In this document: piece after piece, positions 1 through 20,682 of the stretch
Layout: each line of letters starts with the position of its first letter
How positions within the stretch are numbered: position 1 is the first letter of the stretch
From: a virus
Length of the DNA: 20,682 nucleotides
UHGV virus genome: UHGV-0140731
Direction: 5' to 3' (one strand)
The notes under the pieces: model-generated
The model's input: only the letters and a program-made list of their open reading frames with translations
Told to the model about the DNA's origin: nothing
Database searches by the model: none
Made by a program: the position numbers and the translations under genes

Positions 1-9238: not shown

Positions 9239-9319
9239 GATCTTATCGCCTACCGTTTCGGTTTAAGTTTTTCTTCCAGTTTCTCCAACAGGAAAAACGC
9301 ATAGGATTCAGTAAGCCTT

Positions 9320-10201
9320 TCAGCGTCCTGAATCGGTATACCCCCATACAAAACCAGGTTGGACACTAAGGTCTGATAGCTTTTCAATCCCCACCTGTGG
9401 AATGAAGTCGGTAGCCCGAAAGGGCACCCACAGACGGGTATACGCACCCTCTGTGGACTCCTTTTTATCCTGATTTGGGCATTTATGCGGCGGGAGACGA
9501 AGACGCATTTCACCTTTATCGATGTAGCACGGTAAACCATGTTCGAGCTTTTCATGAGCCAGTCGGATGTGTGCCGCCAGCTTCATAAATTCAGTATCAA
9601 TGGCCATCCGTTTAATCGTTTCATAACGACGCTCAGCCTGATCTTCACGAGTACCGCTAACATCGTTATAAAGCTCACACTGATAAGCGAATTCCCAAAA
9701 ACGCAAATCAACGATCGCTTCTTTGAATTCCGCGTCATCTTCAGGTGGCAATGCTGCACGGCGCATCTCCAGCATTTCCATTGCCCAACCATCAAGCGGC
9801 ACGATACGCCATTGATAAGGTACTCCCTCTACAGACACCTCAATATCGTCAATGAAAGGTTCCACTTCCAGGACCTGGATATCTTCAGCCAGAGCATTCA
9901 TATCGCAATCGTAATAATGCTCTTTACCGCAATGTTTACAGGTGTAGGTGAATGTCTCGACCGGTGTTTCACGGGAGCCGGTAAATATCCACCATAACGC
10001 GGTAATCCGGTCCTGCGCCGTCCATGTCAGGGGATCATGTTTCACGGGTTCAGCCAGCAAGGCTTTTAAATACGCCGTTGTCTGTTGTTCTTGTTCCTCC
10101 GGTGTTATCGAGTTGAAACGCATCGCATCAGCAATATTTGGCTGACGGAACTGGATCAATTCAGTTGGCCGCGATGGTAGCGGGAAAAGGGGTAAAAGCA
10201 T
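9320..10201 (-). CDS. Phage structural-module protein, unknown function (contains CxxC...C cluster)
   Basis: 293-codon ORF; ATG 10199-10201 with AAGGAG 5-6 nt upstream; CKHCGKEHYYDC motif. No family assigned. Confidence 0.5.
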   Translation of the reverse strand: MLLPLFPLPSRPTELIQFRQPNIADAMRFNSITPEEQEQQTTAYLKALLAEPVKHDPLTWTAQDRITALWWIFTGSRETPVETFTYTCKHCGKEHYYDCDMNALAEDIQVLEVEPFIDDIEVSVEGVPYQWRIVPLDGWAMEMLEMRRAALPPEDDAEFKEAIVDLRFWEFAYQCELYNDVSGTREDQAERRYETIKRMAIDTEFMKLAAHIRLAHEKLEHGLPCYIDKGEMRLRLPPHKCPNQDKKESTEGAYTRLWVPFRATDFIPQVGIEKLSDLSVQPGFVWGYTDSGR

Positions 10202-10215
10202 CCTTGCTCCTTAAT

Positions 10216-10827
10216 TCAAAGAGAAAAACTAAAGCCCAGAAGGGAAGCCAAAGAACTTGAGGATTGGTTAAACGTGCTGTGCAATGCGAAGGTCATTGGG
10301 AATGACTTAAATTCCGTAACCTGATCCCGCGCATAGGTGACATCGCCGGTAGTGACAGGGAATACAGTCATCTCATTTTCCAGTTTGGTTAAGCCGGAAG
10401 ACAGCAACCGATAAATACGCACATTGAGCAAATATTTAGACGGTATATTCCCGGTACCGTCTGGATTAATCACCCGACTTTTTGCCGTCTTAAACCAGTC
10501 CAAAACGAGGCCATCAACGGTATCCCTGACCATCATTGTTATCTGCCCAGGCGAACGCTCCGTTGGTTGAAGGATATTCCCTCCGCCGATTTTAATCGTT
10601 TCATATTCGATGCTGTAATCGTGGTAGGTAATGTCTTTGGCAAAGAAGTCTGCCCCCTCCAGTCCATCAACTTCGACAGAGAACTGCCATCCTTGCGCGA
10701 ACAACATTTTGTTCATGATGATTGACGTCAGCTTACCAATTTCCCGCTCACCAACGCCGGAGCCAAATAATGTCGTCGTTAATGCCGAAGATACATAAGA
10801 CTTTACTGAAGCAACATTAAGCCCCAT
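10216..10827 (-). CDS. Phage structural-module protein, unknown function
   Basis: 203-codon ORF; ATG 10825-10827 preceded by GGGAG; tightly packed with neighbours. Confidence 0.5.
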   Translation of the reverse strand: MGLNVASVKSYVSSALTTTLFGSGVGEREIGKLTSIIMNKMLFAQGWQFSVEVDGLEGADFFAKDITYHDYSIEYETIKIGGGNILQPTERSPGQITMMVRDTVDGLVLDWFKTAKSRVINPDGTGNIPSKYLLNVRIYRLLSSGLTKLENEMTVFPVTTGDVTYARDQVTEFKSFPMTFALHSTFNQSSSSLASLLGFSFSL

Positions 10828-10837
10828 ATCAGCTCCC

Positions 10838-11428
<591 letters not shown>

Positions 11429-11557
11429 TTAACCGATTCTACGAGTTGTCATTTGTTACCGGTCAGTCTACACATTTCAGATGCTGCGTTAAAAAATTCA
11501 AGTACTTCAAGTAGCACATCGTCATCAACACCCAGCCCCAAGATACGGTGATAAAAT

Positions 11558-12535
11558 TCAAGCCTTAAGAGGCTTTGTGTATGTTCGTGTAATCCAACCA
11601 GTAATAAACTCATCCCCTGATTTAACCTGCACGTAAAGCCATTGACGATCTTTCTTATCTAAAATAGCAACAATTGTGTTTTTGCCAATGCATTCAATCA
11701 CTTCACTATTTAAAGAAGGGCTGACATGTAATCTTACGTTATCACCAGTTATAAACCTAAAACCATTGAGATCTTCCCACTTAATTTCTGTGTTTTCTTT
11801 AATTAATTTTTGTTTTGATATTGGTGCATCCTCATATAGGGATACAGAATATGATTCTGTCTTGTGTATTTGCGATAAGATTTGTTCTTTTGCATAATCA
11901 GCAATGGCACCAAGCAACACTTCTGTTAAAAACCACATAATAATAAACTGAAGCGGGTGAGGGAGCGCCTTAAATGAGTCAATAAACGTCGAACTGGATT
12001 TATTTAATCCTTTGTCTTGAACATCACTTTCGTTGTGAGATGTTTCAATAGCACCTTCAACATAAGCCTGTGCAATTGATGAAAGACCTTGCTCCATTGT
12101 TCTATTAAATAGAGATGTCTTTTTTTCAATATATTGATTTTCTTGTTTTTTTATAATATCTTTTGTTAAATCATCGTAAGTTATATATTCTCGTAAATTT
12201 TTAAGTGTAGCCTCCATACTTTCCAAGCCAGCTTGTTTATTAAAAACTTCTATCTGGCTTTGTAATGACAAAGATTTTTCCGACTGTTTCTGAAAATTTT
12301 CAACATACTTACGGAAAAGATGGTTTATCTCATTCGTTTTTAGTGATGTGTTAAATTTTTTTTGAAGATAATTATCTAATATTTTTTGAGATGTTTTTTC
12401 CAAAACTATATGCAATAGATTTTGTTGCAAAAAATCAAGCGGGGTAGTAAGACCACCCAAACTCACTGATTTTGCTAAATTACTTAACTCGTTATATTTG
12501 GAGCTATTAATACTTGCCATCTTATTCGCCATCAT
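11558..12535 (-). CDS. AT-rich cargo gene: membrane protein with central TM helix and C-terminal SH3b-like domain
   Basis: 325-codon ORF in strongly AT-rich DNA; hydrophobic segment LQFIIMWFLTEVLLGAIADYA; C-terminal ~65 aa resemble bacterial SH3 domains (GDNVRLHVSPSLNSEVIECIGKNTIVAILDKKDRQWLYVQVKSGDEFITGWI). Exact start ambiguous (MMANKMAS). Confidence 0.55.
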   Translation of the reverse strand: MMANKMASINSSKYNELSNLAKSVSLGGLTTPLDFLQQNLLHIVLEKTSQKILDNYLQKKFNTSLKTNEINHLFRKYVENFQKQSEKSLSLQSQIEVFNKQAGLESMEATLKNLREYITYDDLTKDIIKKQENQYIEKKTSLFNRTMEQGLSSIAQAYVEGAIETSHNESDVQDKGLNKSSSTFIDSFKALPHPLQFIIMWFLTEVLLGAIADYAKEQILSQIHKTESYSVSLYEDAPISKQKLIKENTEIKWEDLNGFRFITGDNVRLHVSPSLNSEVIECIGKNTIVAILDKKDRQWLYVQVKSGDEFITGWITRTYTKPLKA

Positions 12536-13028
12536 ATTGTTTTAAACACCCGTCTTTTTTAGCTTCCTTGTAAATACTTGAAATACCATTAAGAGAGAAT
12601 GATGTGATTCGACGCGATCCGATATATACATCCATGTTTTTTTCTTTTGTGGCTGACGCTGACTTCCAAAAAGAATACCATTCCCTACGATTTGGAGCAG
12701 TGTTTTGCGTACCAATATTAAAGCTATCCGGACCAACAATTAAGGTAATTACATCAGCTTTACGAGAAATTGTATCGCGTGTAGAAAAATCAGCATTCTC
12801 TTTCCCTCCGCTTACATACAAATTTCTTCCAGCGATATGATCTTCGGAACCTTCCCTTGCTCCAGCATCACAAGAAAAGTTAATTGTATAGCCATCGTCA
12901 TTGGCTGCAGAAATTTCTCTCCACCCTTGCTCACCTCCTACCGTCCAATCGGTAGAACTTGCCATTGCTGATAATGGCAAGAAAGAGGGCATTAATAAAA
13001 AGCTATACAATGACTTATACAATTTCAT
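12522..13028 (-). CDS. AT-rich cargo gene: secreted/periplasmic protein (signal peptide), unknown function
   Basis: 168-codon ORF; ATG 13026-13028 with AAGGA upstream; N-terminal signal-peptide-like sequence MKLYKSLYSFLLMPSFLPLSAMA. Confidence 0.55.
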   Translation of the reverse strand: MKLYKSLYSFLLMPSFLPLSAMASSTDWTVGGEQGWREISAANDDGYTINFSCDAGAREGSEDHIAGRNLYVSGGKENADFSTRDTISRKADVITLIVGPDSFNIGTQNTAPNRREWYSFWKSASATKEKNMDVYIGSRRITSFSLNGISSIYKEAKKDGCLKQYDGE

Positions 13029-13116
13029 ATTTTTATCCTTTTGGTTTTAGGTATTACAGGCATAGTCCATATTGTTAGATCCACTATGCCCAGAGAATTT
13101 AATATTATTCATTAAA

Positions 13117-13608
13117 TTATGGAGCTACACCCGGCCCCCTAGCTCGTTCTTCAAGCGTACCCTGTACGTTTTGATGGCGCATTCCCGGGGCATTTCTGAT
13201 TGAGTCAATGCCATTTCTTCCAACATCTTCTTTATTGACGGCATTGCTCGCCACCAGCACCCCCCAGCTAGGGATAGCAAAATCAGGAGCGGTTTCGCAT
13301 GCCTTTACCATATAATCGAAAGTGCTTCGATTGATCTCGTTCGCGTCCGGATTTAACAGGCGAGAATATTGATATTTAGCATTTTCGTTGGTTGCGACTT
13401 TATACAGTTCTTGCTGCACCATCGCTTCAGAAAGTTTAAGGCGTTTCATGTCTGAAAGTAACTTCTTGCGCATGGATTCGTCTTGGCTGACAGCAAAGCC
13501 GTAAACGTGCCCAAGGTATTTCGTATAATCGGTACAAATCTCCTTTACACTTGATGCTGCATTAACAGTCCCAGCCATAAATAATAACGGTAGTAATAGT
13601 TTTCTCAT
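13117..13608 (-). CDS. Secreted protein with a Sit-related C-terminal tail (chimeric)
   Basis: Start placed at ATG 13606-13608 (MRKLLLPLLFMAGTVNA, GGTGAGG upstream) rather than the longer track start. The last ~45 aa (SNAVNKEDVGRNGIDSIRNAPGMRHQNVQGTLEERARG) are homologous to a segment of the Sit-like protein (GNAVGVNDLVNKFMNGRGMRREVVQGTLEERARG). Confidence 0.55.
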   Translation of the reverse strand: MRKLLLPLLFMAGTVNAASSVKEICTDYTKYLGHVYGFAVSQDESMRKKLLSDMKRLKLSEAMVQQELYKVATNENAKYQYSRLLNPDANEINRSTFDYMVKACETAPDFAIPSWGVLVASNAVNKEDVGRNGIDSIRNAPGMRHQNVQGTLEERARGPGVAP

Positions 13609-13704
13609 TATAACCTCACCTGCCTTATAACCCATTTAGGGTACATATTTTCGCCTTTAAAAAAAAGAGGTTATTAGATCCATTTGTGTATTTATCATAC
13701 AATT

Positions 13705-13721
13705 AATGCTCTAATAAATTT
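13705..13721. promoter_or_regulatory. P1 C1-repressor-type operator (AATGCTCTAATAAATTT)
   Basis: One mismatch to the P1 C1 operator consensus ATTGCTCTAATAAATTT as I recall it; located between divergent transcription units, upstream of the immI-like promoter. Confidence 0.55.
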
Positions 13722-13759
13722 GTATTTTTAAGTCGCGAATGCTATCTTTTCGCATCATA

Positions 13760-13788
13760 TTGACCTTTTAATCGTTCAGGCTTATAGT
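13760..13788 (+). promoter_or_regulatory. sigma70 promoter candidate (TTGACC-17-TATAGT) for the c4/icd/ant-like operon
   Basis: -35 TTGACC at 13760-13765, 17-nt spacer, -10 TATAGT at 13783-13788, read directly from the sequence. Confidence 0.55.
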
Positions 13789-13919
13789 TCCGCCGTCGTA
13801 GCAAATTCTGCGACCGGGTTTAGCAGCCTGAATACTTACGCGGACAACCGCAGATTTCCGATATTGCGGTATTTTTGTGTCCGTAAACCACGTTACGCCC
13901 GAATTATGGTGGGGCGTGA

Positions 13920-13997
13920 TGGGGAGGCTTCGGCCTGCTGGTTTCGTAAGTGCCAGTCTGCTAACCCCGTCACGTCCTGCCACCTGTTTAGCAGCGG
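13920..13997 (+). ncRNA. Candidate c4-like antisense RNA (immI-type translational repressor)
   Basis: Contains a UUCG-tetraloop hairpin (aggc-ttcg-gcct, 13926-13937) and a 7-bp stem (ctgctaa 13958-13964 / ttagcag 13988-13994). Two short elements, cggcct (13931-13936) and tcgtaagt (13944-13951), are complementary to adjacent target sequence 14016-14028 (acttacgaggccg) covering the icd Shine-Dalgarno. Boundaries are approximate. Confidence 0.4.
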
Positions 13998-14033
13998 GTC
14001 GCAGGTTGTTTATCAACTTACGAGGCCGTAACT

Positions 14034-14255
14034 ATGGTTAATGCCAATCCGTGCGCACGCCAAGAATTCATCTGGCGTTTCTATTCCTGTAAAAAACACC
14101 ACTATCACTTCGTTATCGCAGCAACAGAAGACGAAGCACGCTCTCAATTGCCTGATGGCCCCTGCATTTTTACTGCCCGTTTTTCAACTAACTCGCGCAA
14201 TTCACTTAGTTACTGGAGCCTCCCCTTCTCTGCCGACGTTCAGGGGGGTTTATGA
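14034..14255 (+). CDS. Icd-like small protein (P1 immI 'interference with cell division' analogue), translationally coupled to ant
   Basis: 73-codon ORF; GAGG 8 nt upstream of ATG 14034; stop overlaps the ant start as ATGA (14252-14255). Size and position match P1 icd as I recall it. Confidence 0.55.
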   Translation: MVNANPCARQEFIWRFYSCKKHHYHFVIAATEDEARSQLPDGPCIFTARFSTNSRNSLSYWSLPFSADVQGGL

Positions 14256-15289
14256 AAAAACCTCTCGTCACCCGTAATGAAATAGCCGAAGCGATCGCCC
14301 TGCATACAACCTGTATGCCGACACGGGAGATCCCCGGCGCAATTGCCAACTATTTCATGATAACCAGGCGTTTTTATACCCGAACAGATAAGGCTGTGAT
14401 CAACAGGCTACTGATAGCCGAGATCAGGGATTATTTGATTGAACAAGGACGTCTACGTTACGCAACAGTGGCAGCAGAAATGAGAAAGGAGGCGCGCAGA
14501 ATGACCGGTAATAATTTGAATGTTGAAAAACCAGCACCTGTTGCTTCAGCTACGCCAGCACCAGCCCTGAATGTCATCCCCAACACCGGAGACACAATCG
14601 ACAGCCAAACATTGTTGAAGATGGTCAATGAGGCACGGAAATTATGTAGCGAAAAACCAGTTCGCAACAATGATTTCATTGCCAGAGTTAAGGATGAGCT
14701 TGAAGGAGAAACCTACGAAATTTTCGTAGGTCAAAAAAACGGCGCAGAAATAGATATTATAACCATGACCTACAAACAAGCCCTGCGAGTTGCCGCGCGC
14801 GAGTCAAAAGCGGTCCGCCGTTCGCTGATCGACAAACTAGAAGAATTGCAGCAGGCAAACTCCCCTACCCCATCGATCCCCCAAACATTACCAGAAGCCC
14901 TACGCCTGGCTGCCGAGTTGGCAGAACAGAAATTGCAGCTGGAACAACAGCTGGTGGCCGCAGCCCCTAAAGTCGATTTTGCCGACCGGGTATCAGTGGC
15001 TAATGGAATCCTGATCGGGAACTTTGCAAAGGTCGTTGGACTTAAGCAAAACGCCCTTTTCTCATGGTTGCGCCAGAACGGCATTCTCATGGCTTTTGGT
15101 GCGCGCAAAAACGTACCGCGCCAGCAGTACATTAACGCCGGGTATTTCACGGTGAAAGAAGTGGTGCTGGATGATGAAAATGGCTACCAGATACGGCTGA
15201 CGCCCCAATTAACGGGTAAAGGCCAGCAGTGGTTAACTCGCAAGCTACTTGATGCTGGCTTGTTAAAACCAGTGGCGTCCTTGTCTTAA
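14252..15289 (+). CDS. ant: Phage antirepressor Ant (C-terminal KilAC/ANT domain)
   Basis: 345-codon ORF; C-terminal ~140 aa (IPQTLPEALRLAAELAEQK...GNFAKVVGL...GKGQQWLTRKLLDAGLL) form the ANT/KilAC domain and are paralogous to the C-terminus of the downstream KilA. Confidence 0.8.
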   Translation: MKKPLVTRNEIAEAIALHTTCMPTREIPGAIANYFMITRRFYTRTDKAVINRLLIAEIRDYLIEQGRLRYATVAAEMRKEARRMTGNNLNVEKPAPVASATPAPALNVIPNTGDTIDSQTLLKMVNEARKLCSEKPVRNNDFIARVKDELEGETYEIFVGQKNGAEIDIITMTYKQALRVAARESKAVRRSLIDKLEELQQANSPTPSIPQTLPEALRLAAELAEQKLQLEQQLVAAAPKVDFADRVSVANGILIGNFAKVVGLKQNALFSWLRQNGILMAFGARKNVPRQQYINAGYFTVKEVVLDDENGYQIRLTPQLTGKGQQWLTRKLLDAGLLKPVASLS

Positions 15290-15698
15290 CGTATTCAGAC
15301 CAAGATTTGCCATAAATTACAGGCATGTGTACGATATGCCCAACCCTGTTTTTCAGGGGAGGCGCAACGTTATGCGGGGGTTATGAACTCCTGGATGCGT
15401 AGCCTCCAGACAGAAAAAACCCTCGCCACAACGTTGCATGGAGGCAACCAGCGAGGGCATTCCTTATGTCTGATCAACAAGAGGATAGCCGCAAGCAGTT
15501 GCTGTTGCAAGTGTGCGGAGCTTCGTAATGACTCTTCAAAAAGCTTGCAAGTGGATTGTGACCAACATCATTGTTCCTGTCATCATCGGAGCGTCAAGTT
15601 CTGTGTTGGCATCAGTGATTGCCTCACTTCTCCACATTGCATAACAACATTGGAGGGCGTTAGTTCCGCAGTGTAACAGCAGCGCGTTGCGCCCGAAC

Positions 15699-15734
15699 AG
15701 GCCACAGGGTAAAACCTGTGGCCTTTTTCGTTTT
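15699..15734 (+). terminator. Rho-independent terminator
   Basis: aggccacagg-gtaaaa-cctgtggcct (10-bp GC-rich stem) followed by ttttcgtttt. Confidence 0.65.
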
Positions 15735-15843
15735 AGCCAGCCACAAATCCACATTGAAAAACGCCTTATACAAAAAAACCTGCCAGCGAACTGACAGGTT
15801 TCTGAGCAGATCGACCAACCCGATCTGGATCGGACTGGAAAAA

Positions 15844-15860
15844 TTTGCTCTAATAAATTT
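15844..15860. promoter_or_regulatory. P1 C1-repressor-type operator (TTTGCTCTAATAAATTT) upstream of kilA
   Basis: Shares TGCTCTAATAAATTT exactly with the site at 13705-13721; lies ~70 bp upstream of the kilA start and overlaps a weak candidate promoter (TTGCTC-17-TAAGTG). Confidence 0.55.
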
Positions 15861-15929
15861 CGTTTTCTAAGTGCAAAGAATCACCATTTCGAGCTGGTGA
15901 TTGAAGGTTGATGCAAATTTGGAGAAAAA

Positions 15930-16730
15930 ATGCAACAAACATTCAATGCGGATATGAATATATCAAACCTTCATCAAAATGTCGATCCTTCAACCACTCT
16001 GCCCGTTATTTGTGGTGTTGAAATTACGACCGACCGCGCTGGCCGTTACAACCTTAATGCTCTACACAGAGCGAGCGGACTCGGTGCCCATAAAGCGCCA
16101 GCTCAATGGCTAAGAACGCAGTCAGCCAAACAGCTCATCGAAGAGCTTGAAAAAGAAACTATGCAGAATTGCATAGTTTCGTTCGAAGGTCGTGGCGGCG
16201 GCACTTTTGCCCATGAATTGCTCGCTGTGGAATACGCAGGCTGGATTTCTCCCGCATTTCGGCTGAAGGTAAACCAGACATTTATCGACTATCGAGCCGG
16301 AAGATTACAACCTGCTATTCCGCAGAGTCTCCCTGAAGCTCTCCGTTTGGCTGCCGACCTGGCAGAGCAAAAGCAACGGCTGGAGCAAAAAATGCTTATG
16401 GATGCACCTAAAGTCGAATTCGCCGAACGCGTTGCTACCGCCAGCGGGGTTCTAATCGGCAACTATGCCAAAGTGCTCGGCCTGGGCCAAAACTATCTCT
16501 TCACCTGGTTGCGTGATAACGGAATTCTGATCGCAACCGGTGAACGCAGGAACGTCCCCAAACAAGAATACATATCCCGTGGGTACTTCACCCTCAAAGA
16601 AACCGTGATCGATACAAGCAACGGAAGCAGGATTTCTTTCACGACTCGTATAACCGGCAAAGGTCAGCAGTGGCTAATGAAGCGATTGCTTGATGCTGGT
16701 GTGCTGGTACCTGTCGCGGCCACGCGCTAA
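15930..16730 (+). CDS. kilA: KilA (KilA-N domain plus KilAC/ANT C-terminal domain)
   Basis: 266-codon ORF with GGAG 5 nt upstream; C-terminal domain paralogous to Ant; size and position (operator, then kilA, then a 281-codon gene) match the P1 lytic replicon as I recall it. Confidence 0.7.
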   Translation: MQQTFNADMNISNLHQNVDPSTTLPVICGVEITTDRAGRYNLNALHRASGLGAHKAPAQWLRTQSAKQLIEELEKETMQNCIVSFEGRGGGTFAHELLAVEYAGWISPAFRLKVNQTFIDYRAGRLQPAIPQSLPEALRLAADLAEQKQRLEQKMLMDAPKVEFAERVATASGVLIGNYAKVLGLGQNYLFTWLRDNGILIATGERRNVPKQEYISRGYFTLKETVIDTSNGSRISFTTRITGKGQQWLMKRLLDAGVLVPVAATR

Positions 16731-16759
16731 CAGACGTAGTAAGAACCACCAGCATTGTA

Positions 16760-17605
16760 ATGCTGGCTAAAGTCACTTTCCTGAGCTGTATAACGATGAG
16801 CGATTTTACTTTTTCTGGCTATGAATTGGCCTGCTTTGTAACACACTCCGGTCTATCCCGTAGCGCCGGGCATATCCTGTCGCAATGTGCAAATCTCGCG
16901 GCAACAACCAGTGAATACTTCATTCACAAGCCTCACCGCATGATTGCGGCAGAAACTGGTTATAGCCAATCAACCGTCGTTCGCGCATTCCGTGAAGCTG
17001 TAAACAAAGGAATCCTGTCGGTAGAGATTGTTATCGGCGAGCACCGTGAACGTCGCGCTAACCTGTACCGGTTTACACCATCCTTTTTGGCCTTTGCTCA
17101 ACAAGCCAAAAATGCGCTAATTGAAAGCAAATTAAAGATCTCTTCAGCCGCAACCAAGGTTAAAGCAGTTCTCGCTAAGACATTGGCTTTATTTGATTTT
17201 TTATCCACACCCCCATGTCAAAATGATACCCCCTCCCCCTGTCAGGATGACGTGGCAATAAAGAATAAGAAGTCACAAGTTAAAAAAACAAAAAGATCAG
17301 TTTCCGGCGGTGCCGGAACGACCAGACTCAAAAAATTGACTTCATGGATCGCTGAGGCAAAAGCAAAGGCTGACAATCTGCGGTTATCCAAAAAACGCGC
17401 TCAAAAACATGAGTTCAAGCAGAAAGTAGAGGCGGCAGCGCGGAAATATGCTTACCTGAAGAACAAGCGTTCTCCTGATATTGGCGGGGTATCAAACTTC
17501 GATAATCTGCCGCATTGCATGACGGTAAACGAAGCTCTTAATGCGGTTTTAGCCAAAAATAAAGATAACGAACAATGGGGTATACCGGCAGGATTCAGAG
17601 GGTGA
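16760..17605 (+). CDS. repL: RepL-like lytic replication protein (HTH-containing)
   Basis: 281-codon ORF immediately after kilA; helix-turn-helix-like segment AAETGYSQSTVVRAFREAVNKGIL. Assignment is by context and size; weak Shine-Dalgarno, start uncertain (ATG 16760 or 16796). Confidence 0.5.
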   Translation: MLAKVTFLSCITMSDFTFSGYELACFVTHSGLSRSAGHILSQCANLAATTSEYFIHKPHRMIAAETGYSQSTVVRAFREAVNKGILSVEIVIGEHRERRANLYRFTPSFLAFAQQAKNALIESKLKISSAATKVKAVLAKTLALFDFLSTPPCQNDTPSPCQDDVAIKNKKSQVKKTKRSVSGGAGTTRLKKLTSWIAEAKAKADNLRLSKKRAQKHEFKQKVEAAARKYAYLKNKRSPDIGGVSNFDNLPHCMTVNEALNAVLAKNKDNEQWGIPAGFRG

Positions 17606-17689
17606 TAGATTGCTCTAATCTGGAGTCACCTGGCGTTTTCAGTTTGAGGTCGGAGATGCAATCTGATTTTTTACAGTTAGCGATCGCTT

Positions 17690-17902
17690 TTGCAGCGATA
17701 TGTTTGTATTGGCTTCTGTGTATACATGATCAGCCGAAAAATGCTTGTTGATATCGACCGCAAAGAACGAGCAGAGGAGATCTTAGTATGGATTTTCTTT
17801 GGCGCGGTCTGGCCATTAGGGATCATGTTTGCTGCAACATTTCTTCTGATGTGGATATTCACCCTTCCAGGTGATTTCTATAGAAAAAAAGCCAGACATT
17901 GA
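17690..17902 (+). CDS. Small hydrophobic protein (possible two-TM membrane protein), hypothetical
   Basis: ORF with hydrophobic stretches (ILVWIFFGAVWPLGIMFAATFLLMWIF); no clear Shine-Dalgarno; could start at internal ATGs. Confidence 0.3.
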   Translation: MQRYVCIGFCVYMISRKMLVDIDRKERAEEILVWIFFGAVWPLGIMFAATFLLMWIFTLPGDFYRKKARH

Positions 17903-18099
17903 TACAATCGTTGCGGGTGCTTGAGGCTATCTGCTTCAGGCATTACCCGAAAAGCAGATAGAAGAAAGCCCCAGATAACATTACGCGTCCTGCAAGACGC
18001 TTAACATTAATCTGAGGCCAATTTCATGCTAGACACATGTAGGTTAGCCTCTTACGTGCCGAAAGGCACGGAGAAGCAGGCTATTGTTAACACCAAGCT

Positions 18100-19600
18100 G
18101 TAATGTCCCCTTTGAACCATTCTAAAATGTCCCCAGACAATTCTCTGGGGGATTTTTCATGATCAAAGAGACTGTTACGATGAGTCATAAGGAACTCCAC
18201 CGACTTCAGATTATTCAGGAACAAGCTGCGGCACGCATTGGCATTTCTATTCGGCAGGTTAAACGTCTGGTGCAACGGTATAGAAATGAAGGGCCTTCTG
18301 GTCTGGTTTCCCACCGACGTGGAAAGCGTCCTAATAATTCCTTTTCTACTGAATTCAGAGCAACAGTAATTTCACTCCTCAAAGGCCGTTACGCTGATTT
18401 TGGACCTACGTTTGCGTGCGAAAAATTGCGCGAGATACACGGTTTATCTTTATCCGTTGAAACTCTCAGAAAGTGGATGATAGAAGAGGGGTTATGGCGT
18501 GAACGCCGTCGTAAAATTGCCCGTATATATCAACGCCGCATGCGACGACCATCTTACGGTGAACTGATCCAGATTGATGGCTCACCTCATGACTGGTTTG
18601 AAAATCGAGGCCCCAGATGTACACTGATCGTTTTCATTGATGATGCCACCAGTGCGTTGATGGCGTTGCGTTTTGTGCCTGCTGAAACAACCCGGGCTTA
18701 CATGGAAACCCTCCGGGGTTACCTTAATGATCATGGCGTACCGCTCGCTCTCTACTCTGATAGACACAGTATATTCAGGGTAAATAACCCAGAGCGGGAA
18801 GGTGAGCTGACCCAGTTCACTCGTGCGATAAAGACACTGGGCATCGAGCCAATCCATGCCAACAGCCCGCAGGCAAAAGGGCGGGTAGAGCGCGCCAATC
18901 AGACACTACAGGACAGGCTGGTCAAAGAAATGCGGCTTCAGAATATCAGTGATATTGAAACAGCAAATGCATGGTTGCCGACCTTTATTGAAGCCTATAA
19001 CAACCGGTTCGCTACGTCGCCTCGTACTACTGATAATGCTCATCTTGATGTGCACCATTCTGAAGAGGAACTGGGTTATATCTTCAGCCTACAGGCGAAG
19101 CGCGTTCTGTCTAAAAATCTCACTTTCCAGTACAAAAGCAGTGCGTTTCAGGTACGCAGTGAGGGCCGGGGATATCGACTTAGGCATTCGGTTGTTACTG
19201 TATGCGAGAACTTTGACGGTGAAATTAACGTTCTGTATGACGGGAAAGCGCTGGGCTGGGAAAAGTATGTTGATGGCCCGGAGCCTATACCACCGGATGA
19301 TGAAAAGAGTGTCCATGAACGAGTGGATAATGCCCGTATTGATTTACGCTCAAAATACTATGTTAAACCTAAAGCTGACCATCCCTGGCTTACGCGCCGA
19401 ACGCAAAGTCATCAGCAAGTTAAGCCCCCGAAGTTACCTAAAAAGAAGCCTGATCCCGATAAAAAAGATTGAAACCAAGATCGATTCGGTTGAGTGCATA
19501 TCCATTCATAGGGTAGATTCTTAAGTCGCGTTTCTGGTGTTCATTTTCGGGTGGTTTGTTACTTGTTTTACCGGGGATATGCCAGAAACGCGCTGAGTCA
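18100..19600 (+). mobile_element. Insertion sequence carrying a DDE transposase (ends not defined)
   Basis: Single transposase ORF flanked by non-coding DNA; no clean terminal inverted repeats could be defined by eye, so boundaries are approximate. Confidence 0.3.
18159..19472 (+). CDS. DDE transposase (rve/integrase-core type; IS481- or ISNCY-like)
   Basis: 437-codon ORF with N-terminal HTH (IGISIRQVKRLVQRY) and catalytic-core motifs (LIQIDGS..., LYSDRHSIF, SPQAKGRVERANQTLQDRL); GGGGGA upstream of the ATG. Confidence 0.8.
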   Translation: MIKETVTMSHKELHRLQIIQEQAAARIGISIRQVKRLVQRYRNEGPSGLVSHRRGKRPNNSFSTEFRATVISLLKGRYADFGPTFACEKLREIHGLSLSVETLRKWMIEEGLWRERRRKIARIYQRRMRRPSYGELIQIDGSPHDWFENRGPRCTLIVFIDDATSALMALRFVPAETTRAYMETLRGYLNDHGVPLALYSDRHSIFRVNNPEREGELTQFTRAIKTLGIEPIHANSPQAKGRVERANQTLQDRLVKEMRLQNISDIETANAWLPTFIEAYNNRFATSPRTTDNAHLDVHHSEEELGYIFSLQAKRVLSKNLTFQYKSSAFQVRSEGRGYRLRHSVVTVCENFDGEINVLYDGKALGWEKYVDGPEPIPPDDEKSVHERVDNARIDLRSKYYVKPKADHPWLTRRTQSHQQVKPPKLPKKKPDPDKKD

Positions 19601-19908
19601 GTCTGGGCGGTGCGCGTAATGAGGCGTTATGGTAAATAGCCTATGCTAATGTCCGCTAAGAGCAAGAAGCGGAAGTTGGCAGTTTTGTGGACTGTCCCCA
19701 CAAAAGTGACTACAGAAATAGTTGCAATTCATAATTGATCATGGGTTGTCAGTTAAACTCGTGGCGATTTAAATAGACTAATTGGGAGGGCGTCCATTAC
19801 TTATATCTTGTAATGTTAACTATCAGAAATGATACAAAGATAATATGTCTTTAAAGAAAAGGCTGATGGCGAAAAGTGGCCCGATGAGGGCCACAATACG
19901 GCTGTCAC

Positions 19909-20241
19909 TTAGACGTAAATATCAATGGTGCCAGCGGTATTTGTATCGTCTTTTTTCTCTTCTTTTTTATCAGGCTGAACTGTCGCGTCTTCATTCTTTT
20001 TCTCTGCCTGCTGCCTTAACAACTGCTCCAGTTGAGCCCAGAGGCTTTCAATTTGCTTCTGTACCAATGCAGCCATTTCTTTTTTCTGCTGTGTCGTCAT
20101 CCCCTCTTCCGATGAGATTTTCCCAAGCTTTTCAGTCAGCACCTGAATTTGTCTTGTGATTTTGGCTATTTCTGATGTTCCTTCCGGGGCGGAGTTGTTT
20201 GAAATAACGGTTGAGGTATTTCCCTGAATTGTGACAGACAT
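19909..20241 (-). CDS. flxA: FlxA-like protein
   Basis: 110-codon ORF (MSVTIQGNTSTVISNNSAPEG...IDIYV) with AAGGAG upstream; size and sequence character match E. coli FlxA as I recall it; preceded by a near-consensus sigma28 promoter. Confidence 0.6.
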   Translation of the reverse strand: MSVTIQGNTSTVISNNSAPEGTSEIAKITRQIQVLTEKLGKISSEEGMTTQQKKEMAALVQKQIESLWAQLEQLLRQQAEKKNEDATVQPDKKEEKKDDTNTAGTIDIYV

Positions 20242-20264
20242 AGATTTCTCCTTTTAAAAAAGCA

Positions 20265-20291
20265 CTATCGGCATGCACAAAAAAATCTTTA
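20265..20291 (-). promoter_or_regulatory. sigma28 (FliA) promoter candidate for the flxA-like gene
   Basis: Minus strand reads TAAAGATT-N11-GCCGATAG, against the consensus TAAAGTTT-N11-GCCGATAA. Confidence 0.55.
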
Positions 20292-20372
20292 ATCGTATTT
20301 CTTGTGTCATTAATTGTTTGATGTTCAGATTGTTTTCCTCGCGGGCTGGCGCGCCTCAGAAAGTAAAGCTTG

Positions 20373-20400
20373 TTGACAGGGGTAAACGTTCGGCAATAAT
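20373..20400 (+). promoter_or_regulatory. sigma70 promoter candidate (TTGACA-16-AATAAT), divergent from flxA
   Basis: Perfect -35 hexamer at 20373-20378 and -10-like AATAAT at 20395-20400; the downstream target is unknown because the contig ends. Confidence 0.35.
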
Positions 20401-20654
20401 TTTCTGCCGCATGCGGGTGTTGCATAAAACGTGTTACGTTCCTTTATCGACAGGTCAGGTCACCGCTCACCCGCCGACGAGAAAGCAACACTGACATGCT
20501 AAAGCAAAAAATAGATGAATAAGTTGAGTTGTGCATATGTAGCCTGACCGTCACAAAGTATATGGTGTCTGTACCAGTAAGATGATGGCCGGACTCTTTA
20601 AAAACGAGCTGACCTGCACAATACAGGATGGACTTAGCAATGGCTGCTCCTGGC

Positions 20655-20682
20655 CTGTCTCTTATACACATCTCCGAGCCCA
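20655..20682. other. Illumina Nextera / Tn5 mosaic-end adapter sequence (contig-end artefact)
   Basis: Exact match to CTGTCTCTTATACACATCTCCGAGCCCA, the Nextera read-through adapter. Confidence 0.9.

Follow-up and report, generated by a model that had tools for sequence, protein, structure and literature searches.

A conserved Sit-like peptide in the tail of a SimA-family protein of P1-like phage-plasmids, and its possible part in superinfection exclusion

Introduction

In contractile phages the tape measure is the first protein to leave the tail tube, and it acts in the periplasm and at the inner membrane. T4 Imm and Spackle are phage envelope proteins that halt genome delivery after adsorption; Spackle, which is small, helical and periplasmic, is an inhibitor of gp5, the lysozyme of the tail. 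HK97 gp15, an inner-membrane protein, is said, from work by Cumby and colleagues in 2012, to block DNA entry with a specificity that maps to the tape measure of the incoming phage. The exclusion phenotype of P1 reportedly belongs to simC, so that Sim is SimC, as Kliem and Dreiseikelmann in 1989 and Maillou and Dreiseikelmann in 1990 are said to have found. To our knowledge the only sim function that has been tested in P1 is the one that maps to simC, which is unrelated to the gene described here and lacks the peptide with which we are concerned.

T4 Imm has been reported to exclude superinfecting phages by binding the T4 tape measure (bioRxiv 10.64898/2026.03.06.709160), and the lipoprotein Ltp of the Streptococcus prophage TP-J34 blocks DNA entry with a specificity that again maps to the incoming tape measure (PMC3952083). 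The tape measure of P1 is Sit, a virion protein (PMC9024508) that is essential (PMC10695390) and that the cryo-EM maps of P1 do not resolve (PMC12810830). The sim region of P1-like phage-plasmids is non-essential (PMC10695390) and is one of eight known hypervariable regions and a recombination hot spot (PMC9603915).

Here we analyse a stretch of 20,682 nucleotides from the virus genome UHGV-0140731 (the window, by which we mean this whole stretch), which encodes a SimA-type protein whose tail resembles part of Sit. The described exclusion proteins compare with it as follows. Imm and Spackle have no sequence or fold similarity to the SimA-type protein and carry no copy of a target segment, and HK97 gp15 and Ltp likewise contain no target-derived peptide, so that the candidate mimicry element distinguishes the protein from all of them; moreover, gp15 is an inner-membrane protein and Ltp a lipoprotein, whereas the SimA-type protein is predicted to be soluble in the periplasm. 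With Sit and the related SLT tape measures (phrog_2533) it has a box of 39 alignment columns in common and nothing else, and Sit is packaged whereas the SimA-type protein is, judging from its signal peptide, exported.

Results

A full-length SimA-family gene in the sim locus

The DNA of the window comes from a P1-like phage-plasmid (Punavirus); about 1 kb around the SimA-type gene matches P1 and its relatives, and the protein is 100% identical to a product of the E. coli plasmid NZ_CP049847.1. Tail-fibre genes, sit, pmgB/tub/pmgC (9320-11404) and three small genes (11558-13608) follow one another on the minus strand, and beyond the SimA-type gene the plus strand carries the c4 a1/b1 target sites, the C4 antisense RNA and then icd, ant, kilA and repL (Table 1). 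The SimA-type gene is thereby divergent from c4/icd/ant and upstream of pmgC-tub-pmgB-sit, the order also found in 12 other lineages, and since it has pmgC on one side and the c4 RNA on the other it lies in the sim (superimmunity) locus of P1, at the very position that this locus occupies between pmgC and c4/icd. As the a1/b1 sites and the C4 RNA diverge from it at so short a distance, its promoter region borders directly on what is annotated in P1 as the C1-controlled c4 operator region. A consensus promoter scan upstream of the gene yielded no site; the basis for expecting its expression in a lysogen is the predicted PsimA of P1, which lies in the homologous 5' region. Farther along the plus strand, a sok antitoxin RNA (Rfam RF01794, 115.9 bits; 17915-18085) implies a hok/sok-type locus just past repL, and it is followed by a 437-residue transposase-like open reading frame with HTH and rve_3 domains (18159-19472, plus strand), part of an insertion-sequence-like element.

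Table 1. Features of the SimA-type gene, the surrounding sim locus and sit, with their positions in the window
Feature	Position	Strand	Evidence or remark
SimA-family gene, full length, short allele	13117-13608	-	163 aa including the stop codon; phrog_3933
Predicted signal peptide, MRKLLLPLLFMAGTVNA, cleaved before A	13558-13608	-	Read from the sequence; N-terminus identical to P1 SimA
Helical core, aa 18-125, with two invariant cysteines (C25 and C104)	13234-13557	-	No recognisable fold relative
Sit-like box, aa 134-160, in the flexible tail: IDSIRNAPGMRHQNVQGTLEERARGPG	13129-13209	-	BLASTP, phrog_2533, hhalign; AF2 pLDDT 42-62
Allele-specific 3' end (VAP and stop)	13117-13128	-	Beyond the mosaic breakpoint at 13128/13129
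Counterpart of P1 simA	13469-13608 vs L001 2985-3143		P1 homology ends at 13469
Sim cassette that is variable with respect to P1	11458-13468	.	Local blastn map, P1 annotation, translations
Second cassette gene, secreted YfjT-like protein, 168 aa	12522-13028	-	Signal peptide ending in LSAMA, then SS; phrog_3429, E=1e-67
Third cassette gene, 325 aa, hydrophobic segment and SH3_3	11558-12535	-	phrog_7086; Pfam SH3_3
a1/b1 target sites and C4 antisense RNA of the immI region	13782-13834 and 13902-13987	+	170-300 nt upstream of the SimA-type gene
sit, tape-measure protein with SLT transglycosylase domain, 1124 aa	5864-9238	-	
SLT domain of Sit, aa 742-847	6698-7015	-	Pfam PF01464, E=1.8e-14; confident in AF2
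Conservation island of Sit, aa 891-960	6359-6568	-	Sliding conservation 0.68-0.82, flanks 0.06-0.4
Full box in Sit, aa 921-960: LVNKFMNGRGMRREVVQGTLEERARGKG	6359-6478	-	In all 14 Sit sequences
Second, half-box copy in Sit, aa 992-1010: GIDGLFDKLRNSPGMRKNN	6209-6265	-	Within the hypervariable stretch

We prefer the ATG at 13608 as the start codon because it is preceded at 6-7 nt by GGTGAGG, a site of a kind that the alternative ATG at 13635 lacks. The product matches the phrog_3933 profile over residues 1-162 (E=1.7e-114), and a database search returned 29 homologous clusters at E<=1e-33, several of which bear the name 'simA domain protein'. In alignments it has the traits of the family, namely the signal peptide, the two invariant cysteines and, past the core, a half-box of the form NxxGMRxQ. 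The signal peptide has an n-region, a hydrophobic core and a VNA cleavage site and is without a lipobox cysteine, from which the protein is predicted to be Sec-exported and soluble in the periplasm. An AF2 model built with the family alignment is confident for the helical core (residues 20-125, pLDDT above 90) and much less so for the tail (42-62).

The core has proved difficult to relate to anything else. The protein has no match among the NCBIfam models, nor do it and its two neighbours have any among the PADLOC defence profiles, and a search of PDB sequences with the SimA-family profile gave chance matches only. Its score against the PTP-like phytase family (PF14566; 26.8 bits, E=6.2e-6, profile positions 46-132 only) lies below the Pfam cut-off of 27 and the catalytic HCxxGxxR loop is absent from the sequence, so we reject this assignment; there is no fold match to phosphatases either. 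PTPlike_phytase is also recorded as a precomputed domain on many members of the family. Similarly, the idea that the core is a decayed SLT domain finds neither an hhalign alignment beyond the box nor a fold match to SLT structures.

P1 simA as a 5' relic

The first ~45 residues of the product are those of P1 SimA, which ends after 52 residues and comprises a signal peptide and ~28 further residues, with neither core nor box. Where the window has its variable cassette, P1 carries simB and simC together with the first ~45 codons of the SimA-type gene, annotated as 'simA'; SimB and SimC are unrelated to the SimA-type protein and do not contain the box, although they, like SimA and the YfjT-like protein, start with signal peptides (read from the sequence). 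Relatives that carry the full-length gene are common. It is present on 126 of the 267 matching PLSDB plasmids, and among the PLSDB matches listed without it only a 48-residue remnant of the P1 type was seen; the IMG/VR loci comprise ~24 long alleles, 14 short ones like that of the window and ~25 remnants. Phage Ro157c2YLVW has a long allele, the same protein extended by 50 residues to a total of 215. The shared 5' end, the full-length relatives and these counts indicate that P1 simA is a 5' relic of the full-length gene. A scan of genome contigs returned four loci only and contributed nothing further. Short contigs of metagenome-assembled genomes labelled Paenibacillus or Bacillota (L019, L020) carry fragments 100% identical to the E. 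coli phage-plasmid gene, and these occurrences are almost certainly binning contamination.

The second cassette gene has its counterpart in Ro157, where gp34, the next gene after the SimA-type gene, is likewise a member of phrog_3429; PF27224 (YfjT) is flagged for genes at this position in other loci. The phrog_3429 gene travels with the SimA-type gene and forms a tandem pair in some lineages (L012). The product of the third gene has a central hydrophobic segment and, at its C-terminus, an SH3_3 match that is just below the Pfam cut-off (E=8e-6); the gene is partly common to plasmid NZ_LR890336.1 according to the local blastn map. It is found only in some sim cassettes, of which that plasmid provides an example, and its product also weakly matches an amidase PHROG.

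The tail carries a Sit-like box

An earlier note on this DNA, made from the sequence alone, had claimed that the C-terminal ~45 residues of the SimA-type product are homologous to the region of Sit just past the SLT domain, that the two share the motif GMR..VQGTLEERARG and that the remainder of the protein has no such relationship. All of this is borne out, and the coordinates were right to ~10 nt. BLASTP of the product of 13117-13635 (minus strand) against Sit aligns tail residues 131-171 (13123-13245) with Sit residues 921-957 (6368-6478), 21 of the 41 positions being identical, at a significant E=1e-7, and reports a second, weaker match to Sit residues 997-1010 (E=0.006). The core of the similarity, GMRxxxVQGTLEERARG, lies at 13135-13185 and 6380-6430 and is identical at 14 of 17 residues and 37 of 51 nucleotides. 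The Sit-family profile phrog_2533 matches the tail at its positions 928-963 of 1130 (E=2.8e-5 in a search against 38,880 PHROGs), and hhalign aligns the SimA family with the Sit C-terminal alignment at a probability of 95.7% (E=8.9e-9) over 39 columns only. Outside the box neither BLASTP nor hhalign gives a significant alignment between the two proteins, and the SimA-type protein has none of the tape-measure helices, the SLT domain or the conserved C-terminus that mark the Sit family.

As both segments are short and disorder is predicted for them, one might ask whether two flexible, Gly/Arg-rich stretches have come to resemble one another by chance or through composition. This we find barely credible in the face of the pairwise, profile-profile and PHROG-wide E values above and of the eleven residues, VQGTLEERARG, that are identical in a row. 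Furthermore, a search of 1.84e9 representative proteins with a profile of the box, 45 positions long, recovered ten proteins at E<=1e-3, and all but one are Sit-type or SimA-type proteins or fragments thereof; the exception, a eukaryotic Ig-repeat protein at E=8e-4, we judge to be a chance match. None of the PDB sequences contains the box, the profile giving chance matches only. The box is thus not a common independent domain, and on this exhaustive search it appears to be private to the Sit and SimA proteins.

The Sit box is a conservation island

In Sit, the box lies within an island whose mean pairwise identity (0.68-0.82) exceeds that of the SLT domain. Nowhere in the alignment of the C-terminal third are invariant columns packed more densely than in a run within this island; a hypervariable stretch (0.06-0.3) comes next. 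Every Sit examined has the pattern [FL]-x-[NS]-[GSA]-[RP]-G-M-R-x-x-x-V-[QE]-G-T-L-x-x-R-A-[RY]-G-x-G. The second, half-box copy is confined to the E. coli lineage, where that of P1 Sit reads ...INARGMRSNN; the lineages of Salmonella, Klebsiella and Cronobacter lack it. In its first half, the SimA box of the window is nearer to this second copy than to the first. An AF2 model of Sit residues 700-1124 is confident for the SLT domain and assigns the box region a pLDDT of 33-59, from which we conclude no more than that the box is probably flexible; with low values in both copies, both look like linear motifs on flexible segments.

The box across lineages

We paired the SimA-type gene with the sit of its own genome in 13 lineages (Escherichia, Salmonella, Klebsiella, Cronobacter and one metagenome), the Sit proteins of which are 49-88% identical to that of the window. 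The SimA-type proteins of all 13 have the half-box N-[AS]-[PR]-G-M-R-[HQT]-[QP] ~15 residues past the core, two members being degenerate at one residue (G or M). In 7 of the 13, representing both major clades, the box is full, with the addition of x-V-[QE]-G-[TSA]-L-x-x-R-A-x-G-x-G, and in the remaining lineages, about half of the family, an unrelated Cys-containing module replaces its second half, so that nothing beyond the half-box can be essential. Of the members found, P0035 is the most distant; it carries the full box and is 73% identical to the window protein in the box as against 39% in the core. Genomes without the Sit-like tail do exist, in the form of the P1-type remnant that has no box, but the family members examined all keep the half-box, if degenerate in the two cases mentioned.

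The region past the half-box is modular and comes in at least three versions: there may be nothing, as in the short allele, a helical tail with LPYEW at its end, or a module that contains cysteine (K-x-C ... S-L-C-x-D-G-Y). Database entries P0003, P0004, P0007, P0008, P0016 and P0020 look frameshifted.

Covariation of the SimA box with the Sit box of the same genome, over the 13 paired lineages, did not reach significance by permutation (half-box, p=0.28; full box, p=0.07), and the half-box states of Sim and Sit reassort among loci of the E. coli lineage, which leaves no signal of co-evolution. The Sim half-box and the second half-box of Sit seem to be paired (NxP vs NAR), but 3 of the 34 loci from the E. 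coli lineage break the pattern, which in essence derives from a single lineage, and we make no claim of it.

An old module next to a mosaic breakpoint

The earlier note had gone on to read the Sit-like segment as probably a recombination scar left where a cargo island was acquired, or else a partial duplication of sit. The nucleotide comparison bears on the age of the similarity. In the window, the SimA box is identical to the resident sit at 58 of 90 nucleotides, and 10 of the 16 degenerate codons that specify identical residues differ between the two; the figure is 60-85% in those other lineages that offer 10 or more comparable codons, and hence there has been no recent DNA exchange between sit and the SimA-type gene. 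Comparisons among members of the SimA family show the box to be saturated at its synonymous sites (pS ~0.8-1.1), with a pN of 0.14-0.32 that is similar to that of the folded core; between the window and Ro157 the box has five synonymous differences and one non-synonymous difference. These codon differences and the pS and pN values exclude a recent duplication or gene conversion and show selection on the peptide. A partial duplication of sit can accordingly be retained only as an ancient event: an old partial copy, kept by selection, would be the simplest origin of the tail box.

A breakpoint is nonetheless present. Similarity to the long allele of Ro157c2YLVW continues in register through CGA GCT AGG GGG CCG GGT (RARGPG) and ends at 13128/13129, beyond which long alleles have 50-60 more residues, and in these the similarity to Sit runs about ten residues further (G-x-G-T...G-N; hhalign). 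The mosaic breakpoint at the 3' end of the gene is real, but the box sits on the conserved side of it, where nucleotide identity with the Ro157 long allele is 94.7%. Besides the homology and an ancient copying from sit, the part of the earlier reading that stands is the recombination junction itself; the Sit-like segment is not its scar.

That a true breakpoint directly follows the box, in a region that is a recombination hot spot (PMC9603915), is what one would expect if the box were a scar or a recent partial sit duplication marking the insertion of a cargo island. We nevertheless regard this as very improbable: apart from its place on the conserved side of the breakpoint, its divergence from the resident sit and the purifying selection that acts on it, the box occurs at the same position in the SimA proteins of all lineages, including divergent phage-plasmid lineages. 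Nor are the downstream genes foreign cargo: 12522-13028 is the usual neighbour, phrog_3429 as in Ro157, and the stretch as a whole corresponds to the sim region already described as hypervariable (PMC9603915). The box is, very probably, a conserved homologous module and not a scar.

Discussion

The question raised by these observations is what a peptide of the tape measure is doing on a protein of the superimmunity locus. It is possible to imagine a course of events in which Sit is ejected first into the periplasm upon contraction of a P1-like tail and its box (25-40 residues, at ~921-960) serves as a linear binding motif that some step of genome delivery after adsorption requires. The SimA-type protein resident in a lysogen would display the Sit-box peptide in the periplasm, where it might either occupy the partner of the box, as a decoy, or co-associate with the incoming Sit, and by either route injection by superinfecting P1-like phages would be blocked. 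The short allele may have lost the module beyond the box by recombination at 13128/13129, which would have made the box its C-terminus. A periplasmic superimmunity-locus protein that bears a Sit peptide is, we infer, most simply a competitor. The statement as a whole, that a conserved Sit-box module sits on a periplasmic SimA-type protein and brings about exclusion by mimicry, we would place not far short of an even chance; that the SimA-type protein excludes phages through Sit mimicry is a plausible suggestion of which we are somewhat doubtful, and it is only tentatively that we propose the box as a competitive decoy that excludes related phages at genome delivery, in what would be the first exclusion by tape-measure mimicry. 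A tight arms-race version of the idea is disfavoured by the absence of own-genome covariation, by the reassortment of Sim and Sit states and by the fact that half of the family has only the half-box.

The main alternative is that the box is an envelope-targeting or regulatory peptide which both proteins share and which SimA uses for something other than phage exclusion. Its ligand might be peptidoglycan or a host protein of the periplasm or inner membrane, or it might act as a modulator of the neighbouring SLT transglycosylase, and the SimA-type protein might, for example, guard the wall of the lysogen from Sit-type muralytic attack (lysis from without), much as T4 Spackle inhibits the gp5 lysozyme, or act in lysogenic conversion. 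We consider this unlikely. Searches by fold and by sequence gave no significant match between the SimA-type protein and any family of inhibitors or peptidoglycan-binding proteins, the box is not packed against the SLT domain in the AF2 monomer model (which is of low confidence there), and the motif is missing from all other SLT proteins among the 1.84e9 representatives.

Competition might also take a more direct form than the decoy. If the box were a self-association element of a Sit oligomer, the SimA tail could bind the incoming Sit itself and prevent the refolding or channel formation needed for DNA passage. The evidence for the decoy serves this possibility equally well, the second half-box in E. 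coli-lineage Sit fits with repeated, mutually interacting elements, and T4 Imm binds its tape measure directly (bioRxiv 10.64898/2026.03.06.709160). Yet contact between boxes receives support neither from the AF2 model of Sit nor from covariation in the 13 paired lineages, and direct contact should leave a lineage-specific matching of which none was detected, so that we hold such a poisoning of Sit to be quite unlikely.

Phage envelope proteins that block genome delivery are a known class, and within it the mimicry element of the SimA-type protein would be new; our search of the literature found no paper on the similarity between SimA and Sit or on a tape-measure mimic in an exclusion protein. 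For P1 itself, the results call for a re-reading of simA as the truncated 5' end of a larger gene that is carried by about half of natural P1-like phage-plasmids. The peptide shared by Sit and SimA makes it testable how the sim locus stops an infection at a point after adsorption and before DNA entry, and it gives a handle on the role of the C-terminal third of Sit after ejection. If the decoy idea is true, target mimicry would be added to the means of excluding relatives that are known from prophages, and it would be through the Sit box that a host or phage partner is engaged while P1 DNA enters.

What the first reader, a model, noticed from the sequence alone, without database searches (positions are those of the whole stretch)
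13700..14260. immI-like antisense control region: c4-like RNA with two elements complementary to the icd ribosome-binding site
Downstream of a near-consensus sigma70 promoter (13760-13788) and a C1-type operator (13705-13721), two short elements in the candidate RNA, CGGCCT (13931-13936) and TCGTAAGT (13944-13951), are complementary to contiguous sequence ACTTACGAGGCCG (14016-14028) overlapping the GAGG Shine-Dalgarno of the 73-codon icd-like ORF, which is ATGA-coupled to ant. A second near-copy of the target (ACTTACGCGG, 13834-13843) lies upstream. This matches the published logic of P1 c4 RNA (a'/b' pairing with a1/b1 and a2/b2), and a UUCG-tetraloop hairpin and a 7-bp stem give the RNA plausible structure.
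Basis: partly seen in the sequence, partly recalled or inferred. Interest (0 to 1): 0.6.

Follow-up and report, generated by a model that had tools for sequence, protein, structure and literature searches.

The report
P1-type c4 antisense immunity region
This is the well-known immI switch of a P1-like phage-plasmid, in which a small processed antisense RNA (c4) blocks translation of icd and the antirepressor ant; here it carries a recognition loop different from those of P1 and P7, so the find is ordinary but correctly spotted.

Summary
Window 13700-14260 is the immI control region of a P1-like (Punavirus) phage-plasmid. It is 94% identical to P1, 95.5% to P7, and 99% to phage SJ46 and 84 plasmid records.

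Rfam places C4 antisense RNA at 13902-13987 (70.8 bits, cut-off 45) and its upstream a1/b1 target element at 13782-13834. The C1 operator, both c4 promoters, icd, and the ATGA-coupled ant1/ant2 map base for base onto annotated P1 features.

One detail is wrong. TCGTAAGT (13944-13951) is the true b' loop. CGGCCT (13931-13936) is not a recognition element; it is the 3' arm of the UUCG hairpin. The true a' is CTGCTAA (13958-13964), which pairs with TTAGCAG at 13988-13994 (a2) and 13820-13826 (a1).

In 119 P1-like loci, b' covaries with b1 and b2 in 118, and a' covaries with a1 and a2 in all 119. In 69 distant c4 loci, the hairpin arm shows essentially no complementarity to the target beyond permuted pairings.

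The window combines a P7-type a' with a D6-type b' (GTAAGT). This is a common natural allele, predicted to be heteroimmune at immI to both P1 and P7. Verdict: already known, low interest.

The parts
13705..13721 (+). C1 repressor operator Oc4 (formerly Op51), AATGCTCTAATAAATTT
   Evidence: Identical to the annotated P1 operator at NC_005856 48140-48156, mapped by pairwise alignment.
13719..13748 (+). Promoter P2c4 (formerly P51a), overlapped by the operator; -35 at 13719-13725, -10 TATCTT at 13743-13748
   Evidence: Identical to the P1 annotation. It did not pass the simple consensus scan.
13760..13788 (+). Promoter P1c4 (formerly P51b), TTGACC-17-TATAGT
   Evidence: 10 of 12 consensus matches. 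Identical to the P1 annotation.
13782..13834 (+). c4-a1b1 structured leader element (two hairpins; a1 sits in the second loop)
   Evidence: Rfam RF03163, 56.2 bits against a cut-off of 46.7. Fold.
13820..13826 (+). a1 target site TTAGCAG, complementary to a'
   Evidence: Maps to the P1 a1 site. It matches a' in 119 of 119 relatives.
13834..13841 (+). b1 target site ACTTACGC (7 of 8 complementary to b', as in P1)
   Evidence: Maps to the P1 b1 site. Its hexamer core matches b' in 119 of 119 relatives.
13908..13984 (+). Mature c4 antisense RNA, 77 nt by homology with P1 (Rfam match spans 13902-13987)
   Evidence: Rfam RF01695, 70.8 bits against a cut-off of 45. Maps onto the P1 misc_RNA c4. MFE -45.7 kcal/mol, z = -5.2.
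13925..13936 (+). A structural element, not a recognition element.
   Evidence: Fold. The stem is kept by compensatory changes in 17 sequence types among distant c4 loci, with no complementarity to the target.
13943..13951 (+). Loop of hairpin 2 carrying b' (UCGUAAGU, 13944-13951; variable hexamer GTAAGT, 13946-13951)
   Evidence: 9-nt loop in the MFE and centroid folds. Complementary to b2 and b1. The hexamer differs from P1 (ACTAAC) and P7 (ACAATC) and equals that of phage D6.
13958..13964 (+). a' element CTGCTAA, a single-stranded 7-nt junction (P7 type; P1 has CTGTCAA)
   Evidence: Unpaired in the fold. Complementary to a1 and a2.
13988..13994 (+). a2 target site TTAGCAG, just 3' of c4
   Evidence: Maps to the P1 a2 site. 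Covaries with a' in 119 of 119 loci.
14016..14025 (+). b2 target site ACTTACGA (14016-14023), overlapping the icd Shine-Dalgarno GAGG (14022-14025)
   Evidence: Maps to the P1 b2 site. Covaries with b' in 118 of 119 loci. Cognate duplex -19.2 kcal/mol against -8.4 to -14.4 for the window's c4 loop on non-cognate targets.
14034..14255 (+). icd, 73 codons, cell-division inhibitor whose translation is needed for ant expression
   Evidence: 96% identical to P1 Icd. NCBIfam NF033153 phage_ICD_like, E = 4e-14.
14252..15289 (+). ant1 (345 codons), start overlapping the icd stop as ATGA; the in-frame ant2 start is at 14501, preceded by AAGGAGG
   Evidence: 90% identical to P1 Ant1. Pfam ANT/KilAC, E = 1e-30. 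ant2 start read from the sequence.

Best explanation
The region is the immI operon control region of a P1-like phage-plasmid.

Transcription starts at two tandem promoters. P2c4 is overlapped by a C1 operator. P1c4 lies outside the operator. Both read through a structured leader (a1/b1), the c4 gene, and then icd and ant1/ant2.

The 77-nt c4 RNA (13908-13984) is cut out of this transcript; in P1 and P7 its precursor is an RNase P substrate. It folds into a long closing stem that carries a UUCG hairpin, a second hairpin whose 9-nt loop presents b' (UCGUAAGU), and a 7-nt single-stranded junction, a' (CUGCUAA).

a' pairs with a2 (13988-13994). b' pairs with b2 (14016-23). The conserved loop residues UU can extend the b' duplex by G-U pairs across the GAGG Shine-Dalgarno sequence of icd. 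This blocks icd translation. Because ant1 is coupled to icd through the ATGA overlap, antirepressor synthesis is shut off and C1-dependent lysogeny is protected.

The a1/b1 copy upstream is a second matched site of less certain role.

The variable hexamer of b', together with a', sets immunity specificity. This element has a P7-type a' and a D6-type b', so its c4 should not repress P1 or P7 ant, and theirs should not repress its own.

Shown here: homology, RNA family membership, fold, positions, and three-site covariation. Inferred from P1/P7 work: processing, the translational block, coupling, and heteroimmunity.
For: - Rfam C4 scores 70.8 bits (cut-off 45) and c4-a1b1 scores 56.2 bits (cut-off 46.7), both full length.
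- The region is 94% identical to P1, 95.5% to P7 and 99% to SJ46 over 600-700 nt, with icd, c4 and ant annotated under the matches. 600 plasmid records match, 84 of them at 99% or more.
- Every annotated P1 feature (Oc4, P2c4, P1c4, a1, b1, c4, a2, b2, icd, ant1, ant2, IHF site) maps to the window. Operators and promoters are identical.
- In the three-way alignment, the differences between window, P1 and P7 cluster in the b', b1, b2, a', a1 and a2 elements, and they are compensatory.
- Across 119 complete P1-like loci there are 7 b' hexamers and 2 a' types, giving 13 haplotypes. b1 and b2 match b' in 118 of 119 loci, and a1 and a2 match a' in 119 of 119.
- Across 69 distant c4 loci, the longest b'-to-downstream complement averages 8.8 nt against 4.5 when pairings are permuted, and a' averages 6.7 nt against 4.0.
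- The fold places b' in a loop and a' in a single-stranded junction, at -45.7 kcal/mol with z = -5.2.
- Cognate loop-target duplexes are about -19 kcal/mol. Non-cognate ones range from -8.4 to -14.5.
- Icd is 96% and Ant1 90% identical to their P1 counterparts.
- The mechanism is published for P1 and P7: PMC12197685, PMC8198154, PMC8546580; RNase P processing is covered in PMC11143913.
Against: There is no expression, processing or repression data for this particular element. The role of a1/b1 is called only 'putative' even in the P1 annotation. Heteroimmunity towards P1 and P7 is predicted from base pairing only. The surveyed loci are not phylogenetically independent; they comprise 13 haplotypes, not 119 independent events. 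The element sits in a window with an IS insertion and other rearrangements, so the host replicon could be a defective prophage in which the circuit is intact but idle.
Confidence: 0.93

Rival explanations
1. One reading: c4 recognises one contiguous 13-nt target (14016-14028) through two discontinuous segments, CGGCCU (13931-36, from the UUCG hairpin) and UCGUAAGU (13944-51). In this reading the hairpin arm helps to mask the Shine-Dalgarno sequence.
For: The complementarity is exact in the window. It is also present in P1 and P7, because both segments are invariant. An isolated CGGCCU:AGGCCG duplex would be worth -9.9 kcal/mol.
Against: - CGGCCU is the 3' arm plus two loop bases of a very stable UUCG hairpin stacked on a 17-bp stem. 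Using it would mean melting the core of the RNA and skipping the 7-nt arm of hairpin 2.
- The P1 annotation names other sites as a' and a2.
- In 69 distant c4 loci with 17 hairpin-1 sequences, the equivalent arm shows 3.09 nt of complementarity to the post-b2 sequence against 2.94 when permuted. The post-b2 sequence (AGGCTGCC and the like) does not change with the hairpin.
- In L104 the hairpin is the same, but the target reads GGAGCCG.
- Shine-Dalgarno masking is explained more simply by the conserved loop residues UUUC pairing with GAGG.
Confidence: 0.05
2. The segment encodes a small c4 repressor protein rather than an RNA, as early P1 records annotated it. The candidate ORFs are 13864-14031 and 13877-14041 on the + strand.
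For: ORFs of 54-55 codons exist on the + strand. The old record X15639 lists 'c4: CDS'.
Against: The covariance model scores well above its cut-off, with intact base pairs. Variation among relatives is compensatory at the RNA level, at three separate non-coding sites. The later P1 and P7 annotations, and the literature, define c4 as a 77-nt antisense RNA.
Confidence: 0.01
3. The circuit is intact in sequence but functionally idle, because the carrier is a decaying, non-inducible P1-like plasmid.
For: An IS transposase (18159-19472) abuts a truncated hok/sok leader. The sim region is replaced, and a 480-bp insertion separates ant from kilA.
Against: All immI parts are intact and mutually matched: operator, promoters, a1/b1, c4, a2/b2, and open icd, ant1, kilA and repL frames. 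Nearly identical immI alleles occur in isolated phages such as SJ46. Such rearrangement hot spots are typical of viable P1-like elements (PMC6906374).
Confidence: 0.05

Closest known systems
Bacteriophage P1 immI operon (Oc4-P2c4/P1c4-a1b1-c4-a2b2-icd-ant1/2), NC_005856 48140-49731
   Same: The architecture, spacing, operator and promoters are identical. The 77-nt c4 has the same fold. Icd is 96% and Ant1 90% identical. The flanking synteny is the same: tail and pmgC genes on the left, kilA-repL on the right.
   Different: The b' hexamer is GTAAGT instead of ACTAAC (5 of 6 positions differ), with matching changes in b1 and b2. a' is CTGCTAA instead of CTGTCAA, with matching a1 and a2. The sim genes upstream are replaced, and there is a 480-bp insertion after ant.
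Bacteriophage P7 immI (c4 of P7), NC_050152 50853-52448
   Same: The a', a1 and a2 type is the same (CTGCTAA/TTAGCAG), and the region is 95.5% identical overall.
   Different: The b' hexamer is GTAAGT against ACAATC (4 of 6 positions differ). The predicted window c4 to P7 b2 duplex is -9.2 kcal/mol, against -19.2 for the cognate pair.
Phage D6 c4 (MF356679, locus L123 1629-1714)
   Same: The b' loop is identical (UUUCGUAAGU), and C4 and c4-a1b1 both hit Rfam.
   Different: D6 has the P1-type a' (CTGTCAA). Its c4-icd is followed by a different, Roi-like antirepressor and sits next to repL, in another genome context.
Rfam C4 antisense RNA family RF01695 / c4-a1b1 RF03163 (Weinberg et al. 2010, PMC2864571)
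   Same: Both models match over their full length above the curated cut-offs. The family-wide rule also holds here: the loop of hairpin 2 is complementary to a site that ends in the Shine-Dalgarno sequence of the downstream gene, about 54 nt past the RNA.
   Different: Most family members have GCCGG/CCGGU as the hairpin-2 stem and other hairpin-1 sequences. The P1 group has GCUGG/CCAGU.
P22 sar RNA / ant control
   Same: This is also an antisense RNA that blocks antirepressor translation in a temperate phage (PMC12197685).
   Different: sar is a true cis-antisense transcript from the opposite strand. c4 is encoded on the same strand as its target and acts through two short complementary elements. 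There is no sequence relation.

Membership tests
Rfam RF01695 C4 antisense RNA | Covariance-model score at or above the curated gathering score, full-length match | tested here: met
   70.8 bits against 45, model positions 1-87 of 87, window 13902-13987 on the + strand.
Rfam RF01695 C4 antisense RNA | Fold: long closing stem enclosing two hairpins, with a single-stranded junction before the 3' strand of the stem | tested here: met
   The MFE equals the centroid. It has a 17-bp closing stem, a UUCG hairpin, a 6-bp hairpin with a 9-nt loop, and a 7-nt junction; z = -5.2.
Rfam RF01695 C4 antisense RNA | Loop (b') and junction (a') complementary to sites a2/b2 in front of the downstream gene, with b2 at the ribosome-binding site | tested here: met
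   a' 13958-64 pairs with a2 13988-94, and b' 13944-51 pairs with b2 14016-23, which overlaps GAGG. Covariation holds in 118-119 of 119 close loci and in 69 distant loci.
Rfam RF01695 C4 antisense RNA | Released as a stable RNA of about 77 nt by processing (RNase P at the 5' end) | not testable with these tools
   Known for P1 and P7 only from the literature (PMC11143913 ref. 222, PMC8546580 ref. 37). The window keeps the identical 5' and 3' ends (GGUGGGG...GCCACC).
Rfam RF03163 c4-a1b1 | Model score above cut-off, with a1 in the second hairpin loop and b1 just 3' of it, both matching the cognate c4 | tested here: met
   56.2 bits against 46.7 at 13782-13834. a1 is at 13820-26 and b1 at 13834-41. 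Fold. Covariation.
P1/P7 immI operon | C1 operator overlapping the upstream one of two tandem promoters | tested here: met
   The operator and both promoters are identical in sequence and spacing to the annotated P1 features. P1c4 was also found by the consensus scan.
P1/P7 immI operon | Gene order c4 - icd - ant1/ant2, with the icd stop overlapping the ant1 start | tested here: met
   icd is at 14034-14255, ant1 at 14252-15289 (ATGA overlap), and ant2 starts at ATG 14501. Identities are 96% and 90%. NF033153 and PF03374 hit.
P1/P7 immI operon | c4-dependent repression of ant, and icd translation required for ant expression | not testable with these tools
   This needs reporter or genetic assays. 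It is inferred from P1 work.
P1 immI specificity type | b' ACTAAC with b1/b2 GTTAGT, and a' CTGTCAA | tested here: not met
   The window has b' GTAAGT and a' CTGCTAA.
P7 immI specificity type | b' ACAATC with b1/b2 GATTGT, and a' CTGCTAA | tested here: not met
   a' matches but b' does not: GTAAGT against ACAATC.
D6-type b' allele | b' GTAAGT with b1/b2 ACTTAC | tested here: met
   The b' loop is identical to that of phage D6 c4. 23 of 123 scanned loci share it, and 17 of 119 complete loci share the full window haplotype.

The most novel reading that the evidence does not exclude
P1-like phage-plasmids may carry an allelic series of antisense immunity specificities. At least 7 b' hexamers and 2 a' heptamers were seen here, and they reassort freely into 13 haplotypes. 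Each allele is kept matched at three separate sites (c4, a1/b1, a2/b2). The window is one reassortant, with a P7-type a' and a D6-type b'. If this series has not yet been catalogued, it would give a simple immI typing scheme for these plasmids and a natural set of orthogonal small RNA and target pairs.
Probability: 0.3. Interest if true: 0.4.

Novelty: already known. Interest (0 to 1): 0.15.

Why it matters
For this window it matters mainly as annotation. It fixes the identity of the replicon as a P1-like phage-plasmid. It gives exact coordinates for c4 and its four target sites, and it corrects which bases are the recognition elements.

The allele call (P7-type a' with D6-type b') predicts that this element can coexist with, and be superinfected by, P1 and P7 as far as immI is concerned. 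That is relevant to how P1-like plasmids, frequent carriers of resistance genes, share hosts.

The survey done in passing shows how tightly three-site complementarity is maintained (118 of 119 loci) despite recombination. That is a neat population-level confirmation of the 1990 model, but not a new mechanism.

Tried and rejected
I tested it against distant c4 loci and rejected it.
- Protein-coding c4. Rejected on covariation and on the Rfam structure.
- Literature on c4 alleles. Five full-text searches found only general descriptions of P1/P7 c4. The original papers and the D6 genome paper are not held. Whether the b' allele series has been published therefore stays open.
- Genome-contig scan with Icd. 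It gave only 4 loci and added nothing.
- First regular expression for the haplotype table. It matched nothing because of a register error. It was fixed.
- Rfam E-value scan of the 480-bp insertion. It gave only sub-threshold hints: rdlD at E = 0.41 and sok at E = 0.9.
- Pfam and NCBIfam searches. They found nothing for the two ORFs that replace the P1 sim genes or for the small ORFs in the insertion.
Full report
**What is in the sequence**

- CGGCCT at 13931-13936.
- TCGTAAGT at 13944-13951.
- ACTTACGAGGCCG at 14016-14028.
- ACTTACGCGG at 13834-13843.
- A 73-codon ORF at 14034-14255, preceded by GAGG (14022-14025). Its stop overlaps the ATG of a 345-codon ORF as ATGA at 14252-14255.

The promoter scan finds exactly one sigma-70-like site in 13600-14300: TTGACC-17-TATAGT at 13760-13788.

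**Identity of the region**

An Rfam scan of the whole window gives three hits above the curated cut-offs:
- C4 antisense RNA (RF01695) at 13902-13987, + strand, 70.8 bits against 45.
- The c4-a1b1 target element (RF03163) at 13782-13834, 56.2 bits against 46.7.
- A hok/sok leader at 17915-18085.

BLAST of 13600-14300 against phage records gives 94.3% identity to P1 over the full length, 95.5% to P7, and 99% to SJ46 and three 'P1' records. Under the matches, icd, c4 and ant1 are annotated. Against plasmids, 600 records match, 84 of them at 99% or more, almost all from Escherichia and Salmonella. The whole window is syntenic with P1-like phages: tail fibre, baseplate, sit, pmgB, tube and pmgC on the minus strand, then c4-icd-ant-kilA-repL on the plus strand.

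**Mapping P1 features onto the window**

The richly annotated P1 record and the P7 record were aligned to the window, and P1 features were projected by pairwise alignment:
- The C1 operator Oc4 (AATGCTCTAATAAATTT) maps to 13705-13721 and is identical.
- P2c4 maps to 13719-13748 and P1c4 to 13760-13788. Both are identical.
- a1 maps to 13820-13826 and b1 to 13834-13841.
- The 77-nt c4 RNA maps to 13908-13984.
- a2 maps to 13988-13994 and b2 to 14016-14023.
- icd maps to 14034-14255, ant1 to 14252-15289, and ant2 starts at ATG 14501.

Icd is 96% and Ant1 90% identical to P1. Icd hits NCBIfam phage_ICD_like and Ant hits Pfam ANT/KilAC.

**Structure of the RNA**

The 77-mer folds at -45.7 kcal/mol, with the MFE equal to the centroid. 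None of 200 shuffles folds as well (z = -5.2). The fold has four parts:
- A 17-bp closing stem.
- Hairpin 1, AGGC-UUCG-GCCU.
- Hairpin 2, with a 6-bp stem and the 9-nt loop UUCGUAAGU.
- A 7-nt unpaired junction, CUGCUAA.

The loop carries b' and the junction is a'. This is exactly where the P1 annotation requires them to be for pairing with b2 and a2.

The first, CGGCCT, consists of the last two loop bases plus the 3' arm of hairpin 1. Its complement AGGCCG (14023-14028) is the Shine-Dalgarno region. Both are invariant in P1, P7 and the window, so close relatives cannot test the idea.

I therefore collected distant c4 genes from IMG/VR with a pattern that leaves hairpin 1 free. This gave 69 unique loci with 17 hairpin-1 sequences, 31 b' loops and 22 a' junctions. 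Against 200-500 permuted pairings:
- The b' loop has on average an 8.8-nt perfect complement 35-85 nt downstream, ending in the GGAGG of the next gene. Permuted pairings give 4.5 nt (sd 0.2).
- a' has 6.7 nt against 4.0 (sd 0.14).
- The hairpin-1 arm has 3.09 nt against 2.94 (sd 0.06; 8 of 500 permutations reach it), a difference of 0.15 nt. The sequence after b2 (AGGCTGCC, AGGTTGCC and similar) stays the same whatever the hairpin is.

Hairpin 1 is therefore structural; its stem is maintained by compensatory changes. The Shine-Dalgarno sequence is covered more simply, because the conserved 5' loop residues UUUC pair with GAGG by C-G, U-A and two U-G pairs as a continuation of the b'/b2 helix.

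**Covariation among close relatives**

Together with the window, P1 and P7, these hold 123 c4 copies with seven b' hexamers:

| b' hexamer | type | copies |
|---|---|---|
| ACAATC | P7 | 42 |
| ACTAAC | P1 | 25 |
| GTAAGT | window | 23 |
| ATTCGT | - | 15 |
| ATGTAC | - | 15 |
| ACAAGT | - | 2 |
| TTGAAC | - | 1 |

In the 119 loci where all six elements could be read, there are 13 haplotypes. b1 is the exact complement of b' in all 119, b2 in 118, and a1 and a2 of a' in all 119. The two a' types (CTGCTAA, CTGTCAA) occur with most b' types.

The one exception, L043, has the b2 of P1 with the b' and b1 of another type, as expected of a recombinant.

**The allele in the window**

The window has a' CTGCTAA, as in P7, and b' GTAAGT. 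That hexamer differs from P1 at 5 of 6 positions and from P7 at 4 of 6. It is identical to the b' of phage D6, which has the other a'. Seventeen of the 119 loci share the full window haplotype.

Predicted loop-target duplexes are about -19 kcal/mol for cognate pairs. The window's c4 gives -8.4 on the P1 target and -9.2 on the P7 target, values that reflect only the invariant flanks. The inference is that this element is heteroimmune at immI to both P1 and P7. This is a prediction from base pairing, in line with the published explanation of P1/P7 heteroimmunity (PMC12197685, PMC6906374).

**Mechanism**

The mechanism is taken from P1/P7 work and is inferred for this element. C1 limits transcription at Oc4/P2c4. 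The transcript from P1c4 and P2c4 carries c4, icd and ant. c4 is processed out, and its precursor is an RNase P substrate (PMC11143913). c4 then binds a2/b2 and prevents ribosome binding at icd. Because ant depends on icd translation (P1 annotation; PMC8198154), no antirepressor is made and C1 repression holds.

**Novelty**

The system is textbook, curated in Rfam, and annotated in P1 and P7. This allele is present at 99% identity in many records. I could not find a paper that lists the b' allele series. The D6 genome paper, which may do so, is not held. The allele series is therefore given as the 'novel case', with modest probability.

Noticed in passing
window 15290-15775: A 480-bp insertion lies between the ant1 stop and the kilA operator/promoter. 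It is absent from P1, P7, SJ46 and every phage record. It is present in 21 plasmid records, mostly Escherichia albertii P1-like plasmids. It holds a 38-codon hydrophobic ORF at 15528-15644 (MTLQKACKWIVTNIIVPVIIGASSSVLASVIASLLHIA), followed by a hairpin and T-run near 15700-15735. Rfam gives only sub-threshold hints: rdlD on the minus strand at E = 0.41 and sok at E = 0.9. It may be a type I toxin-antitoxin moron.
   Followed up: partly
window 17915-18085 and 18159-19472: A full-length hok/sok leader (Rfam RF01794, 115.9 bits) is followed at once by an IS transposase ORF of 437 aa with HTH and rve domains. Homology to related phages stops at 18084. The model's final AUG reads AUU here. The hok toxin gene therefore looks cut off by the IS insertion.
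   Followed up: partly
window 12522-13635, minus strand: The P1 superimmunity genes simABC are replaced by two ORFs of 172 aa (13117-13635) and 168 aa (12522-13028). Neither has a Pfam or NCBIfam family above cut-off. Only the stretch that corresponds to simA (13477-13635) and its promoter still aligns with P1. P7 carries yet another pair of genes at this spot.
   Followed up: partly
L043 (IMGVR_UViG_2565956613_000015), c4 near 125 on the minus strand: This is the only one of 119 loci where the three b sites disagree. b' is ATTCGT and b1 is ACGAAT, but b2 is GTTAGT, the P1 type. It appears to be a recombinant whose own c4 should not be able to mask its icd ribosome-binding site through b.
   Followed up: no
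L104 3356-3437 and 3463-3548: This is a more distant c4 locus, with b' TTGAAC. Its upstream a1/b1 element scores as Rfam isrK (51.3 bits) rather than c4-a1b1. That suggests the Salmonella IsrK small RNA is the a1/b1 leader of a c4-type module.
   Followed up: no
L124 (JAFAFU010000019.1, 2.9-kb contig of a 'Bacillota bacterium' MAG): This contig encodes an Icd 100% identical to the window's. It is most likely an Escherichia phage-plasmid fragment mis-binned into the MAG.
   Followed up: no
L128-L247 (distant c4 loci): Across very diverse viral contigs, the c4 hairpin-2 loop is complementary to a site about 54 nt downstream of the RNA. That site ends in the GGAGG of a gene that often starts MATT... 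or MAN.... The c4 module thus controls several different downstream genes, not only icd.
   Followed up: partly

Follow-up and report, generated by a model that had tools for sequence, protein, structure and literature searches.

A putative diverged ldr/rdl-type toxin-antitoxin cassette between the ant and kilA genes of a P1-like phage-plasmid

The ldr/rdl type I toxin-antitoxin loci of Escherichia coli K-12 (LDR-A to -D), arranged as chromosomal tandem repeats, are the described systems closest to the locus analysed here. Translation of the toxin gene ldrD has been proposed to be coupled to that of a leader ORF, ldrX, and to be blocked by the antisense RNA RdlD (PMC4147584, PMC8167048), a coupling model still termed unconfirmed in a 2014 review (PMC4147584). 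Toxins of the Fst/Ldr superfamily have as their signature a conserved Trp that follows the helix and precedes a charged tail (PMC2887945), and share a P/D/S/T-XXX-G motif within the transmembrane segment (PMC7472228). The K-12 LDR-D locus is reported in PMC5367252 to cause no post-segregational killing. In a survey with peptide HMMs, Ldr was absent from mobile elements (PMC5367252), and Fozo et al. described ldr-rdl as having no reported homology to plasmids and little evidence of horizontal transfer (PMC2887945).

The window, a stretch of 20,682 nucleotides from virus genome UHGV-0140731, belongs to a P1-like plasmid prophage of Escherichia. Rfam models identify elements of its immI region (c4-a1b1 at 13782-13834 and C4 RNA at 13902-13987), and comparison with annotated relatives and with phage P1 gives the gene order icd, ant (14252-15289), kilA (15930-16730) and repL (16760-17605). 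The P1 gene ant1 ends at 49731, and P1 becomes homologous to the window again at 49738, the counterpart of window position 15772. The plus-strand cassette at 15290-15771, which extends from the ant stop codon to the P1-homologous control region of kilA, is thus an insert of 482 bp relative to P1. Megablast and distant blastn searches of 50,697 phage records gave no match to it beyond the P1 kilA flank. At ≥97% identity it is found in 21 PLSDB plasmids (20 of Escherichia albertii/E. coli and one of Salmonella), about 4% of the 512 PLSDB plasmids that have a P1-type kilA region, and in 10 of 5,426 complete E. coli genomes. The toxin ORF discussed below is left without annotation in all 21 plasmid records.

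A profile built from K-12 ldrA-C matches the insert twice with nhmmer, at 15341-15517 (E 7.3e-9) and at 15688-15740 (E 1.8e-5), and the two matches are colinear with the profile. The blocks conserved with K-12 LDR-A/B/C are GAGGCGCAAYGTT..GCGGGGG, ATAGCCGCAA…GTTG…TTGCAA, which corresponds to the rdl promoter on the minus strand, and TGCGCCCGAA together with the terminator. The order of parts is also that of the K-12 loci: a promoter, a 5' hairpin, a GGCGCA element and an opposite-strand Rdl gene in the 5' UTR are followed by a 20-codon leader, a 35-38-aa toxin, a 3' UTR that pairs with the toxin start, a UGCGCC element and a terminator. As in the LDR loci, the predicted toxin mRNA is in the range of 370-400 nt, with homologous 5' UTR and 3' UTR/terminator. 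These two colinear matches, the fold stability reported below (z = -7.4) and the retention of the toxin frame in diverged relatives place the arrangement beyond chance. We consider it probable, on the strength of sequence comparison, that the locus is a diverged type I toxin-antitoxin cassette of the LDR family carried by a P1-like phage-plasmid.

Most of the visible parts had been read from the bare sequence in a preliminary description and are recovered here: a pair of short ORFs between ant and kilA, overlapping in a TAATG, with a GGAG 7 nt upstream of the second one, a candidate promoter before them and a terminator after them. For the toxin mRNA, the predicted promoter (TTGCCA-17-TACGAT, 15307-15335) agrees with the consensus at 9 of 12 positions in a scan, and its position suggests a transcription start near 15342. 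The -35 box is identical (TTGCCA) in relative L050. A -10 box of the TAnnAT type, identified by eye and not scored, precedes the 5' hairpin in all the relatives inspected and in K-12 ldrA. This hairpin, a helix of the minimum free energy (MFE) structure, lies at 15344-15358 (CCCUG/CAGGG); K-12 ldrA has at the same place a hairpin of different sequence (GCCGG/CCGG). At the other end, the intrinsic terminator (15699-15734) is composed of a hairpin at 15699-15724 followed by TTTTTCGTTTT, and is homologous to the K-12 ldr terminator, which has the form GGCCGCAGGGG…CCUGCGGCC(U)n.

The plus-strand RNA 15342-15740 has a predicted folding energy of -171.5 kcal/mol, compared with -124.3±6.4 for shuffled sequences (z = -7.42), a stability equal to that of K-12 ldrA mRNA (z = -7.45), whose architecture matches that of the window RNA. 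The fold is closed by a 10-bp MFE helix between the 5' element GGCGCAACGU at 15361-15370, which falls within the first nhmmer match to K-12 ldr (15341-15517), and the 3' element GCGUUGCGCC at 15684-15693, which adjoins the terminator and which we place inside the second match (15688-15740). The closing core GGCGCA/UGCGCC shows essentially no variation and is paired in each of the ten family members. Upstream of the 3' closing element, a stretch of the 3' UTR (15650-15683) pairs with the end of the leader and the start of the toxin ORF (15498-15539) and would mask the toxin Shine-Dalgarno (SD) sequence and AUG, through the MFE helices 15498-15509:15672-15683, 15514-15522:15662-15670, 15527-15530:15658-15661 and 15532-15539:15650-15657. 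In the equivalent helices of the family alignment, numbered 4 and 5, seven pairs show compensatory changes. Over the whole alignment of ten sequences RNAalifold proposes 57 pairs, 22 of which display compensatory double changes. The cells of the named structure are 91% paired, compared with 35-53% when the partners are slid by 1-3 columns, a percentage that is inflated as the consensus structure derives from the same alignment as the covariation count. Double-sided changes number 22, compared with 4-7 in the slid structures, and the observed values were reached by 0 of 500 shuffles.

The first ORF of the pair (ORF1, MSDQQEDSRKQLLLQVCGAS) is an ldrX-like leader of 20 codons on the plus strand, from the ATG at 15466 to the TAA at 15526-15528. 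It is preceded by the SD sequence GAGGG at 15453-15457 and its stop codon overlaps the ATG of the toxin ORF. K-12 ldrA and the Lelliottia locus L046 have also leaders of 20 codons that end on the toxin ATG (ATATGA), so that the end of the leader abuts the toxin start in the window, in L046 and in ldrA. The leader frame continues over the toxin ORF, in a mok-like manner, in L045, L059, L050 and L060, and is fused in frame with the toxin in L049. The start is the constant feature: in every family member a start codon preceded by GAGGG or GGGGG is found at -59 to -64 from the toxin ATG. Like ldrX, ORF1 begins in the target of the candidate antisense RNA, whose footprint includes its AUG and SD sequence, and ends on the toxin start. 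This conservation of the leader start in all lineages gives comparative support to the ldrX coupling model.

The second ORF (ORF2, MTLQKACKWIVTNIIVPVIIGASSSVLASVIASLLHIA) extends on the plus strand from the ATG at 15528 to the TAA at 15642-15644, with the SD sequence GGAG at 15517-15520, and codes for the toxin candidate, a hydrophobic peptide of 38 aa. The conservation and codon substitutions across relatives by which the preliminary description would have this ORF judged speak for a real gene. Its frame is kept in seven distinct relatives, with 47-54% identity where measured, and pairwise dN/dS values are 0.19-0.35 at dS of about 0.85-1.9, with one pair at 0.51. The ORF2 frame is under purifying selection. 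ORFs of 37-38 aa are present in five lineages, with invariant M1, A6-C7-K8-W9, G21, A28-S29, H36 and A38, which can be summarised in the pattern M..ACKW…G…AS…H.A of a small peptide family that lacks annotation.

Assignment of this peptide to the Ldr toxins is a different matter from assignment of the locus. Searches of Pfam, NCBIfam and PHROGs found nothing meaningful for ORF1, ORF2 or the 97-aa ORF of another frame (see below), and no Pfam or NCBIfam family matched ORF2 at E≤10. Homology to Ldr peptides was not detected either by BLASTP against LdrA (E 0.51) or by hhalign of the peptide family against Ldr (probability 8.8%). ORF2 ends in …SVIASLLHIA, and its relatives in …LAHFHLA; the sole Trp, W9, lies on the N-terminal side, and the charged tail and C-terminal Trp of the Fst/Ldr superfamily are absent. 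The peptide has in common with LdrA, in register, the residues MTL, P17, G21 and S29, including a PXXXG motif, P17-V-I-I-G21, that aligns with P17-I-L-A-G21 of LdrA. All members of the peptide family have G21; P0002, P0005 and L066 also retain the proline, which is replaced by Gln in L045, L059 and L061, a difference from the superfamily motif. We therefore do not file the ORF2 peptide in the Ldr toxin family, of which it is unrecognisable as a member, and would assign the locus to ldr/rdl by its RNA scaffold and organisation.

On the minus strand, 15475 to 15412, a candidate gene for an Rdl-like antisense RNA of about 64 nt is recognised by a sub-threshold Rfam match, by its fold and by its conservation. 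Of all 4,227 Rfam families, rdlD (RF01813) gave the best match below threshold, with 18.4 bits and E 0.55, on the expected strand and at the expected position, covering the full model (1-66) at 15414-15475 minus; the score is below the gathering threshold of 50 bits and the family is thus absent from the scan at that threshold. The size and placement of the candidate are those of the cis-antisense Rdl RNAs, which have about 60-67 nt and lie opposite the 5' UTR, upstream of the toxin ORF and clear of it; 52 nt separate the 5' end of the candidate from the toxin ATG downstream, similar to the 47 nt of K-12. Its fold resembles that of K-12 RdlA, with a single-stranded 5' tail complementary to the leader AUG, a stem (15457-15451/15426-15420) lying over the leader SD sequence, and a run of six U (15419-15414). 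A stem of 9 bp and the U-run are kept in 11 loci with compensatory changes, one pair being exchanged between UA, CG and UG. The sequence of the 5' tail is variable across the family, as expected of a specificity determinant, and it differs here from that of the K-12 Rdl RNAs, hence cross-talk with the host Rdl RNAs is by inference unlikely.

The predicted promoter of this RNA, at 15510-15482 on the minus strand, consists of TTGCAA (15510-15505), a spacer of 17 nt and TATCCT (15487-15482), 6 nt before G15475; the annotated 5' end of K-12 rdlA has TTGTAA-17-TATTCT-6-G. It agrees with the consensus at 8 of 12 positions, under the threshold of the scan, and lies in ATAGCCGC…GTTG…TTGCAA, which is longer than any other conserved block in the family alignment. 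An antisense RNA of about 150 nt starting from minus-strand promoter-like sites at 15597-15570 and 15583-15555 was also considered, and was dropped because its fold is unremarkable (z = -1.3) and because the promoter conserved in the family is TTGCAA-17-TATCCT. The antisense gene, the long-range pairing that would hide the toxin SD sequence and AUG, and the LDR homology are additions to the preliminary description.

Two other type I systems invite comparison. On paper, the cassette has in common with hok/sok of plasmid R1 and its mok leader a stable, highly folded mRNA of about 400 nt with a 5'-3' fold-back, a toxin whose translation needs an upstream or overlapping leader, a short antisense RNA aimed at the leader start, and a location on mobile elements. 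It differs in that there is no sequence relationship, the 38-aa peptide being unrelated to Hok (about 50 aa), and the Rfam sok model (RF01794) scores only 14.2 bits (E 1.2) at 15376-15530 against a gathering threshold of 59. A sok RNA is found elsewhere in the window, at 17915-18085 (Rfam, 115.9 bits). The Fst/RNAII system (par of pAD1) also combines a small single-helix membrane peptide and a PXXXG motif with presence on mobile elements; however, the Fst antisense RNA is encoded at the 3' end, whereas it lies here in the 5' UTR.

Relatives of the cassette come from two sources, a distant blastn search against plasmids and an exhaustive peptide search, which together provide all the real intermediates. 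The former revealed L045, a full homologue with 74% identity on a 4.46-kb ColE1-type plasmid of Pantoea agglomerans, L046 and L047, LDR-scaffold loci on plasmids of Lelliottia and Klebsiella aerogenes that code for a different peptide of 30 aa, and L049, a canonical annotated Ldr on an E. coli IncFIA plasmid. The latter, a HMMER search of ORF2 against 1.84 billion representative proteins, yielded one diverged homologue, P0002 (53% identity, E 1.1e-5). P0003-P0005 were added by a profile search and two further peptides by a pattern scan of metagenomes. The contigs of these homologues have genes of plasmid or phage type: MobC/NikA, a PriCT_2/DUF5906 primase with a resolvase, and a phage portal protein with VapE. 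Every relative locus that was found has a complete LDR scaffold. Tblastn of the 38-aa peptide against plasmids returned near-identical copies only. A pattern of the 5' element in viral contigs retrieved nothing but canonical ldr, P1-like copies that are near-identical, and chance matches in a methylase-like gene, and a two-block pattern in genome contigs only canonical Escherichia/Shigella ldr and one chance match.

Literature searches on the peptide motifs and on Ldr in P1-like phage-plasmids gave nothing relevant, and we found no published description of the ORF2 peptide or of an ldr/rdl-type module in these elements. The presence of such a module in P1-like phage-plasmids, where it is a single copy, matters in view of the survey that found none on mobile elements, as do its relatives on plasmids of Pantoea (ColE1-type), Lelliottia and Klebsiella and on metagenomic contigs that resemble plasmids or phages. 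Tentatively, the LDR RNA scaffold may be a mobile modular chassis that exchanges unrelated or hyper-diverged membrane peptides and spreads horizontally by way of phage-plasmids, mobilisable small plasmids and further mobile elements; we see this as an attractive reading, a little short of one that we would defend. It would count three or more classes of toxin: Ldr (35 aa, with the Trp and the charged tail), the 30-aa MTFKEALLLAVVTSVVGPVLVALIRHFFKF type and the 37-38-aa ACKW…HLA type. If true, it would contradict both the absence of Ldr from mobile elements (PMC5367252) and the scarcity of horizontal transfer (PMC2887945), and would give the P1-like prophage an extra addiction or abortive-infection module beside its immunity and lytic-replicon switch. 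Divergence of the toxin hides loci of this type from searches with peptide profiles, but their RNA scaffold can still be recognised, which suggests looking for type I toxins by scaffold and not by peptide.

We privilege the following model for the cassette, all the mechanistic steps of which we infer from homology and structure; demonstrated by sequence comparison are the homology of the scaffold, its covariation-backed fold, the conservation of the antisense gene and leader start, and the purifying selection on the toxin frame. An mRNA of about 395 nt would be transcribed from the promoter at 15307-15335 and end at the terminator at 15699-15734. The full-length mRNA would be closed by the pairing of 15361-15370 with 15684-15693, with the toxin SD sequence and AUG (15517-15530) buried by the 3' UTR (15650-15683) and the leader SD sequence also paired. 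The 38-aa toxin would be made only while ribosomes translate the 20-codon leader (15466-15528). The antisense RNA of about 64 nt (15475 to 15412, minus strand), fully complementary to the leader SD sequence and AUG, would block translation of the leader and hence of the toxin, and would probably trigger cleavage of the duplex. The antisense RNA is presumably unstable and the mRNA stable; when the supply of the former stops, by plasmid loss or transcription shut-off, the persisting mRNA would be translated and the hydrophobic peptide would insert in the inner membrane, leading to arrest or death. In a low-copy plasmid prophage the outcome could be post-segregational killing or protection of the abortive-infection type. 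Addiction, abortive infection and a phage-specific use are thus candidate roles of the cassette, which may be a second maintenance or defence module of phage-plasmids beside the immunity region. The leader-coupled small membrane toxin proposed in the preliminary description gains support from the ldr/rdl homology, from the ldrX coupling of the literature and from the purifying selection on ORF2.

The peptide without the Fst/Ldr signature (PMC2887945) could also be seen as the trace of an LDR locus in decay, no longer toxic, in a segment that would act at most as a terminator or spacer between the ant operon and kilA/repL. The strong terminator at 15699-15734 would indeed shield kilA from ant read-through, IS elements disrupt 5 of the 21 plasmid copies, and the cassette is present in only about 4% of the plasmids that have a P1-type kilA region. 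This does not explain why, on unrelated mobile elements, diverged loci retain the same tail-less type of peptide as an open frame subject to purifying selection (dN/dS 0.19-0.35 at dS>1), nor why the promoters, leader start, antisense gene and all the long-range helices are intact in the window, with compensatory changes across the family, and the cassette complete in 16 of the 21 plasmids. We regard a relic as unlikely. Less probable still is that ORF2 codes for a membrane protein serving the phage, in lysis timing, superinfection exclusion or host killing like kil and icd, expressed at induction by read-through of the derepressed c4-icd-ant operon, the antisense RNA acting only as a silencer during lysogeny and the whole not being an addiction module. 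The position of the cassette in the control region of immunity and of the lytic replicon, next to icd and kilA, which are annotated as host-toxic phage genes, fits such a role, and no terminator separates the ant stop codon (15289) from the cassette, so that read-through from immI would carry ORF1 and ORF2. Yet the read-through RNA would retain both closing elements, 5' and 3', as well as the anti-SD pairing, the cassette has its own promoter and terminator, and cassettes of this type occur on small mobilisable plasmids and other elements that have no ant or kilA neighbours, which argues for a function independent of the P1 context.

The longest ORF of the interval is neither ORF1 nor ORF2 but one of 97 aa at 15383-15676, and its relative frame is open to +137 in L050 and L060, which might suggest that this ORF, or one in yet another frame, is the real gene and that ORF1 and ORF2 are due to chance. 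Its openness is a by-product of ORF2: T at the second codon position of ORF2 (NTN codons for hydrophobic residues) falls on the third position of the 97-aa frame and excludes stop codons. The frame closes in relatives L045 and L059, at +71 and +83 of the toxin ORF, near-identical copies differ by a 1-bp indel at 15666/15667 that changes its end, Pfam gives no match, and the conserved peptide comes from ORF2. We thus reject the 97-aa ORF as a gene, the chance origin of ORF1 and ORF2 being hardly credible, and concur with the preliminary description, which took this long ORF to be spurious.

The cassette taken as an ldr/rdl-type module is not in the same state in all members of the P1-like lineage. 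The 20 related copies compared in detail represent 12 haplotypes, and ORF2 is intact in 21 of the 21 cassette-bearing PLSDB plasmids. The IS disruptions are compatible with a module that is dispensable as well as with selection against the toxin, and the cassette could be decaying in this lineage. In one lineage an IS1-associated deletion reaches 15320. In four plasmids an IS of 1,095 bp, flanked by a 6-bp duplication of 15510-15515, severs ORF2 from its promoter and leader and spares the antisense gene together with the promoter of that gene. Copies of the intact locus have only synonymous changes in ORF2 (at 15590 and 15593); the only amino acid changes, K8E and I10V, are restricted, in small numbers, to copies separated by an IS from the promoter.

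The genuine hok/sok locus of the window (17915-18160; Rfam sok, 115.9 bits) is without a toxin. Similarity of the sok region to the intact hokD locus L002 ends precisely at the hok ATG (~18085), and the foreign sequence that follows holds an IS ORF (18159-19472) whose 437-aa product resembles a transposase. The hok/sok system has lost its toxin to what looks like an IS insertion, so this element has one type I toxin knocked out and the ldr-like one intact.

Some copies of the ldr-like cassette are disrupted by IS elements. Four plasmids (loci L003, L007, L041, and L042) carry an identical 1,095-bp IS encoding a DDE 'integrase core' transposase, inserted at the position equivalent to window 15510-15515, within the leader ORF and just 5' of the toxin Shine-Dalgarno sequence (SD), with a 6-bp target duplication. 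In loci L005, L009, L010, and L017 an IS1-associated deletion extends up to window 15320; ant is gone, together with the -35 box of the promoter for the toxin. Each type of event separates the toxin promoter from the toxin ORF and keeps the antisense gene whole.

The LDR scaffold is found with different peptides. A 30-aa peptide, MTFKEALLLAVVTSVVGPVLVALIRHFFKF, is encoded in Lelliottia plasmid NZ_CP141607 (L046, 2684-2776) and K. aerogenes plasmid NZ_CP142847 (L047, 2583-2675), in neither of whose records the ORF is annotated. It is a third peptide class, on a scaffold that differs little from canonical LDR. Its leader of 20 codons, LSRQQQDSREQLPLQPKAVI, is similar in frame to the leader ORF1 of the window. 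The 5' portion of the LDR locus is absent from L047; unrelated sequence precedes what is left, and an IS3 transposase gene is found ~800 bp further upstream. E. coli IncFIA plasmid CP088471 (L049, 1857-1964) has an annotated canonical LdrD-like toxin on a full LDR scaffold; its leader start (-60) shares the toxin frame, creating a 55-aa fusion frame.

Partial copies are found also. In Salmonella plasmid NZ_CP077703 and two sister plasmids (L048, ~2500-2562) the locus consists of an Rdl-like hairpin region only, 80% identical to window 15407-15472, the toxin ORF and closing elements being absent from it. Upstream lie genes for a KilAC antirepressor and a RelE/ParE toxin and two hypothetical genes. 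This hairpin is possibly a relic, or else an antisense RNA that stands as an orphan. IMG/VR contig IMGVR_UViG_2529292985_000017 (L027) carries a further interrupted LDR copy, a canonical E. coli ldr broken directly after the rdl region at …GGGGGCTAATCT and continued by unrelated sequence.

Ten related copies have a G>A change at 15513 that converts an in-frame GTG to ATG, 5 codons 5' of the toxin ATG (MRSFV-MTLQ…). K-12 ldrA has, likewise, an in-frame ATG 9 codons upstream. Since the GGAG SD (15517-15520) lies downstream of 15513, position 15528 is the likelier toxin start. Further downstream, the window has G at 15653 where all 20 compared relatives have A, and an extra C at 15666 shared with only 3 of those 20; in the predicted SD:3'-UTR helix the latter position faces the toxin SD. 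A 98-kb metagenomic contig (L062) has both window states.

Elsewhere in the window, the LDR 5' element (…GCAAYGTTGCGGGGGC…) gives weak, non-significant matches at 229-251 and 750-766 (nhmmer E 1.1 and 3). Directly after the cassette, where the P1-homologous region upstream of kilA begins, a terminator-like hairpin (GAAACCTGTCAG…CTGGCAGGTTTTTTT) is found on the minus strand at 15767-15800; because P1 has it too, this hairpin is placed outside the insert.

Follow-up and report, generated by a model that had tools for sequence, protein, structure and literature searches.

Our analysis indicates that the DNA under study, UHGV virus genome UHGV-0140731 (the whole stretch of 20,682 nucleotides is called the window below), is very probably part of a P1-like (Punavirus) plasmid-prophage, and that its two complete 17-mers, at 13705-13721 and 15844-15860, are orthologues of the P1 operators Op51 (Oc4) and Op53 (OrepL), which would place the genes behind them under the control of the C1 repressor. 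The promoter overlap, the position, the sequence identity and the conservation of both operators are directly observed.

The origin of the window is evident from the nucleotide comparison. Across positions 2028-18084 it is 96-98% identical to P1, P7, RCS47 and SJ46 (about 97% overall), and hundreds of approximately 95-kb P1-like plasmids from E. coli match the same part at 96-98%. The stretch of 13.7-17.6 kb shows an identity of 96-98% to P1 and P7, and icd, ant1, kilA and repL are all intact in the window. The order c4 RNA - icd - ant1/2 - kilA - repL is found together with P1-level identity, as in Punavirus members. Among the phages, the PLSDB plasmids and the 5,426 complete E. coli genomes, no record covers 80% or more of the whole window. 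The first part of the window (1-2028), the region of the tail-fibre C-terminus and its chaperone, has no single record matching it well; it is a mosaic, the pieces of which match the tail-fibre modules of different P1-like plasmids at 90-95% identity, and the left contig end falls within the region that is invertible in P1 (C segment).

The operators were analysed against the P1 reference annotation (GenBank AF234172), which has three "phage repressor C1" sites in the homologous stretch. A published account (PMC8546580) gives the consensus ATTGCTCTAATAAATTT, counts 22 dispersed operators and describes the roles of Lxc and Coi; the annotated P1 operators differ from this consensus by 0-5 mismatches. 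The 15-mer repeat reported in the initial annotation, TGCTCTAATAAATTT, has two exact copies in the window, 13707-13721 and 15846-15860, and both lie on the plus strand. The full 17-mers are AATGCTCTAATAAATTT at 13705-13721 and TTTGCTCTAATAAATTT at 15844-15860; each is an asymmetric 17-bp site that departs from the consensus by one mismatch, just as had been claimed. These two sites are the only matches to the consensus in the window at up to three mismatches, against a mean of 0.12 in shuffled sequences, and 1 of 100 shuffles reached two matches. The 9-mer core TGCTCTAAT is present three times (13707, 15846, 17611), the shuffle mean being 0.16 and none of the 100 shuffles containing three. The number of sites is well beyond chance, and homology to operators annotated in P1 accounts for all three. 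A position weight matrix (PWM) built from 18 of the 20 annotated P1 operators (Op55 and Op99b were omitted) gave 26.4 bits for the Op51 copy, 24.5 bits for the Op53 copy and 11.5 bits for the next best position of the window, which lies at 12096 inside a coding region; neither the PWM nor the consensus scan revealed any further operator above 11.5 bits in the window beyond the two known sites.

Both 17-mers are orthologous to a named P1 operator and overlap a sigma-70 promoter that serves an early or immunity operon. The alignment agrees in sequence and position with Oc4/Op51 for the immunity genes (c4-icd-ant) and with OrepL/Op53 for the lytic-replicon genes (kilA-repL), as the earlier reading of them as C1-type operators had it. 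That reading also had the sites framing these genes, and in this respect it has to be corrected: Op51 and Op53 are promoter-overlapping operators, not boundaries. The first operator and the immI operon behind it consist of the following features:

13705..13721, plus strand: C1 operator Oc4 (former Op51), identical to P1 protein_bind 48140-48156
13719..13748, plus strand: promoter P2c4 (former P51a), C1-controlled, placed by the P1 annotation (L001 14060-14089), to which the window aligns identically and without gaps
13760..13788, plus strand: promoter P1c4 (former P51b), TTGACC-17-TATAGT, P1 annotation, without operator overlap
13782..13834, plus strand: a1/b1 targets of the C4 antisense RNA, in the leader (Rfam RF03163 c4-a1b1, 56.2 bits)
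13902..13987, plus strand: C4 antisense RNA, the immI "repressor" of ant (Rfam RF01695, 70.8 bits)
14034..14255, plus strand: icd, cell-division inhibitor needed for ant expression (open reading frame; syntenic with P1 icd and with an Icd-like CDS of the plasmid p1337c)
14252..15289, plus strand: ant1/ant2 antirepressor (PHROG 63 anti-repressor Ant, E = 2e-101; synteny with P1 ant1)

The -35 element of P51a (13719-13725) overlaps the 3' end of Op51 and its -10 element, TATCTT, lies at 13743-13748; P51b was also found independently by the promoter scan, with 10 of 12 matches. In 64 of the 65 related loci positions 3-17 of Op51 do not vary, and the variation is found in positions 1-2 and in the upstream flank, which occurs in at least three unrelated sequence types. 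The second operator belongs to the lytic replicon, the features of which are as follows:

15809-12, 15822-25 and 15828-31: three GATC (Dam) sites of the kilA regulatory region, the P1 "Dam methylation site 1-3", all conserved
15826..15854, plus strand: promoter PkilA (former P53), P1 annotation via alignment
15844..15860, plus strand: C1 operator OrepL (former Op53), identical to P1 49810-49826
15930..16730, plus strand: kilA, 266 aa, of the same length as P1 kilA (open reading frame; PHROG KilAC/anti-repressor families)
15957..15985, minus strand: antisense promoter PaskilA (former P53as), P1 annotation
16760..17605, plus strand: repL, 281 aa, lytic replication initiator with oriL inside (open reading frame; P1 annotation)

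The -35 element of P53 is TGGATC (15826-15831), and its -10 element TCTAAT (15849-15854) is located within Op53. The promoter scan also detected P53as, as TCGACA-17-TATATT with an extended -10 TG. The conservation sample comprised 80 IMG/VR loci found via RepL, which is 94-99% identical to theirs at the amino-acid level, and for Op53 P1 and the window were added (n=82). Of these 82 sequences, 80 have the identical Op53 17-mer, and the 40 nt preceding it occur in 19 variants. Invariant operators amid variable flanks are the footprint that would be expected of functional sites.

What these sites would do can be proposed from the P1 literature, from which we infer that C1 binds and represses at both of them. 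In P1 the dispersed asymmetric 17-bp operators are bound by C1, and Coi and Ant antagonise C1 (PMC8546580); C1 at Op53, which overlaps P53, represses kilA/repL (PMC9948254). In a lysogen C1 would be made from the ImmC region, which is expected about 45 kb away and beyond the window, and it would bind each of the asymmetric 17-bp sites with the aid of the corepressor Lxc, whose strengthening of C1 binding is also recorded in the P1 lxc annotation. Since the -10 element of P53 lies inside Op53, bound C1 would occlude this promoter and block the transcription of kilA and repL, and oriL inside repL would stay silent. At Op51 C1 would sit over the -35 element of P51a, and c4-icd-ant would lose its additional, inducible transcription. 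The second promoter, P51b, would remain on and supply the C4 antisense RNA, leaving the antirepressor Ant silent; the blocking of icd/ant expression by C4 RNA from P51b is known from the immI literature and is given in the P1 annotation as well. Inactivation of C1 by Coi or Ant would then derepress both operons together.

Such a mechanism requires a repressor from elsewhere, and the initial annotation had placed a C1-like repressor gene outside the window. Our search agrees with it: P1 C1 (283 aa) has no tblastn match in the window (best E = 0.46), so c1 is absent from it, and relatives do carry the gene. The complete relative p1337c, which agrees with the window in its Op55 allele and in the replacement of sim, encodes a "phage repressor protein C1" with 99.6% amino-acid identity to P1 C1, and its c1 is situated approximately 46-50 kb from these operators. 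There are 14 exact TGCTCTAAT cores in p1337c against about 0.7 expected, the same three sites included. Among the PLSDB plasmids, 702 have c1 and 516 have the kilA-repL segment. From relatives only, we infer that c1 would be present in the source replicon. The fragment could also be a c1-less remnant, or the contig chimeric, which is conceivable because the right contig end joins DNA resembling a chromosomal prophage. The features of this end are:

17915-18085: sok RNA (Rfam)
18159-19472: ISNCY/IS1202-like transposase, inserted at the hokD start codon
19909-20241, minus strand: flxA

The stretch with sok, the IS and flxA (17912-20654) matches a Qin-like chromosomal prophage at 99.5% identity. 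The repL-sok-IS junction is absent from the complete E. coli genomes and the PLSDB plasmids; it is present in an 8.4-kb IMG/VR contig (L021), which was the only IMG/VR match to the junction-specific pattern, and the assembled genome contigs gave no match to this pattern. The junction is either a rare recombinant formed via the approximately 170 nt of shared sok or a recurrent short-read assembly chimera. The homology to L021 stops at 20654, where L021 itself continues into relB/relE. The contig closes with CTGTCTCTTATACACATCTCCGAGCCCA (20655-20682), which we take to be the Nextera/Tn5 mosaic-end adapter; this piece is untrimmed adapter and not biology.

The third site deserves a separate discussion. 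A partial site after the repL-like stop had been claimed at 17608-17618; it does exist and it starts 3 nt beyond the repL stop (17603-17605), but the coordinates were wrong by one:

17609..17619, plus strand: remnant of Orlf (former Op55), ATTGCTCTAAT, followed by the unrelated CTGGAG (alignment to P1)

Op55 of P1 is ATTGCTCTAATTATAAC and positions 17609-17625 of the window read ATTGCTCTAATCTGGAG. The first 11 bases are shared and stand at the same position after repL, but the last 6 bases of P1 Op55 and all of the DNA downstream of it are unrelated to the window. The homology to P1 stops exactly after base 11 of Op55 because rlfA-rlfB-pmgF was replaced: about 1.8 kb in P1 corresponds to about 0.7 kb in the window, with a small ORF and hok/sok. 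The third site thus consists of the leftmost 11 bases of Op55, which outlasted this replacement. Among the relatives the window type of Op55 is the common one (approximately 66 of 81), and the P1 type was found in 15 of 81. The small ORF after repL (17656-17901) carries a 1-nt insertion at about 17696 in comparison with p1337c (GCAGCGATATG vs GCAG-GATATG), which shifts the frame of what is an 81-aa reading frame in p1337c and leads to early stops, so that it is either a pseudogene or the product of a sequencing error.

The score of the third site points to a relic. The left 11 nt contribute 19.6 bits and the right 6 nt take away 16.0, which leaves 3.6 bits, a value reached by about 13 positions per shuffled window; for comparison, the PWM gives P1 Op55 15.7 bits and Op99c, the weakest of the annotated monovalent operators, 9.0. 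All of its 6 mismatches to the 17-bp consensus fall in the right half. As this PWM score is at the level of the background, we treat the third site as a relic, and 17609-17619 is most likely non-functional or at best very weak. C1 may still bind there weakly, since poor right halves are also seen in several of the accepted operators.

One could argue that 17609-17625 is a working, weak C1 operator which selection has kept in most P1-like plasmids, and that its role is to regulate or insulate the small ORF and hok/sok, or to act as a roadblock to read-through from repL. The left 11 nt are indeed a perfect half of the consensus, every window-type allele seen has an intact core, the right halves of the annotated P1 operators Op55 and Op99c are also non-consensus with 5 mismatches each, and Lxc, according to the P1 annotation, enhances C1 binding to all operators. 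However, none of the 6 positions of the right half matches the consensus, the total is below the minimum of the annotated monovalent operators, and the diversity of the relatives is only 1-3%, so that an invariant 11-mer is no evidence of selection. Additionally, no promoter found by the promoter scan overlaps the site. We therefore regard a working operator at this place as unlikely. Less probable still, and in our view quite doubtful, is the narrower proposal that the 11-base Op55 core is a minimal half-operator which recruits C1 with Lxc and couples the hok/sok cargo or the read-through from repL to the lysis-lysogeny switch. If it were true, the left 11 bases would suffice for recognition by C1 and cargo modules would be plugged in behind pre-existing operators. 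The known rlf variable region, a place of cargo exchange, begins on its left side exactly at the Op55 breakpoint.

The operator cores at both edges of the conserved block lead to another explanation of the repeats, which returns to the notion of framing: the C1 operator cores could be dispersed short-homology linkers for the exchange of modules, with the operators framing a mobile cassette of immI and the lytic replicon. The conserved block from c4 to repL extends from position 3 of Op51 to position 11 of Op55, the sim and rlf regions flanking it are known hypervariable regions (PMC9603915, PMC6906374), and an insertion described at P1 1957-1982 (PMC6906374) coincides with Oref (1962-1978). 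The whole-genome comparison of P1 and p1337c nevertheless speaks against it, because 1 of 30 ends of homology blocks lies within 25 nt of an operator, where random placement gave a mean of 0.39 (P = 0.32); operator cores as general recombination junctions were rejected for want of enrichment at these ends. Also, the homology to P1 runs 236 nt further upstream of Op51 in p1337c, a simpler explanation of the edge at Op51 is that the operator and promoter, which serve a conserved operon, are under purifying selection, and the junction at Op55 looks like a single event that was inherited by descent. Thus we consider this explanation highly improbable. As for chance AT-rich similarity or generic promoter elements in place of repressor sites, both sites are AT-rich and overlap -10/-35 hexamers, but this reading is practically eliminated by the counts of exact repeats (two 15-mers, three 9-mer cores) against about 0.1-0.2 expected from the shuffles, by the identity and synteny of the sites with experimentally named P1 operators and by their invariance among relatives with variable flanks.

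The comparison with P1 itself shows how closely the switch regions are preserved and where the modules around them have changed. At Op51 the 17-mer and the DNA through P51a and P51b are identical in P1 and the window, and the gene order of immI (C4 RNA, icd, ant) is unchanged. The C4 loops and all four of their target boxes, on the other hand, differ: the window has CTGCTAA for a' and CGTAAGT for b', and P1 has CTGTCAA and CACTAAC. These changes are compensatory, and therefore the immI specificity of the window is not that of P1. Among 65 loci compared over the 13782-14030 region we observed two a' types and four b' types in at least seven combinations, with the targets always matching; the immI specificities look modular, as in the heteroimmunity of P1 and P7. 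Upstream of Op51, the divergent sim genes of P1 are replaced in the window by three other genes. The replacement of simA, simB and simC covers 11558-13635 on the minus strand and encodes an SH3-domain protein of 325 aa (389 aa in p1337c), a protein of 168 aa and a protein of 172 aa with a weak match to a PTP-like phosphatase; the PHROGs to which the three are assigned have no known function. The simABC and rlfA-rlfB-pmgF regions are hypervariable in P1-like phage-plasmids (PMC9603915, PMC6906374), and the sim replacement sits in what is known as variable region 4 of P1-like plasmids.

The region between ant1 and P53 differs from P1 by an insertion of approximately 490 nt (15290-15780), which P1 lacks and which only 6 of 80 relatives have. 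It ends in a strong intrinsic terminator (15699-15724). A 97-aa ORF inside it (15383-15676) was considered as a gene and rejected, having no Pfam or PHROG match and an odd composition rich in Cys, His and Ser, and it is probably non-coding. Four base changes relative to P1 are found between the -35 element and Op53 (GGGTCAG to GGACTGG), in a patch that is polymorphic among relatives. This part of the P53 spacer (15833-15838) is hypervariable and is the source of most of the 19 upstream variants (n=82); the -35 hexamer, the Dam sites and Op53 around it are almost invariant.

Taken together, Op51, Op53 and the truncated Op55 of this contig are already known P1 biology that has been rediscovered here, and nothing about them is new. 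The antirepressor and the lytic replicon of the contig would be under C1 control as in textbook P1, so the value of the assignment lies mainly in annotation, and both operators together with the Op55 remnant are usable as sequence markers of P1-like elements. The lytic replicon illustrates this likeness: the operator, the -10 and -35 elements and the three Dam sites of P1 Op53/P53 are all the same in the window, and so are the kilA and repL genes downstream, P53as as the antisense promoter and the spacing up to the start of kilA.

What the first reader, a model, noticed from the sequence alone, without database searches (positions are those of the whole stretch)
18100..19600. IS transposase at the junction between the phage module and a flxA-like region
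A 437-aa rve-type DDE transposase lies between the P1-like genes and a flxA-like gene that is not expected in a P1-type backbone. The IS may mark the phage-host or phage-cargo junction, or a contig-level chimera. I could not define terminal inverted repeats by eye.
Basis: partly seen in the sequence, partly recalled or inferred. Interest (0 to 1): 0.35.

Follow-up and report, generated by a model that had tools for sequence, protein, structure and literature searches.

The report
Hok-targeting transposon fragment beside P1 DNA
The 437-aa gene is a real transposase, but it belongs to a 3.3-kb transposon (transposase, flxA, ydfV, relBE) that inserts into hok/sok toxin loci and normally sits in the E. 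coli Qin prophage, and its attachment to P1 phage DNA here may well be an assembly artefact.

Summary
The ORF is confirmed at 18159-19472 (437 aa). It is an IS1202-family (ISNCY, ISEsa1-clade) DDE transposase.

The element is larger than a 1.5-kb IS. Its left inverted repeat starts at 18085 (TGTTAACACC...). Its right end lies outside the window. In complete copies the unit is 3,274-3,301 bp: tnp, flxA, ydfV, relB, relE, then a right repeat matching the left at 19/26 positions, flanked by a perfect 15-bp target duplication. So flxA is transposon cargo, not host DNA.

The target is a hok/sok locus, cut between its leader (Rfam sok, 17915-18085) and the hok start codon. At least 10 different hok loci are hit at the same spot and in the same orientation. 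Empty sites exist. K-12's relBE-hokD, flxA and ydfW are a relic of this element.

The P1-to-Qin switch is not at the IS end. It lies in a 45-bp identical tract (17976-18020) inside the hok leader.

No complete genome, plasmid or phage record carries this join. Only short-read, metagenome-type contigs do. The window also ends in untrimmed Nextera adapter. I lean towards an assembly chimera (about 0.55) over a real homologous recombinant (about 0.4). The original reads would settle it.

The parts
15930..17605 (+). End of the P1-like backbone: kilA (15930-16730) and repL (16760-17605).
   Evidence: Pfam KilA-N/ANT. Matches P1-type phages at 97.7%. Matches the 92-kb P1-like contig L010 at 99.8%, with all proteins identical.
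17915..18085 (+). hok/sok leader: the 5' part of the hok mRNA with the sok antisense gene. The hok coding sequence is missing.
   Evidence: Rfam RF01794 sok, 115.9 bits (gathering score 59), E=5.6e-27. The model's final AUG is interrupted here and reads AUU. In P1 variant MH422554 the hok CDS starts exactly where the match to the window stops.
17976..18020 (.). 45-bp tract identical in the P1-type and Qin-type hok leaders. The window switches from P1-type SNPs (last at 17975) to Qin-type SNPs (first at 18021) across it.
   Evidence: Alignments. Logan contigs identical to the window's P1 part stop at 18005 and 18020.
18070..18084 (.). Left copy of the 15-bp target duplication GGAGAAGCAGGCTAT, covering the hok Shine-Dalgarno sequence up to 'AT' of ATG. 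The right copy is outside the window.
   Evidence: The same 15-mer flanks both ends of complete copies in Qin (L001). Empty sites carry one copy.
18085..18110 (+). Left terminal inverted repeat TGTTAACACCAAGCTGTAATGTCCCC.
   Evidence: Unrelated left flanks (Qin, IncI pnd, IncF hok) all converge at this base. It matches the right repeat of complete copies at 19/26 positions; the chance probability is 4e-7.
18159..19472 (+). IS1202-family (ISEsa1-clade) transposase, 437 aa. Motifs read from the sequence: D140, D201, E244 and Q251 (E+7).
   Evidence: NF033594 at 456 bits. 98% identical to the 446-aa 'IS1202-like element ISEsa1 family transposase'. Motif positions.
18207..18221 (+). Site of an in-frame 27-bp deletion (9 aa, SINRHITQE) in the HTH region, relative to the 446-aa form.
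   Evidence: BLASTP alignment. The 3274-bp and 3301-bp alleles both occur in Qin prophages.
19323..19472 (+). The segment annotated elsewhere as 'ydfW'. It is the last 49 codons of the transposase.
   Evidence: K-12 YdfW is identical to the transposase C-terminus.
19664..19688 (.). Approximate end of the conserved transposase module. Beyond it the cargo differs between family members.
   Evidence: Cargo variants share element positions 1 to about 1580-1604 and then diverge. Matches to plasmids carrying the element with other cargo (for example the ncr/chr version) stop at 19677.
19909..20241 (-). flxA, a passenger gene of the transposon.
   Evidence: Pfam FlxA. It lies between the two repeats in Qin, IncI and IncF copies.
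20444..20654 (-). 3' part of ydfV (passenger gene), cut off by the contig end.
   Evidence: Colinear with L001 ydfV.
20655..20682 (.). Untrimmed Nextera adapter CTGTCTCTTATACACATCTCCGAGCCCA. It creates the artefactual ORF start 'MCIRDR'.
   Evidence: Exact 19-nt adapter match with 0 expected by chance. The sequence is shown.

Best explanation
IDENTITY (shown). Window 18085-20654 is the left 2.57 kb of a 3,274-bp IS1202-family (ISEsa1-clade) transposon. Its order is: left repeat, transposase, flxA, ydfV, relB, relE, right repeat.

INSERTION (shown). [quoted passage not shown] The cut falls just 3' of the leader hairpin ...GCCnnnnGGCA(A/C). The duplicated 15-mer spans the hok Shine-Dalgarno sequence to 'AT' of the start codon.

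CONSEQUENCE. The insertion splits the sok/mok leader from the hok CDS and places hok behind relBE. The leader stays on the left repeat side (shown). Hok keeps its own SD and ATG from the right copy of the duplication (shown). The functional result, a relBE-hok operon, is inferred.

ORIGIN (shown). The copy here is the allele found in the Qin prophage of many E. coli. It carries a 9-aa in-frame deletion in the transposase HTH region.

THE P1 JOIN (unresolved). P1 DNA is not joined to the element at its end. It is joined inside the hok leader, across 45 bp that the P1-plasmid and Qin leaders share. So this was not a fresh transposition into P1. I lean towards an assembly join at a short shared repeat in a low-coverage short-read assembly (about 0.55). 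The alternative is a real homologous recombinant (about 0.4). The confidence given here refers to the identity and anatomy of the element.
For: IDENTITY. NF033594 scores 456 bits. The protein is 98% identical to the ISEsa1-family 446-aa transposase. E. coli Qin matches 17912-20654 at 99.3-99.6%, and 759 complete genomes hold a place covering at least 80% of the 17600-20682 query. The exact 437-aa protein is listed in 2,385 blocks of the collection, and every context read was Qin.

ENDS. Qin, two IncI-gamma/K plasmids and two IncF plasmids share an identical block from TGTTAACACC to ...GCGTTGACA. Each is flanked by a perfect 15-bp duplication specific to its own hok locus: GGAGAAGCAGGCTAT, TGGAGGGGCTATGAT, GGAGAAGAAGGCCAT, GGAGAAGTCAGCTAT. 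The repeats match at 19/26 positions and both start TGT. Uninterrupted empty sites with one copy of the 15-mer exist in complete chromosomes at 98.8-99.2%.

FAMILY. Across 29 distinct sites the duplication is 13-17 bp, and CAA lies just 5' of it in 20-22 of them. At least 10 distinct hok loci are hit in one orientation.

THE JOIN. The SNP mosaic is shown. The P1 backbone equals L010 up to 18020, and L010 has an intact hok of the other allele. About 300 complete P1-like plasmids span the region and none matches above 97.3%; every listed hit has hok annotated at the spot. Of 671 complete genomes with leader plus left repeat, none has the mosaic leader. An adapter sits at the contig end. L016, at 2.9x coverage, is another P1/lambdoid hybrid at the same locus.
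Against: The right repeat, the right copy of the duplication and relBE are not in the window, so the full structure is inferred from copies that are 99% identical elsewhere. Transposition activity and hok-leader recognition are inferred from insertion sites, not tested.

Against the artefact leaning: two other independent contigs pass from P1 DNA into the transposon through the same tract. These are L009 from IMG/VR and L015 from ENA, and they differ from the window in SNPs, P1 backbone and transposon allele. A de Bruijn assembler should break at such a repeat, not cross it, unless the competing arms are missing. Logan contig L013 shows a fork after 18020 but no merge before it. That pattern fits a sample in which the P1 left arm really has two right-hand continuations.
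Confidence: 0.85

Rival explanations
1. The join is real. A P1-like phage-plasmid acquired the transposon from a Qin-type prophage by RecA-type homologous recombination or gene conversion. The left crossover fell in the 45-bp identity of the two hok leaders. The right crossover fell in the near-identical hok coding region, outside the window.
For: Three independent contigs (the window, L009, L015) cross from P1 into the transposon. hok leaders of real, complete P1-like plasmids are themselves mosaics of P1-type and Qin-type segments (L008 versus L002). L097 shows that flanks are exchanged between transposon copies in nature. L013 shows one way in and two ways out. No orphan P1 right arm from L009's metagenome was found in IMG/VR.
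Against: About 300 complete P1-like plasmids span the region, none matches above 97.3%, and the listed hits have hok annotated at the spot. None of 671 complete genomes with the leader/left-repeat junction has the mosaic leader. None of 71 IMG/VR right junctions lies in a P1 context. In IMG/VR, 44 contigs carry the P1 leader in its intact-type form, most of them from isolate genomes to judge by their identifiers (my reading of the IDs); the only recombinant is from a metagenome. The window and L009 carry different transposon alleles (3274 versus 3301 bp) and different P1 backbones. That would need recurrent events which complete genomes never show.
Confidence: 0.4
2. The transposon jumped directly into the hok locus of the P1-like plasmid. 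On this view the whole left flank is native P1 sequence.
For: The P1 hok locus has the preferred target (hairpin plus GGAGAAGCAGGCTAT). P1-like plasmids with a Qin-like right half of the leader exist (L008).
Against: The P1 backbone with identical proteins (L010) has the other leader allele from 18021 on. The window's last 64 bp of flank carry every Qin-specific base, including C18070, which L008 lacks. No complete P1-like plasmid has this leader.
Confidence: 0.03
3. One reading: a self-contained IS of about 1.5 kb (ISfinder's ISEsa1 is 1,609 bp) with both ends near 18100 and 19600-19700, followed by unrelated host DNA (flxA).
For: The ISfinder entry as quoted in PMC10132070 Table 7 gives 1,609 bp, terminal repeats matching at 15/22 positions and no target duplication. 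The conserved transposase module does end near 19664-19688. A 1,564-bp collapsed contig (L106) holds only this module.
Against: No inverted repeat or direct repeat pairs with 18085-18110 near 19600-19720. When the right end is placed after relE, every complete copy has a perfect 13-17-bp duplication. All enterobacterial cargo variants share the same 713-bp relBE-plus-right-repeat module. Harmer and Hall could find no duplication for the 1,609-bp definition.
Confidence: 0.03

Closest known systems
ISEsa1 (ISfinder; IS1202 family, formerly ISNCY/IS1202 group)
   Same: NCBI's annotation pipeline names the 446-aa protein that is 98% identical to this ORF 'IS1202-like element ISEsa1 family transposase'. 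It has one ORF of about 440 aa, ends that begin TGT, and an enterobacterial host.
   Different: The ISfinder entry is 1,609 bp, with no target duplication found (PMC10132070). The unit that actually carries a duplication here is 3.27-12.8 kb and includes passenger genes and relBE. The window's copy also lacks 9 aa of the HTH region. I could not obtain the ISfinder sequence itself.
Transporter IS of the IS1202 family (tISKpn21, tISKpn65, ISRel10) and the dif-targeting ISAjo2/ISAba32 group
   Same: Same transposase family. Passenger genes lie between the terminal repeats. Insertion next to a specific structured site is orientation-specific (PMC10132070; bioRxiv 10.1101/2022.12.17.520857).
   Different: Those elements make 3-6-bp duplications and sit 5 bp from XerC/D (dif-like) sites. 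This one makes 15-bp duplications, prefers hok leaders, and always carries relBE as its right-end module.
ISTde1 subgroup of the IS1202 family
   Same: Long target duplications of 15-17 bp.
   Different: No target preference or cargo is reported for that subgroup. I did not place this transposase in a phylogeny, and Harmer and Hall put ISEsa1 in its own branch.
E. coli K-12 Qin prophage segment ydfW-flxA-ydfV-relB-relE-hokD (the relBEF operon)
   Same: K-12 carries the right two-thirds of the same element at 99.9% identity, including the right repeat, the duplication and hokD.
   Different: K-12 has lost the hok leader, the left repeat and about 1.2 kb of tnp; ydfW is the leftover transposase C-terminus. 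The window has the intact left part instead.
hok/sok loci of P1-like phage-plasmids (next to repL) and of lambdoid prophages (hokW/mokW type)
   Same: The leader at 17915-18085 is a standard hok/sok 5' region (Rfam sok). About 300 complete P1-like plasmids have the locus at this position.
   Different: Here the hok CDS is replaced by the transposon, and the leader is a P1/Qin mosaic not seen in any complete record.

Membership tests
IS1202 family (ISNCY / IS1202 group) | Transposase homologous to the family. | tested here: met
   NCBIfam NF033594 transpos_ISNCY_2 scores 456.4 bits against a cutoff of 250. The next best model, IS481, scores 125.7, below its own cutoff.
IS1202 family (ISNCY / IS1202 group) | Single 400-500-aa ORF with an N-terminal HTH and a DDE domain; Q rather than K/R seven residues after the catalytic E; extra conserved D residues between the first two D's (criteria from bioRxiv 10.1101/2022.12.17.520857). 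| tested here: met
   437 aa. Pfam HTH_32/29/28 match at residues 20-107. D140 (QIDGS), D201 (YSDRH), E244 and Q251 in VERANQTLQ; D145 and D161/162 lie between. The residues were assigned by reading motifs, not from a family alignment.
IS1202 family (ISNCY / IS1202 group) | Imperfect terminal inverted repeats of about 22-29 bp that begin 5'-TGT. | tested here: met
   The left repeat at 18085-18110 begins TGT. The right repeat is outside the window; in 99%-identical complete copies it matches at 19/26 positions and also begins TGT.
IS1202 family (ISNCY / IS1202 group) | Target duplication in one of the family's length classes (5-6, 15-17 or 27-28 bp). | tested here: met
   The duplication is 15 bp in Qin, IncI and IncF copies, and 13-17 bp across 29 sites. 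In the window only the left copy (18070-18084) is present.
IS1202 family (ISNCY / IS1202 group) | Length 1.3-2.0 kb with no passenger genes (a plain IS). | tested here: not met
   The unit is 3,274-12,843 bp with flxA-ydfV-relBE or other cargo. It is a transporter IS or transposon built on a family transposase. Minimal relatives of 1,364-1,449 bp exist in Hahella and Chromatiales.
ISEsa1 (same IS as the ISfinder entry) | ISfinder identity rule against the deposited 1,609-bp sequence and its 439-aa transposase. | not testable with these tools
Only the annotation pipeline's naming of a 98%-identical protein supports this, along with the size quoted in PMC10132070.
[quoted passage not shown] | Leader RNA structure with the sok antisense region. 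| tested here: met
   Rfam RF01794 scores 115.9 bits against a gathering score of 59, over the full model length.
[quoted passage not shown] | hok toxin CDS directly downstream of the leader. | tested here: not met
   The ATG is interrupted at 18084/18085 by the left repeat. No Hok-like ORF lies in 18085-20682. The locus is disrupted.
P1-like phage-plasmid carrying this transposon (a real replicon) | The same join found in a finished or long-read record, or both transposon junctions found in a P1 context. | tested here: not met
   No record in the complete E. coli genomes, PLSDB plasmids or GenBank phages spans the join. None of 71 right junctions lies in a P1 context. The join is seen only in short-read contigs (L009, L015).

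The most novel reading that the evidence does not exclude
ISEsa1-clade elements are orientation-specific transposons that hunt toxin-antitoxin loci. They always carry relBE at their right end. They recognise the GGCAA hairpin at the 3' end of hok/sok leaders and insert with a 15-bp duplication between leader and hok. This converts type I hok/sok loci of prophages (Qin-like) and plasmids (IncI pnd, IncF hok/flm), and possibly P1, into relBE-hok operons, while also ferrying cargo such as flxA-ydfV or nickel/chromate resistance genes. On this reading the classical K-12 relBEF operon, flxA and ydfW are a decayed copy, and ISEsa1's reported lack of a target duplication reflects a mis-set right end.
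Probability: 0.65. Interest if true: 0.6.

Novelty: new variant of a known kind. Interest (0 to 1): 0.42.

Why it matters
FOR THIS WINDOW. The flxA region is not evidence of a new P1 cargo module or of a phage-host boundary. It is a common E. coli transposon fragment. Its link to P1 should not be trusted until reads are checked, because the contig also ends in adapter.

MORE GENERALLY. The comparison gives the transposon proper ends and a 15-bp duplication. It shows a strong, oriented preference for hok/sok leaders, a second kind of site preference in the IS1202 family after dif sites. It explains three odd features of the K-12 Qin region: hokD lacking its sok/mok leader and sitting behind relBE, the orphan 'ydfW', and flxA/ydfV. 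It also identifies a vehicle that moves relBE and metal-resistance genes between prophages and IncI/IncF plasmids.

I found no paper in the searchable library that links ISEsa1 or IS1202 elements to hok. Subscription literature could not be searched.

Tried and rejected
- A repeat search inside 17850-19900 for terminal inverted or direct repeats found only chance-level pairs. The ends came from comparison with other copies instead.
- Looking for a finished record with the P1-transposon join found none. I searched complete E. coli genomes, PLSDB and GenBank phages with four different queries.
- An exact-pattern scan of species-representative genomes found nothing.
- I searched for the reciprocal evidence: a right junction in a P1 context, or an orphan P1 right arm from L009's metagenome. 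Neither was found, so this did not discriminate.
- I tried to identify the window's source contig by exact-protein look-ups with RepL, two small P1 ORFs and the adapter-fused ORF. The source was not shown, and the adapter-fused ORF is not on record.
- L181 and L182 looked like another insertion at hok. They are a different replacement starting at 18052 and are unrelated to this element.
- Direct transposition into P1 was considered and rejected because the last 64 bp of the flank are Qin-type.
- Spread between hok loci purely by homologous recombination was considered. It was rejected as the general mechanism because each site has its own locus-specific 15-bp duplication, and non-hok sites also have duplications.
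Full report
OBSERVATION. The window holds a 437-aa ATG-started ORF at 18159-19472 on the + strand. To its left are the P1 genes kilA (15930-16730) and repL (16760-17605). These match P1-type phages at 97.7% and a 92-kb P1-like contig (L010) at 99.8%, with every protein in the 10.8-17.6 kb stretch identical. To its right is a FlxA-family gene at 19909-20241 on the - strand (Pfam 53.8 bits).

WHAT THE ORF IS. NCBIfam NF033594 'ISNCY family transposase' scores 456 bits against a cutoff of 250. Pfam sees the N-terminal HTH domains and only a sub-threshold rve_3 match. The sequence shows D140, D201 and E244, with Q251 seven residues after the E. That Q is the signature Siguier et al. give for the IS1202 family. 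The protein is 98% identical to the 446-aa protein that NCBI's annotation pipeline names 'IS1202-like element ISEsa1 family transposase'. It differs by an in-frame 9-aa deletion (SINRHITQE) in the HTH region. The exact 437-aa sequence is listed in 2,385 blocks of the collection, and all ten contexts shown are the Qin prophage of E. coli.

LEFT END AND TARGET. Rfam's sok model (the hok/sok leader) matches 17915-18085 at 115.9 bits, and its final AUG reads AUU here. In the P1 variant MH422554 the hok CDS starts exactly where similarity to the window stops. Alignment of the window with that P1 variant, a Qin prophage and two IncI-gamma/K plasmids shows unrelated or diverged leaders all converging at the same base, 18085, on TGTTAACACC.... 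That base is the left end of the mobile element.

RIGHT END. The right end is not in the window. In Qin (L001) and in the IncI plasmids (L003, L004) the identical block continues through flxA, ydfV, relB and relE. It ends at ...CTGCTTTGCGTTGACA, just before a hok-family CDS.
- Reverse-complemented, that end (TGTCAACGCAAAGCAGAAGTGTCACC) matches the left end at 19/26 positions. The chance probability is 4e-7.
- Every complete copy is flanked by a perfect 15-bp direct repeat specific to its own locus: GGAGAAGCAGGCTAT in Qin, TGGAGGGGCTATGAT in IncI pnd, GGAGAAGAAGGCCAT and GGAGAAGTCAGCTAT in two IncF plasmids.
- A reconstructed empty site (leader, one 15-mer, hokD) is present uninterrupted in complete E. 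coli chromosomes at 98.8-99.2% identity.

This is the classical proof of transposition. The unit is 3,274 bp (or 3,301 bp without the 27-bp deletion), not about 1.5 kb. The window contains positions 1-2570 of it. flxA and ydfV are passenger genes. A repeat search of 17850-19900 gives only chance-level pairs.

THE FAMILY. Seventy-nine loci from species-representative genomes encode relatives.
- Enterobacterial members share a left module (positions 1 to about 1600, the transposase) and a right module (the last ~713 bp: relB, relE and the right repeat). The cargo between them varies, giving units of 4.3-12.8 kb. One 12.8-kb version carries nickel (ncr) and chromate (chr) resistance genes.
- Minimal relatives of 1,364-1,449 bp occur in Hahella and Chromatiales.
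- Across 29 distinct sites with perfect duplications, the length is 13-17 bp (15 in 13 sites, 16 in 11). The three bases just 5' of the duplication are C, A and A in 20, 22 and 22 sites.
- In the ISEsa1 clade at least 10 different hok-family loci are hit at the same place, right after the leader hairpin GCCnnnnGGCA(A/C). The left repeat always lies next to the leader and relBE next to the hok CDS. A few non-hok sites also have clean duplications.

Harmer and Hall list ISEsa1 as 1,609 bp with no detectable duplication (PMC10132070). Placing the right end after relBE resolves that. I found no paper linking these elements to hok.

K-12. MG1655 keeps the right two-thirds of the element at 99.9% identity, from window-equivalent 19288 through flxA, ydfV, relBE, the right repeat and the 15-mer to hokD. 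YdfW is identical to the last 49 residues of the transposase. The hok leader, the left repeat and about 1.2 kb of tnp are deleted. That hokD lacks the usual sok/mok leader and is co-transcribed with relBE is textbook knowledge, which I cite from memory.

MECHANISM.
- Shown: the anatomy, the duplications, the empty sites, the oriented site preference, and the fact that the right copy of the duplication restores hok's SD and ATG.
- Inferred: a DDE transposase makes cuts staggered by 15 bp next to a CAA/hairpin determinant. The insertion uncouples hok from Sok control and fuses it to the relBE operon. relBE helps the element persist.
- Not testable here: whether the 437-aa form, with its HTH deletion, is still active.

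THE P1 JOIN. The switch from P1 to Qin sequence is not at 18085.
- The window carries every P1-type base of the hok leader up to 17975 and every Qin-type base from 18021 on, including C18070. Between them lie 45 bp that are identical in both leaders.
- The P1 backbone is L010-like, and L010 has an intact hok with the P1-type right half. This was therefore not a fresh transposition into P1. It is either homologous recombination or an assembly join.

For an artefact:
- About 300 complete P1-like plasmids span this region. None matches the window above 97.3%, and every listed hit has hok annotated at this spot.
- 671 complete genomes have the leader/left-repeat junction, and none has the mosaic leader; the best is 95.7%.
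- No record in any of the three annotated collections spans the join.
- 71 IMG/VR right junctions are all lambdoid.
- In IMG/VR, 44 contigs have the intact-type P1 leader against one recombinant. Going by their identifiers, most of the 44 derive from isolate genomes and the recombinant derives from a metagenome; that is my reading of the IDs, not a tool result.
- L016, a 2.9x-coverage gut-metagenome contig, is another P1-left/lambdoid-right hybrid at this locus, this time with an intact hok.
- Logan contigs identical to the window's P1 part stop at 18005 and 18020. These are the stopping points I would expect at k=31 (my assumption for Logan assemblies) for a graph that branches at the 45-bp tract.
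- The window ends in untrimmed Nextera adapter. In my judgement this points to a low-coverage dead end.

For a real recombinant:
- L009 (IMG/VR, 8.4 kb) and L015 (ENA, 3.1 kb) cross the same tract. They differ from the window in SNPs, P1 backbone and transposon allele. L009 has the 3,301-bp form, and L015 has an IS30-family insertion at window-equivalent 19663.
- hok leaders of finished P1-like plasmids are themselves P1/Qin mosaics (L008).
- Graph assemblers normally break at such repeats rather than cross them.
- L013 shows a fork after 18020 but no merge before it.

L009 stopping exactly at the right repeat's terminus only shows that the transposon has more than one right flank in that sample.

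I put the artefact at about 0.55, a real homologous recombinant at about 0.4, and direct transposition at about 0.03. Reads spanning 17975-18021 would decide.

VERDICT. This is a real, well-defined mobile element whose sequence is very common in E. coli. Here it is truncated by the contig end and joined to P1 DNA at a short shared repeat. As a feature of this window it is ordinary, and the P1 link is suspect. The by-product is moderately interesting: proper ends, a 15-bp duplication, a hok-leader preference, a constant relBE module, and an origin for the K-12 relBE-hokD/ydfW/flxA region. As far as I could search, it is undescribed.

Noticed in passing
window 20655-20682 (and ORF 20444-20671, - strand): The window ends in 28 nt of Nextera adapter (CTGTCTCTTATACACATCTCCGAGCCCA). 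The 75-aa ORF that starts 'MCIRDR' is the 3' part of ydfV fused to adapter-encoded residues. It is an artefact, and it shows the reads were not adapter-trimmed.
   Followed up: yes
window 19323-19472; L230 (K-12 MG1655 1643500-1649500): The K-12 'protein YdfW' (49 aa) is identical to the C-terminal 49 residues of this transposase. K-12 retains the element only from window-equivalent 19288 rightwards: flxA, ydfV, relBE, right repeat, 15-mer, hokD.
   Followed up: yes
window 18207-18221: There is a 27-bp in-frame deletion between short direct repeats. It removes 9 aa (SINRHITQE) of the transposase HTH region. Both the deleted (3,274-bp) and full (3,301-bp) alleles occur in Qin prophages.
   Followed up: partly
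L007 616-13458 (Phytobacter plasmid pMRY16-398_1): A 12.8-kb version of the same transposon has the same left repeat, transposase, relBE and right repeat, and its own 15-bp duplication in an IncF hok locus. It carries nickel (ncrABCY) and chromate (chrBA) resistance genes as cargo.
   Followed up: partly
L097, L112, L113 (IMG/VR and genome loci): Rearranged copies exist. L097 has an IncI-pnd-type left flank but a Qin right flank, implying flank exchange between copies. In L112 the left flank is an inverted hok CDS. L113 has two elements in tandem at one hok site.
   Followed up: no
29 insertion sites in L001-L129: The trinucleotide CAA lies immediately 5' of the target duplication in 20-22 of 29 distinct sites. 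This includes non-hok sites and the 1.45-kb Hahella relatives. It is a candidate recognition determinant.
   Followed up: partly
window 17785-17903; L009, L016, RCS47-type plasmids: Window-equivalent ~17785 is a recurrent breakpoint in P1-like plasmids. L009 lacks 17644-17784. RCS47-type plasmids have an IS605-family TnpB element between repL and hok, which may account for the ~17785 breakpoint. L181 and L182 replace the hok locus from 18052 with a 198-aa ORF of unknown function.
   Followed up: partly
L015 1-986: An IS30-family transposase (HWEGDL...NENTNRLLRQYFPKG motifs) is inserted in the transposon at window-equivalent 19663/19664 in the ENA contig OKOJ01000004.1.
   Followed up: partly
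L013 (Logan SRR4305097) and L014 (Logan ERR3309126): Contigs 100% identical to the window's P1 part end at 18020 and 18005, the two edges predicted for a k=31 graph branching at the 45-bp shared tract. L013 shows a fork without a preceding merge, which I could not explain fully.
   Followed up: partly

Follow-up and report, generated by a model that had tools for sequence, protein, structure and literature searches.

The stretch of DNA analysed here (the window, 20,682 nt of the virus genome UHGV-0140731) carries the gene flxA near its right end, within the following set of features.

19909..20241, minus strand: flxA coding sequence, 110 aa plus stop codon (ORF list, Pfam and K-12 identity)
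20284..20291, minus strand: -35 element of a FliA (sigma-28) promoter, TAAAGATT (consensus TAAAGTTT; motif scan and published site)
20265..20272, minus strand: -10 element of the same promoter, GCCGATAG (consensus GCCGATAA), an 11-nt spacer away from the -35 element
20248..20253, minus strand: Shine-Dalgarno sequence AAGGAG, read from the sequence 6 nt before the flxA ATG
19872..19894, minus strand: probable intrinsic terminator of flxA (7-bp G+C-rich stem, 5-nt loop, TTTT)
20444..20654, minus strand: ydfV ORF, 3' part only because the contig ends within it; same strand as flxA, upstream of it

The encoded protein agrees residue for residue with FlxA of E. coli K-12 MG1655 (b1566; 100% identity) and matches the Pfam family FlxA (PF14282) over residues 7-101 with 53.8 bits (E = 2.3e-14), against a curated cut-off of 26.3 bits. 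A preliminary description made from the letters alone had pointed to a FlxA-like ORF of 110 aa with its promoter at 19909-20291, coordinates that prove exact; given this match, the gene, as judged from its sequence, is flxA proper and more than flxA-like. At the DNA level, window positions 19288-20654 are 99.85% identical to MG1655 (2 mismatches in 1367 nt), and neither mismatch falls in flxA or its promoter. The order ydfW-flxA-ydfV is common to the window and K-12, where flxA has its home in the cryptic prophage Qin (dicC-ydfX-ydfW-flxA-ydfV-relB-relE-hokD). The two loci share an identical protein, promoter, ribosome-binding site and terminator, and differ in what lies to the left: homology to the K-12 copy begins only at window position 19288, the left two-thirds of a transposase gene and a hok 5' remnant having been lost from K-12, whereas the window keeps a full left transposon end and adjoins P1-like DNA rather than Qin genes. 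Among 5426 complete E. coli genomes the flxA locus was found in 1204, with annotated flxA beside ydfV.

Read on the minus strand from 20291 to 20265, the promoter is TAAAGATT-tttttgtgcat-GCCGATAG, followed by tgcttttttaaAAGGAGaaatctATG; the full motif, TAAAGATTTTTTTGTGCATGCCGATAG, agrees with the FliA consensus TAAAGTTT-N11-GCCGATAA at 14 of 16 positions, has the canonical 11-nt spacer and ends 23 nt before the flxA ATG. The near-consensus FliA promoter of the preliminary description was therefore correct to the letter. No other match to the consensus at two or fewer mismatches occurs on either strand of the 20.7-kb window. From dinucleotide shuffles of the window, 0.02 such matches are expected by chance, and two of 100 shuffles contained any; at three or fewer mismatches the expectation rises to 0.19, with at least one match in 18 of 100 shuffled windows. 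That looser figure, together with the presence of ydfV upstream on the same strand, would allow the motif to be a chance match and flxA to be transcribed from elsewhere, with read-through transcription of ydfV or a sigma-70 promoter as conceivable sources. We consider this extremely improbable, given the expectation of 0.02 at the two mismatches observed and the placement of the motif 23 nt before the start codon. For K-12, moreover, it is already refuted by published data. Fitzgerald et al. 2014 (PMC4183435) report TAAAGATTTTTTTGTGCATGCCGATAGT as the FliA ChIP-seq site for flxA, a 28-mer that corresponds letter for letter to window positions 20291-20264, so the motif is identical to a site bound by FliA in vivo; in the same study the normalised expression of flxA was 280 in the wild type and 2 in a fliA mutant.

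Two further publications bear on FliA dependence. Zhao et al. 2007 (PMC1935009) found flxA down 28.4-fold in a fliA deletion and up 8.2-fold five minutes after FliA induction. The first description of the gene (Ide & Kutsukake 1997, Gene 199:19-23) announces in its title both its dependence on FliA and its dispensability for motility. The link between flxA and FliA is thus known from these three studies. FliA control is demonstrated here by way of sequence identity to the K-12 locus on which the experiments were done; the same dependence would carry over from that identity to the strain of the window. RNA polymerase with the flagellar sigma factor FliA would bind TAAAGATT-N11-GCCGATAG and would transcribe flxA as a class 3 (late) gene of the flagellar regulon, so that FlxA would be made only after completion of the hook-basal body and export of the anti-sigma factor FlgM. 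The class 3 (FliA-dependent) promoters of tar, fliC and flgMN have the same architecture as that of flxA. Unlike the genes behind those promoters, flxA is, going by the 1997 title, not needed for motility, and it sits on a mobile element rather than in a flagellar gene cluster.

Is the promoter a stable part of the gene? Every copy of the transposon described below carries the same flxA promoter. Beyond these copies, our search of 5.8 billion proteins returned mostly near-identical E. coli entries, the only informative ones being P0102 and P0118 (85% and 65% identity to FlxA), and a scan with the single protein across 185,579 species genomes found two E. coli loci only and did not reach distant relatives. 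The diverged homologues available for comparison come from a chromosomal island of Enterobacter (85% identity to FlxA), a metagenomic contig (65%), and Citrobacter IncF and E. coli IncI plasmids (57-58%). Their upstream DNA has otherwise diverged, yet all of them retain TAAAG and GCCGATA and have the end of the -10 element 23-26 nt from the ATG; when the upstream regions of five diverged homologues are aligned, TGCCGATA is the sole contiguous block without variation. Down to 57% identity, no upstream blocks other than the two hexamer cores are conserved, which speaks further against a chance motif. Retention of the promoter cores in otherwise diverged upstream DNA argues that the coupling of the flxA cassette to FliA is maintained by selection and is not an accident, as far as can be told from sequence comparison.

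Four loci carry flxA or FlxA-like genes with no transposase. One (L008) is a small mobilisable 6.5-kb plasmid of Edwardsiella tarda in which only the right part, flxA-ydfV-relBE, is present; the others are on Citrobacter and E. coli plasmids (L014, L015) and on the Enterobacter chromosome (L017). Some of these transposase-less genes adjoin IS5 or IS3 elements and integrases. Such occurrences indicate that the flxA cassette spreads by several routes.

Between promoter and gene, the usual sigma-28 geometry would place the transcript start near 20257, so that the leader would be about 16 nt long. Downstream, the putative terminator is a hairpin, GTGGCCC-TCATC-GGGCCAC, followed by TTTT, 14 nt past the flxA stop codon. 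The 53-nt stretch that holds it (19860-19912) folds with -17.3 kcal/mol (z = -2.4). A consensus terminator scan did not call this hairpin, because its T run has only 4 T. On the other side of the promoter, ydfV looks doubtful as a real gene. Its ORF (6745-7050 in L001) straddles the boundary between the cargo and the relBE arm of the transposon and its start is separated by only 24 bp from that of relB, which runs on the other strand; YdfV had no family match in Pfam, NCBIfam or PADLOC. A sigma-70-type match, TTGACA-16-AATAAT (11 of 12 positions), lies between flxA and ydfV at 20373-20400 on the plus strand, pointing away from flxA and toward relB, about 375 bp further.

To the left of flxA the window holds the features of a transposon and of the locus into which it is inserted.

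18159..19472, plus strand: transposase of the ISEsa1 family (IS1202 family, ISNCY), 437 aa (NF033594, Pfam)
18085..18114, plus strand: left terminal inverted repeat, TGTTAACACCAAGCTGTAATGTCCCCTTTG (by comparison with full-length copies)
18070..18084, plus strand: left copy of a 15-bp target-site duplication, GGAGAAGCAGGCTAT, from the hok ribosome-binding site to the AT of the ATG
17915..18085, plus strand: 5' regulatory part of a hok/sok locus (Rfam sok RF01794, 115.9 bits), cut by the transposon
19678..20646, no strand assigned: cargo module of 969 bp, comprising the flxA cassette and the larger part of the ydfV ORF (comparison of the flxA version with an ncr version)

The transposase scored 456 bits against NCBIfam NF033594 (cut-off 250) and contains Pfam HTH and rve_3 domains; the ydfW of K-12 is its last 49 codons. 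In complete E. coli genomes the transposase and flxA occur at about 1:1 (1166 and 1204, respectively), with a median of one copy. Full copies of the transposon measure 3.3 kb and have the order IRL-tnp-flxA-ydfV-relB-relE-IRR. They start with TGTTAACACCAAGCTGTAATGTCCCCTTTG and end with the inverse of TGTCAACGCAAAGCAGAAGTGTCACCTTCG, matching at 22 of 30 positions; this match was taken from the full copies L002, L006, L007, L009-L012 and L016, the right repeat of the window's copy lying beyond the contig end. The window holds the left 2.6 kb only, its transposon being incomplete since the contig ends inside ydfV. We also considered a 1.6-kb insertion sequence with an internal right repeat and rejected it: the best internal match to the left repeat reaches 18 of 30 positions, against 22 of 30 at the true end. 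Compared with a 446-aa plasmid version, the transposase of the window has a 27-bp in-frame deletion that removes nine residues (QESINRHIT) from its N-terminal helix-turn-helix, and this loss from the DNA-binding region may have left the window copy immobile. By these sequence features, flxA resides in a transposon of the ISEsa1 family (IS1202 family) that is normally found in a Qin-type lambdoid prophage.

Full-length copies (among them L002 12086-15359, L009, L010, L011 and L016) were found in five contexts, all in the same orientation and all at the ribosome-binding site and start codon of different hok-family genes. Each of these five independent insertions has its own direct duplication of 15-16 bp.

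Qin-type prophages and phage PhiR42_1: duplication GGAGAAGCAGGCTAT
IncI-gamma/K1 plasmids: duplication TGGAGGGGCTATGAT
IncK2/Z plasmid: duplication TGGAGGGGCTGCGATG
Enterobacter IncF plasmid: duplication GGAGAAGAAGGCCAT
Phytobacter IncF plasmid: duplication GGAGAAGTCAGCTAT

For the IncI insertion, a 400-nt query in which the two flanks were joined across a single copy of the duplication was matched over its full length, at 100%, by ColIb-P9 and many other plasmids and so identifies an exact empty site. In line with an insertion of this kind, two pieces of the chromosomal locus, 3.27 kb apart and overlapping by about 15 bp, line up with the hok locus of a P1-like plasmid. Recombination between hok loci was considered as a source of the repeated 15-mers and rejected, given that the duplications are specific to each replicon and match its own hok variant, and that the exact empty site exists.

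The Phytobacter plasmid pMRY16-398_1 (L016, 716-13558) carries a 12,843-bp version of the element, also at a hok start codon. Its 1620-bp left arm is 99.8% identical to that of the flxA version and its 712-bp right arm, which includes relBE, 98.7%. Between these arms, 10.5 kb with genes for resistance to nickel (ncrABCY) and chromate (chrBA) and other genes replaces the 969-bp flxA-ydfV segment. The boundaries of the cargo module were obtained by comparing the arms of the flxA and ncr versions and converting them to window coordinates. Since the ncr and chr genes occupy its place between the same arms, flxA is interchangeable cargo.

Taken together, these comparisons favour one main reading, to which we assign a probability of roughly 0.95: the flxA of E. 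coli is a self-contained cassette, consisting of a sigma-28 promoter, a short leader, a gene of 110 codons and a hairpin terminator, and is carried as cargo by an ISEsa1-family transposon. In most E. coli, as these comparisons show, the transposon occupies hokD within a lambdoid prophage of the Qin type. The anatomy of the carrier, namely an ISEsa1-type element of 3.3 kb (or 12.8 kb with metal resistance) that inserts in one orientation at hok Shine-Dalgarno and start sites and generates duplications of 15-16 bp, is very likely right as deduced from the aligned copies.

How does this element compare with described relatives? Members of the ISEsa1 subgroup of the IS1202 family (Microb Genom 2023, PMC10132070) have the same ISNCY/IS1202-type transposase and imperfect terminal inverted repeats, and orientation-specific insertion next to a conserved target is likewise known for the ISAjo2 group, at dif sites (PMC10132070). 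The same paper gives ISEsa1, as listed in ISfinder, as 1609 bp with terminal repeats matching at 15 of 22 positions and 'no TSD detected'. Unlike that listed form, the mobile unit found here is 3.3 kb long (12.8 kb with the metal cargo), ends on the right with relBE, inserts at the starts of hok-family genes and duplicates 15-16 bp of its target. The 'no TSD' entry is consistent with a right end placed short of the true one. The relBE-hokD locus of K-12 (relBEF) shares relB, relE and hokD, and their order, with the arrangement described here, in both cases to the right of flxA-ydfV. From the aligned loci, relBE and hokD appear to be adjacent because a transposon with relBE landed on a hok start codon, leaving the hok upstream regulatory region 3.3 kb away.

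The remainder of the window is of a different origin. Positions 1845-18084 are 96-98% identical to P1-like phage-plasmids and phage P1, whereas 17912-20654 match chromosomal Qin-type prophage DNA at 99.6%. Rfam finds the C4 antisense RNA of P1 immunity and its a1/b1 target at 13782-13834 and 13902-13987, upstream of icd/ant-like ORFs, which confirms at the sequence level that the left 18 kb are P1-like. The first 1.8-2.0 kb (1 to about 2028) are unmatched by the P1-like plasmids and phages that match the rest at 97%. This is the tail-fibre and tail-fibre-assembly region, with ORFs at 205-711 and 722-1195 and the 3' part of 1236-2804, all on the minus strand, and is probably a host-range variable segment.

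Two places in the contig bear on how the neighbourhood of flxA should be read. Of 30 sites that distinguish the P1-type from the chromosome-type sequence, all are P1-type up to 17975 and all chromosome-type from 18021 onward, so that the switch falls within 17976-18020, 45 bp over which the two hok/sok loci do not differ. The other place is the contig's right end:

20655..20682, no strand: the last 28 bases, CTGTCTCTTATACACATCTCCGAGCCCA, adapter read-through and not biological

We take CTGTCTCTTATACACATCTCCGAGCCCA to be the Nextera/Tn5 mosaic-end adapter of Illumina libraries. Homology to K-12 and to ET490 ends at 20654, and a listed ORF at 20444-20671 (minus strand), starting MCIRDRPG, is partly translated adapter. 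The contig is certainly unreliable at 20655-20682 and probably so at 17976-18020. Because it ends in a Nextera adapter, the adjacency of P1-like DNA and flxA may be an assembly chimera: it is either a short-read misjoin at the 45-bp repeat or a rare real recombination.

If real, the recombination would have joined a plasmid hok/sok locus to the chromosomal Qin-type locus and placed flxA on a P1-like phage-plasmid. The contig does run continuously from P1-like DNA into the transposon, and the position of the switch in a stretch shared by both loci suits homologous exchange, though a 45-bp exact repeat is also a typical site of short-read misassembly. A further 232 bp of homology (91%), on the other side and within the hok coding sequence, make a double crossover mechanically possible, and the same transposon is present on IncI, IncK and IncF plasmids. 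On those plasmids, however, a duplication specific to each insertion marks the element's arrival as transposition and not recombination. P1-like plasmids have an intact hok gene at the point where the window enters the transposon; none of the matched P1-like plasmids or phages extends past 18084, and flxA was not found at this position in any of them. A search of the 5426 complete E. coli genomes and 72,556 plasmids found no place covering at least 80% of a 901-bp junction query, and the untrimmed adapter 2.6 kb after the junction is a sign of a weakly supported assembly path. We thus regard a real recombinant as rather unlikely; if it did exist, flxA would be a transducible phage-plasmid gene. 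This contig is no basis for claiming flxA as a gene of a P1-like phage. The tie that the preliminary description drew between a gene of the mobile element and the host flagellar regulon is real and was already published, in the ChIP-seq and expression data cited above. The phage element it placed next to the gene is P1-like, which is not the usual home of flxA, and the junction between the two may be an assembly artefact.

What FlxA does was approached through its predicted structure. An AlphaFold model built from the single sequence (mean pLDDT 71) has disorder at residues 1-19, helices at 20-44 and 50-85 (pLDDT > 90) and disorder again at 86-110, so FlxA is modelled as a helical hairpin with disordered N- and C-termini. 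Searches of the PDB gave nothing below E = 0.1 by sequence and, with Foldseek and the model, nothing below E = 0.6. A weak match at rank 5 to a CdsO/FliJ-like fold was not interpreted, a helical hairpin being generic. The protein had no match among NCBIfam families and PADLOC defence models, and the Pfam, PDB sequence and fold searches revealed no enzymatic or DNA-binding signature.

FlgK, FliD, FliC, FlgL and FlgM are known late substrates of the flagellar export apparatus. In an exoproteome table (PMC6391000), FlxA appears with these five among the enriched E. coli proteins. This listing, the class 3 timing and the disordered N-terminus tentatively suggest that FlxA is itself a late substrate of flagellar type III export, or a partner of such a substrate, a suggestion that we regard as unlikely to hold. 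The same table (PMC6391000) also lists CheY and isocitrate lyase, which are cytoplasmic, and their presence weakens the export hypothesis: lysis combined with higher expression of the flagellar regulon would explain FlxA in the exoproteome equally well. The literature searched contained no report of FlxA secretion.

Alternatively, FlxA could be an accessory of the mobile element whose action, confined to flagellated cells, would serve the element itself; interference with flagellum-dependent phages and a tuning of the host's motility programme are examples of what it might do. The contexts in which the gene was found are all mobile (the prophage transposon, conjugative plasmids, and islands with integrases and transposases), its promoter travels with it, and the 1997 title declares it dispensable for motility, for which reason we do not class FlxA as a flagellar component. 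Against such a role stand the lack of a PADLOC match and of any enzymatic or DNA-binding signature, and the literature searched offered no experimental hint of it; we judge it quite improbable.

The flxA cassette as transposon cargo, the reading we prefer, has consequences of different weight. For flagellar biology there is nothing new in it, as the link between flxA and FliA was published in 1997 and has been confirmed genome-wide. A sigma-28 promoter that travels with its gene does make the function of FlxA a cleaner question. In the literature searched, no transposon that targets hok or carries relBE came up, which is not proof of absence, and we put it at somewhat below even odds that the placement of flxA and relBE as cargo of a hok-targeting ISEsa1-type transposon is both true and hitherto undescribed. 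If true, it would explain why ISfinder lists a 1.6-kb ISEsa1 with no duplication, how the classical relBE-hokD (relBEF) operon originated, and why flxA and its sigma-28 promoter occur on prophages and on IncI, IncK and IncF plasmids in several genera. If also undescribed, the hok-targeting transposon would give the ISEsa1 subgroup a target and a true length, and relBE-hokD an origin.

Follow-up and report, generated by a model that had tools for sequence, protein, structure and literature searches.

The window, by which we mean the whole 20,682-nucleotide stretch of UHGV virus genome UHGV-0140731, consists of a P1-like phage-plasmid part (1-18084) joined to a chromosomal Qin-type prophage part (17912-20654) within a hok/sok leader that the two share (17912-18084), followed by 28 terminal bases (20655-20682). 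Positions 1845-18084 are about 97% identical to P1-like phage-plasmids of 90 to 110 kb, and this part carries tail-fibre genes, a Sit-like transglycosylase gene, ant, kilA, and repL (16760-17605). Using Rfam, we also placed on the plus strand, at 13782-13834 and 13902-13987, a C4 antisense RNA together with the a1/b1 sites that it targets; this combination makes up the immI immunity region, as is typical for P1 and P7. At the left end (1-2804, minus strand), a 249-nt repeat occurs in four copies, starting at 1, 518, 1032, and 1471, which are 77 to 92% identical and encode Collar-domain tail-fibre C termini. A 132-nt tandem repeat of 2 to 2.4 copies lies at 1830-2144, in the Phage_fiber_2 part of a 522-aa fibre ORF. 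The contig opens inside the first copy of the 249-nt repeat, and finished P1-like plasmids each contain 8 to 14 places that match it. Therefore, the number of cassettes seen here is a lower bound, and the doubt that the initial annotation raised over the repeat copy number was well placed. The left end is probably a multicassette, possibly invertible, host-range region that was ended early by the end of the contig.

The Qin-type part, 17912-20654, is 99.4% identical to prophages of 776 complete genomes. It contains an intact gene for a 437-aa transposase of the ISNCY/IS1202 group (18159-19472, plus strand), with an HTH domain and a weak, sub-threshold match to rve_3, and the assembly collection lists this exact protein in 2385 blocks. 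The 49-aa ydfW of K-12 is identical to the last 49 codons of the transposase gene except for its start codon, which identifies ydfW as a transposase remnant. Among ten chromosomal contigs longer than 1 Mb, the transposase always lay between the Qin early genes and flxA, relBE, and hokD, with ydfV called in 6 of the 10; P1 genes were never found beside the exact transposase in these ten contigs. In Qin-type prophages, the hok/sok leader (window 17915-18085) is followed directly by the ISNCY-family transposase gene, and hokD is encoded about 3.3 kb downstream, beyond flxA, ydfV, and relBE (contig L122, 3001-6617). It looks as if inserted DNA had split an ancestral hok locus in these prophages, which might explain why hokD of K-12 sits behind relBE without a leader of its own. 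The terminal region of the window is the flxA-ydfV part of such a prophage: flxA lies upstream in the window, and relB is the next gene in reference genomes.

The last 28 bases, CTGTCTCTTATACACATCTCCGAGCCCA (20655-20682, plus strand), follow the prophage at a junction that reads ...GCTCCTGGC and then CTGTCTCTTATACACATCTCCGAGCCCA, with ...GCAATGGCTGCTCCTGGC as the longer left flank. Picelli et al. (2014; PMC4248319) give oligonucleotides for Illumina-compatible tagmentation, including Tn5MErev, CTGTCTCTTATACACATCT, and Tn5ME-B, GTCTCGTGGGCTCGGAGATGTGTATAAGAGACAG. In reverse complement, Tn5ME-B gives the 34-mer CTGTCTCTTATACACATCTCCGAGCCCACGAGAC, the first 28 nt of which match the end of the window exactly. 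Thus, the initial annotation, which had recognized a Nextera read-through adapter here, was correct over 28 of 28 bases. The 34-mer is printed in 120 papers and appears in PMC6460022 among the custom sequences given to a read-trimming program. Within the 28 bases, positions 20655-20673 (plus strand) are the 19-nt Tn5 mosaic end, an exact match to CTGTCTCTTATACACATCT that is identical to Tn5MErev (PMC4248319), and positions 20674-20682 (plus strand), CCGAGCCCA, cover the opening 9 of the 15 nt that make up the Nextera B (i7-side) tail CCGAGCCCACGAGAC, matched through Tn5ME-B. The mosaic end was engineered by combining the two natural ends of Tn5, outside and inside, and optimized for in vitro use (PMC3347997, PMC4248319), and it serves as the synthetic transposase recognition end in Nextera tagmentation. 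All 9 available bases of the tail agree with the B side, the last 6 constant bases of which fall beyond the contig end; the A-side adapter agrees with the terminal 28-mer at just 20 of 28 positions. The 19-mer and the full 28-mer each have a single exact match in the window, at these positions on the plus strand, where the adapter points outward and occupies the contig terminus. The 5' end of the window has no adapter, and TruSeq, P5, and P7 sequences were found nowhere in it.

Using the last 1000 bases of the window as the query, we obtained matches in 1216 complete E. coli records, of which 1157, K-12 MG1655 included, reached at least 80% query cover; identity was mostly 99% or more. In all of the matches listed, homology ended at query position 972, which is window position 20654, and beyond it those genomes read ACAAAGCGG... 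in place of the adapter. In a direct alignment, the window agrees with MG1655 at 255 of 255 positions through 20654 and departs from it thereafter, where MG1655 reads ACAAAGCGGACAGTGATCACC... Beyond this point MG1655 is matched by L124, an independent metagenome contig whose gene order is the same, both reading ACAAAGCGGACAGTG... Across 5,426 complete E. coli genomes (28 Gb in total), the 34-nt adapter was not found, and the junction between genome and adapter gave 0 matches in a scan of viral contigs.

When one genome per prokaryotic species was scanned, the 28-mer turned up in at least 120 contigs (L002-L121) of unrelated bacteria and archaea, including Loktanella, Pedobacter, Collinsella, Elusimicrobia, Verrucomicrobia, a Poseidoniales archaeon, and a Crenarchaeota archaeon. 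Among the matches listed, 126 of 130 occurrences pointed outward and were no more than 75 nt from a contig end, and ten contigs had the adapter at both ends. Directly after the 28-mer, 115 of 117 cases among the matches listed had CGAGAC, and then came an 8-nt index, with 33 different values among these matches, and the P7 sequence ATCTCGTATGCCGTC. The commonest indices among the matches listed were CGAGGCTG, AGGCAGAA, GTAGAGGA, CTCTCTAC, TAGGCATG, and CGTACTAG, which we take to be Nextera N7xx indices. Nextera adapter remnants are thus common in deposited metagenome-assembled and draft genomes. Because bacteria and archaea share the 28-mer only at contig termini, with sample indices next to it, the sequence is a library oligonucleotide. 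The break in homology, the absence from finished E. coli genomes, and the recurrence in unrelated taxa together bear out the earlier statement that these bases are not biological sequence. They are an ordinary untrimmed-adapter artifact and represent no real biological feature.

Next to the junction lies an ORF on the minus strand, 20444-20671, that encodes 75 aa beginning MCIRDRPGAAIAK..., with MCIRDR at its start. Residues 7 to 75 of its product are identical to residues 33 to 101 of E. coli K-12 YdfV (69 residues), so that the ORF consists of six adapter-derived codons joined to the body of ydfV. The 101-aa YdfV of MG1655 (WP_001326990.1) reads MSLQVSHYNMLRASHEGSQKVVVRTVITVRFV and then PGAAIAK...TCR, whereas the window ORF reads MCIRDR and then PGAAIAK...TCR; where codon 6 of the ORF stands, native YdfV has V (RFV before PGAAIAK). 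Codons 1 to 6 (20654-20671, minus strand, as given by the translation in the ORF list) are ATG TGT ATA AGA GAC AGg and derive from the mosaic end in reverse complement; the sole genomic base among them is the third base of codon 6, at 20654. The remainder, 20444-20654 on the minus strand, is by its identity to MG1655 YdfV a 5'-truncated ydfV of the Qin-type prophage with codons 33 to 101 and the stop. The 32 codons with which ydfV really begins fall off the contig end, and the six adapter-encoded residues take their place, so that the window holds neither a full-length YdfV nor its native start. The ORF had been called spurious in the initial annotation. Its MCIRDR start is indeed artifactual, but its body belongs to an annotated gene. 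YdfV is an annotated protein of unknown function, and a Pfam search gave no match for its body. Read inward, all 130 adapter ends among the matches listed give MCIRD[RS], and 32 of these 130 ends yield ORFs of at least 60 aa. The 75-aa chimeric ORF had no exact match in the assembly collection, and a full-text search of the literature for "MCIRDR" returned no mention.

We considered whether the terminal bases could have come from something other than a sequencing library. A chance resemblance within genuine E. coli sequence has practically no probability. The given 28-mer has a probability of 1.4e-17 at any one position, 100 dinucleotide-preserving shuffles gave 0 matches for either the 19-mer or the 28-mer even with up to 3 mismatches permitted, and related genomes differ from the window from the first adapter base onward. 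It is also exceedingly improbable that a natural Tn5/IS50 element inserted in ydfV and that the contig broke at the element's end, although insertion sequences are frequent sites of contig breaks and the Tn5 outside end agrees with the terminal 19 nt at 16 of 19 positions. These 19 nt are the engineered mosaic end, with 3 mismatches to the natural outside end and 4 to the inside end. The outside-end sequence was that of PMC3347997, and the outside-end oligonucleotide of that paper continues with AGCGTCCTG, whereas the next 9 nt in the window are CCGAGCCCA, the Illumina B tail, and do not continue into IS50. A natural element is further contradicted by the lack of the 34-nt adapter from every one of the complete E. 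coli genomes searched.

It is also very unlikely that the strain is a laboratory mutant in which a transposon with engineered mosaic ends, of the EZ-Tn5 type, had inserted into ydfV. Such transposons do terminate with the identical 19-nt mosaic end. However, the 9 nt on the inner side of the mosaic end are exactly the Nextera B adapter, and an engineered transposon would not carry an Illumina B tail. Moreover, the identical 28-mer stands at the contig ends of at least 120 unrelated environmental and gut assemblies, and the rest of this contig resembles a wild P1-like element and a Qin-type prophage, unlike a laboratory construct. The natural element, the engineered transposon, and chance were all rejected, the first of them on the exact match to both mosaic end and B tail.

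We are thus almost certain that the last 28 bases are an untrimmed Illumina Nextera adapter that was left by read-through and gave the truncated ydfV a false start. What we observed directly is which sequence this is, that it is terminal and points outward, that homology breaks at its first base, that finished E. coli genomes lack it, and that it recurs in unrelated taxa. From tagmentation library practice, we infer a short insert, a missing trimming step, and the behavior of the assembler. Tn5 transposase loaded with mosaic-end oligonucleotides would have cut the DNA after what is now position 20654, and the B adapter would have been joined there. If the insert was shorter than the read length, the read would have passed the genomic end into the mosaic end and the adapter, and with reads from which adapters had not been trimmed, the assembler may have carried the contig into the adapter and halted there. 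The cut, the read-through, and the omitted trimming are steps that follow established knowledge of tagmentation libraries. The minus strand of the mosaic end holds an ATG in frame with the interrupted ydfV, and an ORF finder therefore calls a complete ORF of 75 aa. As far as the sequence goes, nothing in it speaks against the adapter reading, the visible part of which is 28 nt and includes neither index nor P7.

A Nextera adapter at the contig end makes it reasonable to regard the contig as a short-read draft, as the initial annotation had it. This status fits both the start of the contig inside a repeat copy and the join between P1-like and chromosomal sequence, which is unseen in finished genomes. 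The hok/sok leader in which the join lies (17915-18085; Rfam sok, 115.9 bits) is carried by both replicons. Plasmid-type variants extend up to 17975 and chromosome-type variants begin at 18021, or at about 18036 when measured against the allele of contig L127, so that the switch interval is 17976-18035 and comprises 45 to 60 nt of identity. A narrower crossover, confined to the 45-nt identical stretch 17976-18020, was rejected because the hok allele of L127, a purely P1-like metagenome contig, resembles the chromosomal type in its more rightward part. Searches with window positions 17300-18700 as the query found the join, at 80% cover or more, in none of 5,426 complete E. coli genomes, 72,556 plasmids, or 50,697 phages. 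The same join was found in two other metagenome contigs, L124 (IMGVR_UViG_3300018478_000166) and L125 (OKOJ01000004.1), and was seen only in metagenome-assembled contigs. We favor a repeat-induced misassembly, which is the probable explanation. A real, recurrent recombination between the phage-plasmid and a resident prophage is a tentative possibility, considered because the same join is present in these two other contigs.

In L124, the P1 part is 98% identical to the window, with a 141-nt indel, and the chromosomal part is 99.7% identical. Its P1 part differs from the window almost as much as a typical P1-like plasmid does, and the joins therefore look independent. L125 is 99.8% identical to window 17501-19663. 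The two contigs have peculiarities of their own. L124 (4778-5227, compared with window 17644-17784) is missing 141 nt of a small ORF downstream of repL, and early in the transposase gene (window 18207-18220) it has about 13 extra nt, a short duplication; several complete genomes match the transposase in two pieces, as L124 does. In L125, positions 1-986 are an unrelated IS30-family element (ISCfr4-like, about 93% identical) that replaces the sequence to the right of window 19663. It is an independent IS insertion upstream of flxA, and some complete genomes have IS1 in the same neighborhood.

The significance of the adapter is purely practical. The genuine contig is 1-20654, and ydfV is 5' partial in it. 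Without trimming, a chimeric "MCIRDR..." protein would enter databases, and the identical false start arises at every contig end that terminates in this adapter. An untrimmed adapter is also a sign of little assembly quality control. It lowers trust in the copy number of the tail-fibre cassettes and in the join between the P1-like part and the Qin-type prophage, and it calls for caution over the long-range structure of the contig.

Several known systems can be set beside this contig end. With the Nextera read-1 read-through sequence CTGTCTCTTATACACATCTCCGAGCCCACGAGAC, the window agrees over all 28 visible bases, and these are terminal, point outward, and start where the E. coli homology stops; it differs in holding just 28 of the 34 constant bases, with the index and P7 lost at the contig end. 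The natural Tn5/IS50 outside end, CTGACTCTTATACACAAGT, is likewise a 19-nt transposase end and is identical at 16 of 19 positions, but the window has the 3 mismatches of the synthetic mosaic end and then Illumina adapter instead of IS50. Compared with ydfV of the K-12 Qin prophage (WP_001326990.1), residues 33 to 101 and the neighboring genes are alike, whereas the first 32 residues differ in the window ORF. The window end belongs to the same class of artifact as the adapters and barcodes that contaminate other deposited assemblies (the UniVec or NCBI FCS-adaptor class), in which synthetic library oligonucleotides likewise sit at contig termini and affect downstream analysis. An Oxford Nanopore survey (PMC13182109), which calls Illumina adapter contamination in deposited bacterial assemblies well documented, differs in both platform and oligonucleotide from the Illumina Nextera sequence that ends this window.
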